A DNA stretch of 64,000 nucleotides from Candidatus Poribacteria bacterium (GTDB lineage: Bacteria; Poribacteria; WGA-4E; WGA-3G): the NCBI GenBank assembly GCA_965214095.1, contig OZ243938.1, positions 1,824,001-1,888,000 of the forward strand, read 5' to 3'. The notes under the pieces were generated by a model. It did no database searches. It was not told the DNA's origin and saw only the letters and a list, made by a program, of their open reading frames with translations. Shown here in pieces: positions 1-64,000 of this stretch. The translations under genes and the position numbers were made by a program. Position 1 is the stretch's first letter. Every line of letters starts with the position of its first letter.

Positions 1-1215
1 TTGCTGCTGTGCCCTTTCAAACAATTTCTCAAGTGCTGGCAGCTCCAATTCGAACAGAATATTCTCATTATCATCGAAAGGATTATTATCACTACAAATT
101 GCATAAAAGCACATTTCTGTGTCATTCGGCAATGACGCTATTGCTTGTTCAAGGAAGGGGTATTCTTTATCTTCAACAATAAGTGCTAATAACTTTGCTG
201 CAGCCCCATTACTTGGCTGTGTTTCAAGTGCCTCTTCAGCGAATTCTCGCAGCCCCATACGCATATTTTTTGGAAACCGCGGAATGTACTCTGATAGATC
301 CGCTGGCAACTTCGCCTGTCCATCAACAACACCAATTTCAATCCGCGTTTTGAAATACATCAGAAGTTGTTCTTGAACCTTGAGTGAGAGTTTCCATTTA
401 CTACTCGACAATTCACGGTCATCAAGGGAATTGAGATAAGCCTCCCAAAAATCAACCTTTTCGGAAGTAGGATCCCCAAAATCATGGTGTTCATCTCTTT
501 CTTGGAGTAGTTCTTTTTGAAACGCTGCAAGTTCATTATAGAAGGCAGTTCTACATCTATTAATCAACGCGTTACACTTTTCAATTAGTTCTCTCCGATG
601 ATTTTCATCTTCTGGTTTTTCAGTGTCATCCTTAAGTTCCTGAAGTTTTTTCTTTGCCTTTCCATATACTGAATCTGGACTTCTACCGATTCTATTATAG
701 GCAGACTTTGCATCTTGATAACGATCAGTTGTTCCTTCCTGTTTTGCCCATTCATACAAGTTTTCAAGAGCAGTGAGAAATCTTTCCTGCGAGTCATCAT
801 TTCGTCTAACTGAACCAGAGTTTCTATAGTAGTCGTCAATAATGATAATATTCGCACAAGGATCTTTCGGTGCTAATCTCATCAAGGTTTCTATATGCTC
901 ATCAGGGTCATTCTCAACACATGCGACAATTATAGCGGCAGCATTTTCTGGGTCTGTTGTGAGAAAATCTTTTGCTAATGTTCGTAGTTTTGATAGCAGT
1001 TCATCTGGAAACCGCCAAAAGTAATCGTAAAGACCAGGGGGAAGTGTGGTAGCACCATCAACAACACCTTCTTCTATCTTTTCTTTGAGATATGCGAGGA
1101 ATTGTTCCTGCGTCCCCTCGTCTATCTCCAATTCACCATTACCCGCTGAAAGTCCATAGTTGTCAAGTGAATTTAGAAAGGTATACCAGAAATCTGCTGA
1201 AGTGTATTTGTCCAT
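1..1215 (-). CDS. Partial gene running off the window edge; paralog of the adjacent 1213-aa redoxin protein with at least two copies of the same helical domain
   Basis: Not in the ORF track. Hand translation from ATG 1215 (GGAG RBS upstream) is open to base 1: MDKYTSADFWYTFLNSLDNYGLSAGNGELEIDEGTQEQFLAYLKEKIEEGVVDGATTLPPGL, colinear with the N-terminus of 1298..4939. Confidence 0.85.
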   Translation of the reverse strand, partial: MDKYTSADFWYTFLNSLDNYGLSAGNGELEIDEGTQEQFLAYLKEKIEEGVVDGATTLPPGLYDYFWRFPDELLSKLRTLAKDFLTTDPENAAAIIVACVENDPDEHIETLMRLAPKDPCANIIIIDDYYRNSGSVRRNDDSQERFLTALENLYEWAKQEGTTDRYQDAKSAYNRIGRSPDSVYGKAKKKLQELKDDTEKPEDENHRRELIEKCNALINRCRTAFYNELAAFQKELLQERDEHHDFGDPTSEKVDFWEAYLNSLDDRELSSSKWKLSLKVQEQLLMYFKTRIEIGVVDGQAKLPADLSEYIPRFPKNMRMGLREFAEEALETQPSNGAAAKLLALIVEDKEYPFLEQAIASLPNDTEMCFYAICSDNNPFDDNENILFELELPALEKLFERAQQQ

Positions 1216-1297
1216 CAAGATTCTCCTATATTTCGTTTTTAATTAATGCATAGATAGATGCTTGAAAATTAAGGATTTCTGTGAATGTTTAATGGTT

Positions 1298-4200
1298 CTA
1301 TAGGTTATCGGTTATAAGTTTTTCAAGCCTTGTCGCCCAGGCTTCTGTTGAATGGACCTTTCCATATCGTGCATCAACAACCTTTCCTACAGAATCAATA
1401 AGTATGAAAGCAGGGAGTAAAACTTTTCGACTTCCATAACCATCACCGAATCCAAACTGCTCACCCACAGCAGCATGATTTCCATCATGAACCGCGTAGA
1501 AGATATAGTCTCCTTGATGGTTTTCTCTGCGTACGAAGTCGCGCAATGCTTCTTCATCTCTCCAACCGGCAACGTTGAAGCCTATTGCCTCAAACCCATT
1601 TTCGTGATGTTTTGTGTATAGTTTGTCAATATATTCAAGTTCTGGTTCTTTGTGTATGTAACCAAAATAGAGAAGCGCGACTTTCCCATGTAAAGTACTG
1701 TTGGAAACAGCATTTCCATCTACATCAACTGCAGTAAAATCTGGAATCTTGTTCCCTATACGTGTAACTTCTGTCCACTTCACAAGTTGACTAAGTTGTT
1801 CTCCTCTTGTACGTATAGAGAGAATCTTTCCATCTCTGTCAATCAACCACTGTGAAGGAAGACTGCTTATACCGAAGAACTGTGCAAGTTCAGCTTTCCA
1901 CCCTTTTCCATCATGAAACTGCAGCCACGAGATCTCATGTTCCTCAGCAAATTCCTGCAGTTCTGCTTCATGCTCATCCAAACTGACACCTAAAACTTCC
2001 AATCCATTGTCGTGGTATTCTTCATAGACTTTCTTCAGATGTGGAATTTCTGGTGCACAGAAGCCACACCATTTCGCGCACCAATTTAACACCAACAGTT
2101 TCCCACGGTAATCCGAGACAGATATAGGTGTTCCATCAACAGCAACGGCAGAAAATTCAGGAAGTTGTTTCCCTACCCATGCTTCCTGTTTCCATCGGTA
2201 TTCAGGATGCGGTTCCCATGGATATTGTTGTGCTAATGCGGTTTCACCTAACAATTCATAGACATCACCAAGTCCGCGTAAAGCATACCAATCGTCAGGT
2301 ACGTCTGAAAGTCGTTTTTGGAATACCTGTAGCATCTGGTCTATCAAAGGTTTACACCTTTCAATCAGTTCCGAATTTGAATCAGGATTCTTCATCAGAT
2401 GCCGATAGATATGACATGGGGTTCTGCCTACTTCTTTGTACAGTCTTGCTAACCATTGATACAAATCGGCATCATTTTGTTGCATTGATCTTGCAAACAA
2501 TCGTTCAAGTGCAGTGAGTGTGAGGTTGAACAACGGATCATAGTATTCTTCGTATTTTCTTAAAGCAAAATAGCACGTTTCAGTATCGTTGGGTGCTAAA
2601 TTCATCGCTTGTTCAAGTAATATAAGGTCTCTATCCGATTCCCCATATACAACATTTTTACTCCCCCACACAATGATTGCTAATATCTTAGATGCAGCAC
2701 CGTTATCAGGTTCTGATTCAAGTACCTCCTCAGCAAACTCTCTGAGTTCCAGATGCATCGCATGCGGAAAGTCAGAGATGTAATCTTGTAAATCTGCTGG
2801 TAGTGTTGTCTTACCGTCAATCACCCCTGTTTCAATCTTGGTTTTTAGGAATGCCAAAAGTTGTTCTTGGTCATTCTGTGTGAGTCTTCTTGGTGGTGCA
2901 TTTTTACGGTTTTCAACCGATTTTAGATAGGCTTCCCATATTTCTGTATGGTCGGATTTTGCATCAACTAAATCTTGTTGATCTTCTGTCCACTTCACAA
3001 GTTGACTAAGTTGTTCTCCTCTTGTATCAACAGAAAGAATCTTTCCATCTCTGTCAATCAACCACTGTGAAGGAATACTGTTTATACCGAAGAACTGTGC
3101 AAGTTCAGCTTTCCACCCTTTTCCATCGTAGATTTGAACCCAAGGTATCTCATGTTCTTCAATATATTCTCGTAGTTCGGCTTCATTCTCATCTAAACTG
3201 ATACCAATAACCTCTAATCCTTTGTCGTGATGTTCCTCATAGACTTTCTTTAGGTGGGGAATTTCTGGTGCACAGGGGCCACACCATTTCGCGCACCAAT
3301 TTAACACCAACAGTTTCCCACGGTAATCCGAGACAGATATAGGTGTTCCATCAACAGCAACGGCAGAAAATTCAGGAAGTTGTTTCCCTACCCATGCTTC
3401 CTGTTTCCATCGGTATTCAGGATGCGGTTCCCATGGATATTGTTGTGCTAATGCGGTTTCACCTAACAATTCATAGACATCACCAAGTCCGCGTAAAGCA
3501 TACCAATCGTCAGGTACGTCTGAAAGCCGTTGTTGGAATGCATGTAGCATCTGGTCTATCAAAGGTTTACACCTTTCAATCAGTTCAACATTTGAATCAG
3601 GATTCTTCATCAGATTCCGATAGATATGACATGGAGTTCTGCCTACTTCTTTGTACAGTTTTGCTAACCATTGATACAAATCGGAATCATTTTGTTGCAT
3701 TGATCTTGCAAACAATCGTTCAAGTGCAGTGAGTGTAAGATTGAACAACGGATCATAGTATTCATCGTATTTTCTTAAAGCAAAATAGCACGTTTCAGTA
3801 TCATTGGGTGCTAAATTCATCGCTTGTTCAAGTAATATAAGGTCTCTATCCGATTCCCCATGCCTAACATCTTTACTCTCCCACACAATGATTGCTAATA
3901 TCTTAGATGCAGCTCCGTTATCAGGTTGTGTTTCAAGCACTTCCTCAGTAAACTCTCTGAGTTCCAGATGCATCGCATGCGGAAAGTCAGAGATGTAATC
4001 TTGTAAATCTGCTGGTAGTGTTGTCTTACCGTCAATCACCCCTGCTTCAATCTTGGTTTTAAGGAATGCCAAAAGTTGTTCTTGGTCATTCTGTGTGAGT
4101 TTTCTTGGTGGTGCATTTTTACGGCTTTCAACCGATTTTAAATAGGCTTCCCATATTTCTGTATAGTCGGATTTTGCATCAACTAAATCTTGTTGCTCTT

Positions 4201-4939
4201 CTGATTGTTGACCAACAATTTTTCGAAATGCAGCATTTTCCATAAGAACCAAATCTCTACATTTCTTAATTAGTTCTTTATATCTTTCAACATCTGGATT
4301 ACTTTCTTCTGGGATTTCAGAATCTTCAAGCTGTACCTGGAGCTGCCGAAGTTGATCTTTGAGTTGTCTATAAACTGTATAAGGGGTTACATTATGGAAC
4401 CAATAGAATGAATGTGCTTCCTGATAACGTGCTGAATCGTCCTGTCGTTTTGCCCACGCGTAAAAATTTTCAAGTGCCCCAAGGACTTTTACTTCTTTCT
4501 CGATGTCATTCCCAAAAAAGTGATTCATTCTATATTGGTCTATCGCTGTCAAATTCATACACGGGTCATTCGGTATTGGTTTCATGCTTTCATCTATGTG
4601 TGGGTCGTTTTTAGCATCCCAGCCTGAAATTTCCACAAGTGTGTGAAGTAAGCCTGCTACGCCGTTTTTCGGATCAGATTTTTGAAAACTATCGATTAAC
4701 CCCCGTGTTTTTGGTAGAATTTCTAATGGAAATCGCCAAAAGTAATTGTGTAGACCCGGAGGAAGTGCAGTTTCACCATCTGTTATCCCTTCCTCAATTT
4801 TTTCTTTCAGATAAACAAGGAATTTCTCCTGCATCTCCTCGTCCATCTCCAATTCACCTCTGCCACATGAGAGTCCTTCGTTATATAAAGAGTTGATAAA
4901 TGTATACCAGAAATCTGTGGAATTGTATGTATTTTGCAC
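1298..4939 (-). CDS. Large multidomain redoxin (TlpA/AhpC-TSA-like) protein: helical domains plus three thioredoxin-fold domains
   Basis: Two LVLNWCAKWCGxCAPEIPHL motifs (CGPC, CGFC) with IPSQWLIDRDG-type ends, and a third C-terminal redoxin-like domain lacking CxxC. Confidence 0.85.
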   Translation of the reverse strand: MQNTYNSTDFWYTFINSLYNEGLSCGRGELEMDEEMQEKFLVYLKEKIEEGITDGETALPPGLHNYFWRFPLEILPKTRGLIDSFQKSDPKNGVAGLLHTLVEISGWDAKNDPHIDESMKPIPNDPCMNLTAIDQYRMNHFFGNDIEKEVKVLGALENFYAWAKRQDDSARYQEAHSFYWFHNVTPYTVYRQLKDQLRQLQVQLEDSEIPEESNPDVERYKELIKKCRDLVLMENAAFRKIVGQQSEEQQDLVDAKSDYTEIWEAYLKSVESRKNAPPRKLTQNDQEQLLAFLKTKIEAGVIDGKTTLPADLQDYISDFPHAMHLELREFTEEVLETQPDNGAASKILAIIVWESKDVRHGESDRDLILLEQAMNLAPNDTETCYFALRKYDEYYDPLFNLTLTALERLFARSMQQNDSDLYQWLAKLYKEVGRTPCHIYRNLMKNPDSNVELIERCKPLIDQMLHAFQQRLSDVPDDWYALRGLGDVYELLGETALAQQYPWEPHPEYRWKQEAWVGKQLPEFSAVAVDGTPISVSDYRGKLLVLNWCAKWCGPCAPEIPHLKKVYEEHHDKGLEVIGISLDENEAELREYIEEHEIPWVQIYDGKGWKAELAQFFGINSIPSQWLIDRDGKILSVDTRGEQLSQLVKWTEDQQDLVDAKSDHTEIWEAYLKSVENRKNAPPRRLTQNDQEQLLAFLKTKIETGVIDGKTTLPADLQDYISDFPHAMHLELREFAEEVLESEPDNGAASKILAIIVWGSKNVVYGESDRDLILLEQAMNLAPNDTETCYFALRKYEEYYDPLFNLTLTALERLFARSMQQNDADLYQWLARLYKEVGRTPCHIYRHLMKNPDSNSELIERCKPLIDQMLQVFQKRLSDVPDDWYALRGLGDVYELLGETALAQQYPWEPHPEYRWKQEAWVGKQLPEFSAVAVDGTPISVSDYRGKLLVLNWCAKWCGFCAPEIPHLKKVYEEYHDNGLEVLGVSLDEHEAELQEFAEEHEISWLQFHDGKGWKAELAQFFGISSLPSQWLIDRDGKILSIRTRGEQLSQLVKWTEVTRIGNKIPDFTAVDVDGNAVSNSTLHGKVALLYFGYIHKEPELEYIDKLYTKHHENGFEAIGFNVAGWRDEEALRDFVRRENHQGDYIFYAVHDGNHAAVGEQFGFGDGYGSRKVLLPAFILIDSVGKVVDARYGKVHSTEAWATRLEKLITDNL
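1769..4195. repeat. In-frame tandem duplication with a 1215-bp (405-aa) period inside the redoxin gene
   Basis: ctgtccacttcacaagttgactaag at 1771 and 2986; aactaaatcttgttg ends at 2980 and 4195; the shadow ORFs at 2128/3343 and 2589/3804 are duplicated. Confidence 0.95.
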
Positions 4940-5099
4940 GATTTACCTCCGATGTATGTAATTTCTTTCTAATATTATCGCACATTTTTGGCATAGTTGC
5001 CAATTGATCACAAATGAATCTGAAATCCGACTTAGTACAGCAATACGAACCGAATATAACAAACGGATTTTGTGATAGTTGGAAATACACATCCTGAAC

Positions 5100-5600
5100 T
5101 TATTTGAGAAATTGTGAACCCATTTTTAGCTTAATCTCTTTCCCTTTATCATCTAATAGAACCTGCTTCGGTTTTATCTCTTTGACACTAACTGTACCAA
5201 AGGTTTCACCTACTTTGACGGTTCTTAGCTGGTTTGATCTACGTTCTAAAATAATTGCCTCAGAATAGGCACTATTAGGATTAGTTGTCGTACCGATGAG
5301 AGTATATTCTGGTTCTTTTTTGGGTGGTCTCCATCCCAGACGACGAAAGATATTGTTGTTAACGATTACCTTGAAATAATCATCAGGACTTGTATTGTCC
5401 GTTTTTGTGTTTTTCTTTAGTGGGTGTTTGACAATATCTATCTTTTCAAGTTTTTCCTTGATAGGATATTCCACATCAACGTTTAGTTTGTTTGTGTTAT
5501 GTCTGTAAATAAACGCACTTATTGTGAAAATGAAGACAATGACGCAACCAGAGATAACAACATTTTTTATGGACATGGCGTTTAGAACCTTCCTTATCAA
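5100..5600 (-). CDS. Membrane-anchored GspC/PilP-like (T2SS C-type) domain protein
   Basis: N-terminal TM helix, then YTLIGT...AIIL...VKVGETFG...VKEIKPKQVLL pattern. Confidence 0.5.
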   Translation of the reverse strand: MIRKVLNAMSIKNVVISGCVIVFIFTISAFIYRHNTNKLNVDVEYPIKEKLEKIDIVKHPLKKNTKTDNTSPDDYFKVIVNNNIFRRLGWRPPKKEPEYTLIGTTTNPNSAYSEAIILERRSNQLRTVKVGETFGTVSVKEIKPKQVLLDDKGKEIKLKMGSQFLK

Positions 5601-5933
5601 AGTTGTGTATTAGTGAGTTTGGCAATTTGGGAACAACAGGACAAATATTATGATATGTAACCTGTTACTATAGAGTCTTAATTGAAGGTAAAAGGTTGCA
5701 GAATTATGAGATAATTCCGATAACTGTTCAAGTTTTCCTTTATTTTTTCAATTCAATGGGTTATTCAGGGTGGAAAAGGGTGTAAACAGAGATCTAAAGT
5801 TTAGAGAATTTATGAAGATAACATAGAGCTTATATTGTAGATTAGGTTGAAAACTATTGTTCTGTCTACACTAATCTTGCATGTCCGAATGGACACTCCA
5901 CTATATTACCTTGGGGTGTAAAAGTGGCTACTT

Positions 5934-7610
5934 TCAATTTTCGTCTGAGGTGTGTTCAATTTCAGTGGGTTCTCCACATTTCGCTATCGCTTCCCTTGCC
6001 TCTAATACCTTCACTACAACTGTTTTCACATCTTCCTCATCTACAAACGGAGATAGGATGAATGATTTTAAGGCAACAATCGGTTCGCCATAAGTAGTTT
6101 TACGATAGCAGTCAGTTGTGGAGATGAAAACTCCTCTACCTTCCATCGCCTCAGAATTTACATATTGAAAGATTTCTCGGTTGTAGTTATTATGGGAAAG
6201 TAGACTATCACGATATATTGCATCCTCAAACTCTTGGCGTTTGATTTCAAAAGTATCCACACCGACTGGATATGCACGGAAGAGCGTAACAGTCCCGAAA
6301 TTTCCACGGTTCAGGACTGTTGTGCCTTCATGTCCTTCAAGGTGTTCGCGTAGGAGTTGTGTCATTTCAACGATATGTCCGATAATTGCCTGCAATCCTT
6401 TTTCCCCGAACAATTTAAGATTAGCAAGTGCAGCAAGCGGTCCTGTTCCAGAGCGGGAAGTCTCAAGCGTGAACATACCGGGACGATACTGTCCAAAATG
6501 ATAGAGATACGGCATTTGCTCAGCAGAACGTTTCAGTAAATTGAGATCAGACTGGTCTCTGACGAGGACAAGGCTTGAAATATAAGGTGCGAAACCCGTT
6601 TTGTGAAAGTCAATACCAACAGAGTCGGCAAGAGATATATGTTGGATTCTTCTGGAAGCCCCTGCTAAAGCCCGAATAGTGCGGGGACGGAAACCTAATG
6701 GATTCTGCTCAAAATCATAATTATTGAACACAGACCATGCCCATCCGATCACAGCGTCAGCATGAATATGTGGTTTATAGTCAAGTTTGAATTCCTCAAC
6801 AAGAGTTTCTCGCAGTGCAACAATACGCATTATATTGTCCAGACCAAAGGCATCGGTTGTGCCTAAGGTGGCGATAATAGCAGCTACCCTCTTGCCATCG
6901 GAGAGTGCTTGACGGAGTTCCTGTTCAAGTATCTCAAGATCAATCTCGTTTTCAAATGTTGTTGGAATAGTTATGAGGTTATCAGTCCCCATTCCAAGCC
7001 AACCTGTTATATTTGATGCACAGTAGTGTCCCGCGTCCGACACAAAAACAACAGCATTTTCAGGTGTTCCCTTCTTTATTGTGTCTGGACATGCTTTTTC
7101 TAACCCGATTTTCACGCCATAGAGAGTCGTTCCTGTTCCACCGAAGGTAAATACACCGCCAGAATGTGCTGGATCATAGCCAATCAGCTTTGATGTCATA
7201 GATGTGACTTCAACTTCCGCTAATGCAACTAATCTGCTGGACTCATCCCAACAAAGGTTCGGATTGTATAGAGATGCCAGGACAACTCCAATGAGACTGG
7301 GAATTGTGGTTGGACAAACTACATTCTGTTGCGTGCGTGGATGTCCAAAGATAGTCATGCCTTCAAGATAACTCACAAGTTCCTTTGTAACCTCTTGAAC
7401 TGAGGACATGTTATTTGGTAATGTGGACTTTTTTCCTTCCTCAAAATCCGCAGCGACCATGTTTCCGAGAAACGGCAGGTGTGTTTTGAGATCATCAACT
7501 TGGTCTAAGGCACGCATCATGGAATGTATAAAATATGAGTCGTGAATGGTGTTGGATATAGGTTGGGGAAATGCAAGTTTTATTTCTTCTAAAATGTCGC
7601 GATAGGTCAT
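5934..7610 (-). CDS. Group II pyridoxal-phosphate-dependent amino acid decarboxylase
   Basis: FTFGGT, AGHY, TLGTTDAFGLD, HIHADAVIG and SVGIDFHK (PLP lysine) motifs. Confidence 0.9.
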   Translation of the reverse strand: MTYRDILEEIKLAFPQPISNTIHDSYFIHSMMRALDQVDDLKTHLPFLGNMVAADFEEGKKSTLPNNMSSVQEVTKELVSYLEGMTIFGHPRTQQNVVCPTTIPSLIGVVLASLYNPNLCWDESSRLVALAEVEVTSMTSKLIGYDPAHSGGVFTFGGTGTTLYGVKIGLEKACPDTIKKGTPENAVVFVSDAGHYCASNITGWLGMGTDNLITIPTTFENEIDLEILEQELRQALSDGKRVAAIIATLGTTDAFGLDNIMRIVALRETLVEEFKLDYKPHIHADAVIGWAWSVFNNYDFEQNPLGFRPRTIRALAGASRRIQHISLADSVGIDFHKTGFAPYISSLVLVRDQSDLNLLKRSAEQMPYLYHFGQYRPGMFTLETSRSGTGPLAALANLKLFGEKGLQAIIGHIVEMTQLLREHLEGHEGTTVLNRGNFGTVTLFRAYPVGVDTFEIKRQEFEDAIYRDSLLSHNNYNREIFQYVNSEAMEGRGVFISTTDCYRKTTYGEPIVALKSFILSPFVDEEDVKTVVVKVLEAREAIAKCGEPTEIEHTSDEN

Positions 7611-8028
7611 CTTTTGTCCTTAAGTGATGTGTATTTTGTTAAAGTAAATATGTGCTTTGTGGATAGGATTAGACTTGTAAGATGTGTCTATGCATATTTC
7701 CTAAATATGATAACAGGTGACTGTGTGATTTTCAACGCGATTAAAGGATGAGATTTCTTATTTAGAAAATCGGAGAGTTATCTTTTAGACATTAATGGTT
7801 TGTTCTACAGAAAGAAGAATGGCAGATAAAACCTTGTAGTGAAAGGCTCTTAAGGTCTTCAAAAGACATCTGAAATATCTAATAACAATGCTAACTGTCC
7901 GGAATATTCTTCAGAAAATTCAGGCATATTTGATAATATTCTGTTAATGTCTAAAAGGTGTGTCTATGGTATTCTTTGAGAGGAAAATAGATTTATAATT
8001 TCTGCAATTTTAGGTTCTAGAGAGAAAT

Positions 8029-8292
8029 TTAGTTTTGTTCGTATACAACTGATCGATGTCGAATTCTCAAGATTTTAATCGTTTTCTTTTCTTCATCAAG
8101 AGTGTAGATAACTCTGTAATTTCCACAGCGTAGACTGAACTGACCTTCAAAGGCATATTTCAACGGTTTATGGACATATTGGCCACAATTTTCACTGAGC
8201 CATTTTAGTTTCTTGGTTATTTGCTCTTGTATATTGACTACCAAAAGATTTAGATCCAGTTTAGCGTTTGGAGTCATTATCAACTCATACAT
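8029..8292 (-). CDS. RelE/ParE-family toxin
   Basis: 87 aa; FSLRCGNYRVIY...ILRIRHRSVVY is a RelE signature. Confidence 0.85.
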   Translation of the reverse strand: MYELIMTPNAKLDLNLLVVNIQEQITKKLKWLSENCGQYVHKPLKYAFEGQFSLRCGNYRVIYTLDEEKKTIKILRIRHRSVVYEQN

Positions 8293-9451
8293 TCCAGTTC
8301 AACCTTAATTCTTTGGTAACCTCCTTAAGTGTAAACATTTTACCGCCAGACTTGATATATTCGTCTTCATTTCCGAGTTCTTCAATGAATTCTGGTCGCA
8401 GCTCTAACCCTTCGTCTGGATCATAGTCATAATTCTCAAGGAATAGTTCCAATTCCAAATATTGCACGAAAAATTCACAAAATTCGGATTGAAGTTTCGT
8501 CGAATTCTTAGTAGAATTTTCACCTTCCATTAACTTAACTAAGCGTTCGCGCGATACAAAAAGACCCCAATTTCCAATTATGTTTAAAAATGTTCTGAAT
8601 TCTTCGGTTGACAAATCCGACACCTTAATTTCAGGCCGTGGGTCTTGTTGAATCAACACACCCATCCTCCGCGCTTCGCGTCCTATTGTTGAACTTCTAC
8701 GCTGTGTTTCAACTGCAGACACACGATGTCTTAGGCGAAAAATGTCAGCAGACTTTTGTAAGTAAGTAAGCAAGGATTCCTCAAACTCTTCTATATCTAA
8801 AGCAAGGACGTTGTAACCGTTGAAGAATTCCCGAAACTCTTGTGCTAACGCATCGTACGGACTATTCTCAGCAAGAAGCTTAATTAGTTGTTTTCGCGTC
8901 TTAAATATTTCTCCGTTGACAATGGATGCCATCCATTTGTCAAATTGTACTGAATGAATAATAGTCTCCTCCATTTCAGATTCTGTCATTGTATTTATTG
9001 ATTGCGATCTATTAAAGAAATTGTCATAATTGTTATAGTGCTCCTCAGATGACAGCACAACGCTTTCAGTGTATTTCTGATCTGACTTTAAGATTCGTGC
9101 GCTTTCGTTCCCTAAAATCAAAACATCCGCCTTGCTTACTGTTTTAAGGTAATACGCTAAATCTAGAATATCCCCCGAGAATACATAATTCGGTGATATA
9201 CGGCACTCAACGATTCGATCTCTTCTGTTCTTGAAAAGCTCTTCTATCCAAATCTGCAATCTCTGTCGATACTTAGTTGGAAGTTCCTCAATCTGTTTAA
9301 AGATAGATTCTTGTAATTCATTTCCCGAATCAACAACTATTACGCCGTTTGCTTCAATCTCGTTCAAGCAATCCGTTACATTGGTTCCATAGATTGGATT
9401 GAAATAATCACTATTAAACGTAGTGGAATCAAAAACTGCACTAATTGGCAT
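8285..9451 (-). CDS. Hypothetical protein; C-terminus resembles a type II antitoxin
   Basis: Overlaps the RelE start; ends DYDPDEGLELRPEFIEEL...GKMFTLKEVTKELRLNW, an acidic antitoxin-like tail. Confidence 0.6.
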   Translation of the reverse strand: MPISAVFDSTTFNSDYFNPIYGTNVTDCLNEIEANGVIVVDSGNELQESIFKQIEELPTKYRQRLQIWIEELFKNRRDRIVECRISPNYVFSGDILDLAYYLKTVSKADVLILGNESARILKSDQKYTESVVLSSEEHYNNYDNFFNRSQSINTMTESEMEETIIHSVQFDKWMASIVNGEIFKTRKQLIKLLAENSPYDALAQEFREFFNGYNVLALDIEEFEESLLTYLQKSADIFRLRHRVSAVETQRRSSTIGREARRMGVLIQQDPRPEIKVSDLSTEEFRTFLNIIGNWGLFVSRERLVKLMEGENSTKNSTKLQSEFCEFFVQYLELELFLENYDYDPDEGLELRPEFIEELGNEDEYIKSGGKMFTLKEVTKELRLNWNV

Positions 9452-9467
9452 TATGCAACTCCTTACT

Positions 9468-11093
9468 TTATCTCAGTTCACGCAGACGTTCTGGAAAAAA
9501 CCCGTTAGGCCATTCATCGATGAAATCGCCTTCTTCATCAAGTCGCAGCCGTTCTGCTTTAGCACCTTCAAGTCCACGACTAACGTATATCACTGATACA
9601 TCTTCAGGTTTAATTTCCTTTTCACGTACTAAGCGCTGCAGACGTAAGACTAGATGTTCACTATGCGTTTCAATAATGAATTGGTTACCTCTTGAAATGG
9701 CTTTAACTAAGAGATCGCCTAAGTCTGCCTGCAGTTTAGGATGTACATGAACTTCAGGTTGCTCAATAGAAATAATTCGTTTCTCTGAAACCAAACTTTG
9801 GACAACGAAGGGGAGAATTTGACTAATTCCAAAACCAACATCTGGTAGTGCTACATTTACCTGTTTTTTTCGACGTGTATCTATCAGCCTAACTTCAAAA
9901 AGATCACCAGAGTCCGTCTTTACCGGTTTCATTTCTAGTTTATATCCAATGTCAAGTCGTTTCAACCATTCATTTGTGTTTTCAACCAATTCAGGTTGGC
10001 GTAATAGCAGATCTGGAAGCATGTCTCCTTGATAACCAACATCTGGAGGACTAGTACCTCTAAATATATACCATCTTTCCGGTGGTCTTCGAAAAGGCCC
10101 CATAGGGAAAAGAGTTCTCAGTGTTCTCTCTAATGCCTGTGAAGCAGTCATGGTTAAGTCAGCAACATCGAATGCCATCATGTCAAATCGAGGAGGAAAA
10201 AACGAACCAGGTCCTGTTATTGAAGATTTATTCTCTCTTTTTATGACTCCAACTGGAAGAAATCCTTGTATGCCTAAAACTGTATTCATCTCTTCCTTGT
10301 GCCTCTTGGAAATGTATGTTTTCAAGTCAAATTTATTCGAATAAAATTCGCTATCTAAACTTAAAGAATCAATTTCTCTCTGGAGTCTATCAACTTTCTG
10401 TTGTTCCTGACTTGAAAGATTCTGTTTATTGTGATCTTTCACTTGATCTATTTGGTGCTTGAGTAATCGCTTTAAATGCAATTGTCTTTCTTCAATTTCT
10501 CTAAGTACTTCTTTTATGTTGTCTTTACACCATTCAAACTCTGGTTTCCAATATTCTGTTGCCTTTGTTACCCAACTACACTTTAAAGCAGGTAACTTTG
10601 TGGGTGAAAGTTCAAACGAATCATGAAAAAAGCCCATCATTATCCAAAAGTCACCAGGATCTACAGTTTCACCTGATGGCTGGAATTTGGCAATACACTT
10701 AGAAAATTCTCCATGATAGATTTCAATTTGATCTAATAGAACTTCCTGCTTAAGCGATGGTCTTTTGAATTTAATTTCAATACCAAATTGCCGGTTAATC
10801 TTGGTTTCTATACGAATTGATAGAGTGCGTTTCAAATTATGGTCAAATATCATTTCCTTAAAACTACCAAGATCAACAATCCCATTTTCAACTCGGAGTG
10901 CAAGTGGAGCACTTACATCTCGGCTTTCTCGTGTCTGTTTGAGCAGATTCAGTGCTTGTAATATAATACTTTTCCCCGCGCTGTTTTCGCCAAAAATCAG
11001 TGTTATAGGTGCAAACGGAATTCGAGTTCGTTCTCCAAACGACTTGAAGTTCTTTAATTCTAGTGCGTGAAGCATCAGATTTCTCCTAACCAC
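9468..11093 (-). CDS. ABC-type ATPase (AAA_15/AAA_21) with a DUF3696-type C-terminus
   Basis: LKNFKSF, Walker A GENSAGKS, signature DVGFGISQILP, IEQPEVHVHP, ETHSEH, and C-terminal WPNGFF. Confidence 0.88.
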   Translation of the reverse strand: MVRRNLMLHALELKNFKSFGERTRIPFAPITLIFGENSAGKSIILQALNLLKQTRESRDVSAPLALRVENGIVDLGSFKEMIFDHNLKRTLSIRIETKINRQFGIEIKFKRPSLKQEVLLDQIEIYHGEFSKCIAKFQPSGETVDPGDFWIMMGFFHDSFELSPTKLPALKCSWVTKATEYWKPEFEWCKDNIKEVLREIEERQLHLKRLLKHQIDQVKDHNKQNLSSQEQQKVDRLQREIDSLSLDSEFYSNKFDLKTYISKRHKEEMNTVLGIQGFLPVGVIKRENKSSITGPGSFFPPRFDMMAFDVADLTMTASQALERTLRTLFPMGPFRRPPERWYIFRGTSPPDVGYQGDMLPDLLLRQPELVENTNEWLKRLDIGYKLEMKPVKTDSGDLFEVRLIDTRRKKQVNVALPDVGFGISQILPFVVQSLVSEKRIISIEQPEVHVHPKLQADLGDLLVKAISRGNQFIIETHSEHLVLRLQRLVREKEIKPEDVSVIYVSRGLEGAKAERLRLDEEGDFIDEWPNGFFPERLRELR

Positions 11094-11506
11094 CTTTCTT
11101 TAACTGAGATTTCTCAATACACTGTGAAGTTATTACCTATCAACATTCTGTTAATTTAAGAGCATAAAAATGCGAATCTAAGTATCTTGTTTTGTTCCTG
11201 TTTTGTGAAAAAACTGACTTGTTTCCAATACAAAACAGTATAGAACGTTCAAGAAAATGGGATATCTAACGGAAAAACAAGCAAAATCGAAGCATACCCT
11301 GAGTGCATTTTCATGACCACATAAGCATTGCGTCTTTATGGTTATTAGGTTTAGAACCATTGTGAGAAATCTCAGTTTAACTATCAATTCAGTTGATAAT
11401 TCAATAGTCATTAATCTAAGACCTAACCACCCTAGCCTGAGAGATGTATTTTAGGATAATATACAACATCTAAAGATGTTTGTCAAAAGAATTGTTTGTA
11501 TAGTAT

Positions 11507-11710
11507 AACCTAAGTTGCTACCTATTTCCAAATAGCATTTTAATATTTGTAGCGATAATATATATACTTTCAACTCAAAACCAGCAGCTATCACCGCGTG
11601 AATCGTTTTTGGTAAGAGTTGAGTAATGAGACTATTTGACACCTCAACACGTTTTCTATATAAATGTTGGAGGTAAACCTCCCATGGTTCAATAGGTAGC
11701 AACTTAGGTT
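11507..11710. mobile_element. MITE, 204 bp
   Basis: Perfect terminal inverted repeat aacctaagttgctacctatt / aataggtagcaacttaggtt, flanked by the direct repeat agtat. Confidence 0.8.
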
Positions 11711-11776
11711 AGTATACCATAGAATGTAGTTGTAATTAATAATAAATTATCTATGTCAGATAAGTTCAATTACAGA

Positions 11777-13264
11777 TTATAGGTAGGTTACTGCCCTTTG
11801 AATCCGCTTCAAAACTTCATCTCTACCGAGCAGCGCGACAATATCAAAAAGACTCGGACCAAACGATGTGCCTGTCAATGCAATTCGCATCGCTTGCATG
11901 GCTGCAACGCGTTTGATGTCGTTTTCATCCGTATATTTCCATACTGCAGCTTCAACGGTTTCAAGGTCAAACGTTGAGATGTCATCCAAAATCTGTTTGA
12001 GATTTGTAAGGATTTCACGAGTTTTTTGCTTCTTCTCATCTGAACTACCCCACCATTTCTTCGCAGCTTTTGTTTCATATTCAAAATCATCGGAGAAGAA
12101 GTAGCGTGTCTGCGGGAGGATGTCCTGAAACGTTGTGAGTCGTTCACCCACGGCTTCAACAATCTTTTCAAGCCAATCTCGTTCTGTATTGGAATCCACC
12201 AAACTTTCCTGTTCCCAGAAAGGCAAAACGGCATCTGTGCGTGCAGAAACATCCAACTGATTGATGTAATGTGAATTGAGCCATTCCAACTTCTTAATGT
12301 CAAACACACTACCGCTTTTACCAACCCGTTCAAGGTCAAACTTATCTATCAGTTCATCCACTGAAAAGATTTCCTGTTTGTCATCGTAAGACCAACCGAG
12401 TCTGGCAACGAAATTCAGCATCGCTTCGGGGAGATACCCTTGTTCACGGTATCGGTTAACAGCGACAAGATCACCGTGATGTCTTTTGCTAAGTTTTCTA
12501 CCAGTATCGTCAAGGACAAGTGGAATATGGGCAAATTTAGGCAGGCTTAAATCGAGAGCATTCGCAATTGCAATTTGTTTCGGTGTGTTATTGAGATGTT
12601 CTGTTCCCCTGATAACGTGGGTTATCCGCATCTCTGCATCGTCAATAATAGAGGTGAGATTGTAATTTGGCATACCGTTGGAACGGACAATTACCTCATC
12701 CTCAAGCGTGGCAGGATCAATGTTACGTGAACCGAGAATTAGGTCATCAACACGGATTGGCGTATCAGGCATTTTAATACGGACGGTCGGTTTTCTACCA
12801 TCTGCGATAAAACCTTCTATCTTTTCCTGTGTAAGTTCACGGCATCTACCATCGTAAGATCGGGTAGATTTAGCAGCACGTGCTTCTGTGCGAATCTCTT
12901 CCAACTCTTCGGGTGTACAATAGCAACGGTAGGCATTACTACTCTCAAGTAGTTGCGTTACATATTTATCATAAATGTCTTTGCGTTCGGATTGCACATA
13001 AGGACCATAAGGACCGCCAATATCACCACCTTCGTCCCACTTCAAACCCAACCATTTCATTGCGGAATAGATCTCTCGCATAGATTCGTCTGTGGAACGT
13101 TCCGCATCTGTGTCATCAATCCGAAGTATAAATTGTCCTTTATGATGTTTTGCGAACAGCCAATTAAACAACGCTGTTCTGGCACCACCGATATGTAAGA
13201 AACCTGTCGGAGAGGGTGCCATACGAACTCTCACTGGATGCTGTGGAACCGATGTAACGTTCAT
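11777..13264 (-). CDS. gltX: Glutamate--tRNA ligase
   Basis: [21 protein letters not shown] and KLSKR motifs. Confidence 0.97.
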
Positions 13265-14994
13265 TTCTGTCCTTTCTGGATTTTTGCCCAGCTATCTCGC
13301 AGTGCAACTGTCCGATTGAATACCAATTTATCAGGTGTTGTGTCTGGATCAATACAAAAATACCCTATTCGTAAGAACTGATACCGACTTTCAGGTGGTG
13401 CGTCAACGAGACTTGGTTCTACCTTGCAGTTATTTGTAATCTGTAAAGAATCTGGGTTTAGGAATTGAATCCAGTCAGTCCCATCCGAGGCATTTTCCGG
13501 TTCACGTTCTGTAAAGAGTGTATCGTATAGACGCACCTCAGCATCAACAGCATGTTCTGCAGAAACCCAGTGCAGTGTCCCTCGCACTCGTCGTCCATCT
13601 TCAGACCAACCCCCTCGCGTTTCTGGATCATAAGTGCAGTGTATTGCAACAATTTCACCAGTGTTTTCATCTTTGACAACGCGTTCACAGGTGATGTAGT
13701 ATGCATGCTTTAGTCGCACTTCACAGCCAGGAGCAAGTCTATAGAATTTCTTGGGTGGATCTTCCATAAAATCATCCCGTTCAATATAGATTTCTCTTGA
13801 GAATGGAACTTCTCTTGTCCCAGCATTTTCATCTTCCGGATTGTTATCTGCATCAAGCATCTCTACCTGCTCTTCCGGATAATTATCTATGATCACCTTG
13901 ACAGGATCTAACACAGCCATAACACGTGGTGCGCGTTGGTTCAAATCGTTGCGGATAGAGTATTCAAGCTGTCCAATTTCTATAAGATTATCGGCTTTTG
14001 ACACACCAATACGATTACAGAAGTCCCGTATAGATTCTGGCGTATAACCGCGACGACGCATGCCAGAAAGCGTAGGCAATCTCGGATCATCCCAACCGTT
14101 GACATGCCCTCCTTCAACAAGCATTTTAAGCTTCCGTTTACCGAGAACTGTATAAGAAAGGTTCAGCCGTGCAAATTCAATCTGCCGTGGTTGGTAAATT
14201 TCCAATGATTCCAGAAACCAATTGTATAGCGGACGGTGATCTTCAAACTGAACATCACATAAGGAGTGCGTGACACCTTCAATGGAATCGGATTGTCCGT
14301 GCGTAAAATCATAAGTGGGATAGATGCACCAATTCGATCCGTGTCTGTAATGTGGTGCACGGAGCACGCGATACATCACGGGATCACGCATATTTAGGTT
14401 CGGACTTGTCATGTCAATTTTGGCACGGAGCGTGCGAGAACCGTCTGGAAACTCGCCAGCGCGCATACCACGAAACAAAGTCAGATTCTCCTCAACAGTG
14501 CGATTCCGATAGGGACTATCTTTGCCGGGAGTTACTAATGTGCCACGGTAATCACGTGTTTCGTCTGGTGTCAAATCACAGACATACGCTCTCTCTTCTT
14601 CGATCAGTTTGATGGCATACTCATAGAGCGTCTCAAAATAGTCGGAGGCGTAAAATTCACGATCTTCCCAATCAAATCCAAGCCAATGAACATCACGTTT
14701 GATTGCCTCTACGAATTCATGCTCTTCAGTGATGGGATTGCTGTCATCAAACCGAAGGTTGTAGAAACCATCATAATCTTCGGCAATTCCAAAACTGATA
14801 CAGATAGCTTTTGCGTGTCCTATATGGAGATAACCACTCGGCTCCGGAGGAAACCTCGTATGCACTCTTCCATCATATTTATTGGCTGCAATGTCTTCTT
14901 CTATCGCTTGACGGATAAAGTTTGAGTCAGAGACGTTTTTGTCGTTTTCTTGTGTGTTCTTGGACTTTTTAGAGTCGTGTAACGGGTGATTCAT
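13261..14994 (-). CDS. glnS: Glutamine--tRNA ligase
   Basis: [26 protein letters not shown] and [11 protein letters not shown] motifs. Confidence 0.97.
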
Positions 14995-15163
14995 TAATAA
15001 CTCCTAACTTAGTAAATTATACTTTCAATATGTGCCATAGTCAAATATTTGAAGAGATGCTTGTGTTACCGTTTCTACCCGCTCTAAAAATATGAAACCC
15101 ATTGTTCTTGCAATACGTTAAGAATGTAAGGGAGAGTAACATCAAAATATTAAGGGGACAGAT

Positions 15164-15373
15164 ATGTATAAAATTACGGGACAACCAGACAATGAACGGC
15201 AACTATTAGATAATAGAAAACCAAGGTATTACGAGTTAGCATTATATTTTGCAGCTGCCAAAGCAAAAGAAGAAGAATTTCATTGGGAGAATTTTATTGA
15301 CAATTTATCTTATATCTGTGATAAATATGCTTCCCACATCAAGTCAAACAACGTTTCTAATGGGGAAATGTAA
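15164..15373 (+). CDS. Small hypothetical protein
   Basis: 69-aa ORF with an AGGGG RBS, alone in an intergenic gap. Confidence 0.4.
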   Translation: MYKITGQPDNERQLLDNRKPRYYELALYFAAAKAKEEEFHWENFIDNLSYICDKYASHIKSNNVSNGEM

Positions 15374-15443
15374 TACTCACTTGAAATTGTCAATTAAATA
15401 AATCCTAATTTCTCATATAGGGTAGGGTGTCTTGTAGCCTACC

Positions 15444-16697
15444 CTATTTTTCTTTAATTTTTTCCTTCAATTTTGAATGATTTTTGAATATTTCCACGAG
15501 ATTCGTCACTAATTTTTCAGGATCATGACGAATAACGTTCATCTGAGCACCACCTAACCACGTCCCGATTTCAGTTACGACCATGTCTCTGATTAGGTCT
15601 GCCTCAACAACGATAATTCCATCGTCTTCAAGTTTCTCCATCTTACGATTGTAAGACACTTGGACTTTTGAAGCGTCTGCAACATGCATGGTTTCTGCAG
15701 AAAGTGATGAAATATCTTTGGATAGGTTCAACACCTCGGTAAGATGTTCTGTATCTTCAGCCAACTTCGTAAGTCCTTCTTCAGCAAATGATCGAATACG
15801 AGTGAGTTGTGAAACCATTTCTTTCCGCACATACTCCTGCATAATCTCTTGCGGAGCAGGTTGATTATTTGCTAATACATAATCAATTGGAATCTTTGCA
15901 TGGTCAAATATAGCGTTGACATGATCCGTGACTGCATAACCGTCTGTTTCTCCCGGTTGTGTCATCACATTGCATACATAGATTTTCAGAGCATTTGACC
16001 GTTGAATAGTATCAACGATGCCTCTAATCACCAGATTTGGCATAATGCTGGTGTATAGACTACCCGGTCCAATGATTATTGCATCAGCGTTAACAAGTGC
16101 TTCAATCGCTGTCTCGTGTGCTTTGCACTCGTAGTCTTCGTCGTAGTGATGATGGGTTCTCCCGTTCTCTCTCGGTTCAAAAAAGACGCGTTTTATCGGT
16201 TCACGATTTTCACGTACCGGTATTGTTGACTCACCTTTGACGATTTCACCATCTGCAAGTTCAGCACAAAGCACGGTATAATCTAAAGTCACCGGAATGA
16301 TTTGTCCACGCACCGAGAGCAATCGTGATGCGGCTTCAATCGCCATCGGAAAGTTGCCTTTGAACTGTTCTGTCAGTGCAGTTAATAAGAGATTACCGAT
16401 TGTATGTCCACCGAGATCACCATTGCTTGAAAAGCGGTGTTCAAAAAGACCTGCAAGTTCATCTGCATCCGATAATGTACACAGCAACCTACGGATATCA
16501 CCTGGCGGCAGCATATCAAATTCTTTAACAAGTTTTCCCGAACTCCCACCGTCATCAGAGACAGTAACGATCGCAGATAAACTGTCCAGATCAATAATCC
16601 TACGGTCACCGTTTTCTAAATCGGCATATTGCTTAATTCCGCTGAGCAATGCGGATAAACCACTTCCACCGCCAATGCACGCAATTTTCAAAGACAT
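15444..16697 (-). CDS. yvcK: YvcK/GlmR (UPF0052) UDP-GlcNAc-binding protein
   Basis: IGGGSGLS, VSDDGGSSG, PPGDIR, GPGSLYTS, NVMTQPGET and IRHDP motifs. Confidence 0.92.
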   Translation of the reverse strand: MSLKIACIGGGSGLSALLSGIKQYADLENGDRRIIDLDSLSAIVTVSDDGGSSGKLVKEFDMLPPGDIRRLLCTLSDADELAGLFEHRFSSNGDLGGHTIGNLLLTALTEQFKGNFPMAIEAASRLLSVRGQIIPVTLDYTVLCAELADGEIVKGESTIPVRENREPIKRVFFEPRENGRTHHHYDEDYECKAHETAIEALVNADAIIIGPGSLYTSIMPNLVIRGIVDTIQRSNALKIYVCNVMTQPGETDGYAVTDHVNAIFDHAKIPIDYVLANNQPAPQEIMQEYVRKEMVSQLTRIRSFAEEGLTKLAEDTEHLTEVLNLSKDISSLSAETMHVADASKVQVSYNRKMEKLEDDGIIVVEADLIRDMVVTEIGTWLGGAQMNVIRHDPEKLVTNLVEIFKNHSKLKEKIKEK

Positions 16698-16817
16698 AAC
16701 TACTCCAAACCGTCAAACCATTTGTTCAGTAAACTCAAATTATTGCAGTTTTAATATTGGACAAAAATTGTCAGATTTCTCAATTCAAAGATTTATTATA
16801 ATATGTGACAAATAACG

Positions 16818-18230
16818 TTATTTAAGGTTTATCTGTTTCATTAACATTTTTAAATTTTTTAGTGTATCATCACAGAGCATTTCTGCTTCAGATTCAGAAG
16901 GAGCCTCACTGAATACTCTAATTACTGGTTCTGTGCCAGATTTTCGGACGTTAACCCATCTGTCATCCCAAACGCGTTTGATTCCATCTGTCAATTCAAG
17001 ATAGAAAGTTGGTTCTCCGGTTCCTGTTCTAACCTCATCTTCATACATCTTCAAGGCAAGTTCTACGAGTTGGGTTGCTACTGTTTGTGAAGGTATTTCC
17101 AATTTTTTTCTACACATCTCATATTTCGGTATGGAATCAACAAGTTCAGACAATGTGCTATGGGATTCGGCAAGATGCTGAACAATTGCTGCAATAGAGG
17201 CGATACCATCAGTCGTATAGTTGATAGAAGGATATATTATTCCACCTGTGCCTTCGCCTCCTATAGCTGCATTAACCTCATGCATTTTTTCAACGACCCA
17301 TCCCACACCAACTTTCGTTCGATGAAGTTTTACTCCATGTTTCTCTGCAATATCATCTAACATTCGGCTTGTTGAAACGGTAGCAACAATATCTCCTTTT
17401 TCCTTTTTAAGAATAAAATCTGCTACAATGGCGAGTGTCCATTCTCCACTGAGAGCAGTACCACTATCCGTTACAATCACAACCCGATCCGCATCTCCAT
17501 CGTGTGCAAATCCGATATCCGCGTTGGTATCTTTTACGACTTGACACAGTTCATCCAGCGCATCAGGTGTAGGTTCAGCAGGACGATTGAAGTTACCGTC
17601 AGGTACACAATTAACTTCAACCACATCACAACCGAGTTCACGCAATAAGATTGGACTAATAACACACCCCGCACCATTGCCACAATCAAGTGCGACCTTT
17701 AAATTCGTTTTTCGTATTAAATCTACGTCAAGCCATGGTGAACTGTTTATATGCTCAAGGTGCTGATTTACAGAGTCCTCATATATCTCAAGTGTTCCTA
17801 ACTGATCCCATGGTGCTAAAGCAAATTCCTCCGTTTCATATATCTGTCTCAATTCCTCCCGTTCTGTCTGTGTCAGCAATCTTCCTGATTCTGATGCAAA
17901 TTCTATGCCATTCCACTCCACAGGATTATGACTGGCAGTGATGGTGATACTACCTTGTGCCCTCAGTGTTTTTGCCGTCAAGAGGACAGTCGGTGTTGGA
18001 CACAATCCTACATCTATGACCTTACATCCAGTTGCGTAGAGTCCAGCCAAAACTGCATTCCGAATCATAGGACTTGAAGTGCGTGTATCTCGTCCCACAA
18101 CGACAGTTTTACCATTGACATAAGTGCCAAAAGCAAGCGCGAACCGTGTAATAATCCGCATATCAAGCGAAACACCAACTTGTCCGCGAACTCCCGAAAC
18201 ACTGATAATAGGATCTTTTGTATTACTCAT
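16818..18230 (-). CDS. glmM: Phosphoglucosamine mutase (alpha-D-phosphohexomutase family)
   Basis: ITASHNP, DGDADR, GGEGTGG and RKSGTEP motifs; adjacent to yvcK. Confidence 0.8.
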   Translation of the reverse strand: MSNTKDPIISVSGVRGQVGVSLDMRIITRFALAFGTYVNGKTVVVGRDTRTSSPMIRNAVLAGLYATGCKVIDVGLCPTPTVLLTAKTLRAQGSITITASHNPVEWNGIEFASESGRLLTQTEREELRQIYETEEFALAPWDQLGTLEIYEDSVNQHLEHINSSPWLDVDLIRKTNLKVALDCGNGAGCVISPILLRELGCDVVEVNCVPDGNFNRPAEPTPDALDELCQVVKDTNADIGFAHDGDADRVVIVTDSGTALSGEWTLAIVADFILKKEKGDIVATVSTSRMLDDIAEKHGVKLHRTKVGVGWVVEKMHEVNAAIGGEGTGGIIYPSINYTTDGIASIAAIVQHLAESHSTLSELVDSIPKYEMCRKKLEIPSQTVATQLVELALKMYEDEVRTGTGEPTFYLELTDGIKRVWDDRWVNVRKSGTEPVIRVFSEAPSESEAEMLCDDTLKNLKMLMKQINLK

Positions 18231-18258
18231 GAATTCTCTCTATGATAATTATCTCACT

Positions 18259-19038
18259 TTAATCAATAACGACAAAATTGGATGACCTATACAGTTTCCA
18301 TGTCCACAAAAAACAACACCCGCTTATGACAAGCTGCCAGAAACAACTAACATACCACGGCGGAAATGAGTAAACAAAGTATGTAATCGGTGTAAGTTCA
18401 TATAACAGCGGATTTCTGAAAATGTCCCAACCATCAAAGATGCTACACACTGCAATCAACGGGTTTATGTGAAGGATGGGTTGAACCATCGGTTGTATAT
18501 CATCAATGTAACGTCCCAAAGGTTTAAGAAGAAACGCACTTCCCAACAATACACCCCATATAAAATACGCAAATTCTGTTCCATAAAATTCATCCTTCAA
18601 TACCCGCGCACCCCACATACCGACTGCTCCCGCCGAAATACTATAGAGTGTCAAAACAACAATCATCGCCAATGATTTTCCGATTGTAACTTCAGTGACA
18701 ATAAGTGCGAATCCTGTTGATAAATATACCCAACATAGAAGGGGTATTAGACTAATAAAAAGACGTTTGAATAGAGGTATGATGGAAAATATAGGTCTAA
18801 GGAATAACATCTGAGCGGAAGGAGTGGGCTGATTATCAGAAACTATATTTGGAGAGGCGAGATAAGGTGCTACTAAGAGAACAACGAACACCTGTGCAAG
18901 TGAAAAACATTCGGCAGTTGAACCAAGGTTGGCATGGTTCAACAATCCATATACCAACCATTGTAAAAGACTCGCTATACCGAGAGATATAAAGATAATC
19001 TTTATTGAAATATGTTTAGTCTCAATCTCGGAATTCAT
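18259..19038 (-). CDS. Multi-pass membrane protein, possibly ABC-2 permease-like
   Basis: About six hydrophobic segments and an INPL motif. Confidence 0.6.
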   Translation of the reverse strand: MNSEIETKHISIKIIFISLGIASLLQWLVYGLLNHANLGSTAECFSLAQVFVVLLVAPYLASPNIVSDNQPTPSAQMLFLRPIFSIIPLFKRLFISLIPLLCWVYLSTGFALIVTEVTIGKSLAMIVVLTLYSISAGAVGMWGARVLKDEFYGTEFAYFIWGVLLGSAFLLKPLGRYIDDIQPMVQPILHINPLIAVCSIFDGWDIFRNPLLYELTPITYFVYSFPPWYVSCFWQLVISGCCFLWTWKLYRSSNFVVID

Positions 19039-19052
19039 TAGTAATTCCTAAG

Positions 19053-19712
19053 CTATTCCTCTTCTTCTTCCAGCACACGACGAAGTTGCATGATGACCTT
19101 AGCAATAGAAATGAGATTCGGATTAATAGTCAGTGCCTGCTGATATGCCTCAATAGCTTCCCCGATTTCACCTAATCTAAGATACGCGTGTCCCATACCA
19201 GCATAAGCACCAAAATGATACGGGTTGAGTTTCACTGTTTGTTTGCAGTCTTCGATCGCTCTTTCCCATTCTCCAATAACGAAACATGCAATTGCTCGTT
19301 GGTTATATCCTTCAGCGAAAGTCGGTGCGGCTTCTATGACTGAGGAAAATTGTTCAATAGCCTCTGAAAAGTTCTCATTCTCTATCTCTTTTTTACCAGT
19401 ATTTAGCATCTCGTCAACATCATCATCACCAGAACGTGACCATATATTCCATAAGGATGTTTCAGAGTTGATGGTTGCACGATAATCGTTGTTTTTTAGG
19501 TTTTTGACTAATACAGGCACTGTGTCCATGCTACCTATCAATCCAAGAGCAGTAGCAGCCGCACGTGCGACAAGGATATCTTCATTTTCTAAATAATTCA
19601 CTAAATCGTCCTCTGTATATTTTGATGATAGAACCTGTCTAAGATTGTCCTCATCTACATCATTTGTATACATGAGTGCTGCTAATTCCGAAAACCCATT
19701 CCCTACAGACAT
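19053..19712 (-). CDS. HEAT + TPR repeat protein
   Basis: ARAAATALGLIG (HEAT); FAEGYNQRA and HFGAYAGMG (TPR). Start refined to MSVGNG after a GGAGG RBS. Confidence 0.85.
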   Translation of the reverse strand: MSVGNGFSELAALMYTNDVDEDNLRQVLSSKYTEDDLVNYLENEDILVARAAATALGLIGSMDTVPVLVKNLKNNDYRATINSETSLWNIWSRSGDDDVDEMLNTGKKEIENENFSEAIEQFSSVIEAAPTFAEGYNQRAIACFVIGEWERAIEDCKQTVKLNPYHFGAYAGMGHAYLRLGEIGEAIEAYQQALTINPNLISIAKVIMQLRRVLEEEEE

Positions 19713-19884
19713 TGTTACCCTCCTTAATCTAATTTGATTATAACACATCCTTATTGAAATAACAAATATATGTCTATGATGACAGTGTTATTTAGTTTTA
19801 AGAATTTCTAAAATGTTTGGTACAAAATGATAGACATGATATAATTAAACCATAATTAAACTTGATTACTAAAGGAATGATACG

Positions 19885-20955
19885 ATGAATGAAACCTCAA
19901 TAGAACTATTGAAATCACTAACACAAGCAGATGGAATCCCCGGATATGAGGCAGAAGTGAGAGACGTATTTCGCGACGCTGTCTCAGATGTTGGACCAAT
20001 TGAGACCGACAAATTGGGGAGTATTTTTTGCACCCGTGCAGGCAGCTCAGAAAACCCACGAATTGTGCTTGATTCACATTTAGATGAAATCGGTTTTGTT
20101 GTGACAAATGTCACGGATAATGGTTTTGTCAAATTCCTTCCCCTTGGCGGATGGTGGGGACACACACTTTTGGCACAACGAGTCAATATCAAAACTAAGC
20201 AGGGAAAAATACCGGGTGTAATCGGTTCAACGCCTCCACATTTATTGTCAGGATCGCGGGATAAAGTCTTGGAAATAAAAGACCTATTTATTGATGTGGG
20301 TGCAGAGAACGAAGAACAAGCCGTGGAAGAATACGGAATTTTGCCCGGTTGTCCAATTGCACCTTATGGACCTTTTATGCAGTTGAAGAATGAAAAATTA
20401 CTCACTGCAAAAGCATTTGATAATCGCGTCGGTGTCGCACTTGTCATAGAAGCACTACTGAAACTTGAAGAACATCCGAACACCGTTATCGGTGCAGGAA
20501 GTGTGCAGGAAGAAATCGGGTTGCGTGGTGCCAAAACTATGGCTGCAAGTGTGGAACCTGACCTGGCGATTGTACTGGAAGGACCTCCTGGTGATGATAC
20601 CCCAGGATTAAGTGTTGGAAATACACAAGGCAAACTCGGTAGCGGTGTCCAAATCAGGATAATAGACTCATCAATGGTCGTCAATCCAAAGTTGGCAGAA
20701 TATGTGGTAGAAACAGCCAAGGAACATGAAATCCCATATCAACTCGGTGTGCGTCAATCCGGTGGAACAGATGGCGGTGCAATTCACACATTCGGTAGAG
20801 GTGTGCCTTCTGTTGTACTCGGTGTGCCTTCACGATATATCCATAGCCACGTCTCTATTATCAACATTGATGACTATAACGCAGCATTGGATTTGACGAT
20901 GAAACTTGTACAAGAAATTGACTCATCCGTTATGGAAGGATTTCTGTTCGATTAG
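19885..20955 (+). CDS. M42 family metallopeptidase
   Basis: HLDEIG, KAFDNRVG, VQEEIGLRGA, GGTDGG and RYIHSH motifs. Confidence 0.95.
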   Translation: MNETSIELLKSLTQADGIPGYEAEVRDVFRDAVSDVGPIETDKLGSIFCTRAGSSENPRIVLDSHLDEIGFVVTNVTDNGFVKFLPLGGWWGHTLLAQRVNIKTKQGKIPGVIGSTPPHLLSGSRDKVLEIKDLFIDVGAENEEQAVEEYGILPGCPIAPYGPFMQLKNEKLLTAKAFDNRVGVALVIEALLKLEEHPNTVIGAGSVQEEIGLRGAKTMAASVEPDLAIVLEGPPGDDTPGLSVGNTQGKLGSGVQIRIIDSSMVVNPKLAEYVVETAKEHEIPYQLGVRQSGGTDGGAIHTFGRGVPSVVLGVPSRYIHSHVSIINIDDYNAALDLTMKLVQEIDSSVMEGFLFD

Positions 20956-20958
20956 ATA

Positions 20959-21073
20959 ATGAAGATTAAGAAATAAATCAGGTAATTTCCTTGAGATGTC
21001 CGGTTCGGTTAGGAAACCGAACCTACCGGGTTTGAGAAAATGAGAATTACCCGTTTAATAAATTAATCTTCGT
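20959..21073. mobile_element. MITE with gaagattaa/ttaatcttc ends carrying one REP hairpin
   Basis: Both ends are nearly identical to the ends of 59088..59349; the core is ggttcggttaggaaaccgaacctacc. Confidence 0.75.
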
Positions 21074-21108
21074 CATCTAACTTGTATCTCTTAATCGGAG
21101 GATAAACA

Positions 21109-21948
21109 GTGGAAGCCAACTTACCGAAAGTCTCATTTTGCAATCACCCAATCAGCAAGTTGTTGATTGGTGATAATCCAATTTACGGTTATTCTCATTT
21201 TAATAAACTTCTTTCGCAACATCAACAGCAGTTCCATACACCAGAACAGGTTGTTGCTACGCTTAAGCGTGCCGAGGAAGTTGGGATCAATGGGTGGCAG
21301 AATAGCGTTACAGAACGTTCAATGTCCGACCTACAGCGTTACCGCGATGCGGGTGGCACGATGCATTGGTTCTGTCTAAGTTGGAGTTTTGTGTGGTATG
21401 AAAACCCTAACCAAGTATTTGAAGATGCAAAGCACAATCCAATCGGTATGGCACCACATGGAGGTGGTGTTGGCCAACGGTGTCTGCGGGAAAACAAACT
21501 TGGTCATTTGCAGGATATCCTGAAACGGATTCGCGACACCGGCAATCTGGTCGGTTTATCGGTGCATGACCCGAAACTGGTGCATATCGCTGAAGACGAA
21601 GACTGGGATATAGACTATTACATGACAGCACTCTATAACCTACAGGGTGGTACACAGAAGTTCACAGAAAAGTTTGGATACGCACCCTTAGGTGAAATCT
21701 ATGCCCGCGAAGACCGTGATGAGATGAGTAAAGCGATTCAACGCACTGAAAAACCATGCATCATCTTCAAAGTACTCGCAGCAGGTCGGACAATTGGAAG
21801 TCCACAACAAATTCGTGAGGAGATAAAATACGTTTTAGAGAACTCCAAGTCGAATGATGTGCTATTACTCGGTATGTATCAACAATTCGGTGACCAAATT
21901 GGAGAAAATGCTGCGTTGATCGCTGAACTTTGCGCGGAAGCAGGATAA
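21109..21948 (+). CDS. Hypothetical protein, probably an aldo/keto-reductase-like TIM barrel
   Basis: ISKLLIGDNP, GLSVHDP and KPCIIFKVLAAGR motifs; GGAGG RBS. Confidence 0.6.
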   Translation: MEANLPKVSFCNHPISKLLIGDNPIYGYSHFNKLLSQHQQQFHTPEQVVATLKRAEEVGINGWQNSVTERSMSDLQRYRDAGGTMHWFCLSWSFVWYENPNQVFEDAKHNPIGMAPHGGGVGQRCLRENKLGHLQDILKRIRDTGNLVGLSVHDPKLVHIAEDEDWDIDYYMTALYNLQGGTQKFTEKFGYAPLGEIYAREDRDEMSKAIQRTEKPCIIFKVLAAGRTIGSPQQIREEIKYVLENSKSNDVLLLGMYQQFGDQIGENAALIAELCAEAG

Positions 21949-21988
21949 ATCGCGCTTACAAAACATTCCCTCAAGAGAGGATAAATTT

Positions 21989-22879
21989 ATGACAGACCAT
22001 ATCGGTATCAGATTTAACAAAGACCTTGGCAAGCCTCTGTCAACTGCAGCATCTGATTTAACGCAAACAAATTCTGATGGGAAACCTGTTGTGCCATTGA
22101 CACAGGAACAGAAATATCTATTTGATAAGAATGGATGGCTCTTAATGCCGGGAGTGCTAACAGAATCTGAGATTAAGGAGATGCGTGACTTCTGTTACCA
22201 ATTGAAGCACGAACCTGCAACAATACCGAAGCATCAACGTTCAACTTATGGAGGTCCTTTGGAAGCACTTACAGATCATCCTGTTGTTATCGCATTTGCT
22301 AATGAATTTCTGGCATCCCCCTATTTAGCATCGGAGACATGCTACGGATTTCGCATGGAAACAAGTTTCTTGTTTTTGCGTTCTGCATCTGATGATCCAC
22401 CTCAAAAGTTCTCTCCACACAACGGTAACGGTATGTTTAGAATGCCAGGGGATTGTCATCAATACCAATGTTTACCCGGACAAGCATACAGTGGCTTGAC
22501 ACGCGTTGTTTGGGAACTGAATCCTGTCGGGAAAGAGGATGGCGGCACGATGTTTGTTACTGGTAGTCATAAGGCTGCATATACCGCGCCAGAGGTTTTA
22601 CGAACACATGAATGGGAATTTTGGGATACTTATTCTTGTCCAGCAGGATCTGTCATTATATTCACAGAAGCTATAACACACAGTGGACAACCGTGGCGAA
22701 ATCCAGACGTTGAAAGAGTTGCGATTTTCAACGGATACAACTCGGTCGACAAAAGGTGGAAACTTGCACAACCCCCTCAAGCATTGCTTGAAAAGATGCC
22801 ACCTAAACGCCAAACACTATTCCGAGATGCTTATGTAAGTGGAAACGTAACAGGAAGAGCGTTTAAAATGGCGTTGTAA
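21989..22879 (+). CDS. Phytanoyl-CoA dioxygenase (PhyH) family Fe(II)/2OG enzyme
   Basis: QKYLFDKNGWL, GGTMFVTGSHK and AGSVIIFTEAITHSG motifs. Confidence 0.9.
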   Translation: MTDHIGIRFNKDLGKPLSTAASDLTQTNSDGKPVVPLTQEQKYLFDKNGWLLMPGVLTESEIKEMRDFCYQLKHEPATIPKHQRSTYGGPLEALTDHPVVIAFANEFLASPYLASETCYGFRMETSFLFLRSASDDPPQKFSPHNGNGMFRMPGDCHQYQCLPGQAYSGLTRVVWELNPVGKEDGGTMFVTGSHKAAYTAPEVLRTHEWEFWDTYSCPAGSVIIFTEAITHSGQPWRNPDVERVAIFNGYNSVDKRWKLAQPPQALLEKMPPKRQTLFRDAYVSGNVTGRAFKMAL

Positions 22880-22940
22880 GTATCACATAATCGGCTTTAT
22901 AAGCGCGCTGCAAGAGAGCTAAATGATTTTAGGTATTAAT

Positions 22941-23074
22941 TACCATTTCTAAGCATAACATTTCCTATAAGAAATAGACGGTTCGTAGTCGCGCAATTCA
23001 TTGCGCCTCTTACACTCTTCACTTGAGCGTAAACCTACAAGTCTAATAATGAAATCTTGTTTTTAGAAACGGTA
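22941..23074. mobile_element. MITE-like element carrying a GTAG REP
   Basis: Inverted ends taccatttctaa / ttagaaacggta; internal gtagtcgcgcaattcattgcgc at 22985. Confidence 0.6.
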
Positions 23075-23121
23075 CAACATTAATCGTATTTGGAAACATA
23101 TCCACAAGAGAGGATGGATTT

Positions 23122-24015
23122 ATGGCAGATCATATCGGTATTAGATTTAACAAAGATTTTGGAAGACCTATATCAACAGATGCATCTGACCTTACTAATA
23201 CAAACGCTGATGGCAAACCTGTTATTCCATTGACGCAGGAACAGAAATATCTCTTTGATAAAAATGGATGGCTTTTAATTCCGGGAGTGCTGACGGACTC
23301 CGAGATAGAGGAGATGCGGGATTTCTGCTATCGGTTAAAAAGTTCGCCTGACACAATTAACCCACCAATCCACCGTAATACATACGGCGGTCCATTGGAA
23401 GCATTGACAGATCATCCTGTGGTTGTTGCATTTGCCAATGAATTTCTGGCAACGCCTTATTTAGCCTCAGATACATGCTATGGATTTCGTATGGAGATGA
23501 GTTTTATGGCGTTGCGTTCCACAACGGACGATCCTCCTTTTACCTTCGGTCCGCATAACGGCAACGGCATGCTTCGAATGCCAGGAGATTGCCATCAATA
23601 CCAATGTTTACCCGGTCAGGCATATAGTGGATTGACGCGTGTTGTATGGGAACTAAACTCAGTTGGAAAAGAGGATGGAGGGACGATGTTCATTACCGGT
23701 AGTCACAAAGCTGCTTATACTGCTCCAGAAGTGGCGAAGACACAAGAATGGGGATTTTGGGATACTTACGACTGTCCTGCAGGTTCTGTCATCATCTTTA
23801 CAGAAGCAATTACGCATAGTGGACAACCGTGGAGAAATGCAGATACAGACCGCGTCGCGATTTTCAACGCATATAACTCAGTTGATAAACGTTGGTCCCT
23901 TTCACAACCACCACAAGCACTGCTTGAAACGATGCCACCTAAACGACAAACACTTTTCCGAGATGCCTATGTGAAAGGAAACGTAACAGGAACAGCATTT
24001 AATATGTCATTGTAA
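23122..24015 (+). CDS. PhyH family Fe(II)/2OG enzyme, close tandem paralog of 21989..22879
   Basis: Colinear and highly similar to the upstream gene. Confidence 0.9.
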   Translation: MADHIGIRFNKDFGRPISTDASDLTNTNADGKPVIPLTQEQKYLFDKNGWLLIPGVLTDSEIEEMRDFCYRLKSSPDTINPPIHRNTYGGPLEALTDHPVVVAFANEFLATPYLASDTCYGFRMEMSFMALRSTTDDPPFTFGPHNGNGMLRMPGDCHQYQCLPGQAYSGLTRVVWELNSVGKEDGGTMFITGSHKAAYTAPEVAKTQEWGFWDTYDCPAGSVIIFTEAITHSGQPWRNADTDRVAIFNAYNSVDKRWSLSQPPQALLETMPPKRQTLFRDAYVKGNVTGTAFNMSL

Positions 24016-24045
24016 ATCTCAATGTGTACTTAAGTTGCCACGTAT

Positions 24046-24067
24046 GTAGCCGCGCAATTCACTGCGC
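24046..24067 (+). repeat. GTAG REP hairpin (GCGCAAT family)
   Basis: gtagccgcgcaattcactgcgc; siblings at 22985 and 26657. Confidence 0.7.
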
Positions 24068-24097
24068 CTCTTTATGAAACACCTGCGATAAGGAACT

Positions 24098-24928
24098 GTG
24101 ATTATGACACCAAAACAACGTTATCTATTTGATATAACAGGCTACCTTCACCTGAAAAACGTCATCACTGGAGATGCATTAGCAGAAGCATCCGATGCAG
24201 TTGATAGATACATCACCACACCACCGGATGAATTACCACCGGGATTTGAACAGCGCGGACTGCATCAACACGGGTTCGCTTTTGACAAATCGCTTGAATG
24301 TTTGACGATGCATCCTGCATTATGGTCTATCATCAAAGAGTTGACAGACAATCAACCACGATTTGGCAGAGGTTCACTCAAACACGACAAGCATGATCTT
24401 TGGAAAGCAGGAGAAAACGCACATATCAATCCGGGTGGATTGCATTGCGCGCGTGATGACTATGGTTGGTATAGCACTCGTTATGAAGCGACAAACGGAC
24501 GTATCTACTGCGATAACTTTGTCTGTTTTCCTTATTTCACGGATGTCTTTCCAGGTGATGGTGGTCTCATCGTGATTCCCGGTTCACACAAGAGTGAGTT
24601 TGATCGTCCGAAGCAGCTGCTAACTCTTGACGAAGCGGATGGTATTGATCCGATTGATGATCCTGTGTTTGTGAACATCACACCGAAGGCGGGGGATATT
24701 GTGATTATTTCGGAGTTGTTAACCCATGGGGTGTTGCGATGGAAACCGAAGGATCGGGATAGAAGGTTTCTGGTAATGCGGTATTTCCCACAATATTCTG
24801 GTAAGCATAACTTACCGCAACCTATATTAGATCGGTTATCCCCTGAGACCTTAGAATTGATAGCATCCGAACCCTATGGACATATTAAAGAGATTGTGAA
24901 GCAAGACGAAGTTACGCTGACTGTGTAG
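24098..24928 (+). CDS. PhyH family Fe(II)/2OG enzyme
   Basis: RYLFDITGYL, DGGLIVIPGSHK and AGDIVIISELLTHG motifs. Confidence 0.9.
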   Translation: MIMTPKQRYLFDITGYLHLKNVITGDALAEASDAVDRYITTPPDELPPGFEQRGLHQHGFAFDKSLECLTMHPALWSIIKELTDNQPRFGRGSLKHDKHDLWKAGENAHINPGGLHCARDDYGWYSTRYEATNGRIYCDNFVCFPYFTDVFPGDGGLIVIPGSHKSEFDRPKQLLTLDEADGIDPIDDPVFVNITPKAGDIVIISELLTHGVLRWKPKDRDRRFLVMRYFPQYSGKHNLPQPILDRLSPETLELIASEPYGHIKEIVKQDEVTLTV

Positions 24929-25106
24929 ATGTTCTAACAAACACAAATCTATTTACACCTAATGACACATAACAGCATTCTAAAGCAAATATAACGCTTA
25001 AGAGGAGAAACGAGAGATGAAGAAAAAACAGATTGTCTGCCAAGATCCAGACCTGAGTTTGATGCCTTTATCACAATGGATAAGGGATTTTTGTATCAGC
25101 CAAAAT

Positions 25107-25673
25107 CTATTCAAAAAGTTCTGCCACTGGACATGAAAACCCTGGTACGACATCCTCACCTGTTAAAGTATCTTCATAGTTTAGCAGCGTAAAGTCTGTT
25201 TCAGAACGATAGACCATAACCGTTTTCATAATCGGTTCAATAACCCAAACAAGCTGTGTCCCCGCCTTCAGATAGGCTAACGCCTTTTCGGTAACATCAT
25301 AATGCTTATCTGTCGGAGAAACTATTTCAACAGCGAGGTCAGGGGCATCAGCAAAACCTTTTAATTTATCTTCCGACAACCGTTCTGTTGATACAAACGC
25401 AATATCCGGTTTTACCACCCGATCACCTAATTGGAATGTCGTTTCCGCAATATATAAACGTCCTAATTTATTTTCGCGAACGTGTGATGTTAAAAGAAAA
25501 TGGACGTTAGATCCTATTTCACCATGGACAATTGCTGCAGCTGCCATTGGCACTAATTCCCCTTTTACATACTCATAACCCTCTAAATCGTTTTCAAGAA
25601 ATTCCGCCATCGTCATCGTACTGTGAGGTAGCATTTCTTGCACAGATTCAGGGCTCGCTTGCGAATTGGACAT
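25107..25673 (-). CDS. Uma2-family (DUF820) PD-(D/E)xK nuclease
   Basis: YEYVKGELV, KPDIAFV, APDLAVEIVSP and WVIEP motifs. Confidence 0.92.
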   Translation of the reverse strand: MSNSQASPESVQEMLPHSTMTMAEFLENDLEGYEYVKGELVPMAAAAIVHGEIGSNVHFLLTSHVRENKLGRLYIAETTFQLGDRVVKPDIAFVSTERLSEDKLKGFADAPDLAVEIVSPTDKHYDVTEKALAYLKAGTQLVWVIEPIMKTVMVYRSETDFTLLNYEDTLTGEDVVPGFSCPVAELFE

Positions 25674-26107
25674 CAGATTCCTCCTATGTTATACCATTTC
25701 CAAAGAGGTATATATTTATCAGGAATAAGATAATCTACGTCTATCTCTGTATCAATATTCGTTCCCCAAACTTTGAAGAACTCCGCTTCTTGTTCTCCGA
25801 TTTGCAGGTGTAATTGTCGTTCGTAGTTGTACCATACTGCGGTCACATTTCCATCTCCATCGCTGGAGATAGATGGAATATCGCACCGATATCCTACGGA
25901 AGTGACAGAATCTAACAATGCGTTCATAATTACTTTCGCGTGTATCAATGTTAATTCAGTTGGTTTCTGTGAGCCGCTTCCATCCCAGTTATCTTCACGT
26001 TGTGATAGGACATCAAATTGCTTTGAGATTTCAAGTTTTTGCTTTTCGACTTGGGACTTCAGAACACTGTGTTTACTTTCAACAGGCTCATAATTCTCAA
26101 AGTTCAT
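25673..26107 (-). CDS. Hypothetical protein coupled to the Uma2 gene
   Basis: 144 aa; its stop overlaps the Uma2 start; NWDG...P motif. Confidence 0.65.
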   Translation of the reverse strand: MNFENYEPVESKHSVLKSQVEKQKLEISKQFDVLSQREDNWDGSGSQKPTELTLIHAKVIMNALLDSVTSVGYRCDIPSISSDGDGNVTAVWYNYERQLHLQIGEQEAEFFKVWGTNIDTEIDVDYLIPDKYIPLWKWYNIGGI

Positions 26108-26221
26108 ATTGTATACACCATTCTTGTAGACTATTTTAACATGTCACGGATAAAATAGCAAAAAAATGCTTAAAGATGTATATATAATTCTAATGAGAAA
26201 ATAGATAGAGGGGAATGATGC

Positions 26222-26629
26222 TTACAAATTACCCGCAACCTTAATCCGATTCTGTGCACGGGCAAGGGCAGCCTCTGCACGCGGGCGATTCAAATCAGGG
26301 TCATCTGCAGCAAGTTGCTCTTTAGCACGTTCCAACGCAGTTTCAGCGCGGGACACATCAATATCCGATTGCCATTCCGCTGTTTCAACTAATACAGTGA
26401 CACCCGTGCGGAGCACTTCAAATACCCCACCACTTGTCGCCATTGACAAAGGTGTATCCGATTCAAGGATACGAATTTCACCTACATCTAATGCTGTGAG
26501 GAAAGGGATGTGTCCATATAGAATCTGGAAGTTGCCTTCGATTCCCGGGGCGTAAACGCTGGTCACATCACCTTCGTAAATCATTTTTTCTGGTGAACGT
26601 ATTTCAAGGTAAAAACTTCTGTTTTGCAT
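26222..26629 (-). CDS. atpC: ATP synthase F1 epsilon subunit
   Basis: LEIRSPE, GHIPFLTAL and DIDVSRAE motifs; start refined to MQNRSF. Confidence 0.95.
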   Translation of the reverse strand: MQNRSFYLEIRSPEKMIYEGDVTSVYAPGIEGNFQILYGHIPFLTALDVGEIRILESDTPLSMATSGGVFEVLRTGVTVLVETAEWQSDIDVSRAETALERAKEQLAADDPDLNRPRAEAALARAQNRIKVAGNL

Positions 26630-26656
26630 ATCTATGTTGTTCCAGGAATGTAAGAG

Positions 26657-26678
26657 GCGCAATAAATTGCGCGACTAC
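26657..26678 (-). repeat. GTAG REP hairpin between atpD and atpC
   Basis: Reverse complement reads gtagtcgcgcaatttattgcgc. Confidence 0.7.
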
Positions 26679-26681
26679 AAC

Positions 26682-28112
<1,431 letters not shown>

Positions 28113-28116
28113 TTAC

Positions 28117-28136
28117 GGCACGTGTTGCATGCCTAC
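28117..28136 (-). repeat. GTAG REP hairpin between atpG and atpD
   Basis: Reverse complement reads gtaggcatgcaacacgtgcc. Confidence 0.55.
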
Positions 28137-28140
28137 TTCT

Positions 28141-29019
28141 TTAACCTTCCTGAGCGGCTGCGCCACTGACTATTTCCGATATCTCTGTTGTGATTTGTGT
28201 TTGACGTGCTCTATTGCGTTGTAGTACCAATTCGTCAATGAGTTCCTTCGCCTTTTCAGTAGCATTTTGCATCGCTGCCATGCGTGCTGCTTGTTCTGCT
28301 GCGTTTGAGTCTAAAAGCACTTTCCACATTTGCATGTTCAAATGTTTACCGAGTAGCATTTCAAAGAGTTCCACCTGTCCCGGTTCATAGATATAGTCTA
28401 AGAAAAGCGTATCACCTTCGGGTTCTATCGGTTCCAATGGTAGAAGTTGTTCAACAAGCACAGTTTGGGTAATTGCAGATTTGAAGTTATTGTAGATTAC
28501 CTCAACCTTATCAATCGTTTTATCTGTATAAAGATGTTCAAACTCGTGGACGACATCAACAGCGATTTGGAATTCAAGTTGACGGAAGATATTGATATAC
28601 GAATCCGTAATGTCGTAACCTCGTCTATCAAAGTGTTCTTGTGTACGTCTACCGATACAGATGAGGGTCACGTCTGCGCCACTGTCTTCGTAGTGTTGAA
28701 TACGTTCTGTGGTTGTGCGTATGACGTTGCTATTGAAACTGCCACATAATCCGCGATCACCAGAAACAGATATGATACAGACATGCTCCACTTCACGTTC
28801 TTCAAGCAAGGGATGTGTCAACGCTTCCTCCTCAACGTCCATCTGTGAGATAAGATGACCGAGAATCGTATTGAGTTTTTCTGCATAAGGACGGGTTGCG
28901 GTGATATTCTCTTGGGCACGACGAAGCCGTGCTGCAGCGACAACGCGCATCGCATCTGTAACCTGTTCAATGTTCTTAACACTGGCGATCCGACGCCGAA
29001 TTTCCCGTAATGTAGGCAT
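28141..29019 (-). CDS. atpG: ATP synthase F1 gamma subunit
   Basis: DRGLCGSFN and NRARQTQITTEISEIVSGA motifs. Confidence 0.98.
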   Translation of the reverse strand: MPTLREIRRRIASVKNIEQVTDAMRVVAAARLRRAQENITATRPYAEKLNTILGHLISQMDVEEEALTHPLLEEREVEHVCIISVSGDRGLCGSFNSNVIRTTTERIQHYEDSGADVTLICIGRRTQEHFDRRGYDITDSYINIFRQLEFQIAVDVVHEFEHLYTDKTIDKVEVIYNNFKSAITQTVLVEQLLPLEPIEPEGDTLFLDYIYEPGQVELFEMLLGKHLNMQMWKVLLDSNAAEQAARMAAMQNATEKAKELIDELVLQRNRARQTQITTEISEIVSGAAAQEG

Positions 29020-29021
29020 GG

Positions 29022-30635
29022 TTATTCACCTTCTGTGGGTGTTTCCTCTGTTGCGGATTTCTCTGTTGCGGATTCCTCTGCTGACATGTCCTCAGTCTGT
29101 GGTTGTTCTGGTGGTGTATTACTCCAGTTCTCTTTGAATGCTTTCACAGCAGCGTGCATGGTCTCAAGCAATTCATCTCCTAACAAACCACTTTCTGCGA
29201 TTTCTGCAAGAAGTTCGGCATGATTTCTATCAAGGTATTGCAGGAATTCAGACTCAAATCGTGCAACCTCAGATTCAGGAACTTCATCTAAGTAGCCATT
29301 TGTACCACAGAAGATAGATGCAACTTCGCGTTCAACAGGCATCGGTTCGAATTGCGGTTGTTTTAGTAATTCCACAAGCCGAGTCCCGCGTGTCAAAAGC
29401 GATTGAGTTGACGCATCAAGGTCTGATCCGAATTGTGCAAACGCAGCGACTTCACGGAAACTTGCGAGATCCAGTTTCAGTGTGCCAGCGACCTCGTCTG
29501 CTTTCATTGCTTTAACCTGTGCATCACCACCGACACGTGATACGGATGTACCGACATCAATTGCAGGTCTCACACCTTGGTTAAACAGATCCGTTGTGAG
29601 ATATATTTGTCCATCAGTAATAGAAATAACGTTTGTTGGAATATAGGTTGTCAAATCACCTTCAAAGATTTCAATAATAGGAAGTGCGGTTAGAGAACCA
29701 CCACCCAGTTCATCACTGAGTTTTGCTGCACGTTCTAACAGGCGTGAGTGCAGATAGAACACATCACCAGGATATGCTTCACGACCAGGAGGTCTACGTG
29801 AAAGCAGTGACATCTGTCGATATGCCCATGCGTGTTTTGTTAAGTCATCGTAGATGATAAGCGCGTGTTTGCCGTTATGACAGAAGTATTCCGCCATTGA
29901 TGTGCCTGAGTAAGGTGCAAGATATTGAAGCGGTGACGGCGCACTTGCGGGGGCAGAAACGATGGTTGTGTATTCCAATGCATTATGCTCGCGAAGTGTA
30001 TTTGCCACTTGTGCGAGGGTAGAACCTTTTTGACCGATAGCAACATAGATACAATACACATCTGTGTTCTTCTGACTCAAGATTGCATCTATTGCGATTG
30101 CAGTTTTTCCTGTTCGTCTGTCACCGATGATGAGTTCACGTTGTCCTCTGCCAATTGGTGTCAAACTATCAATAGCCTTCAAACCTGTGTAAAGCGGTTC
30201 ACTGACGGGTTGCCGTTGAACGATACCTAACCCTTTCTGTTCCACGGGGAGTCTGTGTTCTGTGTGAATGTCTCCCAAGCCGTCAATGGGTTTTCCAAGG
30301 GCATCAACGATCCGTCCGAGGAGTGCCTCACCAACAGGAACTTCCGGCAGCCTCTTTGTGCGTTTAACCGTATCACCTTCGTGAATAAGTTGGTCTTCAC
30401 CGAACAGCACACAACCAACATTGTCTTCTTCAAGGTTAAAAGCGATGCCGTAGACATCGTTCGGGAATTCAATCATTTCACTCGCCATTGCATTAGCAAG
30501 TCCATGCACCCGCGCGATCCCATCGCCCACCTCCAGTACAGTACCAGATTCGTAGACATCTACGTCCTGCTCAAACTGTACCAGCTGCTGTTTTAATATA
30601 TTCGATATTTCGTCCGGTCGGACTTCTCTTGCCAT
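29022..30635 (-). CDS. atpA: ATP synthase F1 alpha subunit with an acidic C-terminal tail
   Basis: [17 protein letters not shown] and [21 protein letters not shown] motifs. Confidence 0.98.
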
Positions 30636-30751
30636 ATTTTCAATCCTCTATGGAGTCGCATGTGTCTATTTTCATAAGGGAAACCTGCATAATTCGTGAG
30701 AGTTACTTCTGCTGCATATCGTATAATCCATAACTTTACCGTGCAGCCGAT

Positions 30752-31291
30752 TTATCCTTTTGCGAGTTGCTCTTTCAAACGTTGGAGTTGTGTCGTGACG
30801 CTTGCATCAAAGACGGTGTCGCCTAACTGTACAACAAACCCACCTTTAAGCTGTTCGTTAGTTTCGGTTTCCAAACGAACCTGTTTTCCAGACAATGAAC
30901 TTAGTTGTTGGATAAAATGTTGTTCTTGGTCTTCCGTTATCGGCACTGCTGTTGTCACTTGTGCAACAACCCTACCCGCAGCCGCATCGGCAATAGCAGA
31001 AAAGGCATCCATGATAGCGACAAGGTGCCGTTCGCGCTGTTTTAATGCAAGAAGTTTAAAGAAATTAACCGTCAACGGAGACAGACTATCAGCAAACAGA
31101 TCCTGAAACGTGTCACTCTTAAATTGCGGTGAGAGCAGAGGTGTATCAATAAACTGTCTGAATTCCTCAGACTGTTCAATCAATTCTTGCAGCTGCTCTA
31201 TATCAGCAGTTATAGACGTTAAAGTATTCTGTTCTATAGCCGCTTCATATAGGGCGCGAGCATAAGGTTTTGCTACACGAGTGTCTCTCAT
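30752..31291 (-). CDS. atpH: ATP synthase delta subunit
   Basis: VAKPYARAL and GGFVVQLGDTVFDASV motifs. Confidence 0.95.
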   Translation of the reverse strand: MRDTRVAKPYARALYEAAIEQNTLTSITADIEQLQELIEQSEEFRQFIDTPLLSPQFKSDTFQDLFADSLSPLTVNFFKLLALKQRERHLVAIMDAFSAIADAAAGRVVAQVTTAVPITEDQEQHFIQQLSSLSGKQVRLETETNEQLKGGFVVQLGDTVFDASVTTQLQRLKEQLAKG

Positions 31292-31348
31292 TGTTCGTTT
31301 TCACCTACAATCAATTATTTTAATGTAAAAAGTAACGGTCTAAGAATG

Positions 31349-31930
31349 CTAATTCGCCGACAACCTACCAATGGAATCATCAATGATATTTTGATGCCTC
31401 TCTGGTGTGAGTTCGGCACTGATAATCTTTCCTGCGGCATCAATAGCCAGTTCAGCAACAACACCGCGCAATTCAGAGATAGCATCATCTTTTTCCCGTT
31501 GAATCTCTGCGCGTGCTCGTGTTATTTCATCTGAAGCCTCTTGACGCGCGTGCTCAACTATTTGCTGTCGTTCTGCATTACCTTGGTCAATTGCAGCTTG
31601 AATCTTGGCTTGTGACTCAGCTTCAATATCACCTAAACGTTGCCGCGTTTCAGCAGTGAGACGATCCAGTTCTTCACGATCAGTTTTCAGTTGGTCCAAC
31701 TGAGTCGTTATCTCAGTTCGACGTTCTTCTAATAGTCCACCGACTTTGCCGAAGACAAACTTCCAAAGAACCGCAAGCACTACCAGAAATCCAACGGCTT
31801 GCACCAAAATTGTCTGTGATTTGATCCCCAAGTCATCTAATAGTCCACCACCTGAAGGGACTTCTGCTGCAAAAACACTACTTATGCAGACACCCATTAG
31901 AATGAGACAACTTGCATATATTCTTTTCAT
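31349..31930 (-). CDS. atpF: ATP synthase Fo subunit b
   Basis: TM helix, LEERR and a coiled coil; position in the operon. Confidence 0.93.
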   Translation of the reverse strand: MKRIYASCLILMGVCISSVFAAEVPSGGGLLDDLGIKSQTILVQAVGFLVVLAVLWKFVFGKVGGLLEERRTEITTQLDQLKTDREELDRLTAETRQRLGDIEAESQAKIQAAIDQGNAERQQIVEHARQEASDEITRARAEIQREKDDAISELRGVVAELAIDAAGKIISAELTPERHQNIIDDSIGRLSAN

Positions 31931-32072
31931 AAACAGTCTCTACTTTGTCCAATTGCTACGCTAAATCAGATAATAATATTTATAGATTATTAGCGCGCAA
32001 TTTACTTATACACCCCAACGTGTTGGGACAGTTACAGATTTGATGCCCCAACCTGTTAGAGATGATGTGTTA

Positions 32073-32408
32073 TTATTGATCACCCGTATTAACACTTGCA
32101 TTGTCATCCGCGGGTGCTGGACGGGCAGCTTCTATTGCTTCTTGTACATCAATTGTGTCTGGATTTACGTCAACACCGGGAAGTTTTGGGAGTAAAAGAA
32201 AGAACATAAGCAACGCATAGATAACAAGTGATTCAATCAGAGCCAAACCGATAATCATCGCAGTTTGAATCTGACCTGCGGATTCCGGTTGACGTGCGAT
32301 ACCTTCAAGGGCAGTACTTGTTGCGGCACCTTGTGCCCTTGAGGCAAAAATAACTGCGATTGGCAAACCTAAAGTTACACCAAATGCTAATACTGCTAAG
32401 TAAATCAT
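32073..32408 (-). CDS. atpE: ATP synthase Fo subunit c with a C-terminal extension
   Basis: IARQPE loop and LIESLVIY; start refined to MIYLAV after an AAGGAGG RBS. Confidence 0.93.
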   Translation of the reverse strand: MIYLAVLAFGVTLGLPIAVIFASRAQGAATSTALEGIARQPESAGQIQTAMIIGLALIESLVIYALLMFFLLLPKLPGVDVNPDTIDVQEAIEAARPAPADDNASVNTGDQ

Positions 32409-32462
32409 GAAATGTCCTCCTTGGACAGAAATAGGCAAGTTAACTCTTGCCACATAGATATT

Positions 32463-33347
32463 TTAATGATGCGCTTCATGCGCTTCGTCATGGTGCTCTA
32501 AAAACAGCACGATATATATTGATGTTAAAAGCGTGAAAACAAACGCTTGTAAAAGACCGCCGAACATTGCAAAAAACACCATCGGCACCTGAACAGGTAT
32601 CGGGAGGATGAAACCACCAACGGAGATAGCACCAAGTGCTGTAAGTTGAATAACAACTGATTTTTCACCAAAAATGTTACCAAATAGACGGATAGCAAGT
32701 GAACCTGCTCGTGATAACTGTGCAACTAACTCAATTGGGAACATCAAAAAACCTAACCATGTAGGATTACCAATCAGATGTTTGAAATAACCGCCAAGAC
32801 CATTTTCTTTGATAGCGATTATTTGAACACCGATTACTGCTGTTATACCGAGGGCGAGGGTTGTATTTAAATCTGCGGTTGGGGCTTGAAAACCTGGAAT
32901 TAGTCCGATATAGTTGAGTGAGAGAATGAAAATGAAAAATGAACCAACGAAAGGGAGATATTTTTTACCATCTTCACCCAATATGCCACCAAAGAAATCT
33001 ATAATGCCACCAACAAACACTTCTAATAACGTTTGTCCGTTTCCTTCGGGAATCCGCTTCAATTTCCGGGTGACTAAAAAGAAAAATATGGATAGAAAAA
33101 TAACTACAAATAATGTGTTTGGGATTAAGTCCGGTTGATGCCATTTTCCCGGTTCAGGAAAAATTTCATTCGGTAATAACTGTGATATAGGAGAAAACCA
33201 AGAACGGTAACCGTAGTGGTGGATGGGGGCTTTTCCATGTTCATCAGCGTTGGATTCATCTGGTGATGCGTCCTCTGCTGCGAATGTCCCAGTCATTGCC
33301 AAAAGACTCACAGCAATGACCAAGCAAATAAACGATATTTTTTTCAT
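32463..33347 (-). CDS. atpB: ATP synthase Fo subunit a
   Basis: PTADLNTT, SLAIRLFGNI and LQAFVFTLL motifs. Confidence 0.95.
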   Translation of the reverse strand: MKKISFICLVIAVSLLAMTGTFAAEDASPDESNADEHGKAPIHHYGYRSWFSPISQLLPNEIFPEPGKWHQPDLIPNTLFVVIFLSIFFFLVTRKLKRIPEGNGQTLLEVFVGGIIDFFGGILGEDGKKYLPFVGSFFIFILSLNYIGLIPGFQAPTADLNTTLALGITAVIGVQIIAIKENGLGGYFKHLIGNPTWLGFLMFPIELVAQLSRAGSLAIRLFGNIFGEKSVVIQLTALGAISVGGFILPIPVQVPMVFFAMFGGLLQAFVFTLLTSIYIVLFLEHHDEAHEAHH

Positions 33348-33401
33348 CTTTTATTGTCGACTTAGTTTAGATGTGGAATATATTTTTCATTCCTGTATAT
33401 G

Positions 33402-33809
33402 TTAAGGTTGATCAGAATCTTTTTTTCTAAGAATTGTTATCATTAATCCGACTGCTTTGAGAATAATCGCACCTTGTACTAAAACAATACCTCCGGCAAA
33501 TGCGTATATATTCATCCATTTCGTATTAAACAAAAAATAGAGAATCACACCGAGAACGGTATATTTGCCAAGTGCTATGAATCCAAGCAGATATTTTGTT
33601 TTCTGCGACTTTCCAGGACGCAGCAACCTACGTATCACAAATTCAATTGTCCAGAACAGACTAATACCAATTACGCTACCGATAAGAAAACTGGGGAGTG
33701 CGGCAAGTTTGAAACCTAACAATATACCGCCAATAACCACGGTGAGACAAATTGTCAAAATATAAACTTGTCGAATAAAACGGTCACCAAATTCAAGTGT
33801 GGGACCCAT
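33402..33809 (-). CDS. atpI: ATP synthase subunit I (AtpI)
   Basis: Four TM segments, directly upstream of atpB. Confidence 0.75.
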   Translation of the reverse strand: MGPTLEFGDRFIRQVYILTICLTVVIGGILLGFKLAALPSFLIGSVIGISLFWTIEFVIRRLLRPGKSQKTKYLLGFIALGKYTVLGVILYFLFNTKWMNIYAFAGGIVLVQGAIILKAVGLMITILRKKDSDQP

Positions 33810-33829
33810 TTAAGTATGTGACTCCTTTG

Positions 33830-34498
33830 TCAAGATAACTGTGTTTCGTTTTCTAGTCTCAACGGGTTATTACCCTCTTTATTCTCTTGTAGACGTTGTT
33901 CAGCAAAACTACGTTTTTTCTTCAATCGTGCCCCTTCAATGATGACAACAACGATTCCAAGAGCTAACCCTATATTTCCACCGATTTCCGCGTTACCATA
34001 ATACTCACCAATCCATCTACCCACGAAATAACCAATACAAGAAGCGCATATAACCTTAAACCCGGGTGCTGCAATGTCATACATATTTGGGTGCGATGTT
34101 ATTTTTGGAGCACTAAATTTGCTGCCTAGCCACTCGCTAATAAAGTGACCGATGCAAATCACAACGATAAATGTGAGTCCAAGAAAGAAATCCATTGAAT
34201 TGAACAGGAACTTGATTAGGAAATAAAATAGGCAACCGAGGACTATATGTCTAACGAGAGAGAAAATGGTCAGAAAGTGCTTTTTCGACTTCGTTCTATC
34301 GGGAAAAGAAACCTTCCGAACTGCGAATTCAATAGACCAGAATAGAAAGAACCCAATTGTAATTTCACAGAGAAATATCGGGAGTGTAGAAGATCTACTT
34401 GACAACACTGCTTCAACTATAACAACTATTGTGAGACCATATATAAAGCGATAAGTGTTCTGAATAGACCGGTCTCCAAAATCCAAAACGATGCCCAT
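33830..34498 (-). CDS. AtpI-like/AtpZ-like fusion membrane protein
   Basis: The N-half resembles 33402..33809 and the C-half resembles 34656..34955; start refined to MGIVLDFG after AAGGAG. Confidence 0.7.
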   Translation of the reverse strand: MGIVLDFGDRSIQNTYRFIYGLTIVVIVEAVLSSRSSTLPIFLCEITIGFFLFWSIEFAVRKVSFPDRTKSKKHFLTIFSLVRHIVLGCLFYFLIKFLFNSMDFFLGLTFIVVICIGHFISEWLGSKFSAPKITSHPNMYDIAAPGFKVICASCIGYFVGRWIGEYYGNAEIGGNIGLALGIVVVIIEGARLKKKRSFAEQRLQENKEGNNPLRLENETQLS

Positions 34499-34538
34499 TA
34501 TGAACGACTCCTTTACTACCACAATAACGATATTATAC

Positions 34539-34638
34539 GAATTTATAGTGAAATGTAAAAAACTGAACAAACACCGGTTCGGTTAGGAAACCGAACCTAC
34601 CGTAGTGTGTAAATAATTATGGTTTTTACTATAAATTC
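34539..34638. mobile_element. MITE with TATAGT/ACTATA ends carrying a REP hairpin
   Basis: Inverted ends gaatttatagt / actataaattc; REP at 34576..34601; the same left end recurs near 54600. Confidence 0.7.
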
Positions 34639-34655
34639 TCCTGTTACCGGTTGTT

Positions 34656-34955
34656 TTAGACGCTTTCTCCTTTATCTTTTTGTTTTTGTTGTGCAGCATC
34701 ACGTTTCTGTTTTTCATTATGTTCCATCTGACGGTTCCAACGTGCTACTGAGCGGAACATCTCCAAGAAACCAGCTGTAACCCCAATGGCAAATCCTATG
34801 ATTGAACCGATATAAGCGTTGCCTAATTTGCCACCTATCCATTTGCCACCAAAATAACCGATGACAATCGCAAGAGCAAGCGTTATACCGATTGAAGCAA
34901 GGTCAAACATCCCTACATTTTCATGTTTGAATTGGTCTAACCGTCGTTTAAACAT
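34656..34955 (-). CDS. AtpZ/AtpI-family (ATPase gene 1) protein
   Basis: Two Gly-rich TM helices, IGITLALAIVIGYFGGKWI; first gene of the atp operon. Confidence 0.75.
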   Translation of the reverse strand: MFKRRLDQFKHENVGMFDLASIGITLALAIVIGYFGGKWIGGKLGNAYIGSIIGFAIGVTAGFLEMFRSVARWNRQMEHNEKQKRDAAQQKQKDKGESV

Positions 34956-35400
34956 GACGGGTACTCCCAGAATGAAAGTGATGTTAGAACTGATTTCCTC
35001 CTTAAGCAACGACATAAATTATACTACAAGATTACAGTAAATGCAAGAAATTTGCCATATATAGGATATGTAATTATTTTGTGAAATGATGTATTATCTT
35101 GAAGCGTGGAATTCATCTCAATCAATACTAAATGTACTTGCTTATGGTATTTGGAGGGCTTACAATTCCCTTGCCACAGAGGATAATAGTTTAGAGACAA
35201 ATTGCAAGTGGAACAGAAAAGTAATATAACGCAATAAGTAGTTTTGGGATTTTGCATTTTTTCAAGAATTTTGCAATTTGGTTTGTTTTTCAAAGACAAT
35301 AGTATAACTATATTAAAGCAATTTTCTTACCTATTTAGGTTCATCTTTATCACTACGTGGAATCCTAAAAATATCTCTAATTATATCTAGTGTTTTAGAG

Positions 35401-36845
35401 CAATACCTTCGCCAAAATTAGTTGAATAAAATGGGTTTTTGTCTTATAGTTTTACACTATATAACAAAAAAGGACAAAAACCCATGTCAGAAATTATAGC
35501 ACTTTTTTCAGTTCTTAATCTATCTATATCTAAAACAGCGATCCGTCAGTTATGTCAAGTTGTCCTTGCACTGCTTGCGATGACAGGACGGATCACCATG
35601 TTAAATATCTCTCGTTGGACTTCAAAAGGAGGTAGTTACCGCACTATTCAACGCTTTTTCAATACGGTGTTGCCTTGGTCGGCAATGTGCTGGACGTTTT
35701 TTCGCACACACTTGCTTGATCCTGATAGTGTTCATATCTTAGTAGGCGACGAAGTCGTTAGAAACAAAGATGGCAAATGCACCTATGGTTTATCGCGCTT
35801 TTTTTCTTCATTGCATGGGAAAAGCATTCCCGGTTTATCGTTTTTAGCCATATCCTTAGTCAGTGTTCCTCGGCGGCGTTCCTACCCGATGACTATTGAA
35901 CAAATCGTTCGGTGTGAAACAACTTCAAATCCTGGTGCTTCTCCGACTGAAAAGTCAGACAACACCCAGACAAAACAATCTATACGCGGGCGTCCAAAAG
36001 GGAACCGAAACAAAAATAAAAGGGATGTCGTCCTCAGTGATACTTTGAAACAACTTCAAACGATACTCAAAGAGGTGCTACACCTCATTGATAACTTGAT
36101 ACCCATCCGTTATTTTGTCCTGGATGGATATTTTGGGAATAATAACATTTTACAAATGGTCCATCAATGTGGTCTCCATCTTATTTCAAAACTGCGTGCC
36201 GATGCTGCATTGTATCTTCCCCCGACGACCTCTTACAAGCGCAGACGCCTCGCAATCTATGGAGAACGGATACATCCGCATAAGATTGATGAAAAGAACG
36301 CTGTTTGGACACAAACAGTGGACAACCTGAGAACCGATGTGTATCAAATGGAACTACGCCACAAAAAGTTCCCCGACCCATTGAATGTCGTTTGTATCAA
36401 AAAAACAAACCTATCCACGAAACAGCAGGCACACGTCTTATTGTTCAGTTCTGATTTAGCACTTGACGCAGAAAAAATGATAGACTATTATTCACTCCGT
36501 TTTCAAATCGAGTTCAACTTTCGTGATGCCAAACAACATTGGGGTCTGCAAGGTTTCATGAATGTCAACAAAACCCCTGTGAACAATGCGGCAAATCTGT
36601 CAATGTTTATGGTAAATGTCAGTGCAAAACTCATGGAAAAGGACAGATGTCAGAATCCCGAATATAGTGTATTAGATCTTAAATCGCACTACCGAGGTCT
36701 GAAATATGTGCAGGAAATATTAAAAGGACTTCCGCAGAAACCTGAACCTATTGTTATTCAGCAAATCATTGGCCGTCTGAGTTCAATAGGTGCTATTCAC
36801 AACACGCAAGCCAATCTTAATCCTGGATAATTGGCGAAGGTATTG
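35401..36845 (+). mobile_element. Insertion sequence, 1445 bp, with an IS4/IS701-like DDE transposase
   Basis: Perfect 15-bp TIR caataccttcgccaa / ttggcgaaggtattg; no flanking direct repeat. Confidence 0.9.
35484..36830 (+). CDS. DDE transposase
   Basis: LVGDEV, VLDGYFG and YSLRFQIEFNFRDAKQ (Y-R-E-K type motif). Confidence 0.9.
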   Translation: MSEIIALFSVLNLSISKTAIRQLCQVVLALLAMTGRITMLNISRWTSKGGSYRTIQRFFNTVLPWSAMCWTFFRTHLLDPDSVHILVGDEVVRNKDGKCTYGLSRFFSSLHGKSIPGLSFLAISLVSVPRRRSYPMTIEQIVRCETTSNPGASPTEKSDNTQTKQSIRGRPKGNRNKNKRDVVLSDTLKQLQTILKEVLHLIDNLIPIRYFVLDGYFGNNNILQMVHQCGLHLISKLRADAALYLPPTTSYKRRRLAIYGERIHPHKIDEKNAVWTQTVDNLRTDVYQMELRHKKFPDPLNVVCIKKTNLSTKQQAHVLLFSSDLALDAEKMIDYYSLRFQIEFNFRDAKQHWGLQGFMNVNKTPVNNAANLSMFMVNVSAKLMEKDRCQNPEYSVLDLKSHYRGLKYVQEILKGLPQKPEPIVIQQIIGRLSSIGAIHNTQANLNPG

Positions 36846-37778
36846 GTATCCCTAACCCGTTTGAGATCTTTGTCTATTCGATTTCCATAGGTATGATGTG
36901 CCTCGTCAGAAAAAACACCTAAATTCGGTAGACTTACAATTTTCTCAAGTCGATGGTTCTCTTCTAATTCCGCCTGTTTTTCTTTCTGTTCTTTTTCATT
37001 TTTTCTCTTAAACTCCTGGAATAGATTATTTTTTTCTTCGTATTTTTTCGCAAAATGATTTTTTCAGTGTTCGTGATGATGATATTGAAGACGCTACCGC
37101 GTTGAACGGGCATATCTTTTGCCGCTACTGGTGCGAATTTTCGGTTTCCCATAAATTCCTGATATAGACTCGGTGGTAGAATCGTATCGTAAGGAACGTC
37201 ACTGATTTTGCGCAGACTTCCAATGATAGTTGTTCCGGGTGCAAAGACAAGTGCGTTTTTCATAAAATCGCTGTCAGGATAACGGAACGCCATTGCGAAT
37301 TCGGTTGCGATCATTGTTCCGATGAGTGTCGTCTTACCTGTGCCCATTGCAAGTGCGAAAATATAACTCGGATACTTCAACGACACAGCCTCATGAACCG
37401 GATTAATTCGCTTCTGCTTAACAAATGCTTGATCATTTTTTACACGTTCCAGAACCGATTCAATGTCTGGCACCCACTGTAACTCGCCAGCACTCATAGG
37501 AATACCCAACGCTTCGCAAAATACTGCGATATCACCACTGTAGTAATGCTTGTATAGTTCTACAATATGCGGTGTATTTCTCAGCAGTCGTAATACCAGT
37601 AGATTTCTAATGCGTAGAATTGTGGTTCTCGCAGATATTTGAGCTGCCCTTCCTCAGGTGAATTGCTATCAAACTGCCAATTCAGTATTTCTCCGATGAG
37701 TGGATATTCGGAACACGAGTATCCCGATTTACGCCATTTCTCTGTATCGTTCCGAAGTTTTTCATACAAGTGTTCCAT
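36846..37778 (-). pseudogene. Type III restriction enzyme Res-like DEAH helicase, frameshifted and truncated by the IS
   Basis: LREPQ (37581..37778), LAMGTGKT (36964..37509) and FSDEAHH near 36900 lie in separate fragments, and the gene is cut at the IS right end. Confidence 0.85.
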
Positions 37779-37802
37779 ATAAGTCTATCTCCTTGTTTAT
37801 GA

Positions 37803-38984
37803 TCATATTTTTTGAATAAAGCCTTCTATCTGTTTACCTACTCGATCTATAACCCATGATTCATTTATAGGAATATTAAAAGCCCAGATTAGTTGATGAA
37901 TTAATTCTTCAACAATGTCTATCAATTTGTCAGAATTATTGAAATCACGTGGCATGCATTGCGTAGACGCATAAACTTCCATATCAGAACACACTGGACC
38001 ATCCGGTATATTTTCTGTGATTTTTTGTGCATATAATAACCTTTCATCAGGATCATAGAGTTGTATTCGTATGACATTCTGCAACCTTGCTGACACCTCA
38101 ATATTCCCTACATATTCACATTTCTCGTAGAGTCTTTTTGCCTGATATATTAGAACACTAATGGTACGAATAAAATCACAATAATTAACAGCTACACCAA
38201 TAAGTTCATGATGCACATTTGATTGCTGATGCTCAGGTAATACACTTCTATGATAGACAATACCATATTCATTTAATTCAAAAAATATGTTGTCATTTCT
38301 AACATTAGCGACTCCGCCTGCGACCTTTCTGGGTGGGTATGTCACACGCTCAAGTAACTCATAAATCTCCGATGTTGTAATCACAGGACGATACGGGTAT
38401 ACAGGCTGTGCAATGACCGTTAGACTCGGCTTTTTTTGTACACTGAAACGTTTTGCCCTTTCTTCAATACGATCCAATATTTGCTTCGCATTCTCCTGTG
38501 AATCCTCACGACGTTTGAACATATACGCAATTCTGTTCATATCTGCAAGGTCATAAGGTTCTGTAATGCTACCCGTGCGAATATAGGTTCTTTTTGAGTT
38601 TTGAATCGCATGCGGGGCTTGAATACTTTCATCGACACGAACTATGACGACTATGTTAGTAGAATTAGGAACATCAACGATTTTTATTTCTGGTATAACG
38701 GCAGGATAAATTCCCTCAAGTGAACTCTGCTGAATTCGCTCCTCAAATCCAGGTACGTTGGGTATACCCTTAATAGGAAAAATAACTTGGTTCTTTGTTT
38801 GTTCGGATTCAACTCCTATTAAAAATATTCCCCCGAAGGTATTTGCAAAAGCCGACACCATTTTTGGTATGTGTTTTTTTGCGTCTATTTGCCTTTTATA
38901 CTCAACCCGTACTCCTTCTGGTTGCTCTCTACAAAAAGTGTTGATATCTTCAAATGTGATTTCATCTAATGATTTTGTAAACAT
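37803..38984 (-). CDS. AlbA_2/Schlafen-like domain protein
   Basis: EGVRVEYK, SAFANTFGGIFLIGV, APHAI and YIRTGS motifs. Confidence 0.88.
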   Translation of the reverse strand: MFTKSLDEITFEDINTFCREQPEGVRVEYKRQIDAKKHIPKMVSAFANTFGGIFLIGVESEQTKNQVIFPIKGIPNVPGFEERIQQSSLEGIYPAVIPEIKIVDVPNSTNIVVIVRVDESIQAPHAIQNSKRTYIRTGSITEPYDLADMNRIAYMFKRREDSQENAKQILDRIEERAKRFSVQKKPSLTVIAQPVYPYRPVITTSEIYELLERVTYPPRKVAGGVANVRNDNIFFELNEYGIVYHRSVLPEHQQSNVHHELIGVAVNYCDFIRTISVLIYQAKRLYEKCEYVGNIEVSARLQNVIRIQLYDPDERLLYAQKITENIPDGPVCSDMEVYASTQCMPRDFNNSDKLIDIVEELIHQLIWAFNIPINESWVIDRVGKQIEGFIQKI

Positions 38985-39019
38985 ACTATAACTTCCTCCA
39001 TCAAAAGCATATCAGACAC

Positions 39020-39409
39020 CTACGATTCATCAGGATTTTCCTGTGGTAGCATTTTATCCACACGACTGCGTATATCTGTTTCGCGCATCTGAATTTCTTT
39101 GTCGACTAACACCCCGTAGTCTACCCACCTTCGAATTAGACTTTCCAACGTTTCCATTGCCTCTTCAATTTTGGCAATTTCTGTTTCTTGTGATTTTTCT
39201 AAAGATTCTGATTTAAATGGTCTGAGTTCTTCAAATTTTGGTGAAAGATTTAAACCTAAACTTTCCACTAATTTCACGCTGTTAGTTAAATTCCTGACAT
39301 CGCCTTGCACTTGTCCTTTTATCCGATTCAGCACAGATTGGAATTCTTTTCGTGCCTCAATGTATTCGTTCCGCAAATCTACTCTATCATCGTTATTCAT
39401 TGTTTCCAT
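39020..39409 (-). CDS. Hypothetical helical protein
   Basis: 129-aa ORF codirectional with the AlbA_2 gene. Confidence 0.55.
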   Translation of the reverse strand: METMNNDDRVDLRNEYIEARKEFQSVLNRIKGQVQGDVRNLTNSVKLVESLGLNLSPKFEELRPFKSESLEKSQETEIAKIEEAMETLESLIRRWVDYGVLVDKEIQMRETDIRSRVDKMLPQENPDES

Positions 39410-39826
39410 CCTTCCATTTTTTATTTATATGATAAACTCACCCACGCACAAACTATTTCCGCAGCAATTATTTTTCGGTCCAAAGACAAACTGTGCATAT
39501 TCACTATGTAACAAGTAAATTACTTGGCACTTTAGCACATCATTGCCACACGGATGGATAGGGTCGGTTTGCGAGGTATTCAACGCTAATCCTTGGCATG
39601 AGGTTATAATCAATCAACGGCTTTAGCAAGTTTGACTCCAATGTGTGCAGTGAACGGTTGCCGATTAGAAAATGAGATACCTTATTTGTCGCTTCCATAT
39701 AATGAGGGTATTTGTACTGCTTGTGACATGTTGGCTCTTTCTATCCTTTTTCAACGATAGTTTTGATATTTCCGTGTGAATTCTTTTCTAAACCGGCCAA
39801 GTTGACCAACGAGTTTATTTAACACT

Positions 39827-40792
39827 TCATTTTTGATACAGAAAAACCAAAACATTAGAACCAAGACCCCGTTTATGGGTTCCAGGTAAAATTATTGCTT
39901 CAACGTAGACTTCAATGTTTTGATTTGAAGAATTGATGGTAACAGGACCTTGATATGGAAACCGAGTTTCAGATACTTTGTAGATTGGAGATGATTCCTC
40001 AATTGATTTGTATTTAGGTATGTAAGTGGAGAAGTTTTTTGTTGGAAAAAAATACTGAACTCGTAACTTTTTCAGCGGTGGTTCCCAATGAAAATCATTA
40101 AACAACTTTAATTGATTCTTTTCTTGTTCAATTTTATCTATTTCTGTAGGTTTGTGACTGTAAGACAGGACCATCATAGCGCAAGACTCAAGACTTGTTG
40201 TAATCATACGAATAGATGTTGCTTCTATAGAGGTTTCATACCTTCTTGAAAGTTCTTGCAGAGATTTTAATGATACACCCATTCCTTTAACATCCAAATC
40301 AAATTCAGGTGTAGGCATGATAATTTCACTTGCTCCGAGATCACACAAAAACTCTACCTCATTTTGAGGATCGAATTGACCACTCCGGTGGCGTGCCTTG
40401 TACTGGTCTTGATAACCGGGGAATAAAGTATGAGCAATTTCATGAGCTATTGAAAAGTTTTGCCGTGCTTTAGGTTTCTTTGGGTTGTATCGGATTACCA
40501 TCCTCCCATTCTCTGCGGGGTGGAGTTCCGCGTCTTCACTATGTGTTAATTCATCAGATTTCTCACACGGGATTCCCAATATAGATGCAAGAACTTGTGG
40601 ATTGAAAGGCGGCCCATCCCATGATATACCCTTAGCTTCAGCAATATCCCTAGCTTCAGCAAGCTTTTCCTGGGCTAATTTCCGGATAATTTGTTCCGGA
40701 TCTTGAGAAATGTCTGAATAACATTCTATGAGTCGCACAACTGAATTATGAGAATAATACTTCTTACCAACTTTAATAATATTATGTTTCAT
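39827..40792 (-). CDS. ImmA/IrrE-family zinc metallopeptidase, CapP-like
   Basis: RQNFSIAHEIAH (HExxH) and EFLCDLGASEIIMP; the MKHNII start overlaps the HTH gene stop (ATGA). Confidence 0.88.
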   Translation of the reverse strand: MKHNIIKVGKKYYSHNSVVRLIECYSDISQDPEQIIRKLAQEKLAEARDIAEAKGISWDGPPFNPQVLASILGIPCEKSDELTHSEDAELHPAENGRMVIRYNPKKPKARQNFSIAHEIAHTLFPGYQDQYKARHRSGQFDPQNEVEFLCDLGASEIIMPTPEFDLDVKGMGVSLKSLQELSRRYETSIEATSIRMITTSLESCAMMVLSYSHKPTEIDKIEQEKNQLKLFNDFHWEPPLKKLRVQYFFPTKNFSTYIPKYKSIEESSPIYKVSETRFPYQGPVTINSSNQNIEVYVEAIILPGTHKRGLGSNVLVFLYQK

Positions 40793-41193
40793 TGTCTCTT
40801 CATCACATATCGGATCGATGTCAGAATATGCTCCCAATCATCAACAGTCTTTGGTTGGTTACCTCTATACCGAATATTCATTAGCATTCGCACATCCTCC
40901 CTTTGAATATCAAGTTCTTTTCCTCGTGTATTAATAAATTTGCGTAATACATCCGGAATATCTTCATCTTCAAAGTCTTCCGCATAAACGCGCACAGGCT
41001 GGTCAAGGAGATCTGCAATAGTTATACCAAGTGCCGAAGCAATTTTAAGCAGTATCTCAGCTGAAGGTTGCTTACTCAGACTGTTTTCAAGCTGTGATAA
41101 ATAAGCTTTAGAGACATCAGCTTTTTCAGCCAACTGGTTTAGAGAAAATCCTTCTTTTTCCCGGAGTTTTTTGATCTTTTGACCTAGAAGCAT
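40789..41193 (-). CDS. XRE-family HTH repressor, CapH-like
   Basis: LREKEGFSLNQLAEKADVSKAYLSQLEN HTH plus a C-terminal helical domain. Confidence 0.92.
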   Translation of the reverse strand: MLLGQKIKKLREKEGFSLNQLAEKADVSKAYLSQLENSLSKQPSAEILLKIASALGITIADLLDQPVRVYAEDFEDEDIPDVLRKFINTRGKELDIQREDVRMLMNIRYRGNQPKTVDDWEHILTSIRYVMKRQ

Positions 41194-41263
41194 GTGAATT
41201 TCCTTCTTATTTTATGTTTATCTTATTATTTTACACGAATTTGTTCGTTATTACAAACTTTTC

Positions 41264-41293
41264 TTGACAAATGGGTTTGTTATAGCGTATAAT
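41264..41293 (+). promoter_or_regulatory. Consensus sigma70 promoter of the MBL/E2-E1-JAB/patatin operon
   Basis: TTGACA (41264)-18 bp-TATAAT (41288). Confidence 0.75.
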
Positions 41294-41374
41294 AGTATTC
41301 GTAAAATAGAACACCTGTATGGTTATTGAGTGATGTAATATATGAAAACGAATTCCGAAAATGGAGGAAAAGTT

Positions 41375-42484
41375 TTGCACAAATTAACAATTTACCCGTT
41401 GGGAAACGCTGATTGTTGCTTAATTGATCTTGAAAATGGTCAAAAGATACTAATAGACTACGCCAACGTAGGTAATTCAGAGGACGATGATGATTTACGG
41501 ATTGATTTACCTAAAGCACTAGGTGAAGATCTTGAGGATACAGACAAGGATTTTTTTGATATAGTGGCATTTACACATGCAGACGAAGATCACATTAAGG
41601 GGTTTTCTGAGTTCTTCTATCTGGAACACGCACAAAAGTATCAGAGCGATGATAGGTTTAAAATCAATACACTTTGGGTCCCCGCAGCAATCATTCTTGA
41701 AAAATCACCTTCCACAGATGACCATAAAATTTTACGGGCAGAAGCACGGCACCGACTGAAAGAGGGATCTGGAATTCGTGTCTTTTCTAAACCTGAAGCT
41801 TTAGAGGAATGGCTGGAAGAGCAAGATTTGAGGTTAGAAGATCGAGAGGAACTAATCACGCACGCTGGAGTAACCGTCCCTGGATACAAAAAGTCATCAG
41901 AGGGTGTTGAATTTTTCGTACACGCGCCTTTTTCTGATAGCATTGAGGATGATGTAATTGAGAGGAACGATGCAGCACTTGTAGTTCAAGCCACTTTTCA
42001 ATGTGAAAATGTTGAAACTCAATTGATTCTAGGGTCAGATATTACTCATGAAGTCTGGAATGATATTGTCCGAGTAACGCAACATTACAATCGAGATGAC
42101 CGGTTGAAATGGGACATATTTAAAATCTCACATCATAGTAGTTACACAGCACTGAGCGATACAAAAGGGACAACGAAAACTACCCCTGTGGAAAAAGTTA
42201 AATGGCTATTTGAACAAGGGCACGATAAGGCAATATTAGTTTCAACGAGCGATCCGATTCCATCGGAAGATACAACTCAACCACCACATCGGCAAGCATC
42301 AAACTATTATAAAGACGTTGTTAAGAAAATTGACGGTGAATTTAAGGTGACAATGGAACACCCGAAAAAATCCGAACCTAAACCACTTGCCATTACTATT
42401 GACAGTTCAAAAGCAACAATAGTGAAACGAAGTACAGGCGGTACTAATAATATTACTAAGCAACGTTCTCCAAGATTTGGATAA
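41375..42484 (+). CDS. Metallo-beta-lactamase-fold (ComEC-like) hydrolase ending in ...RSPRFG
   Basis: LGNADC, FTHADEDHIKG, GSD and KISHHSS motifs; TTG start after GGAGG (the ORF track starts at 41342). Confidence 0.85.
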   Translation: MHKLTIYPLGNADCCLIDLENGQKILIDYANVGNSEDDDDLRIDLPKALGEDLEDTDKDFFDIVAFTHADEDHIKGFSEFFYLEHAQKYQSDDRFKINTLWVPAAIILEKSPSTDDHKILRAEARHRLKEGSGIRVFSKPEALEEWLEEQDLRLEDREELITHAGVTVPGYKKSSEGVEFFVHAPFSDSIEDDVIERNDAALVVQATFQCENVETQLILGSDITHEVWNDIVRVTQHYNRDDRLKWDIFKISHHSSYTALSDTKGTTKTTPVEKVKWLFEQGHDKAILVSTSDPIPSEDTTQPPHRQASNYYKDVVKKIDGEFKVTMEHPKKSEPKPLAITIDSSKATIVKRSTGGTNNITKQRSPRFG

Positions 42485-44729
42485 TATTTCTATGAAACAA
42501 GAATTCTGTAAAATTGATGGCGAAGTTGTTTCTATTGATGATGTTAATATATCAAAAGCAAAGGACTTCGCCAATTCAGTCATATCTTCGACTTTCGCAC
42601 ATTTTATTGAGTGTAGACGAACAAATGCTAATAATGAGATCATCGTTTTCAACGCTGAAGTCGAAATTGGTCAAAAGACCGTATACGACATAAAACCTCT
42701 TGAAAGAATCGCGGTTGAGTTTGATGTATCTGATAACTTCATGCCAGAAGTGTTAGCACTCCGTAAGAACTTTCCCTCCGTGCCACATATTAATCTACGA
42801 TCTAGAGAATTTCCAAGAAGTTTGTGCGTAACAGAACTTCCATACAGTGAGTTAAAACTGCAATGGACTGGAATAACTTTTGTTGAAGACATTAGAAGAT
42901 GGTTGGCAGAAGCAGCCAAAGATACTCTTCATGCTGAAGACCAACCCTTAGAGCCACTACTTGGGACGGCAAAAGATATTATCGTTCTTCCATACGATTT
43001 GTTCACAAGAGGCAGCATTTCTGAGCCACTGATTATTCCCATAGAAAATAAAATAAACGGACGCAGTATATATATTGCAGAACGTCACGTTGATATAGAC
43101 CAGAATCCATTAAAATATGTTGCAACTGGCTTCCTAAGCGACTGCTTAACCCATGGCATTATTAGTAAGGAACCAGCGAATCTGTACGAATTACACCAGT
43201 TTTTAGAATGTGGTAATCTCGATCTATTAAAGGAGATACAACAGCGTTTACACAAGTGGAGAAATGACATAAGAGCAGACGATATCTTATCTGCAAAGCT
43301 AATCCTGATTGTAGAACTACCGAAATCAAGGTACAGAAATACCTCACAGGAAACCACCGAGTACAAAGCTTTTTTAATTCAGAAATCGATAGAGGAAATT
43401 GGTTGCGAACTTGGTTTGTGGACAGCACATGATGGTTATGCTGTCCCGATTCTCGGTATCAATCAGCTTGAGAAAGGTGATACCATTTCAGTAGACATGC
43501 TTAATCCTGTCTTCTCACTTTCAAGTGAATTTGCTGCTCAACTTAATGGTTTTTCTTCAAGATCTAATACAAAAATAACTGCAGTTGGTTTAGGTGCTCT
43601 TGGTTCACAGGTTTTTATGAACATGGTTCGAGCTGGTCAAGGTCAGTGGACATTGGTTGACAAAGACATCTTGCTTCCGCACAATCTCTCTCGTCATGCC
43701 CTTGACGGTTTTTCTATTGGTTTCCCTAAAGTTCACGGTCTCGCTGTAAAAGCGAATAAAACAGTAGACGGGAATCCAATTGCTGACTGGATAGCTGCTG
43801 ATGTAATAAATCCTTCAGAATCTCAAGAAAACCTGCAAAAAATGAATGGAGCATTTAGCACGGCTGAAATTATCTTAGATGCTTCGGCTTCGGTACAAGT
43901 TGCACGATATTTAGTTTATAATGTTGATTCATCAGCTCGACGAATATCGATATTTCTGAACCCGCAAGGAGCAGATGTCACCTTATTAGCGGAAGATATA
44001 CAACGGAGCGCCACACTTGACTCTATAGAGATGCAATACTACCGACACCTTATAAATAATGACTATTTGGCAGATCATCTAAAGAGGAATGGTGAACGTA
44101 TTCGTTATGCGACTTCATGTCGTGATGTTAGCTATACTATTCCACAAGATTTTGTAGCACTGCAAGCCGCAATATGTAGTCGCGCAGTCCATCAATTAAC
44201 GTCTAATGATCAGGCGTTTCTGTCAATATGGCGAACTGACGAAGAACAATTCAGCGTGAAAAAATACTCATTCACTGTGAAAAAAACTATTAATTCTCAA
44301 AAAGGTGAATGGACATTATGTACCGATGAGGGATTCATCAAAAAAGTTCACGATGAACGTGAAAAGAAACTTCCAAACGAAACAGGAGGTGTGTTGGTTG
44401 GATCGTATGATATGCAGCGGAAAATCGTCTATGTTGTCGATTGTCTACCTTCTCCCTCAGATAGCGAAGAATGGCCAACTCACTATATTCGCGGCTGTCA
44501 AGGGTTACGTTCGCGAATAGAAGAAATACAGCAGATCACAGAAAACCAATTAAGATATGTTGGTGAATGGCATTCTCATCCACCGGACTGTAGTGTTAAA
44601 CCAAGCCAAGATGATCGAAAAGGCTTCAAGTGGATATCACATTATATGAAGCAGGATGGTTTACCACCTTTGTTGCTCATTGTAGGTGATACCGAAAAAT
44701 ATGCATTTTACCTAGAAGAAATTGGTTAA
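42477..44729 (+). CDS. Prokaryotic E2 - E1 (ThiF) - JAB fusion protein
   Basis: E2: FPSVPHIN...RSLC. E1: VGLGALGS, VDKDILLPHNLSRH, ILDASAS, TSCRD. JAB: ETGGVLVG, GEWHSHP...PSQDD. Confidence 0.9.
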   Translation: MDNISMKQEFCKIDGEVVSIDDVNISKAKDFANSVISSTFAHFIECRRTNANNEIIVFNAEVEIGQKTVYDIKPLERIAVEFDVSDNFMPEVLALRKNFPSVPHINLRSREFPRSLCVTELPYSELKLQWTGITFVEDIRRWLAEAAKDTLHAEDQPLEPLLGTAKDIIVLPYDLFTRGSISEPLIIPIENKINGRSIYIAERHVDIDQNPLKYVATGFLSDCLTHGIISKEPANLYELHQFLECGNLDLLKEIQQRLHKWRNDIRADDILSAKLILIVELPKSRYRNTSQETTEYKAFLIQKSIEEIGCELGLWTAHDGYAVPILGINQLEKGDTISVDMLNPVFSLSSEFAAQLNGFSSRSNTKITAVGLGALGSQVFMNMVRAGQGQWTLVDKDILLPHNLSRHALDGFSIGFPKVHGLAVKANKTVDGNPIADWIAADVINPSESQENLQKMNGAFSTAEIILDASASVQVARYLVYNVDSSARRISIFLNPQGADVTLLAEDIQRSATLDSIEMQYYRHLINNDYLADHLKRNGERIRYATSCRDVSYTIPQDFVALQAAICSRAVHQLTSNDQAFLSIWRTDEEQFSVKKYSFTVKKTINSQKGEWTLCTDEGFIKKVHDEREKKLPNETGGVLVGSYDMQRKIVYVVDCLPSPSDSEEWPTHYIRGCQGLRSRIEEIQQITENQLRYVGEWHSHPPDCSVKPSQDDRKGFKWISHYMKQDGLPPLLLIVGDTEKYAFYLEEIG

Positions 44730-45903
44730 CATTAAAATGGAATGTAAAACGTCAGAAAATGATTTGAAAATAGGAATAGCCTTATCAGGTGGAGGCGTTA
44801 GAGCTTCTGTTTTTCACTTGGGGGTTCTTGGTAGACTTGCAGAGGACAAACTCTTGGAGAATATTACGCGCATTTCAACTGTATCTGGAGGAACACTTGT
44901 AACAGGGATGATTTTCTCAATCACAGGATACAAATGGCCGACCAGTGAGTTTTTTCTTCAGCAATGTCTTATCCAGGCGCGCGACTATTTTACTAAAAAA
45001 GATATTCAAACCAAGGCATTCGTTTGGGGTATTCGCAAACCGCTCTCTCTTATTCAAAAAAGAGCGAATTTAATTTCCAAAAGCATTCAAGATTGTTGGA
45101 ATATCTCAGGAAACCTTAATGACCTCCCGCTCCAACCCCGATGGACTATAAACGCCACTACGTATGAATCAGGCAAAAACTGGCGTTTTATCCCGCAGCG
45201 TAGGATGGGTGATTATATCATAAATCATGTCAAAAACCCAAATATTCTTTTAGCCGATGCAATGGCTGCCTCAGCGGCTTATCCGGGATTAATTGGTCCA
45301 CTTACCTTAGATACGCGAAAATACAGCTGGTATGAGTATGAAGGTAAAACGCAAATTCAAACTCAACCGAAATTCAAGAAACTTCACCTTTGGGATGGAG
45401 GGCTCTACGAAAATTTAGGAGTAGAACCTCTCTTCAAAATTGGAGAAAAACACAAATATCACGATGATTGTAATTTTTTGGTTGTAAGTGATGCTTCTAA
45501 TCCTATCGGCAGCAAAAGGCATACTGGGATGTTTTGGAAAAGTGCAATTCGACTTATTGACATTTCAATGGACCAAGTTAGAAGTCTAAGAACCCGCTCT
45601 CTGATAAATCACTTTGAAAATAATGTAAATTCGGGCGTTTACTTCAAAATAGGGAATACTGGGCGTAAAATATTAGAAGCAGTGGAAACAAACGTTAATA
45701 TAATTGATAAGTTAACAGAAAATAGTTTGTCACCAAGAGATGCACATTTGGCAGAAAATTTTGAAACTACCCTAAGGAAACTATCAGTAGACGAATATGA
45801 CTTACTATATCAACATGGTTGGGAGGTTGCAAACTTCACACTTCAGGCACGATGCCCAAATCTTTTCCAAAACATGTTTTGGAAACCCAACTTCTTAGTT
45901 TGA
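44722..45903 (+). CDS. Patatin-like phospholipase
   Basis: LSGGGVRA, STVSGG (nucleophile Ser), ASAAYP and DGG motifs. Confidence 0.9.
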   Translation: MVNIKMECKTSENDLKIGIALSGGGVRASVFHLGVLGRLAEDKLLENITRISTVSGGTLVTGMIFSITGYKWPTSEFFLQQCLIQARDYFTKKDIQTKAFVWGIRKPLSLIQKRANLISKSIQDCWNISGNLNDLPLQPRWTINATTYESGKNWRFIPQRRMGDYIINHVKNPNILLADAMAASAAYPGLIGPLTLDTRKYSWYEYEGKTQIQTQPKFKKLHLWDGGLYENLGVEPLFKIGEKHKYHDDCNFLVVSDASNPIGSKRHTGMFWKSAIRLIDISMDQVRSLRTRSLINHFENNVNSGVYFKIGNTGRKILEAVETNVNIIDKLTENSLSPRDAHLAENFETTLRKLSVDEYDLLYQHGWEVANFTLQARCPNLFQNMFWKPNFLV

Positions 45904-46204
45904 CCTTCAGTTTCACCGCCATTCCAGCCCACCCATCAGACAAACGAAACATCGGTATTTCCACGAAATTATGCAGGACAACTTGATTTGGAAGCACAAA
46001 CCTACCAGCAGAGTAAACAATCGTATCGGAACAGATTTAACAATGTTTTACCGAGTATGGTAAAGTTTAGAATTAAAGGGTATTGGTTAAATAATGATGC
46101 GGTAATTAGTGGGTACCCTCTGAACCGCTCTGCATCACATTTCAATGAGAGTAGAGTTAATGATAACATTTATGACAAAAATCGTCAATCAAACTGATAA
46201 ACTG

Positions 46205-46355
46205 GGGCGTGTAGAGTTTTTGGTATGAATATCACAGTAACCATTGTATTGCGGGTCTCCGTGCCCCGCAATTGATGGGAGGAAAGATGGCGGGGCACGG
46301 AGACCTCGCAATACAATGGATGGTCCGAAGTTAGAGCCAAGAACTTTACACACTC
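46205..46355. mobile_element. MITE with IS256-like ends and an inverted REP pair
   Basis: Ends gggcgtgtagagtttttgg / ccaagaactttacacactc; flanks ataaactg / acaaactg; internal gggtctccgtgccccgc...gcggggcacggagacc. Confidence 0.7.
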
Positions 46356-46632
46356 ACAAACTGATTTTGTTTGACAGATGTAGCTAAAACCTACCCTTAT
46401 TGAAAACAAACTCGCTGCTCTATAGAGGACAACATGAAGAATAGCCCAAGATGTCAACACACTCACTCTGTCAGAAACGGGTTCGTCAAAACGAAACAAC
46501 GCTATAAATGCAAAAACTACTGTTATCAATAGACGCGCACAACACCACGGGGAAACCACAAGCACAGAAAACTCTTACCGTTCTCTTAAATTGCCACGGC
46601 ATCTCAATGAATGCTATCTCAAAATTTATCGG

Positions 46633-46745
46633 AATTAGTCGTTTTGGGATTAAGCATACTTATGAAAAGGCTTTAGAGACTTTTCATAAGTATGTAGCAT
46701 AAATATAGGTTTATAGTAATTTTTCAAATCCCAAAACGACTAATT
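46633..46745. mobile_element. MITE of about 110 bp inside the IS1 remnant
   Basis: Perfect 19-bp inverted repeat aattagtcgttttgggatt / aatcccaaaacgactaatt; the outer AATT may be the target duplication. Confidence 0.8.
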
Positions 46746-47139
46746 GCGAAACTTATTAGATGCAACGTAACAACTTTGCTTCAATGGATACGCACATTTG
46801 CTAAAAAACAGACACCGAAACAAACACTCACACCCGGCACCACCGTCTGCTTGAAACTTGATGAGATGTGGCACAATATTGGGAACAAGAAAAACAAACT
46901 CTGAATATGGAAGGCACTTGACAGAAACATAGGATACCTCATTGAATGGAAATGTGGTGGTCGTGATAGACAAACCCTTGAAAAACTCACAGCAAGGATC
47001 TCACCCCTCAATGCTAAGATATATTACACAGACAAATGGCAGGTCTATGCGTTGGTTCTACCTGCTGCAAGACATGTTCAGGATAAAGCGGAGACGCATC
47101 GCATTGAACGCGACAATGGTCAAATGCGCCACTAGTTCG

Positions 47140-47326
47140 GGGTGTGTAAAGTTATTGGCATTAACTTCGGACCATCCATTGTCTTGCCAAATCAACGGTA
47201 TGAATGCGCTTATGGCATTCCCCGGGTCTCCGTACCCCGGTATCTTCAATCTACCAACAAGGGCGGGGCACGGAGACCCCGTAAGACAATGACTGATGAG
47301 ATGTGTGCCAAAAACTTTACACACTC
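47140..47326. mobile_element. MITE with IS256-like ends, inverted relative to 46205..46355
   Basis: TIR gggtgtgtaaagttattggca / tgccaaaaactttacacactc with a 9-bp TSD actagttcg; it splits the InsB frame. Confidence 0.85.
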
Positions 47327-47635
47327 ACTAGTTCGGACGCTTCAAGCTCAAGTCCATTATTGTTTCCAAAAGCATAGAAATGGTGAATTTGACGATTGCT
47401 TGGTCCACACGATTGCATGTCAATGGCAACGTGTTTGACATTTTAAAACTCGGCGGAGTAGAAAACATGAATATCATTATTTAAACAATACCTTCTAGGA
47501 TTAATTAGACACTCTGCATCAAGCGAGGTTAAGAAACCGCCAAATCAACGGTATGAATGCTATTTAGCATTCTCTGTCTCCGTAGCGATGAAAGTATCTA
47601 TTTATTTTGAGTATTATATTACTATAAGCTTTATC

Positions 47636-49090
47636 TTACTTAACCAAAACTACCCAATGCGATTTTGTGGGTGGAGATAACGTTATGCTATCACTGAACG
47701 GAATTTTCTGTTCTTTTTTCCATTCGGCTTTTCGGATATTTAGCCATCTGATTGAAATTGTATCAGCATCTGTCTTTTCAACAGCACTAAGGTGCAACTC
47801 AACCGACCCTCCTTTAGGAAAATAGACCGCATATTCCTTTCCAAGGTTAACAAAGGCATAAGCTTCGTTTTCTTCTCTGTTGGAGAGCAGGTGATTGTGG
47901 GGATGACTCTTAAACACATCCATTTCGTCTGTGATCATTCGCATACTCTTGATATTCGCTTGCGACAGTTTGCTTAATCCGAGTCCATTAGGCGGACGGT
48001 GAGACCGCGCTGATGCGCATCCACCAAAGATATTTCGCCAGAATCGCGCCAACCCATCTTGTGTCTTACCATATTTCCCGGTGTCAGCACCGTAAATCTT
48101 AACATTATTGATGGGACGTAACGGTGAAAGATTTACTCTATATTGTTGTGCATTATCCCAATGTGTCTGGCCTCTTTGAGTGTTATTTTGTGATATATCA
48201 CAAAACGAATATATCTCTGGATGATCCTTTGTATTTCGATGTTGCCTATGATTTATTTCCCACGGATTCCACATTTCAGTCGTTTCAACACCGCGTCCAA
48301 CCTCTGCTGCTCGACTCTTGATGTAAGTTGACCAGTATTCACCCCATGCAGGCGTAACTGCAGTCTCATTGTCCATACAGTAGAGTATGTGTCCATAAGG
48401 TAGTGTCTCTGAAAGAAGCTTATCCACATATTTTTGTTGATATTTTAGGACAATTTCCTGATTGTTCTTTTTCGGCACAGACCAGAAGAAGTTATTTTCC
48501 GCTGCACTTGGATGACTGTCAACAACAGTGGGTAACTCTGTTTCCTCTGTGGTGTAATTGCTATTATTTTTCGGATTAAATGGATTGACATCCCAATAAT
48601 CTCTGTAATAGTTGAAAGTTGCCCACACTTCAATCTGAACGATAATATCCAACTCGTGAGTCCATTTGATGAAGTTACCAAAACGTGTCCAAAATTCATT
48701 GCTCCACTGATTTAAGTCATACAGATCACCGACTTTTTTAAAGGGAGGCACATCGACTGCCTCAGTCCATCCCATCGTAGACCTAACATAGTTTCCACCG
48801 ACAGACTTCAATAATTCAAGATGCTCTTTGAGATTCGGTATCTGAAACAGATTGTCATCAACTGAACCACCGAGTAGCAGCACAGGTTCGCCTTTATATT
48901 GCCAGTAACGCGGATTATCTTTATAAATCTGGATTCTGTTTTTCTCCATCTCTATATCCTCGTTGGCTTCGGCATCTGAATCCGCTGTTATGCAAACAGA
49001 CATGAATAGCAGTTGAGACAATACAAATATGCTAACTAAGAGTGGTCGGCACAGACATTTCATTAGATTGTCTCTCAAATTTGAATACAT
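47636..49090 (-). CDS. Secreted putative glycoside hydrolase (clan A-like TIM barrel plus C-terminal beta domain)
   Basis: Signal-like N-terminus, NPRYWQYKGEP, GGNYVRSTM and MDNE motifs. Confidence 0.65.
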   Translation of the reverse strand: MYSNLRDNLMKCLCRPLLVSIFVLSQLLFMSVCITADSDAEANEDIEMEKNRIQIYKDNPRYWQYKGEPVLLLGGSVDDNLFQIPNLKEHLELLKSVGGNYVRSTMGWTEAVDVPPFKKVGDLYDLNQWSNEFWTRFGNFIKWTHELDIIVQIEVWATFNYYRDYWDVNPFNPKNNSNYTTEETELPTVVDSHPSAAENNFFWSVPKKNNQEIVLKYQQKYVDKLLSETLPYGHILYCMDNETAVTPAWGEYWSTYIKSRAAEVGRGVETTEMWNPWEINHRQHRNTKDHPEIYSFCDISQNNTQRGQTHWDNAQQYRVNLSPLRPINNVKIYGADTGKYGKTQDGLARFWRNIFGGCASARSHRPPNGLGLSKLSQANIKSMRMITDEMDVFKSHPHNHLLSNREENEAYAFVNLGKEYAVYFPKGGSVELHLSAVEKTDADTISIRWLNIRKAEWKKEQKIPFSDSITLSPPTKSHWVVLVK

Positions 49091-50527
49091 CTATTTCACT
49101 TGAACCAAAACTGTCCAATGGACTTCGGTCGGTGCACTTAGCGTGATACTATCACTATAGGGAATTTCCGATTCTATTTTCCATTCGCTTTTATTGATGT
49201 TTAACCATCTGATTTTCACATTTTTAGCATCTTCCTGCTTACCAACACTCAGGTTAAGATCAACCAAACCACCTTTTGGAAAATAGACAGCATATTCCTT
49301 TCCAGGATTGGCAATCGTATATGCTTCGTTATCTTCTCGATTAGATAGCAGTTCATTGTTAGGTTCGCATGTAAAGATGTCCATTTCGTCAGTAATCATA
49401 CGCATACTCTTGAGATGTGGTTGTGCAACTTTGCTCAAACCGACTCCGCTATCCGGACGGTGAAACCGTGCTGATGCGAATCCGCCAAAGATGTTTCGCC
49501 AGAACCTTTCCAGTCCATCTCTTGTACTACCGAATCGTCCACCATTAGCACCGTAAATCTTAATATTGTTGATAGGACGTATCGGAGATAGTTCTGCGCG
49601 TATTTTCTGTGCATTATCCCAATGCTTTTGACGTTTTTGGTGGTTATTCTGCGATATATCACAGAAGGAATAGGTTTCTGGGTGGTCAAAAGTCGCTTTA
49701 TGTTTCTCGTCAGACAAGTCCCACGGATCCCACATCTCAGTGGTTTCAACAACGCGACCCGCATCAGTTGCCTTTTTCTTGATATAAGTTGACCAGTATT
49801 CACCCCAGGAAGCTGTAACAGCCGTCTCGTTGTCCATGCAATAGAGTATATGTCCATACTGAAGTGTCTCCTCAAGAAGCTTATCCACAAACTTTTCCTG
49901 ATATTTCAATACTATCTCTTGATTCCGTTCTTTAGGAACTGACCAGAAAAAGTTGTTCTTCGCTGCAACAGGATGGTCTTTGACAACAGTAGGTAATCCC
50001 GATTCTTCCACGGTGTAATTGCTGTTATTGATAGGGTTGAAAGGATTCACAGCCCACGGTTCGCGGTAATAGTTGAAAGTTGCCCACACCTCAATCTGCA
50101 CAATAATATCCATCTCGTGTGTCCACTTAATAAAGTCACGAAAACGCTTCCAGAATTCATCGTTCCACTGATTTAAGTCATATTTGTCGCCGACTATTTT
50201 GTGCGGTGGCACATCACCTTCATCGACCCAACTCATCGTAGACCGCACATAATTACCACCGACAGACTTCAATAACTCCAGATGTTCTCTCAGATTCGGT
50301 ATCTGGAATAGGTTATCTTCAACTGAACCACCAATTAGCAGGATGGGTTCACCCTTATACTGCCAATAACGCGGATTATCTTTGTAAATCTGTATCCTAT
50401 CTTTTTCCATTTCTACATCCTTCTTGGCTTGGGTATCCCATGCTACTATGGAGCAAACGGATACGAATATTAACAGAAACAACACAAGTTTGCCGATAGG
50501 CATGTGTTGACTGTATCGGCTTTTCAT
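49091..50527 (-). CDS. Secreted putative glycoside hydrolase, tandem paralog of 47636..49090
   Basis: Colinear with high similarity, including the MDNE motif. Confidence 0.65.
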   Translation of the reverse strand: MKSRYSQHMPIGKLVLFLLIFVSVCSIVAWDTQAKKDVEMEKDRIQIYKDNPRYWQYKGEPILLIGGSVEDNLFQIPNLREHLELLKSVGGNYVRSTMSWVDEGDVPPHKIVGDKYDLNQWNDEFWKRFRDFIKWTHEMDIIVQIEVWATFNYYREPWAVNPFNPINNSNYTVEESGLPTVVKDHPVAAKNNFFWSVPKERNQEIVLKYQEKFVDKLLEETLQYGHILYCMDNETAVTASWGEYWSTYIKKKATDAGRVVETTEMWDPWDLSDEKHKATFDHPETYSFCDISQNNHQKRQKHWDNAQKIRAELSPIRPINNIKIYGANGGRFGSTRDGLERFWRNIFGGFASARFHRPDSGVGLSKVAQPHLKSMRMITDEMDIFTCEPNNELLSNREDNEAYTIANPGKEYAVYFPKGGLVDLNLSVGKQEDAKNVKIRWLNINKSEWKIESEIPYSDSITLSAPTEVHWTVLVQVK

Positions 50528-50651
50528 GGTATTGCCCCCTGAACAGAAAGGTTATTATACGAGAAATACATCCAGCAGCATATATTATAACATGCAATTC
50601 AGAACAGATTACCAACCCCTTTAATTGCGGCACACGGATATCCGTGAAAGA

Positions 50652-52643
50652 CTAAAATGCACGTATAACTTTTGCAACGAAACGTTGGGTAAATTCTGAT
50701 GCATTCGGATCACCAAGGATGATAAAAAAGTCTGTACCAGCATAACCAGATCGACGTAACGCGAAATAGATATTCAGATTATTTGCTTGCCAAATTAAAC
50801 GGCTTCCAATACTTAAGGCAGGTGTGAAGTCATAGCCGAGTGTTAGAATCTGTTGGTAACGTCTCTCAAAATGCCATTGTATACTGGAGGAAAGTCCTGC
50901 TGTTATTCCATAAATACGAAGATTCAGGTTTCCACTAACACGATGTATCCGCTCATCCGCACGTTCACCCCAACTATAACCAACACTAACATTGTTAAAC
51001 TGATCCGAGGAACGGGCTTTTAATCTGATGTTAATTACACTATCAGTGAATTCTTGGAATCGTCCGCCATACCAACCCACAGAAAACCCATAGTCACTAT
51101 GTGTCGAGAAGTTTGAAAAGACAGAGATGTCACGCTGAAACACCTCACCATCATAATTGTTAGCCGCGATTCCATTTGCACCAATGAAAACACTACGGAT
51201 GAATCCCTGTCGCCATTCGTTTGAGATAATGCCTTCTATGCCTCCGCCACGAAGACCGGTGAACGGTTGATATCCGAGGTCATTTACGAAATCTGGATCC
51301 ACAGAATACCCGAATAACACTGATTGAAATAGCGAACCGTTGTATCTTAAATACACATTTCCGGTTCTACCATCTGATTCACCTTTCCAACTTTGAGTGA
51401 AGCTGGATTCCGCTGAAAACTTACCGCGTCTTACACTCCCTGAAAGATGACCTACACTGTTTATATCCGTGTTGGGACGATGGTGTGATAGGAACCCCCC
51501 GATAATGTGAGAAGTTGCCGTTATGGATTGTTTCGCACGTAGAATAAAGTTCTGATTGTTGCGATGATATGTCCCTAACGTGCCGACTGAGGTGTGTTTT
51601 CCTAATTTTCCAAAGAGTTTTAACCCTCCATCCATATCCATTATCCTGCGTGAATAGAAAAGGGTTCCAAGATGGTAGACATTTCCACCTTCGGAGAAAA
51701 ACGGACGACGGTCATCCACATAACGTTCACTGTAAGAGAAGTCAATGCTTTCCACAGATTGCTCAATGTTATCAAAATCTGGATTTGCTGTCCCGATAAG
51801 ACGTAGTTGTGGCGTAATCTCATAGCGTAGGTCTCCACCTGCACGAGCCGTATATTTCCTGTCATCCAGTGCTGTTTCACTGATACCGCCAATCAGATAT
51901 GGCAGGAACTTTAACTCACGTTGTCGCTTCGGTGGTAACACATCAATCCAGTGTCCATCGTTTTCTCGAAATTCTCGAACACCTAAATTACACCACCATG
52001 ATCGCTCTCCGGTTCGTTGTTGAAATCTATCAAGATTGATACCCATCCGAATAGGTTGTGTTGTATCAGGATAATCCAAAATCTGCCATGGGATTTGCAT
52101 CTCTACAACCCAACCGTCATCCACAATCTTGGCTGCAGCATTCCAAAGTCCAATCCATTCGCTCTTTGCCGCACGTCCGGTGGCGAGATGCGCGTATTTT
52201 GTGCCAATTGGATTGGTCATGAAGAAATTTCTATCAGAAAATTGATGTGTGTGGAATGGGTCAAGACTAAAAGAAACCCAATCATCTCCTCCAATTCCCG
52301 TTTGATCCTTTGTTTGACGCGCTACAATTTTATCTGGCATATCATCATATAGATGAAGTCCAACATAGATGGCTGCGTCATCATAAACGAGCCAACCGAT
52401 AGATTGATTCTTTGCTGGTTTTTCAGTGCGTTGGTCGGTGAATCCGATGGCTTGTGGAGCATCTTGCCAACAAGCATCATTGAGCACACCATCAATGGTG
52501 GGGACGTGTTCTATTTTGACTGCGGAAAGTTCTTTCTGGACGGTTTGTGTGGTTTGTTCTGCCGTAGTTAGCAAGTTTATGTGTAATATTAGCAATAGTG
52601 TGATGAATAATAATTGTGTGTATTTATTCTGTAGTATGTTCAA
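50652..52643 (-). CDS. CBM9-like + DUF5916-type outer membrane protein
   Basis: PTIDGVLND..W, GWVVEMQIPW, NPDF..IE, RPFFSEG and FYSRRI motifs, C-terminal F; TTG start after GGAGG. Confidence 0.75.
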   Translation of the reverse strand: MNILQNKYTQLLFITLLLILHINLLTTAEQTTQTVQKELSAVKIEHVPTIDGVLNDACWQDAPQAIGFTDQRTEKPAKNQSIGWLVYDDAAIYVGLHLYDDMPDKIVARQTKDQTGIGGDDWVSFSLDPFHTHQFSDRNFFMTNPIGTKYAHLATGRAAKSEWIGLWNAAAKIVDDGWVVEMQIPWQILDYPDTTQPIRMGINLDRFQQRTGERSWWCNLGVREFRENDGHWIDVLPPKRQRELKFLPYLIGGISETALDDRKYTARAGGDLRYEITPQLRLIGTANPDFDNIEQSVESIDFSYSERYVDDRRPFFSEGGNVYHLGTLFYSRRIMDMDGGLKLFGKLGKHTSVGTLGTYHRNNQNFILRAKQSITATSHIIGGFLSHHRPNTDINSVGHLSGSVRRGKFSAESSFTQSWKGESDGRTGNVYLRYNGSLFQSVLFGYSVDPDFVNDLGYQPFTGLRGGGIEGIISNEWRQGFIRSVFIGANGIAANNYDGEVFQRDISVFSNFSTHSDYGFSVGWYGGRFQEFTDSVINIRLKARSSDQFNNVSVGYSWGERADERIHRVSGNLNLRIYGITAGLSSSIQWHFERRYQQILTLGYDFTPALSIGSRLIWQANNLNIYFALRRSGYAGTDFFIILGDPNASEFTQRFVAKVIRAF

Positions 52644-52670
52644 TTTGTGTCCTCCATGATGTATGTACTC

Positions 52671-52706
52671 AAAAAATGCCGAATGCACAAAACAGCATTC
52701 GGCATT
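52671..52706 (-). terminator. Intrinsic terminator after the ECF gene
   Basis: Stem aatgccgaatgc / gcattcggcatt followed by a T-run on the minus strand. Confidence 0.7.
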
Positions 52707-52721
52707 AAAACTAAGTGTTTC

Positions 52722-54422
52722 TTACTTCTGTCCCAAAACCTTCAGAAATTCCGGATCATCCCAAACATCCGAAAATTCAGAAGTCTCAAGGAAAGACGGG
52801 TAATAGGAATCCTGATAATTATAAGAAGCAACCGCATATTTACCTTGCGCAATCTTTAAATAATGCAAAGTCTTCTCGCGATCTTTCTCAGATGCCCAAA
52901 TACTCAATGCCAGCATGAAATAACTATACTCATTATAATTTCCCAAATCTACAGCAACTTGGAGAAACCGTTTCGCTTCAACATACTTCTGTGACCATAC
53001 CAGACAACACCCAACATCGTGAACCGCCCAAATGAGTTCATAAGTATTTACAGGAAGATTCAAATCCAGTTTCTTCAACTCTAATTCCAAGAACGTGTTC
53101 AATTCCGTATAGACCTGACTAAAACGATCCCAATCTTCCTGTTCTTTATATAACAACAGACGATTCGTACACTTAGCTAACCAGAATCTAAAATAGGTTT
53201 TCCAACCCGGTTTTCCCAAAGCACTTTCCAACTTGTCTAATTCAATTAGTGCTTCTTCTATCCTGTTATATTTTCGTAATATTTCTGCTCCAAATTGCAG
53301 AAAATCACAACGGCTATACTTACTCACTTCAGGATTCTCTAAGCGTTCAGAGGCATCTCTATAAAGTTTTATCCAATCATCAATACGACCTTCTGTCGTC
53401 CAACATCCAGAAGTATTAAGATTAGAAACAATCCTCAAAACATATTTTTCCGCATGCTTGCATGCCCAATGGTAAAGACGCGTCTGTTCGTCTATGGCTT
53501 CTCGTTTTCTACCACAAAATGCAAGACTATGCACTAACGACTTATGCGACCAGTAACGTTCAGTTTCATCCGATACGTCTTCCATATATTTGTTGAGTAG
53601 AACTACCCGTTTTTCCTGACCAAGTTTGCCCATATAAGGGTATATATCATCAACCAAGAGATGTGCCAACTCAGATGTGATTTCGCCTTTGAGGGCAGTA
53701 TCAATTTCCATGTCCGCTTCTTTAAGTATATCGTCTCTGGATGTTGGATCAGAATTTATCTGTTCCTTGAATGAATTGAACTTGCTGTGAATTTCCTCTA
53801 TTTGATTCATTATGTTCTCCTTCAGATTATCTGATAATTGGAAATGACCGAAGTACTCTTGTACCAAGAACATTTGATCTGTTTGTAGACGTTTTCGTGC
53901 ACGTTGCAGGCGACTTGTAATTGTATTTACCGATACTCCCATGAATTCACTGATCTCTTTCGTTGACATTTCATCAAGATAGTAAAATGTTACAATTTCG
54001 CGTTCATTATCGGGAAGTGTTTCCAGTAGCTTATTTACAAGTTCATGGGAATACTCAGTTCTCTCTATCACTCGCTGTTCTGACATATATTGTGTATAAT
54101 AGGATTCTTCTATTTCTTCCAGATGTGTGTTTTCCAAGGATTGCATCACTGGCTTTTGTTTACGTATCCAATCAATGCAAAGCCGATCTGCAATGACATG
54201 GAGCCAACCAGCAAATTGATTTGGATCTTTGAGTGTTGATAATTTTTTGTATGCCTTAAGAAACGTATCTTGCACAATCTCTTCAGCATAGTGAAAATCC
54301 TGAATCTTCCGCCATGCATGTGCATGAACGCTTTTTTGATACTTGTCGACCAAAATGCCAAACGCAGTGTCGTCACCCGATAAGACTTTCCTTATGAGTT
54401 CAACATCGTCTTCTTTTGCCAC
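52722..54422 (-). CDS. ECF sigma factor with a long helical/TPR-like C-terminal extension
   Basis: AEEIVQDTFLKAY, FAGWL and SVNTITSRLQRARKRL motifs, plus about 360 aa of C-terminal domain. Confidence 0.9.
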   Translation of the reverse strand: MAKEDDVELIRKVLSGDDTAFGILVDKYQKSVHAHAWRKIQDFHYAEEIVQDTFLKAYKKLSTLKDPNQFAGWLHVIADRLCIDWIRKQKPVMQSLENTHLEEIEESYYTQYMSEQRVIERTEYSHELVNKLLETLPDNEREIVTFYYLDEMSTKEISEFMGVSVNTITSRLQRARKRLQTDQMFLVQEYFGHFQLSDNLKENIMNQIEEIHSKFNSFKEQINSDPTSRDDILKEADMEIDTALKGEITSELAHLLVDDIYPYMGKLGQEKRVVLLNKYMEDVSDETERYWSHKSLVHSLAFCGRKREAIDEQTRLYHWACKHAEKYVLRIVSNLNTSGCWTTEGRIDDWIKLYRDASERLENPEVSKYSRCDFLQFGAEILRKYNRIEEALIELDKLESALGKPGWKTYFRFWLAKCTNRLLLYKEQEDWDRFSQVYTELNTFLELELKKLDLNLPVNTYELIWAVHDVGCCLVWSQKYVEAKRFLQVAVDLGNYNEYSYFMLALSIWASEKDREKTLHYLKIAQGKYAVASYNYQDSYYPSFLETSEFSDVWDDPEFLKVLGQK

Positions 54423-54464
54423 AGACTTCCTCCTTTTGGAATAGATTTATCTTTTTATTATTTA

Positions 54465-54494
54465 ATGACGAATTTTTTATCAGAAAACGTGCAT
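54465..54494 (-). promoter_or_regulatory. Putative autoregulated ECF promoter
   Basis: TGCACG-17 bp-CGTCAT on the minus strand, conserved upstream of the paralog at 56602..56631. Confidence 0.5.
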
Positions 54495-54600
54495 TATACT
54501 AAAATTTATTGGATTATAGAGAATGTCCACAAATATGAAAAAATAAAATTGCAACAATTATTGACAATACATACTCTGAAAACGGGGATGATTACGACTT

Positions 54601-54831
54601 TATAGTGAAATGTAAAAACACGTTCACACTCCCCGGTAGATGCGGTTTCCTAACCAATGCAGAATGCCATACGGGAATGCCTAAAGAAGCATGCGCGTGT
54701 GACATGCTCCATGATTCATACCGTTGATTTGGCGCATTCTGCCTGACTATGAGACTGAACTGGATCCTACGCGAGAACCTCTATGAAAGTATTTGGCACA
54801 AAGTAGGTTCAGTTAGGAAACCGAACCTACC
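54601..54831. repeat. Composite REP/MITE cluster
   Basis: tatagtgaaatgtaaaaa end, partial REP at 54635, attcataccgttgatttggc module, REP at 54806..54831. Confidence 0.65.
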
Positions 54832-54863
54832 GTCACGGGGAAACTGCATTAACCAATGATTGA

Positions 54864-56561
54864 TTACTTACCCAAAACCTTCAGAAATTCTGGATCATCC
54901 CAAACATCCGAAAATTCTGGCATCTCAAGGAAAGTAGGATAGAAAGAATCCGGATAATTAAGGGTACGATCCACGAACTTGTCCTGAGCGATCTTCAAAT
55001 ACTTTAAAGTCTTCTTACGATCATTCTCAGATGCCCAGATACTCACTGCAAGCATGAAACAACTATGTTCATTCCAATCTTCCAAATCGACAGCGATTTG
55101 TAGAAACCGTTTTGCCTTGTTATACTTCTTTGACCATACCAAACAACACCCTATATTATGAGAAGCACAAAAAAACTCGTATTTATTTAGCGGAAAGTTT
55201 GCATCCAGTTTTTTCAACTCCAATCTCAAATAAGTCTTAAGTTCCGCATAGACTTGATTAAAACTAGTCCAATCTCCGAGTTTACTATACAACAGTAATC
55301 GGTTCGTTCTCGCAGCTAACCAGAATCTAAAATAGTTATCCCAACCGGGTTCGTCCATAGCACGTTCCAACTTTTCTATCTCAAGAAGTGCGTCATCAAA
55401 ACGGTCATTAACTCGTAATACCTCAGCACCGATTTTTAGGAATTTGCAACGAGAGTAGTCACTCACCTCTGGTTTTTCAAGATGTTCAGATGCCTCATTA
55501 TAAAGTTGAAGCCAATCATCAATACGTCCTTCAGCTTTCCAACATTTAGCAGTGTTTAAATTGGAAATAATCCTCAAAACATATTTTTCTGCATGTTTGC
55601 AAGCCCAATGATAAAAACGTGTTTGTTCCTCAATAGCCTCGCTATTATTCCCAAGAATTGCCAGAGCATTGACTAACGACTTATGTGCCCAGAAACATTC
55701 TGTATCATCTTCTAAATCATCCATATACTTACGGAGTAAGGGCACACGTTTTTCTATACCCGGTTTACCCATATACGGGTATATCCCATCAACCGCAAGA
55801 TGCACCAACTCAGATGTGACACCGTCCTTGAGTACAGCGTCAATCTCACTGTCTGCTTCCTTAACGATATCCTCTCTTGATGCAGGATCGGACTTCATCT
55901 GTTCCATGTATGAATTGAACTTGTTGCGAATTTCTTCTAAATGACTCATGATGTTCTCCTTCAGATTATTTGTTGATAATAAATGACCAAAGAATTCTTG
56001 ATCCAAGTGTCCTTGATCTGTTTGTAGACGTTTGCGCGCTCGTTGGAGTCTGCTCGTGATTGTATTCACCGATACCCCCATGAATTCACCAATCTCTTTC
56101 GTTGACATTTCGTCAAGATAGTAGAGTGTTACGACCTTGCGTTCATTCTCTGGCAAACTTTCCAGAAGTTTCTGGACAAGTTCATGGGAATACTCAGTTC
56201 TCTTTATCATTTGCTGTTCTGACCTGTAATGTGAATAAGAGGATTCCTCAATTTCCTCCAAACGTACGCTTTCTAAAGATTGCACCTCAGGTTTTTTCTT
56301 TCGTAACCAATCAATGCAAAGATGATTTGCAATGGTATGAATCCATCCAGCAAATTGATTTGGATTTTTGAGTGTCGGTAGTTTGTTGTATGCCTTAAGA
56401 AAGGTGTCTTGCATAATATCTTCCGCATAGTGGAAATCACGAATTTTCCGCCATGCAAGGGAATGAATGCTCTCTTGATATTTTTCGACCAAGATGTTAA
56501 ACGCAGAGTCATCACCCGATAAGATTTTGCGAATCAAAACTACATCGTCATCTCTTTTCAT
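54864..56561 (-). CDS. ECF sigma factor with C-terminal extension, paralog 2
   Basis: Colinear with 52722..54422; shares the FSDVWDDPEFLKVLG end. Confidence 0.9.
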   Translation of the reverse strand: MKRDDDVVLIRKILSGDDSAFNILVEKYQESIHSLAWRKIRDFHYAEDIMQDTFLKAYNKLPTLKNPNQFAGWIHTIANHLCIDWLRKKKPEVQSLESVRLEEIEESSYSHYRSEQQMIKRTEYSHELVQKLLESLPENERKVVTLYYLDEMSTKEIGEFMGVSVNTITSRLQRARKRLQTDQGHLDQEFFGHLLSTNNLKENIMSHLEEIRNKFNSYMEQMKSDPASREDIVKEADSEIDAVLKDGVTSELVHLAVDGIYPYMGKPGIEKRVPLLRKYMDDLEDDTECFWAHKSLVNALAILGNNSEAIEEQTRFYHWACKHAEKYVLRIISNLNTAKCWKAEGRIDDWLQLYNEASEHLEKPEVSDYSRCKFLKIGAEVLRVNDRFDDALLEIEKLERAMDEPGWDNYFRFWLAARTNRLLLYSKLGDWTSFNQVYAELKTYLRLELKKLDANFPLNKYEFFCASHNIGCCLVWSKKYNKAKRFLQIAVDLEDWNEHSCFMLAVSIWASENDRKKTLKYLKIAQDKFVDRTLNYPDSFYPTFLEMPEFSDVWDDPEFLKVLGK

Positions 56562-56659
56562 GAGACATCCTCCTATTACAAACTATTTGTCCCTTATATA
56601 AATGACGAAACTTTGATCAGCAAACGTGCAATATGACAAAAATTTATTGACTTATTATA

Positions 56660-56932
56660 CTATAGTTTGGACAGTTTTTTGAGGACTTGAACGGTGCTCT
56701 GGACAAGGAGCATCACAGTCATCATACCTATTTCTTGAATGATACACCTGTCGCCCCGCTGGGGCTTGCATTGGTCGTGGCACATTTTTCTATACACATT
56801 CCGCCCGCTGGGGCTGCTCATTTTGATGTTTTCACACTTTTTCATCAAAGTATTATCCTATCCAAAACTCACAATATATTGCAAATGCCAGCAATATCAG
56901 TATGTAACCAAGAGAAATTGTCCAAACTATAG
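56660..56932. mobile_element. MITE, 273 bp, with an 8-bp TSD
   Basis: TIR ctatagtttggaca / tgtccaaactatag; TSD ttattata; empty site near 54501..54537; internal cgccc(c)gctggggct pair. Confidence 0.88.
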
Positions 56933-56973
56933 TTATTATAGAGAATGTCCACAAATATGGAAAATAGAATTAC

Positions 56974-57204
56974 ACTAAATTGATGCCTATCGTGCGGTAA
57001 AGGCACCGCACGATAAGCATCAATTTAGCGTCCTTCCAGGGCAGGTAGGTTCGGTTTCCTAACCGAGCCGAATCTTCCCACGAAAACCTTTATGAATGCC
57101 CTTGGCACAAATCAGGTTCGGTTAGGAAACCGAACCTACCGACATGGGATAATAGCGTAATTCTACTTAAATTGATACCTATGGTGCGGTAAAGGCACCG
57201 CACC
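56974..57204. repeat. Cluster of REP hairpins / REPIN-like unit
   Basis: gtgcggtaaaggcaccgcac twice, and inverted REPs at 57044 and 57115 with a conserved spacer. Confidence 0.75.
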
Positions 57205-57222
57205 ACCGAAGCTGCTGGCATG

Positions 57223-58917
57223 CTATTGCCCAAGAACTTTCAGAAATTCTGGATCATCCCAAACGTCCGAGAATTCAGGTGTTTCAAGAAAGGCAGGATA
57301 GTACCTATCTTCATTCCAATAGTCTAGAATATAGTCCGATGCAAGTTTTAAATTTTGCAACGTCTTTTCCCGATCCTTCTCGGTCTCCCAGATTGCCACA
57401 GCGAGCATAAAGTAAGCCCAATCGTTTTTGTTCTGTAAATCAAGAGAGATCTGTAGAAAACGTTTTGCATCCTCATACTTCTTGACCCACACCAGACAAC
57501 AACCAACATCGTGAGCAGCCCATATAAGATCACTAACATTTACAGGATAACCAGCCTTATGTTTTTCTACTTCAAGTTCAACAAACCTTTGGAGATCCGC
57601 ATGCACTTGATCGAAACGATCCCAGTCCTCCTGTTTTCCGTAAATTCGCAGTCTATTCGTTCTCACTGCCAACCAGAACCGAAAATAATGTTCCCAATCT
57701 TGGTTTTTGTTAGCACTTTCCAATTTTTCTAAACCAAGAAGTGCCTCATCAAAACGGTCAAAGGAACGTAATACTTCTGACCCGATTTGCAGGAAATCGC
57801 AACGTGAGAAGTCACTTACTTCAGAATTATCTAAACGTTGAGAGGCTTCACCGTGAAGTTGCATCCATTCATCAATACGGCCTTCCTGTTTCCAACAGTC
57901 AATAATTGTCAAATTAGAAAGTGCTTCCAACACATATTTATCCGACATGTGCTTGCAAGCCCAGCGGTAAAGACGTATCTGCTCTTCGATCGCCTCTCCG
58001 TTTCTTTCCAGGGCAGGGAAACTATGAACTATCCGATGTTGCGACCAGAAACGTTCCGTATCATCTGCTGCAACATCTTGATACCTACGGAGTAAAGCAA
58101 TCCGTTTTTCCATGCCAACTTTGCCCATGTGCGGGTATATATCATCAACTACAAGATGGACCAGCTCAGGTGTGAGTTCACCCTTGAGTGCCGATTCTAT
58201 CTCAACATCAACTTCCCTAAGAACATCTTCACTCTTAAGAATATCTCCATCTGAGAGAGGGAAAGATTCCACATACTCCATATATGTAGCGAACTTGCTA
58301 CGAATGTCTTCCATTTTTCCTAACATAATTATTTCTCCTTGATGATCAGCCACATTATAAAAAATCGTGTGTTCCTCACTTTGTAACCGCTTACGTGCAC
58401 GGTGGAGCCGACTCTTTACCGTGTTCGGTGAAACCCCCATAGTTCTACTGATATCTTCACATGTCATTTCTTTCAGATAGTGAAGTGAAACAGTGGTACG
58501 TTCACTAGCGGGTAACTTTTGAAGGAGGTGTTTGACAACTTCACATTGCCTTTCACTCACAATTTCTCTTTGCTGATTTTCGTGATACTGTGTATAAGCC
58601 AATTCCTCTAATTCCTCTGCGGGCATCTCATCTAAAGATTGCGTTGGAATTCTCTTTTTTTCAAACCAAGCGAAACAGTGCCGCGCCGCTATTACATAAA
58701 GCCATCCTACAAAACTATCCTGATTTTTCAAGGTATGGAGTTTCTGATAAACCCGGAGGAATATATCTTGTGTGATTTCTTCAGCGATGTGGTAGTCACC
58801 GATTTTCCGCCAAACATAAGTGTGAATTGGCTTTTGGTGTTTTCGCACAAGCGTATTGAAAGCAGATTGGTCACCTTTCAATATACGTTGAATCAATTGT
58901 GCATCATCGTTTTTCAT
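57223..58917 (-). CDS. ECF sigma factor with C-terminal extension, paralog 3
   Basis: AEEITQDIFLRVY and SPNTVKSRLHRARKRL motifs, same C-terminal domain. Confidence 0.9.
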   Translation of the reverse strand: MKNDDAQLIQRILKGDQSAFNTLVRKHQKPIHTYVWRKIGDYHIAEEITQDIFLRVYQKLHTLKNQDSFVGWLYVIAARHCFAWFEKKRIPTQSLDEMPAEELEELAYTQYHENQQREIVSERQCEVVKHLLQKLPASERTTVSLHYLKEMTCEDISRTMGVSPNTVKSRLHRARKRLQSEEHTIFYNVADHQGEIIMLGKMEDIRSKFATYMEYVESFPLSDGDILKSEDVLREVDVEIESALKGELTPELVHLVVDDIYPHMGKVGMEKRIALLRRYQDVAADDTERFWSQHRIVHSFPALERNGEAIEEQIRLYRWACKHMSDKYVLEALSNLTIIDCWKQEGRIDEWMQLHGEASQRLDNSEVSDFSRCDFLQIGSEVLRSFDRFDEALLGLEKLESANKNQDWEHYFRFWLAVRTNRLRIYGKQEDWDRFDQVHADLQRFVELEVEKHKAGYPVNVSDLIWAAHDVGCCLVWVKKYEDAKRFLQISLDLQNKNDWAYFMLAVAIWETEKDREKTLQNLKLASDYILDYWNEDRYYPAFLETPEFSDVWDDPEFLKVLGQ

Positions 58918-59087
58918 GCTTCAGCTCCAAAACATTTTGTCATTCATAATGTTAAGATAGGTAGTAGAAGCGGCGGGGTTGCATAAAATGCAAAAATCAG
59001 GAAAAATATGGAATTATGGTAAGAAAATATGAGGATGGTTCATAAGTCACCATTGTCCGATATTCATTAAAAGTAGTAGGCACGCTC

Positions 59088-59349
59088 ATGAAGATTAAGA
59101 AATAAATTGGGTAATTTCCTTGAGATGTCTGTCAGCATACGCGTTAGGTATGCTGAATTGGTTGGGAAACCGCACCATAAGCGTCAATTTAGCATCCTTC
59201 CAAGTACCGGTAGGTTCGGTTTCCTAACCGAACCGGTTTTGTGCCAAATACCTTCATAGAGGTTCTCGCATAGGTTCCGTGCGGTTAGGAAACCGCACCT
59301 ACCGGGTTTGAGAAAATGAGAATTACCCGTTTAATAAATTAATCTTCAT
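59088..59349. mobile_element. Expanded copy of the 20959 MITE with extra REP cargo
   Basis: TIR atgaagattaa / ttaatcttcat; REPs at 59209 and 59279. Confidence 0.8.
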
Positions 59350-59444
59350 CCGCGTGCCGCACCCTTAACTCTGATGGAGTACAGGAAACTGATTTGTCAA
59401 ACTCATGTTCTTGAAAGTATTATGCGAAATGTTTTGAATGATTA

Positions 59445-60082
59445 TTAGAGCACAATCTCTTTATGCGTAATGCTGGAATGAAATTCACGGATACTGTCAA
59501 CACATCTGAGCAGCATTTCATCGCTGAGTGCGAACACCTCAGAAAATGTCCATGTGCTTTCAACCGTGTCAAGAATTCGTTGATTTGGTAAGACAATAAC
59601 TGAATCTGCATTTTCTTGAAGTTTCTGCAATCCCAGTTCTGCATTTTCAATGCACTGTTCACTCTCAAAATTAAAGGGTAAAGTGACAATAGCAACAGTA
59701 AAAACTCCTTGCTCTCGCGAAAGAGATGCAATCACAGGTGATGCACCTGTCCCTGTCCCACCACCCAAACCGGCTATGACAAAAAAATATCTGCGTCTTT
59801 CACAATTTGCTGGAGTTTGTCATAGTTCTCCTCAGCAGCTAATCTGCCTCTTATCGGATATCCCAGACAACCAACACCTTGTGTGGTATTAACACCGATT
59901 TGTACCGGTTTTGCATAGTCGCATTTTTCGAGTGCTTGTTGATCAGTATTAACAACGTAGCATTCAATGTCAGTCATACCTGCTTCTGTCATCCGTTTAA
60001 CAGCATTGCCTCCCGCACAACCAACACCGATAACTTTGATTATGTCGCGTGTGTTTTTGGATTCATCTTTATTAGATGTCAT
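59445..60082 (-). pseudogene. Short FtsZ-like GTPase-domain gene split by a one-base frameshift
   Basis: IKVIGVGCAGGNAV, VNTDQQAL, then GGGTGTGASP, TLPFNFE and LPNQRI in another frame; the break is at A7, 59781..59787. Confidence 0.8.
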
Positions 60083-60168
60083 AACTACACCTTCAATGAT
60101 TGAACCCAAATGTATTAAGCAAAAGTGCCAGAGATATTCTTAATTAACGTGAGTTCGGTATATTTGTT

Positions 60169-60251
60169 GTAGGATGGGTTGAGGCACGAAACCCAATTTC
60201 TTTCTTTGATAGCGGGTTACATGTTGTGTTGCGTGCCTCAAGCCAACCTAC
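60169..60251. repeat. Inverted GTAG REP doublet (REPIN-like)
   Basis: gtaggatgggttgaggcacgaaaccc ... gttgcgtgcctcaagccaacctac. Confidence 0.65.
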
Positions 60252-60294
60252 AATTTACGTCATTTTGCTTATGCCGATCTCACACTGAAGTAAC

Positions 60295-61107
60295 TCATTT
60301 CGGTTCTAAATATTTTAGTGGACTTTCAACAATGTATTTACCAGACGCTTCAAGAAAGTGCTGGACAAGATAGACATGTCCTCCACCAATAATCAACAGA
60401 ATTCGTTCATTATTAGACTCTGTTATCCGTGTCAGGTTGACAAAGATTTTGAGATTGCGCGTATACCATTGATGTCCAACCCAATTCGCACCAGGATATT
60501 GTTCTCCTAATCCAATCTGTGCCATCTGCAAGTATAGCCGATGTTCAGCACTTCTACCTTCCGGTTGATTGCCGCGTATGAACATGTCAATAAGTGGTTC
60601 ATATTCCTTTGGTTCTATCCAGACTCTACCGTCTTCCTGTTCATTAAATTCTACATCCTCACCAGAATAAAAGTCCTCTACACTGGATAAAAGGTGTTCT
60701 TGATTATGTTCATTTGCGAACTTATCAATATCCAACAAATTGGAGTCAAAATCTTCTGGAAAAAACGGGTCTTGTTTTGGAAAATAATCAACACAGAAAA
60801 TCTTTGAGTGTCCCATCTGTTTTGCTAACCGAAAACCGAGTTGGTCACCTTCACCCCGTTCAAGTTCGTAAGTGCCGTTAAGATAGCCTTGATAGTTCTC
60901 TTGTGCTTCAGCGTCAAATCTCTGGTCTATTTCAAGTGCAACTTTTGTAGGACGAAACGGTTTGAGTGCCTCAACCATTTGTTCTATCTCACTTTGCCGT
61001 TTAGGTGAAAGCACATCATCCATTCTGTAATTGTATGCGTCCAATCCAGGATTAGCAAAGTGTCCACTCCCAAGTATTATGATTGTTGGTTTTGTTTTAT
61101 CTTGCAT
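60295..61107 (-). CDS. DUF5694-like protein
   Basis: ILGSGHFANPG, FRPTKVALE, QLGFRLA, WYTRNLKI and IGGGH motifs. Confidence 0.7.
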   Translation of the reverse strand: MQDKTKPTIIILGSGHFANPGLDAYNYRMDDVLSPKRQSEIEQMVEALKPFRPTKVALEIDQRFDAEAQENYQGYLNGTYELERGEGDQLGFRLAKQMGHSKIFCVDYFPKQDPFFPEDFDSNLLDIDKFANEHNQEHLLSSVEDFYSGEDVEFNEQEDGRVWIEPKEYEPLIDMFIRGNQPEGRSAEHRLYLQMAQIGLGEQYPGANWVGHQWYTRNLKIFVNLTRITESNNERILLIIGGGHVYLVQHFLEASGKYIVESPLKYLEPK

Positions 61108-61913
61108 CAATTTATATCCTCCGATTTTATATATTTTAGTGGACTTTCAATGATATAATCCCCTGAATCCTCAAGAAATTGCTGAAGCAGAAAGACAAGT
61201 CCAGCACCGATTATCACAAGTATCCTATCCTCAGTAGATTCTGTGATGCGCGTCAGGTTGACAAAGACTTTAAGATTTCGTGGATACCAGTGATTTCCAA
61301 CCCAATTCGCACCAGGATATTGATTTCTTATGCCGACTTGGGACATCCGCAAGTATGACTGATGATCAGCGCGCCTTCCTTCAGGTTGATTATACCGTAT
61401 ATACATGTCTATGATTGATTCGTACTTTTTAGGTTCAATCCAGACTCTTCCATCCTCCTCTTGGTGTGTTTTTCCTTCGGGAATATCAAAATCCTCCATT
61501 TTAGGAAGAAGGTGTTCTTGGTTATTTTCCATGGCGAATTTGTCTATATCTATCAAATTTCGGTCAAGGTCTTCTGGGAAGAATGGGTCATGCTCAGGAG
61601 AAAAATCTACACAATATACTTTTGAATGTCCCATCTCCTTTGCCAAACGATAGCCTATCTGATCATGTTCCCAACGTTTGAGATCATACGTACCATCAAC
61701 ATAATCTTGATAGTTAACATTAATTTCAGGTGCAAACCTTTGATCTGCTTGAAGTGCAACTTTGGTAGGGCGAAATTCTTTGAGTTGTGATACCAATAGT
61801 TTGATTTCACTTTGCCGTTTAGGGGCAAGTACATCATCCATTCTTATATTGAATGCATCCTTACCGGGATTTGCTAAATGTCCGCTGCCGAGTATCATGA
61901 TTGTCGGTTTCAT
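61107..61913 (-). CDS. DUF5694-like protein, tandem paralog
   Basis: Colinear with 60295..61107. Confidence 0.7.
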   Translation of the reverse strand: MKPTIMILGSGHLANPGKDAFNIRMDDVLAPKRQSEIKLLVSQLKEFRPTKVALQADQRFAPEINVNYQDYVDGTYDLKRWEHDQIGYRLAKEMGHSKVYCVDFSPEHDPFFPEDLDRNLIDIDKFAMENNQEHLLPKMEDFDIPEGKTHQEEDGRVWIEPKKYESIIDMYIRYNQPEGRRADHQSYLRMSQVGIRNQYPGANWVGNHWYPRNLKVFVNLTRITESTEDRILVIIGAGLVFLLQQFLEDSGDYIIESPLKYIKSEDIN

Positions 61914-62446
61914 ACTTCTGTCTCCTCCATTAATCGATTTAATATCTCGCGCAATTGTTCACGAGCACGGAATAACATTGATTTAACACTGTTTTCAGGA
62001 CGTTTCAATTCCTCTGCGATTTGTTTGTAACTCATTTCCTCAAATTCTCGCATGATGATTGTTGATCGCATGGCAGGTGGTAATTCTTCAATCGCTTGCC
62101 GCACTAACTGCTTAAGTTCCAGTTTGATAGCAATTTCATCTGGGGTTGGATTTGTCTGGTATGAATAAGAATGCAGTAGCATTTCAAGTGTTTCACCCTC
62201 TTCCTCATCTAAATGCACCTGAAACTTACGGCGTTTGAGTTGGTTGAAACAGAGATTTTGGACACATTTCAGCATCCATGAGTGGGCTGTTTCCACCCTT
62301 AATGTTGTGCGATGTTCCCATGCTTTTATGAAGGTTTCTTGTGCCATGTCTTTTGCATCTTCACTGTTTTTGAGTAGATAAAAAGCATGACGATATACTT
62401 TATCTTGATGTTTTCGGATTAGTTCAAGGAATTTGTCTTCTGTCAT
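61910..62446 (-). CDS. ECF RNA polymerase sigma factor
   Basis: DAKDMAQETFIKAW, SYKQIAE and SVKSMLFRAR motifs; start refined to MTEDK. Confidence 0.92.
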   Translation of the reverse strand: MTEDKFLELIRKHQDKVYRHAFYLLKNSEDAKDMAQETFIKAWEHRTTLRVETAHSWMLKCVQNLCFNQLKRRKFQVHLDEEEGETLEMLLHSYSYQTNPTPDEIAIKLELKQLVRQAIEELPPAMRSTIIMREFEEMSYKQIAEELKRPENSVKSMLFRAREQLREILNRLMEETEV

Positions 62447-62535
62447 TTGTAACTCCGTGCGATTTGAGTTAACGCTACTACAAACAAGATGCAGAATTGT
62501 TGCATCTTTTTTCATATTAGTGAAATTTATATTAT

Positions 62536-62638
62536 TATAGTAGATTTTGAAATTACTTGAACACTCTGCATCGGCGAGGTTAGGAAACCTCGCCTACCGT
62601 GGGTCGAAAGTGTCAACTTATATTTATAATTCACTATG
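62536..62638. mobile_element. TATAGT-ended MITE carrying a REP variant
   Basis: tatagtagatt...aattcactat ends; ggcgaggttaggaaacctcgcctacc core; degenerate sibling near 47500..47626. Confidence 0.6.
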
Positions 62639-62650
62639 AGTCCAATTAAG

Positions 62651-62685
62651 CAAAACAAAAAACCCTATCTTTTTGGGATAGGGTT
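62651..62685 (-). terminator. Intrinsic terminator
   Basis: aaccctatc / gatagggtt stem followed by a T-run on the minus strand. Confidence 0.6.
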
Positions 62686-62776
62686 ATATTGTAGTTAGGA
62701 TATGTGAAGATCCATAAAGTGTCTGTGATATTCTGACAGCTTTCATATCGGTTGAAAGCGGACTCCTCAACAACTT

Positions 62777-63298
62777 TTAATCTGGAAACGAGTATTCCCA
62801 TCTTCTGGTTGTGCCATTATACCGACTAAAAGCACTTTGTAAACTTATGGACGAATCCAGTTCAATCTGATAGACATGATTGTGATTTCCTCTGTCAAAA
62901 TTTCCATCACCGTTAAACCGGACGATGAGATGAACTGAATTTGAACTATTCTCGTTTATAGAGTCAATCTTGGTACAAGTCAGTTTGACTGAAATACCTG
63001 GTTCCTCAGAATCAAATAATATTGTCTTTTTAAAATCCTGTGTAACGTTGTATACTTTTTCGCTATTGTGTATGATGGCTGTATTACCGAAGTTGTCCTT
63101 CTCCTCTCTGTAATCGGTCGAAATAAGCAGTTTGAATGCTGCACCTTTGGGGACATCTAACGACACGGTAGCACTTTCAGGTATATCTTTATCGGGGAAA
63201 ATCATTCCGCGTTCCGTTTCAGCACAACCCATAAGAAAAGGTACTGTAAACAGAGAAACGAAAACGGTAAGTCTTAAAATCCGATTCAATTTTTTCAT
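62777..63298 (-). CDS. Putative lipoprotein
   Basis: Basic N-terminus, hydrophobic stretch and LMGC lipobox. Confidence 0.65.
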   Translation of the reverse strand: MKKLNRILRLTVFVSLFTVPFLMGCAETERGMIFPDKDIPESATVSLDVPKGAAFKLLISTDYREEKDNFGNTAIIHNSEKVYNVTQDFKKTILFDSEEPGISVKLTCTKIDSINENSSNSVHLIVRFNGDGNFDRGNHNHVYQIELDSSISLQSAFSRYNGTTRRWEYSFPD

Positions 63299-63356
63299 TG
63301 TACTCTCCTTTCAATTTCAAATTAGATGATTATCCTATATTTTCGTATCAATGAGA

Positions 63357-64000
63357 TTAAAATGTGCGGGACCATTTGAAATTGGCTTGATATTCTCTAT
63401 TCCTCTCAAGTGCCCTTGCGAAGTTCCATCTGAAGATACCGAGCTGGAATCCGACACCGAGGTTAACCTTCGGGTAAATATCTTTGATTTCATCCAAATT
63501 CATCCATGTTTGTCCTATGTCTACAAATGGGACGACATAAATGCCGTGTGCTAAGGTATGCACATACTCCATATTGAATAGGAACCCGTGGTTTCCTACA
63601 AATTCGTAGAGCGAGTATCCGCGTAAAGTTCCATCAAAACCCAACACAAATTGACGTTGGTAAGGCAGCATATACGAAGTAGATGCAAGTGCAACTTTTA
63701 GTCGTGTATCAATACGATCATCTCCAATTGGGTGATAGTTTCGAAGGTGTACCACAAAGCGAGTGAAATCAAACGTAGAACCCATAGCAGAGTTTGAATG
63801 CTCAACAAGGAAAGTGTTATACCACTCACTTGTATTCCTTCGGTTACCCAAGTCGTATCTTACGCCAATGTTTTCGCGAGTGTCAAAATCGTATTTTAGG
63901 GTGATGCTATGCATTCTGCCATCATATATAGGAGAATTAGGTCTTAAATCTGTGCCTAAGTGGTATCTTGACGTTCCGATACTGAAGTATGAGGTGCTAT
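63357..64000 (-). CDS. C-terminal part of a BamA/TamA (Omp85) family outer membrane protein; partial
   Basis: LGFDGTLRGY, PFVDIG, LGVGFQ and terminal F; the gene starts beyond the window. Confidence 0.75.
   Translation of the reverse strand, partial: STSYFSIGTSRYHLGTDLRPNSPIYDGRMHSITLKYDFDTRENIGVRYDLGNRRNTSEWYNTFLVEHSNSAMGSTFDFTRFVVHLRNYHPIGDDRIDTRLKVALASTSYMLPYQRQFVLGFDGTLRGYSLYEFVGNHGFLFNMEYVHTLAHGIYVVPFVDIGQTWMNLDEIKDIYPKVNLGVGFQLGIFRWNFARALERNREYQANFKWSRTF

Follow-up and report, generated by a model that had tools for sequence, protein, structure and literature searches.

The closest described relatives of the locus considered here are bacterial systems in which ubiquitin-type enzymes act on the C-terminal glycine of a partner protein. 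In type II CBASS, the C-terminal Gly of cGAS becomes linked to Cap2 as a thioester, deletion of this Gly abolishes conjugation, and a C-terminal Gly or Ala is described as conserved only in operons that carry Cap2 and Cap3 (PMC10097602). The Bil and Bub systems likewise apply E1, E2 and JAB chemistry to a C-terminal Gly. Their JAB enzymes are reported both to mature the precursor and to remove conjugates (PMC10557695; PMC11601596), and BilC, for example, is the JAB peptidase that matures its ubiquitin-like protein (Ubl) (PMC10557695). A further operon type, listed as row 6a in Table 1 of Iyer, Burroughs and Aravind 2006 (PMC1779556), is characterized by the same authors as having "usually two genes". 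Under the name "6A-MBL" it is cited as a validated phage defence of Pseudomonas aeruginosa, with credit given to van den Berg et al. 2024 (PMC13276650; 10.1101/2025.09.30.679545). The idea that the metallo-beta-lactamase (MBL) enzyme of such operons is conjugated is already in print (PMC11601596) and is not new. No experimental demonstration of an MBL-enzyme conjugate was found in the full texts searched.

The present locus lies in a stretch of 64,000 nucleotides of Candidatus Poribacteria DNA, referred to here as the window. The features of its operon are as follows; hydrolase residues are numbered throughout by the 380-residue open reading frame (ORF) described below.

41375..42484, + strand: 6A-MBL enzyme, a ComEC-type metallo-beta-lactamase-fold hydrolase (NF058524.1, fold, Shine-Dalgarno sequence and TTG start)
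42422..42481, + strand: disordered C-terminal tail of the hydrolase, residues 361–380 (VKRSTGGTNNITKQRSPRFG; pLDDT <50 for 364–380)
42470–42481, + strand: Pro-Arg-x-Gly, the proposed site of E1 adenylation and conjugation (P377, R378 and G380 invariant or nearly so)
42477..44729, + strand: cap2_3 protein, an E2-E1-JAB triple fusion, 750 aa as listed (NF058523.1, Pfam and fold)
42633..43010, + strand: E2-like domain with His104 and catalytic Cys117, codon 42825–42827 (Pfam Prok-E2_A, E 2e-20)
43563..44276, + strand: E1 (ThiF-like) adenylation domain with catalytic Cys548, codon 44118–44120 (invariant columns and Cap2 profile matches)
44337..44687, + strand: JAB/JAMM metallopeptidase domain, Cap3-like (Pfam Prok-JAB, E 7.2e-12; PADLOC JAB PDLC00890, E 4.7e-26)
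44722..45903, + strand: patatin-like phospholipase, third gene of the operon, 393 aa as listed, with an alternative start at ATG 44737 (Pfam Patatin, E 7.3e-16)

Both core proteins score above the cut-offs of curated models. The hydrolase reaches 403.9 bits on NCBIfam NF058524.1 ("6A-MBL_enzyme"; cut-off 220; E 5.7e-121), and the fusion 632.3 bits on NF058523.1 ("6A-MBL_cap2_3"; cut-off 320); the two are curated equivalog models for exactly this pair of an MBL protein and an E2-E1-JAB protein. The gene order, MBL followed by the triple fusion, is that of the 6A-MBL system. Both genes lie side by side on the same strand, with the MBL stop at 42484 and the next start at 42477 or 42492. Every residue that is invariant in the alignments of the hydrolase and the fusion is present in the window proteins, including intact catalytic residues of the MBL, E2, E1 and JAB domains. 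Judged by its sequence, the locus is a Poribacteria-type copy of the 6A-MBL anti-phage system, and an ordinary, intact new member of it. Its nearest relatives are metagenome-assembled genomes (MAGs) of Candidatus Poribacteria (genome scan, best 80 of 321 relatives), and its value is mainly confirmatory, as a clean, intact copy from an uncultured lineage of sponge symbionts. The window copy differs from the described system in having a patatin as third cistron and divergently oriented CapH/CapP-like regulators, and from most of the family in the penultimate residue of the hydrolase, which is Phe where the family usually has Ala. Base composition gave no clear sign of a genomic island, with a GC content of 0.38–0.40 in the operon versus 0.36–0.46 in the window, and an Rfam scan of positions 35000–48000 returned no match.

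The mechanical ORF of the hydrolase spans 41342..42484 on the + strand, encodes 380 aa, and ends in ...ATIVKRSTGGTNNITKQRSPRFG with the stop codon TAA at 42482–42484. A GGAGGA Shine-Dalgarno sequence (41363–41368) lies 6 nt upstream of the TTG at 41375, and in an alignment of 35 sequences most homologues start with MHKLT, which matches this TTG. Given these two observations, the real start is most likely TTG 41375, and the protein probably has 369 residues. An AlphaFold2 model based on the 35-sequence alignment has a mean pLDDT of 86.7 and a pTM of 0.87. When it was compared with the PDB by Foldseek, the top match was the MBL domain of ComEC (9ic4, E 3.3e-14), followed by the phosphorylcholine esterase Pce, and 9ic4 was also the sole match of a sequence profile (E 1.6e-5). 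Eight metal ligands, namely D24, H79, D83, H84, H194, D233, H264 and H265, are invariant in the 35 sequences. Since the fold matches that of ComEC and the metal ligands are invariant, the hydrolase is, on sequence and model, an intact phosphodiesterase or nuclease-like enzyme of the ComEC type, to which a floppy tail is attached. ComEC, its best structural match, shares the metal-binding motifs but is a membrane protein of ~830 aa without a conjugation tail, whereas the window enzyme is soluble, free-standing, and ends in P-R-x-G.

The tail was the starting point of the preliminary description, in which a folded domain was said to be followed by a flexible tail ending in RFG that would be a substrate of the neighboring E1 enzyme. 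The C-terminus of ORF 41342..42484 reads ...KRSTGGTNNITKQRSPRFG-stop, and the span 42410–42484 corresponds to residues K357–G380 plus the stop codon. In the confident model, the last strand comprises residues 357–360 and pLDDT falls below 50 only at residues 1–9 and 364–380; disorder being confined to these two ends, the division into folded domain and flexible tail is correct. The NF058524 match covers residues 18–356, which places the tail outside the modelled span of the curated family.

Conservation of the tail was examined in several sets of relatives, and the motif was called as the first [R/K]-x-G within the last 18 residues. A word-indexed search yielded 2783 homologues at E ≤1e-3, of which the best 120 were listed. 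A C-terminal Gly is found in 93 of these 120 (AG 76, MG 9, VG 5, and FG, SG and NG 1 each), and [R/K]-x-G occurs within the last 18 residues of 115 of the 117 that are at least 340 aa long, the two exceptions being P0096 and the partial P0118. Of the 115, 86 stop at the Gly and 29 have extra residues. Similar numbers were obtained from a genome scan (best 80 of 321 relatives), with the motif in 77 of 78 complete ends, 42 of which stop at the Gly, and a single motif-less locus (L066). A metagenome scan (best 80 of 134 relatives) gave 71 complete ends, every one of them with the motif; 34 stop at the Gly. Such frequencies put the tail well beyond coincidence. Overall, ~40% of the homologues in these best-listed sets carry 1–15 extra residues past the Gly; where the motif is duplicated (L033 and L070), extension lengths are slightly overestimated because the classifier takes the first [RK]xG. 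The linker ahead of the motif varies and has a high content of Ala, Ser, Gly and Thr.

The preliminary description had staked its reading on conservation of the terminal Gly among homologues, and the Gly is conserved, since P-R-x-G recurs across the family. The Gly of the proposed "RFG" end thus stands, whereas RFG as such is a minority variant of the conserved Pro-Arg-x-Gly. In the best-listed sets, Ala holds the penultimate position in 96 of 115 close homologues, 68 of 77 genome loci, and 60 of 71 metagenome loci, and Phe does so in only 2/115, 0/77 and 2/71, respectively. According to the preliminary description, the terminal residue of CD-NTases often follows an aromatic, a statement at odds with Jenson et al., who report variable penultimate residues (PMC10097602).

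Could such a conserved gene end reflect a constraint on nucleotides, such as a ribosome-binding site or translational coupling with the next gene, rather than protein function? In many loci, the distance between the MBL stop and the next start is indeed 0–10 nt; the window has the stop either 7 nt before ATG 42492 or overlapped by TTG 42477. The codons used at the four motif positions contradict this explanation, as every codon for Pro, Arg, Ala and Gly (4, 6, 4 and 4, respectively) is in use among 130 loci, and the motif is kept despite 1–15 further codons or gaps of at least 100 nt to the next gene. A nucleotide-level cause is scarcely credible under these circumstances. Since all synonymous codons are in use, selection acts at the level of the protein, in agreement with the conjugation reading.

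Paralogues served as a further control. When 176 genomes from the phylum of the window were searched with the PADLOC LmuA-MBL model, 12 proteins of 273–366 aa gave near full-length matches, besides ComEC proteins of ~830 aa. None of the 12 LmuA-like paralogues has the tail; they show acidic ends, such as ...YPEEQEED, and no R-x-G. As a control they are more distant than members of the family, and 3 of the 12 lie directly behind a 6A-MBL operon.

An exhaustive HMMER search of representatives clustered at 50% identity gave 741 hits at E ≤1e-3, and among the best 150 listed, representatives of at least 340 aa have the motif in 48 of 70 cases and lack it in 22. The latter, like the genome locus L066, speak against the conjugation reading. 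Of these 22, ~9 have [F/Y]-[G/A] at or near the end, and five (P0124, P0141, P0151, P0161 and P0184) are long, with 480–510 aa and another C-terminal domain. A scan of metagenome contigs, viral contigs and plasmids for such tail-less long forms yielded relatives that have the tail, or matches to the MBL core, and nothing else. Relatives at 23–28% identity end in xG or xA with 0–4 further residues and lie ahead of an E1 gene. For instance, remote homologues on plasmids end in ...APRAGVSNQ (E. coli), ...KTYGK (C. perfringens), ...PHGAS (A. baumannii) and ...PAYA (Aeromonas), and those on viral contigs in ...GGYA, ...TYGSK, ...PRAGR and ...PRAGVKK.

The second gene encodes the enzymes that could act on this tail. 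Its start is likely ATG 42492, 7 nt past the MBL stop, because this position agrees with the alignment of the closest relatives (L001 and L002). Three Pfam domains follow one another in the protein, Prok-E2_A (53–178), ThiF (363–478) and Prok-JAB (621–737). In an alignment of 34 fusions, the invariant residues are H104 and C117 of the E2 domain; the Gly-rich ATP loop G371/G373/G376, D395, D468 and Cys548/Asp550 of the E1 domain; and E635, H699, H701, S710 and D713 of the JAB domain. The preliminary description held that writer and eraser sit in one polypeptide; all three domains, with intact catalytic residues, lie in a single chain. The predicted model of the fusion has a pLDDT of 89.2 and one low-confidence loop (541–549, <50), which contains Cys548.

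In structural comparisons, the fusion is closest to Cap2. The top Foldseek match is Cap2 of Enterobacter cloacae (7to3_A, "Cap2-CdnD02 2:2 complex", E 3.2e-26, 647 columns), followed by 7tqd, 7tsx and 7tsq, the latter two of which are titled "Cap2 bound to CdnD02 C-terminus". A sequence profile against the PDB also places Cap2 (7tsq/7tsx/7to3, E ~1e-18) ahead of MoeB. The PADLOC E1-E2 and JAB models match the fusion, and the NCBIfam model for Cap3, NF050170, stays short of its cut-off of 200 with 33.4 bits. The resemblance of the E1 domain to MoeB, ThiF and MccB, with weaker scores than to Cap2, leaves room for a different chemistry at the tail, either thiocarboxylation of the MoaD/ThiS type or an MccB-like modification of the last residue. 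This is very unlikely, as Cap2 is the best match by both profile and fold, the E1 shares its chain with a JAB isopeptidase and with an E2 domain that has its catalytic Cys, and the operon showed no gene for a rhodanese or for sulfur transfer.

Conjugation is the preferred reading. To judge from sequence comparison and the analogy with CBASS, the whole hydrolase would probably be conjugated via Gly380 by the E2-E1 part of the fusion and released again by the JAB part, and so would take the role of ubiquitin. By analogy with Cap2 and the CD-NTase of type II CBASS, the E1 domain would bind the tail and adenylate Gly380 with ATP, after which the hydrolase would pass as a thioester from Cys548 of the E1 to Cys117 of the E2. 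An amide link would then join Gly380 to an amine on a target, and the enzyme would thereby be primed or relocated. The fused JAB would undo this link. It may also trim the precursor in the ~40% of relatives that have residues past the Gly; such extensions would be expected of a precursor that is matured by the JAB, in the way that BilC processes its Ubl. The window protein stops at the Gly, so trimming would not be needed there. All comparative tests that were run, namely those of tail, codons, disorder, linkage and paralogues, support the suggestion of the preliminary description that the whole hydrolase acts as the ubiquitin-like modifier, and its interpretation is to this extent supported.

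Linkage between the two genes is strict. Of 160 loci, 142 extend at least 600 nt past the hydrolase match, and in all 142 an E2-E1-JAB match lies downstream on the same strand, at a distance of no more than 400 nt in 137. A conserved tail and strict adjacency of this kind would fit any tail-dependent interaction, including one in which the E2-E1-JAB protein binds the tail, perhaps adenylates or thioesterifies it, and never passes it on, so that the tether keeps the hydrolase inactive until infection. According to PMC10097602, no conjugation target is known even for CBASS, which is in keeping with such a tether. Against it, the invariant Cys117 and His104 of the E2 domain would be needless, the homologous CBASS machinery does make conjugates (PMC10097602), and the post-Gly extensions argue for the need of a free carboxylate. 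A mere tether is therefore improbable. If conjugation of the hydrolase holds, this would be the second case, after the CD-NTases, of a whole enzyme rather than a small Ubl as the conjugated moiety, with a bearing on the first use of ubiquitin-type chemistry in immunity. The comparative data set assembled for this purpose comprises conservation of the tail with its codon control, pro-peptide-like extensions, strict E1 linkage, and tail-less paralogues.

The locus shares several traits with type II CBASS, including a Cap2-like E2-E1 fold, a JAB peptidase, a substrate enzyme with a disordered tail ending in Gly, an effector of the patatin class (CapV in CBASS), and CapH/CapP-like regulators. It differs in that a ComEC-like MBL hydrolase stands in place of the CD-NTase, Cap2 and Cap3 are fused in one chain, the patatin has no PADLOC CapV match, and no cyclic-nucleotide signal can be inferred. 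Pfam, PADLOC and NCBIfam models of CD-NTases matched none of the operon's three proteins in a scan of the operon and its upstream neighbors. Assignment to CBASS was rejected because a CD-NTase is absent from this region. With the Bil and Bub systems, the locus would share E1/E2/JAB chemistry on a C-terminal Gly. The difference would lie in the conjugated moiety, a small beta-grasp Ubl in Bil and Bub as opposed to a 369-aa enzyme of unrelated fold here. A beta-grasp fold is absent from the hydrolase, the model of which shows the alpha-beta/beta-alpha MBL fold with ComEC and Pce as nearest structures. Going by this model, the hydrolase would act like a Ubl without being one.

The third gene is the part of the locus that curated definitions cover least, both in its recurrence and in its fusion to the ligase. 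The motifs of the patatin, S22-G-G-G-x-R27 (oxyanion), S55 (nucleophile) and D225-G-G, are invariant in all 15 sequences compared. The window patatin matched no PADLOC or NCBIfam model, and in the absence of a PADLOC match it is not a recognizable CapV; NCBIfam had no model that matched the third-gene products scanned. In a genome of the same genus, a patatin with 88% identity to that of the window again lies behind a fusion gene. The distribution of the window patatin is sporadic, with 4 of the 112 genomes of the family containing it. Third genes as a class are far more regular. In 105 loci, the fusion gene is complete and the sequence continues for no less than 900 nt past it; a patatin, a four-TM protein of ~250 aa, or a TM protein of ~180 aa lies within 2.5 kb in 93 of them. 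Directly 3′ of the fusion gene, these three account for 39, 28 and 6 cases in the order just given; for the patatin, a start right behind the E2-E1-JAB gene is also counted as 28 related loci. A role as dedicated third gene was considered for the TM gene of ~180 aa in the nearest Poribacteria loci as well. It was rejected, since this gene is one half of a separate TM-plus-MBL2 pair, which is likewise present at sites without an E2-E1-JAB gene nearby. Two loci (L043 and L056) carry the patatin as a C-terminal extension of the E2-E1-JAB protein, in chains of 1165 and 1168 aa with all four Pfam domains.

The patatin is a probable membrane-attacking executioner or co-effector, and what connects it with the hydrolase is gene order and fusion. 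The effector classes are the same as in CBASS, which keeps open that the hydrolase is an upstream signalling enzyme and not itself the executioner. On a tentative reading, the MBL enzyme would be a sensor or signal-maker in the position of the CD-NTase within a CBASS-like three-part relay, and conjugation through Gly380 would arm a membrane executioner. The executioner could be the patatin here and small multi-pass membrane proteins elsewhere, and the target of conjugation could be the membrane or the effector. In favor of such a relay are the patatin or TM gene in 93 of 105 loci, the two patatin fusions, and the ~40% of apparent precursors. If true, 6A-MBL would not be a two-gene system of "nuclease plus regulator".

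Upstream of the operon and divergent from it lies a pair of regulatory genes, and a promoter-like site is located between the two gene sets, with the following features.

39827..40837, − strand: CapP-like IrrE/ImmA (M78) metallopeptidase, 336 aa, second gene of the regulator pair (Pfam Peptidase_M78, E 3e-14; PADLOC capP PDLC04141, E 6.7e-25)
40789..41193, − strand: CapH-like XRE-type HTH repressor, 134 aa, divergent from the operon (Pfam HTH_3, E 3.6e-16; PADLOC capH PDLC04142, E 6.3e-15)
41264–41293, + strand: promoter-like site of sigma-70 type, TTGACA-18-TATAAT, between the two gene sets (12/12 consensus positions; best of 17 sites in 41100–46300)
41241–41258 and 41275–41292: 18-nt inverted repeat that overlaps the promoter-like site (78% complementary)

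The inverted repeat is likely the operator of the HTH repressor, as suggested by its sequence and position, and the CapH/CapP-like pair most likely represses the operon until stress. Among the genome loci (best 80 of 321 relatives), CapH-like genes occur in 10 of 80 and CapP-like genes in 7 of 80.

Two genes on the minus strand lie just upstream of the CapP-like gene, the first encoding a predicted coiled-coil protein and the second an AlbA_2 protein, and together with the 6A-MBL operon (MBL hydrolase, E2-E1-JAB fusion and patatin genes) they suggest a small defence island. Further out, a transposase gene adjoins two short minus-strand ORFs that look like fragments of a larger gene for an NTPase or helicase; this may have been a defence gene that the insertion sequence disrupted.

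Features flanking the 6A-MBL operon in the window
35439..36830, plus strand: DDE_5 transposase gene
36964..37509, minus strand: short ORF with a GTGKT Walker-A-like motif
37581..37778, minus strand: short ORF
within 37803-39409, minus strand: predicted coiled-coil protein, 129 aa
within 37803-39409, minus strand: protein of 393 aa with a Schlafen AlbA_2 domain (Pfam E 1.3e-17)
46209-46353 and 47142-47322: imperfect ~45-nt repeat elements, both inverted and direct
47636-50527, minus strand: two tandem paralogous genes, 484 and 478 aa

On the other side of the operon, the patatin gene is followed by a ~1.7-kb stretch that is devoid of long ORFs and carries the repeat elements, of which the arms at 46308-46353 and 47142-47187 are 91% complementary. 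An Rfam search of window positions 35000-48000, this repeat region included, returned no match. The tandem paralogues beyond it are very similar in sequence and have signal-like segments at their N-termini; as judged from sequence, they are probably duplicated secreted enzymes.

Relatives of the operon vary in architecture. In two loci, E2, E1, JAB and patatin are joined in one ~1165-aa protein, and the MBL gene immediately 5′ of each fusion encodes a tail ending in ...AQRVGFGRHD.

E2-E1-JAB-patatin fusions
L043:7148-10645
L056:7097-10600

Among the best 150 of 741 matches to the hydrolase in a HMMER search of 50%-identity cluster representatives, five longer family members (P0124, P0141, P0151, P0161 and P0184; 480-510 aa) lack the Gly tail, the proposed conjugation site, and possess an additional C-terminal domain of ~120 aa in which Cys, His and Glu residues are conserved.

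Tblastn identified 274 plasmid records with relatives, 123 of them from Klebsiella. Remote 6A-MBL-like pairs occur on conjugative or mobilizable plasmids of E. coli (L198) and A. baumannii (L200), where a divergent WYL-domain regulator lies upstream in place of CapH/CapP.

A different two-gene pair recurs in the window’s phylum (L167-L178; up to 12 genomes; example, L174:1252-2853), in which the gene for a ~165-190-aa membrane protein precedes one for an LmuA/Avs1a-like MBL protein (~350-365 aa) with an acidic C-terminus (...YPEEQEED). The membrane-protein gene has no match in Pfam or NCBIfam. A 6A-MBL operon directly precedes the pair in three genomes (L174, L176 and L178), and elsewhere the pair lies on its own; it may represent a small defence module in its own right.
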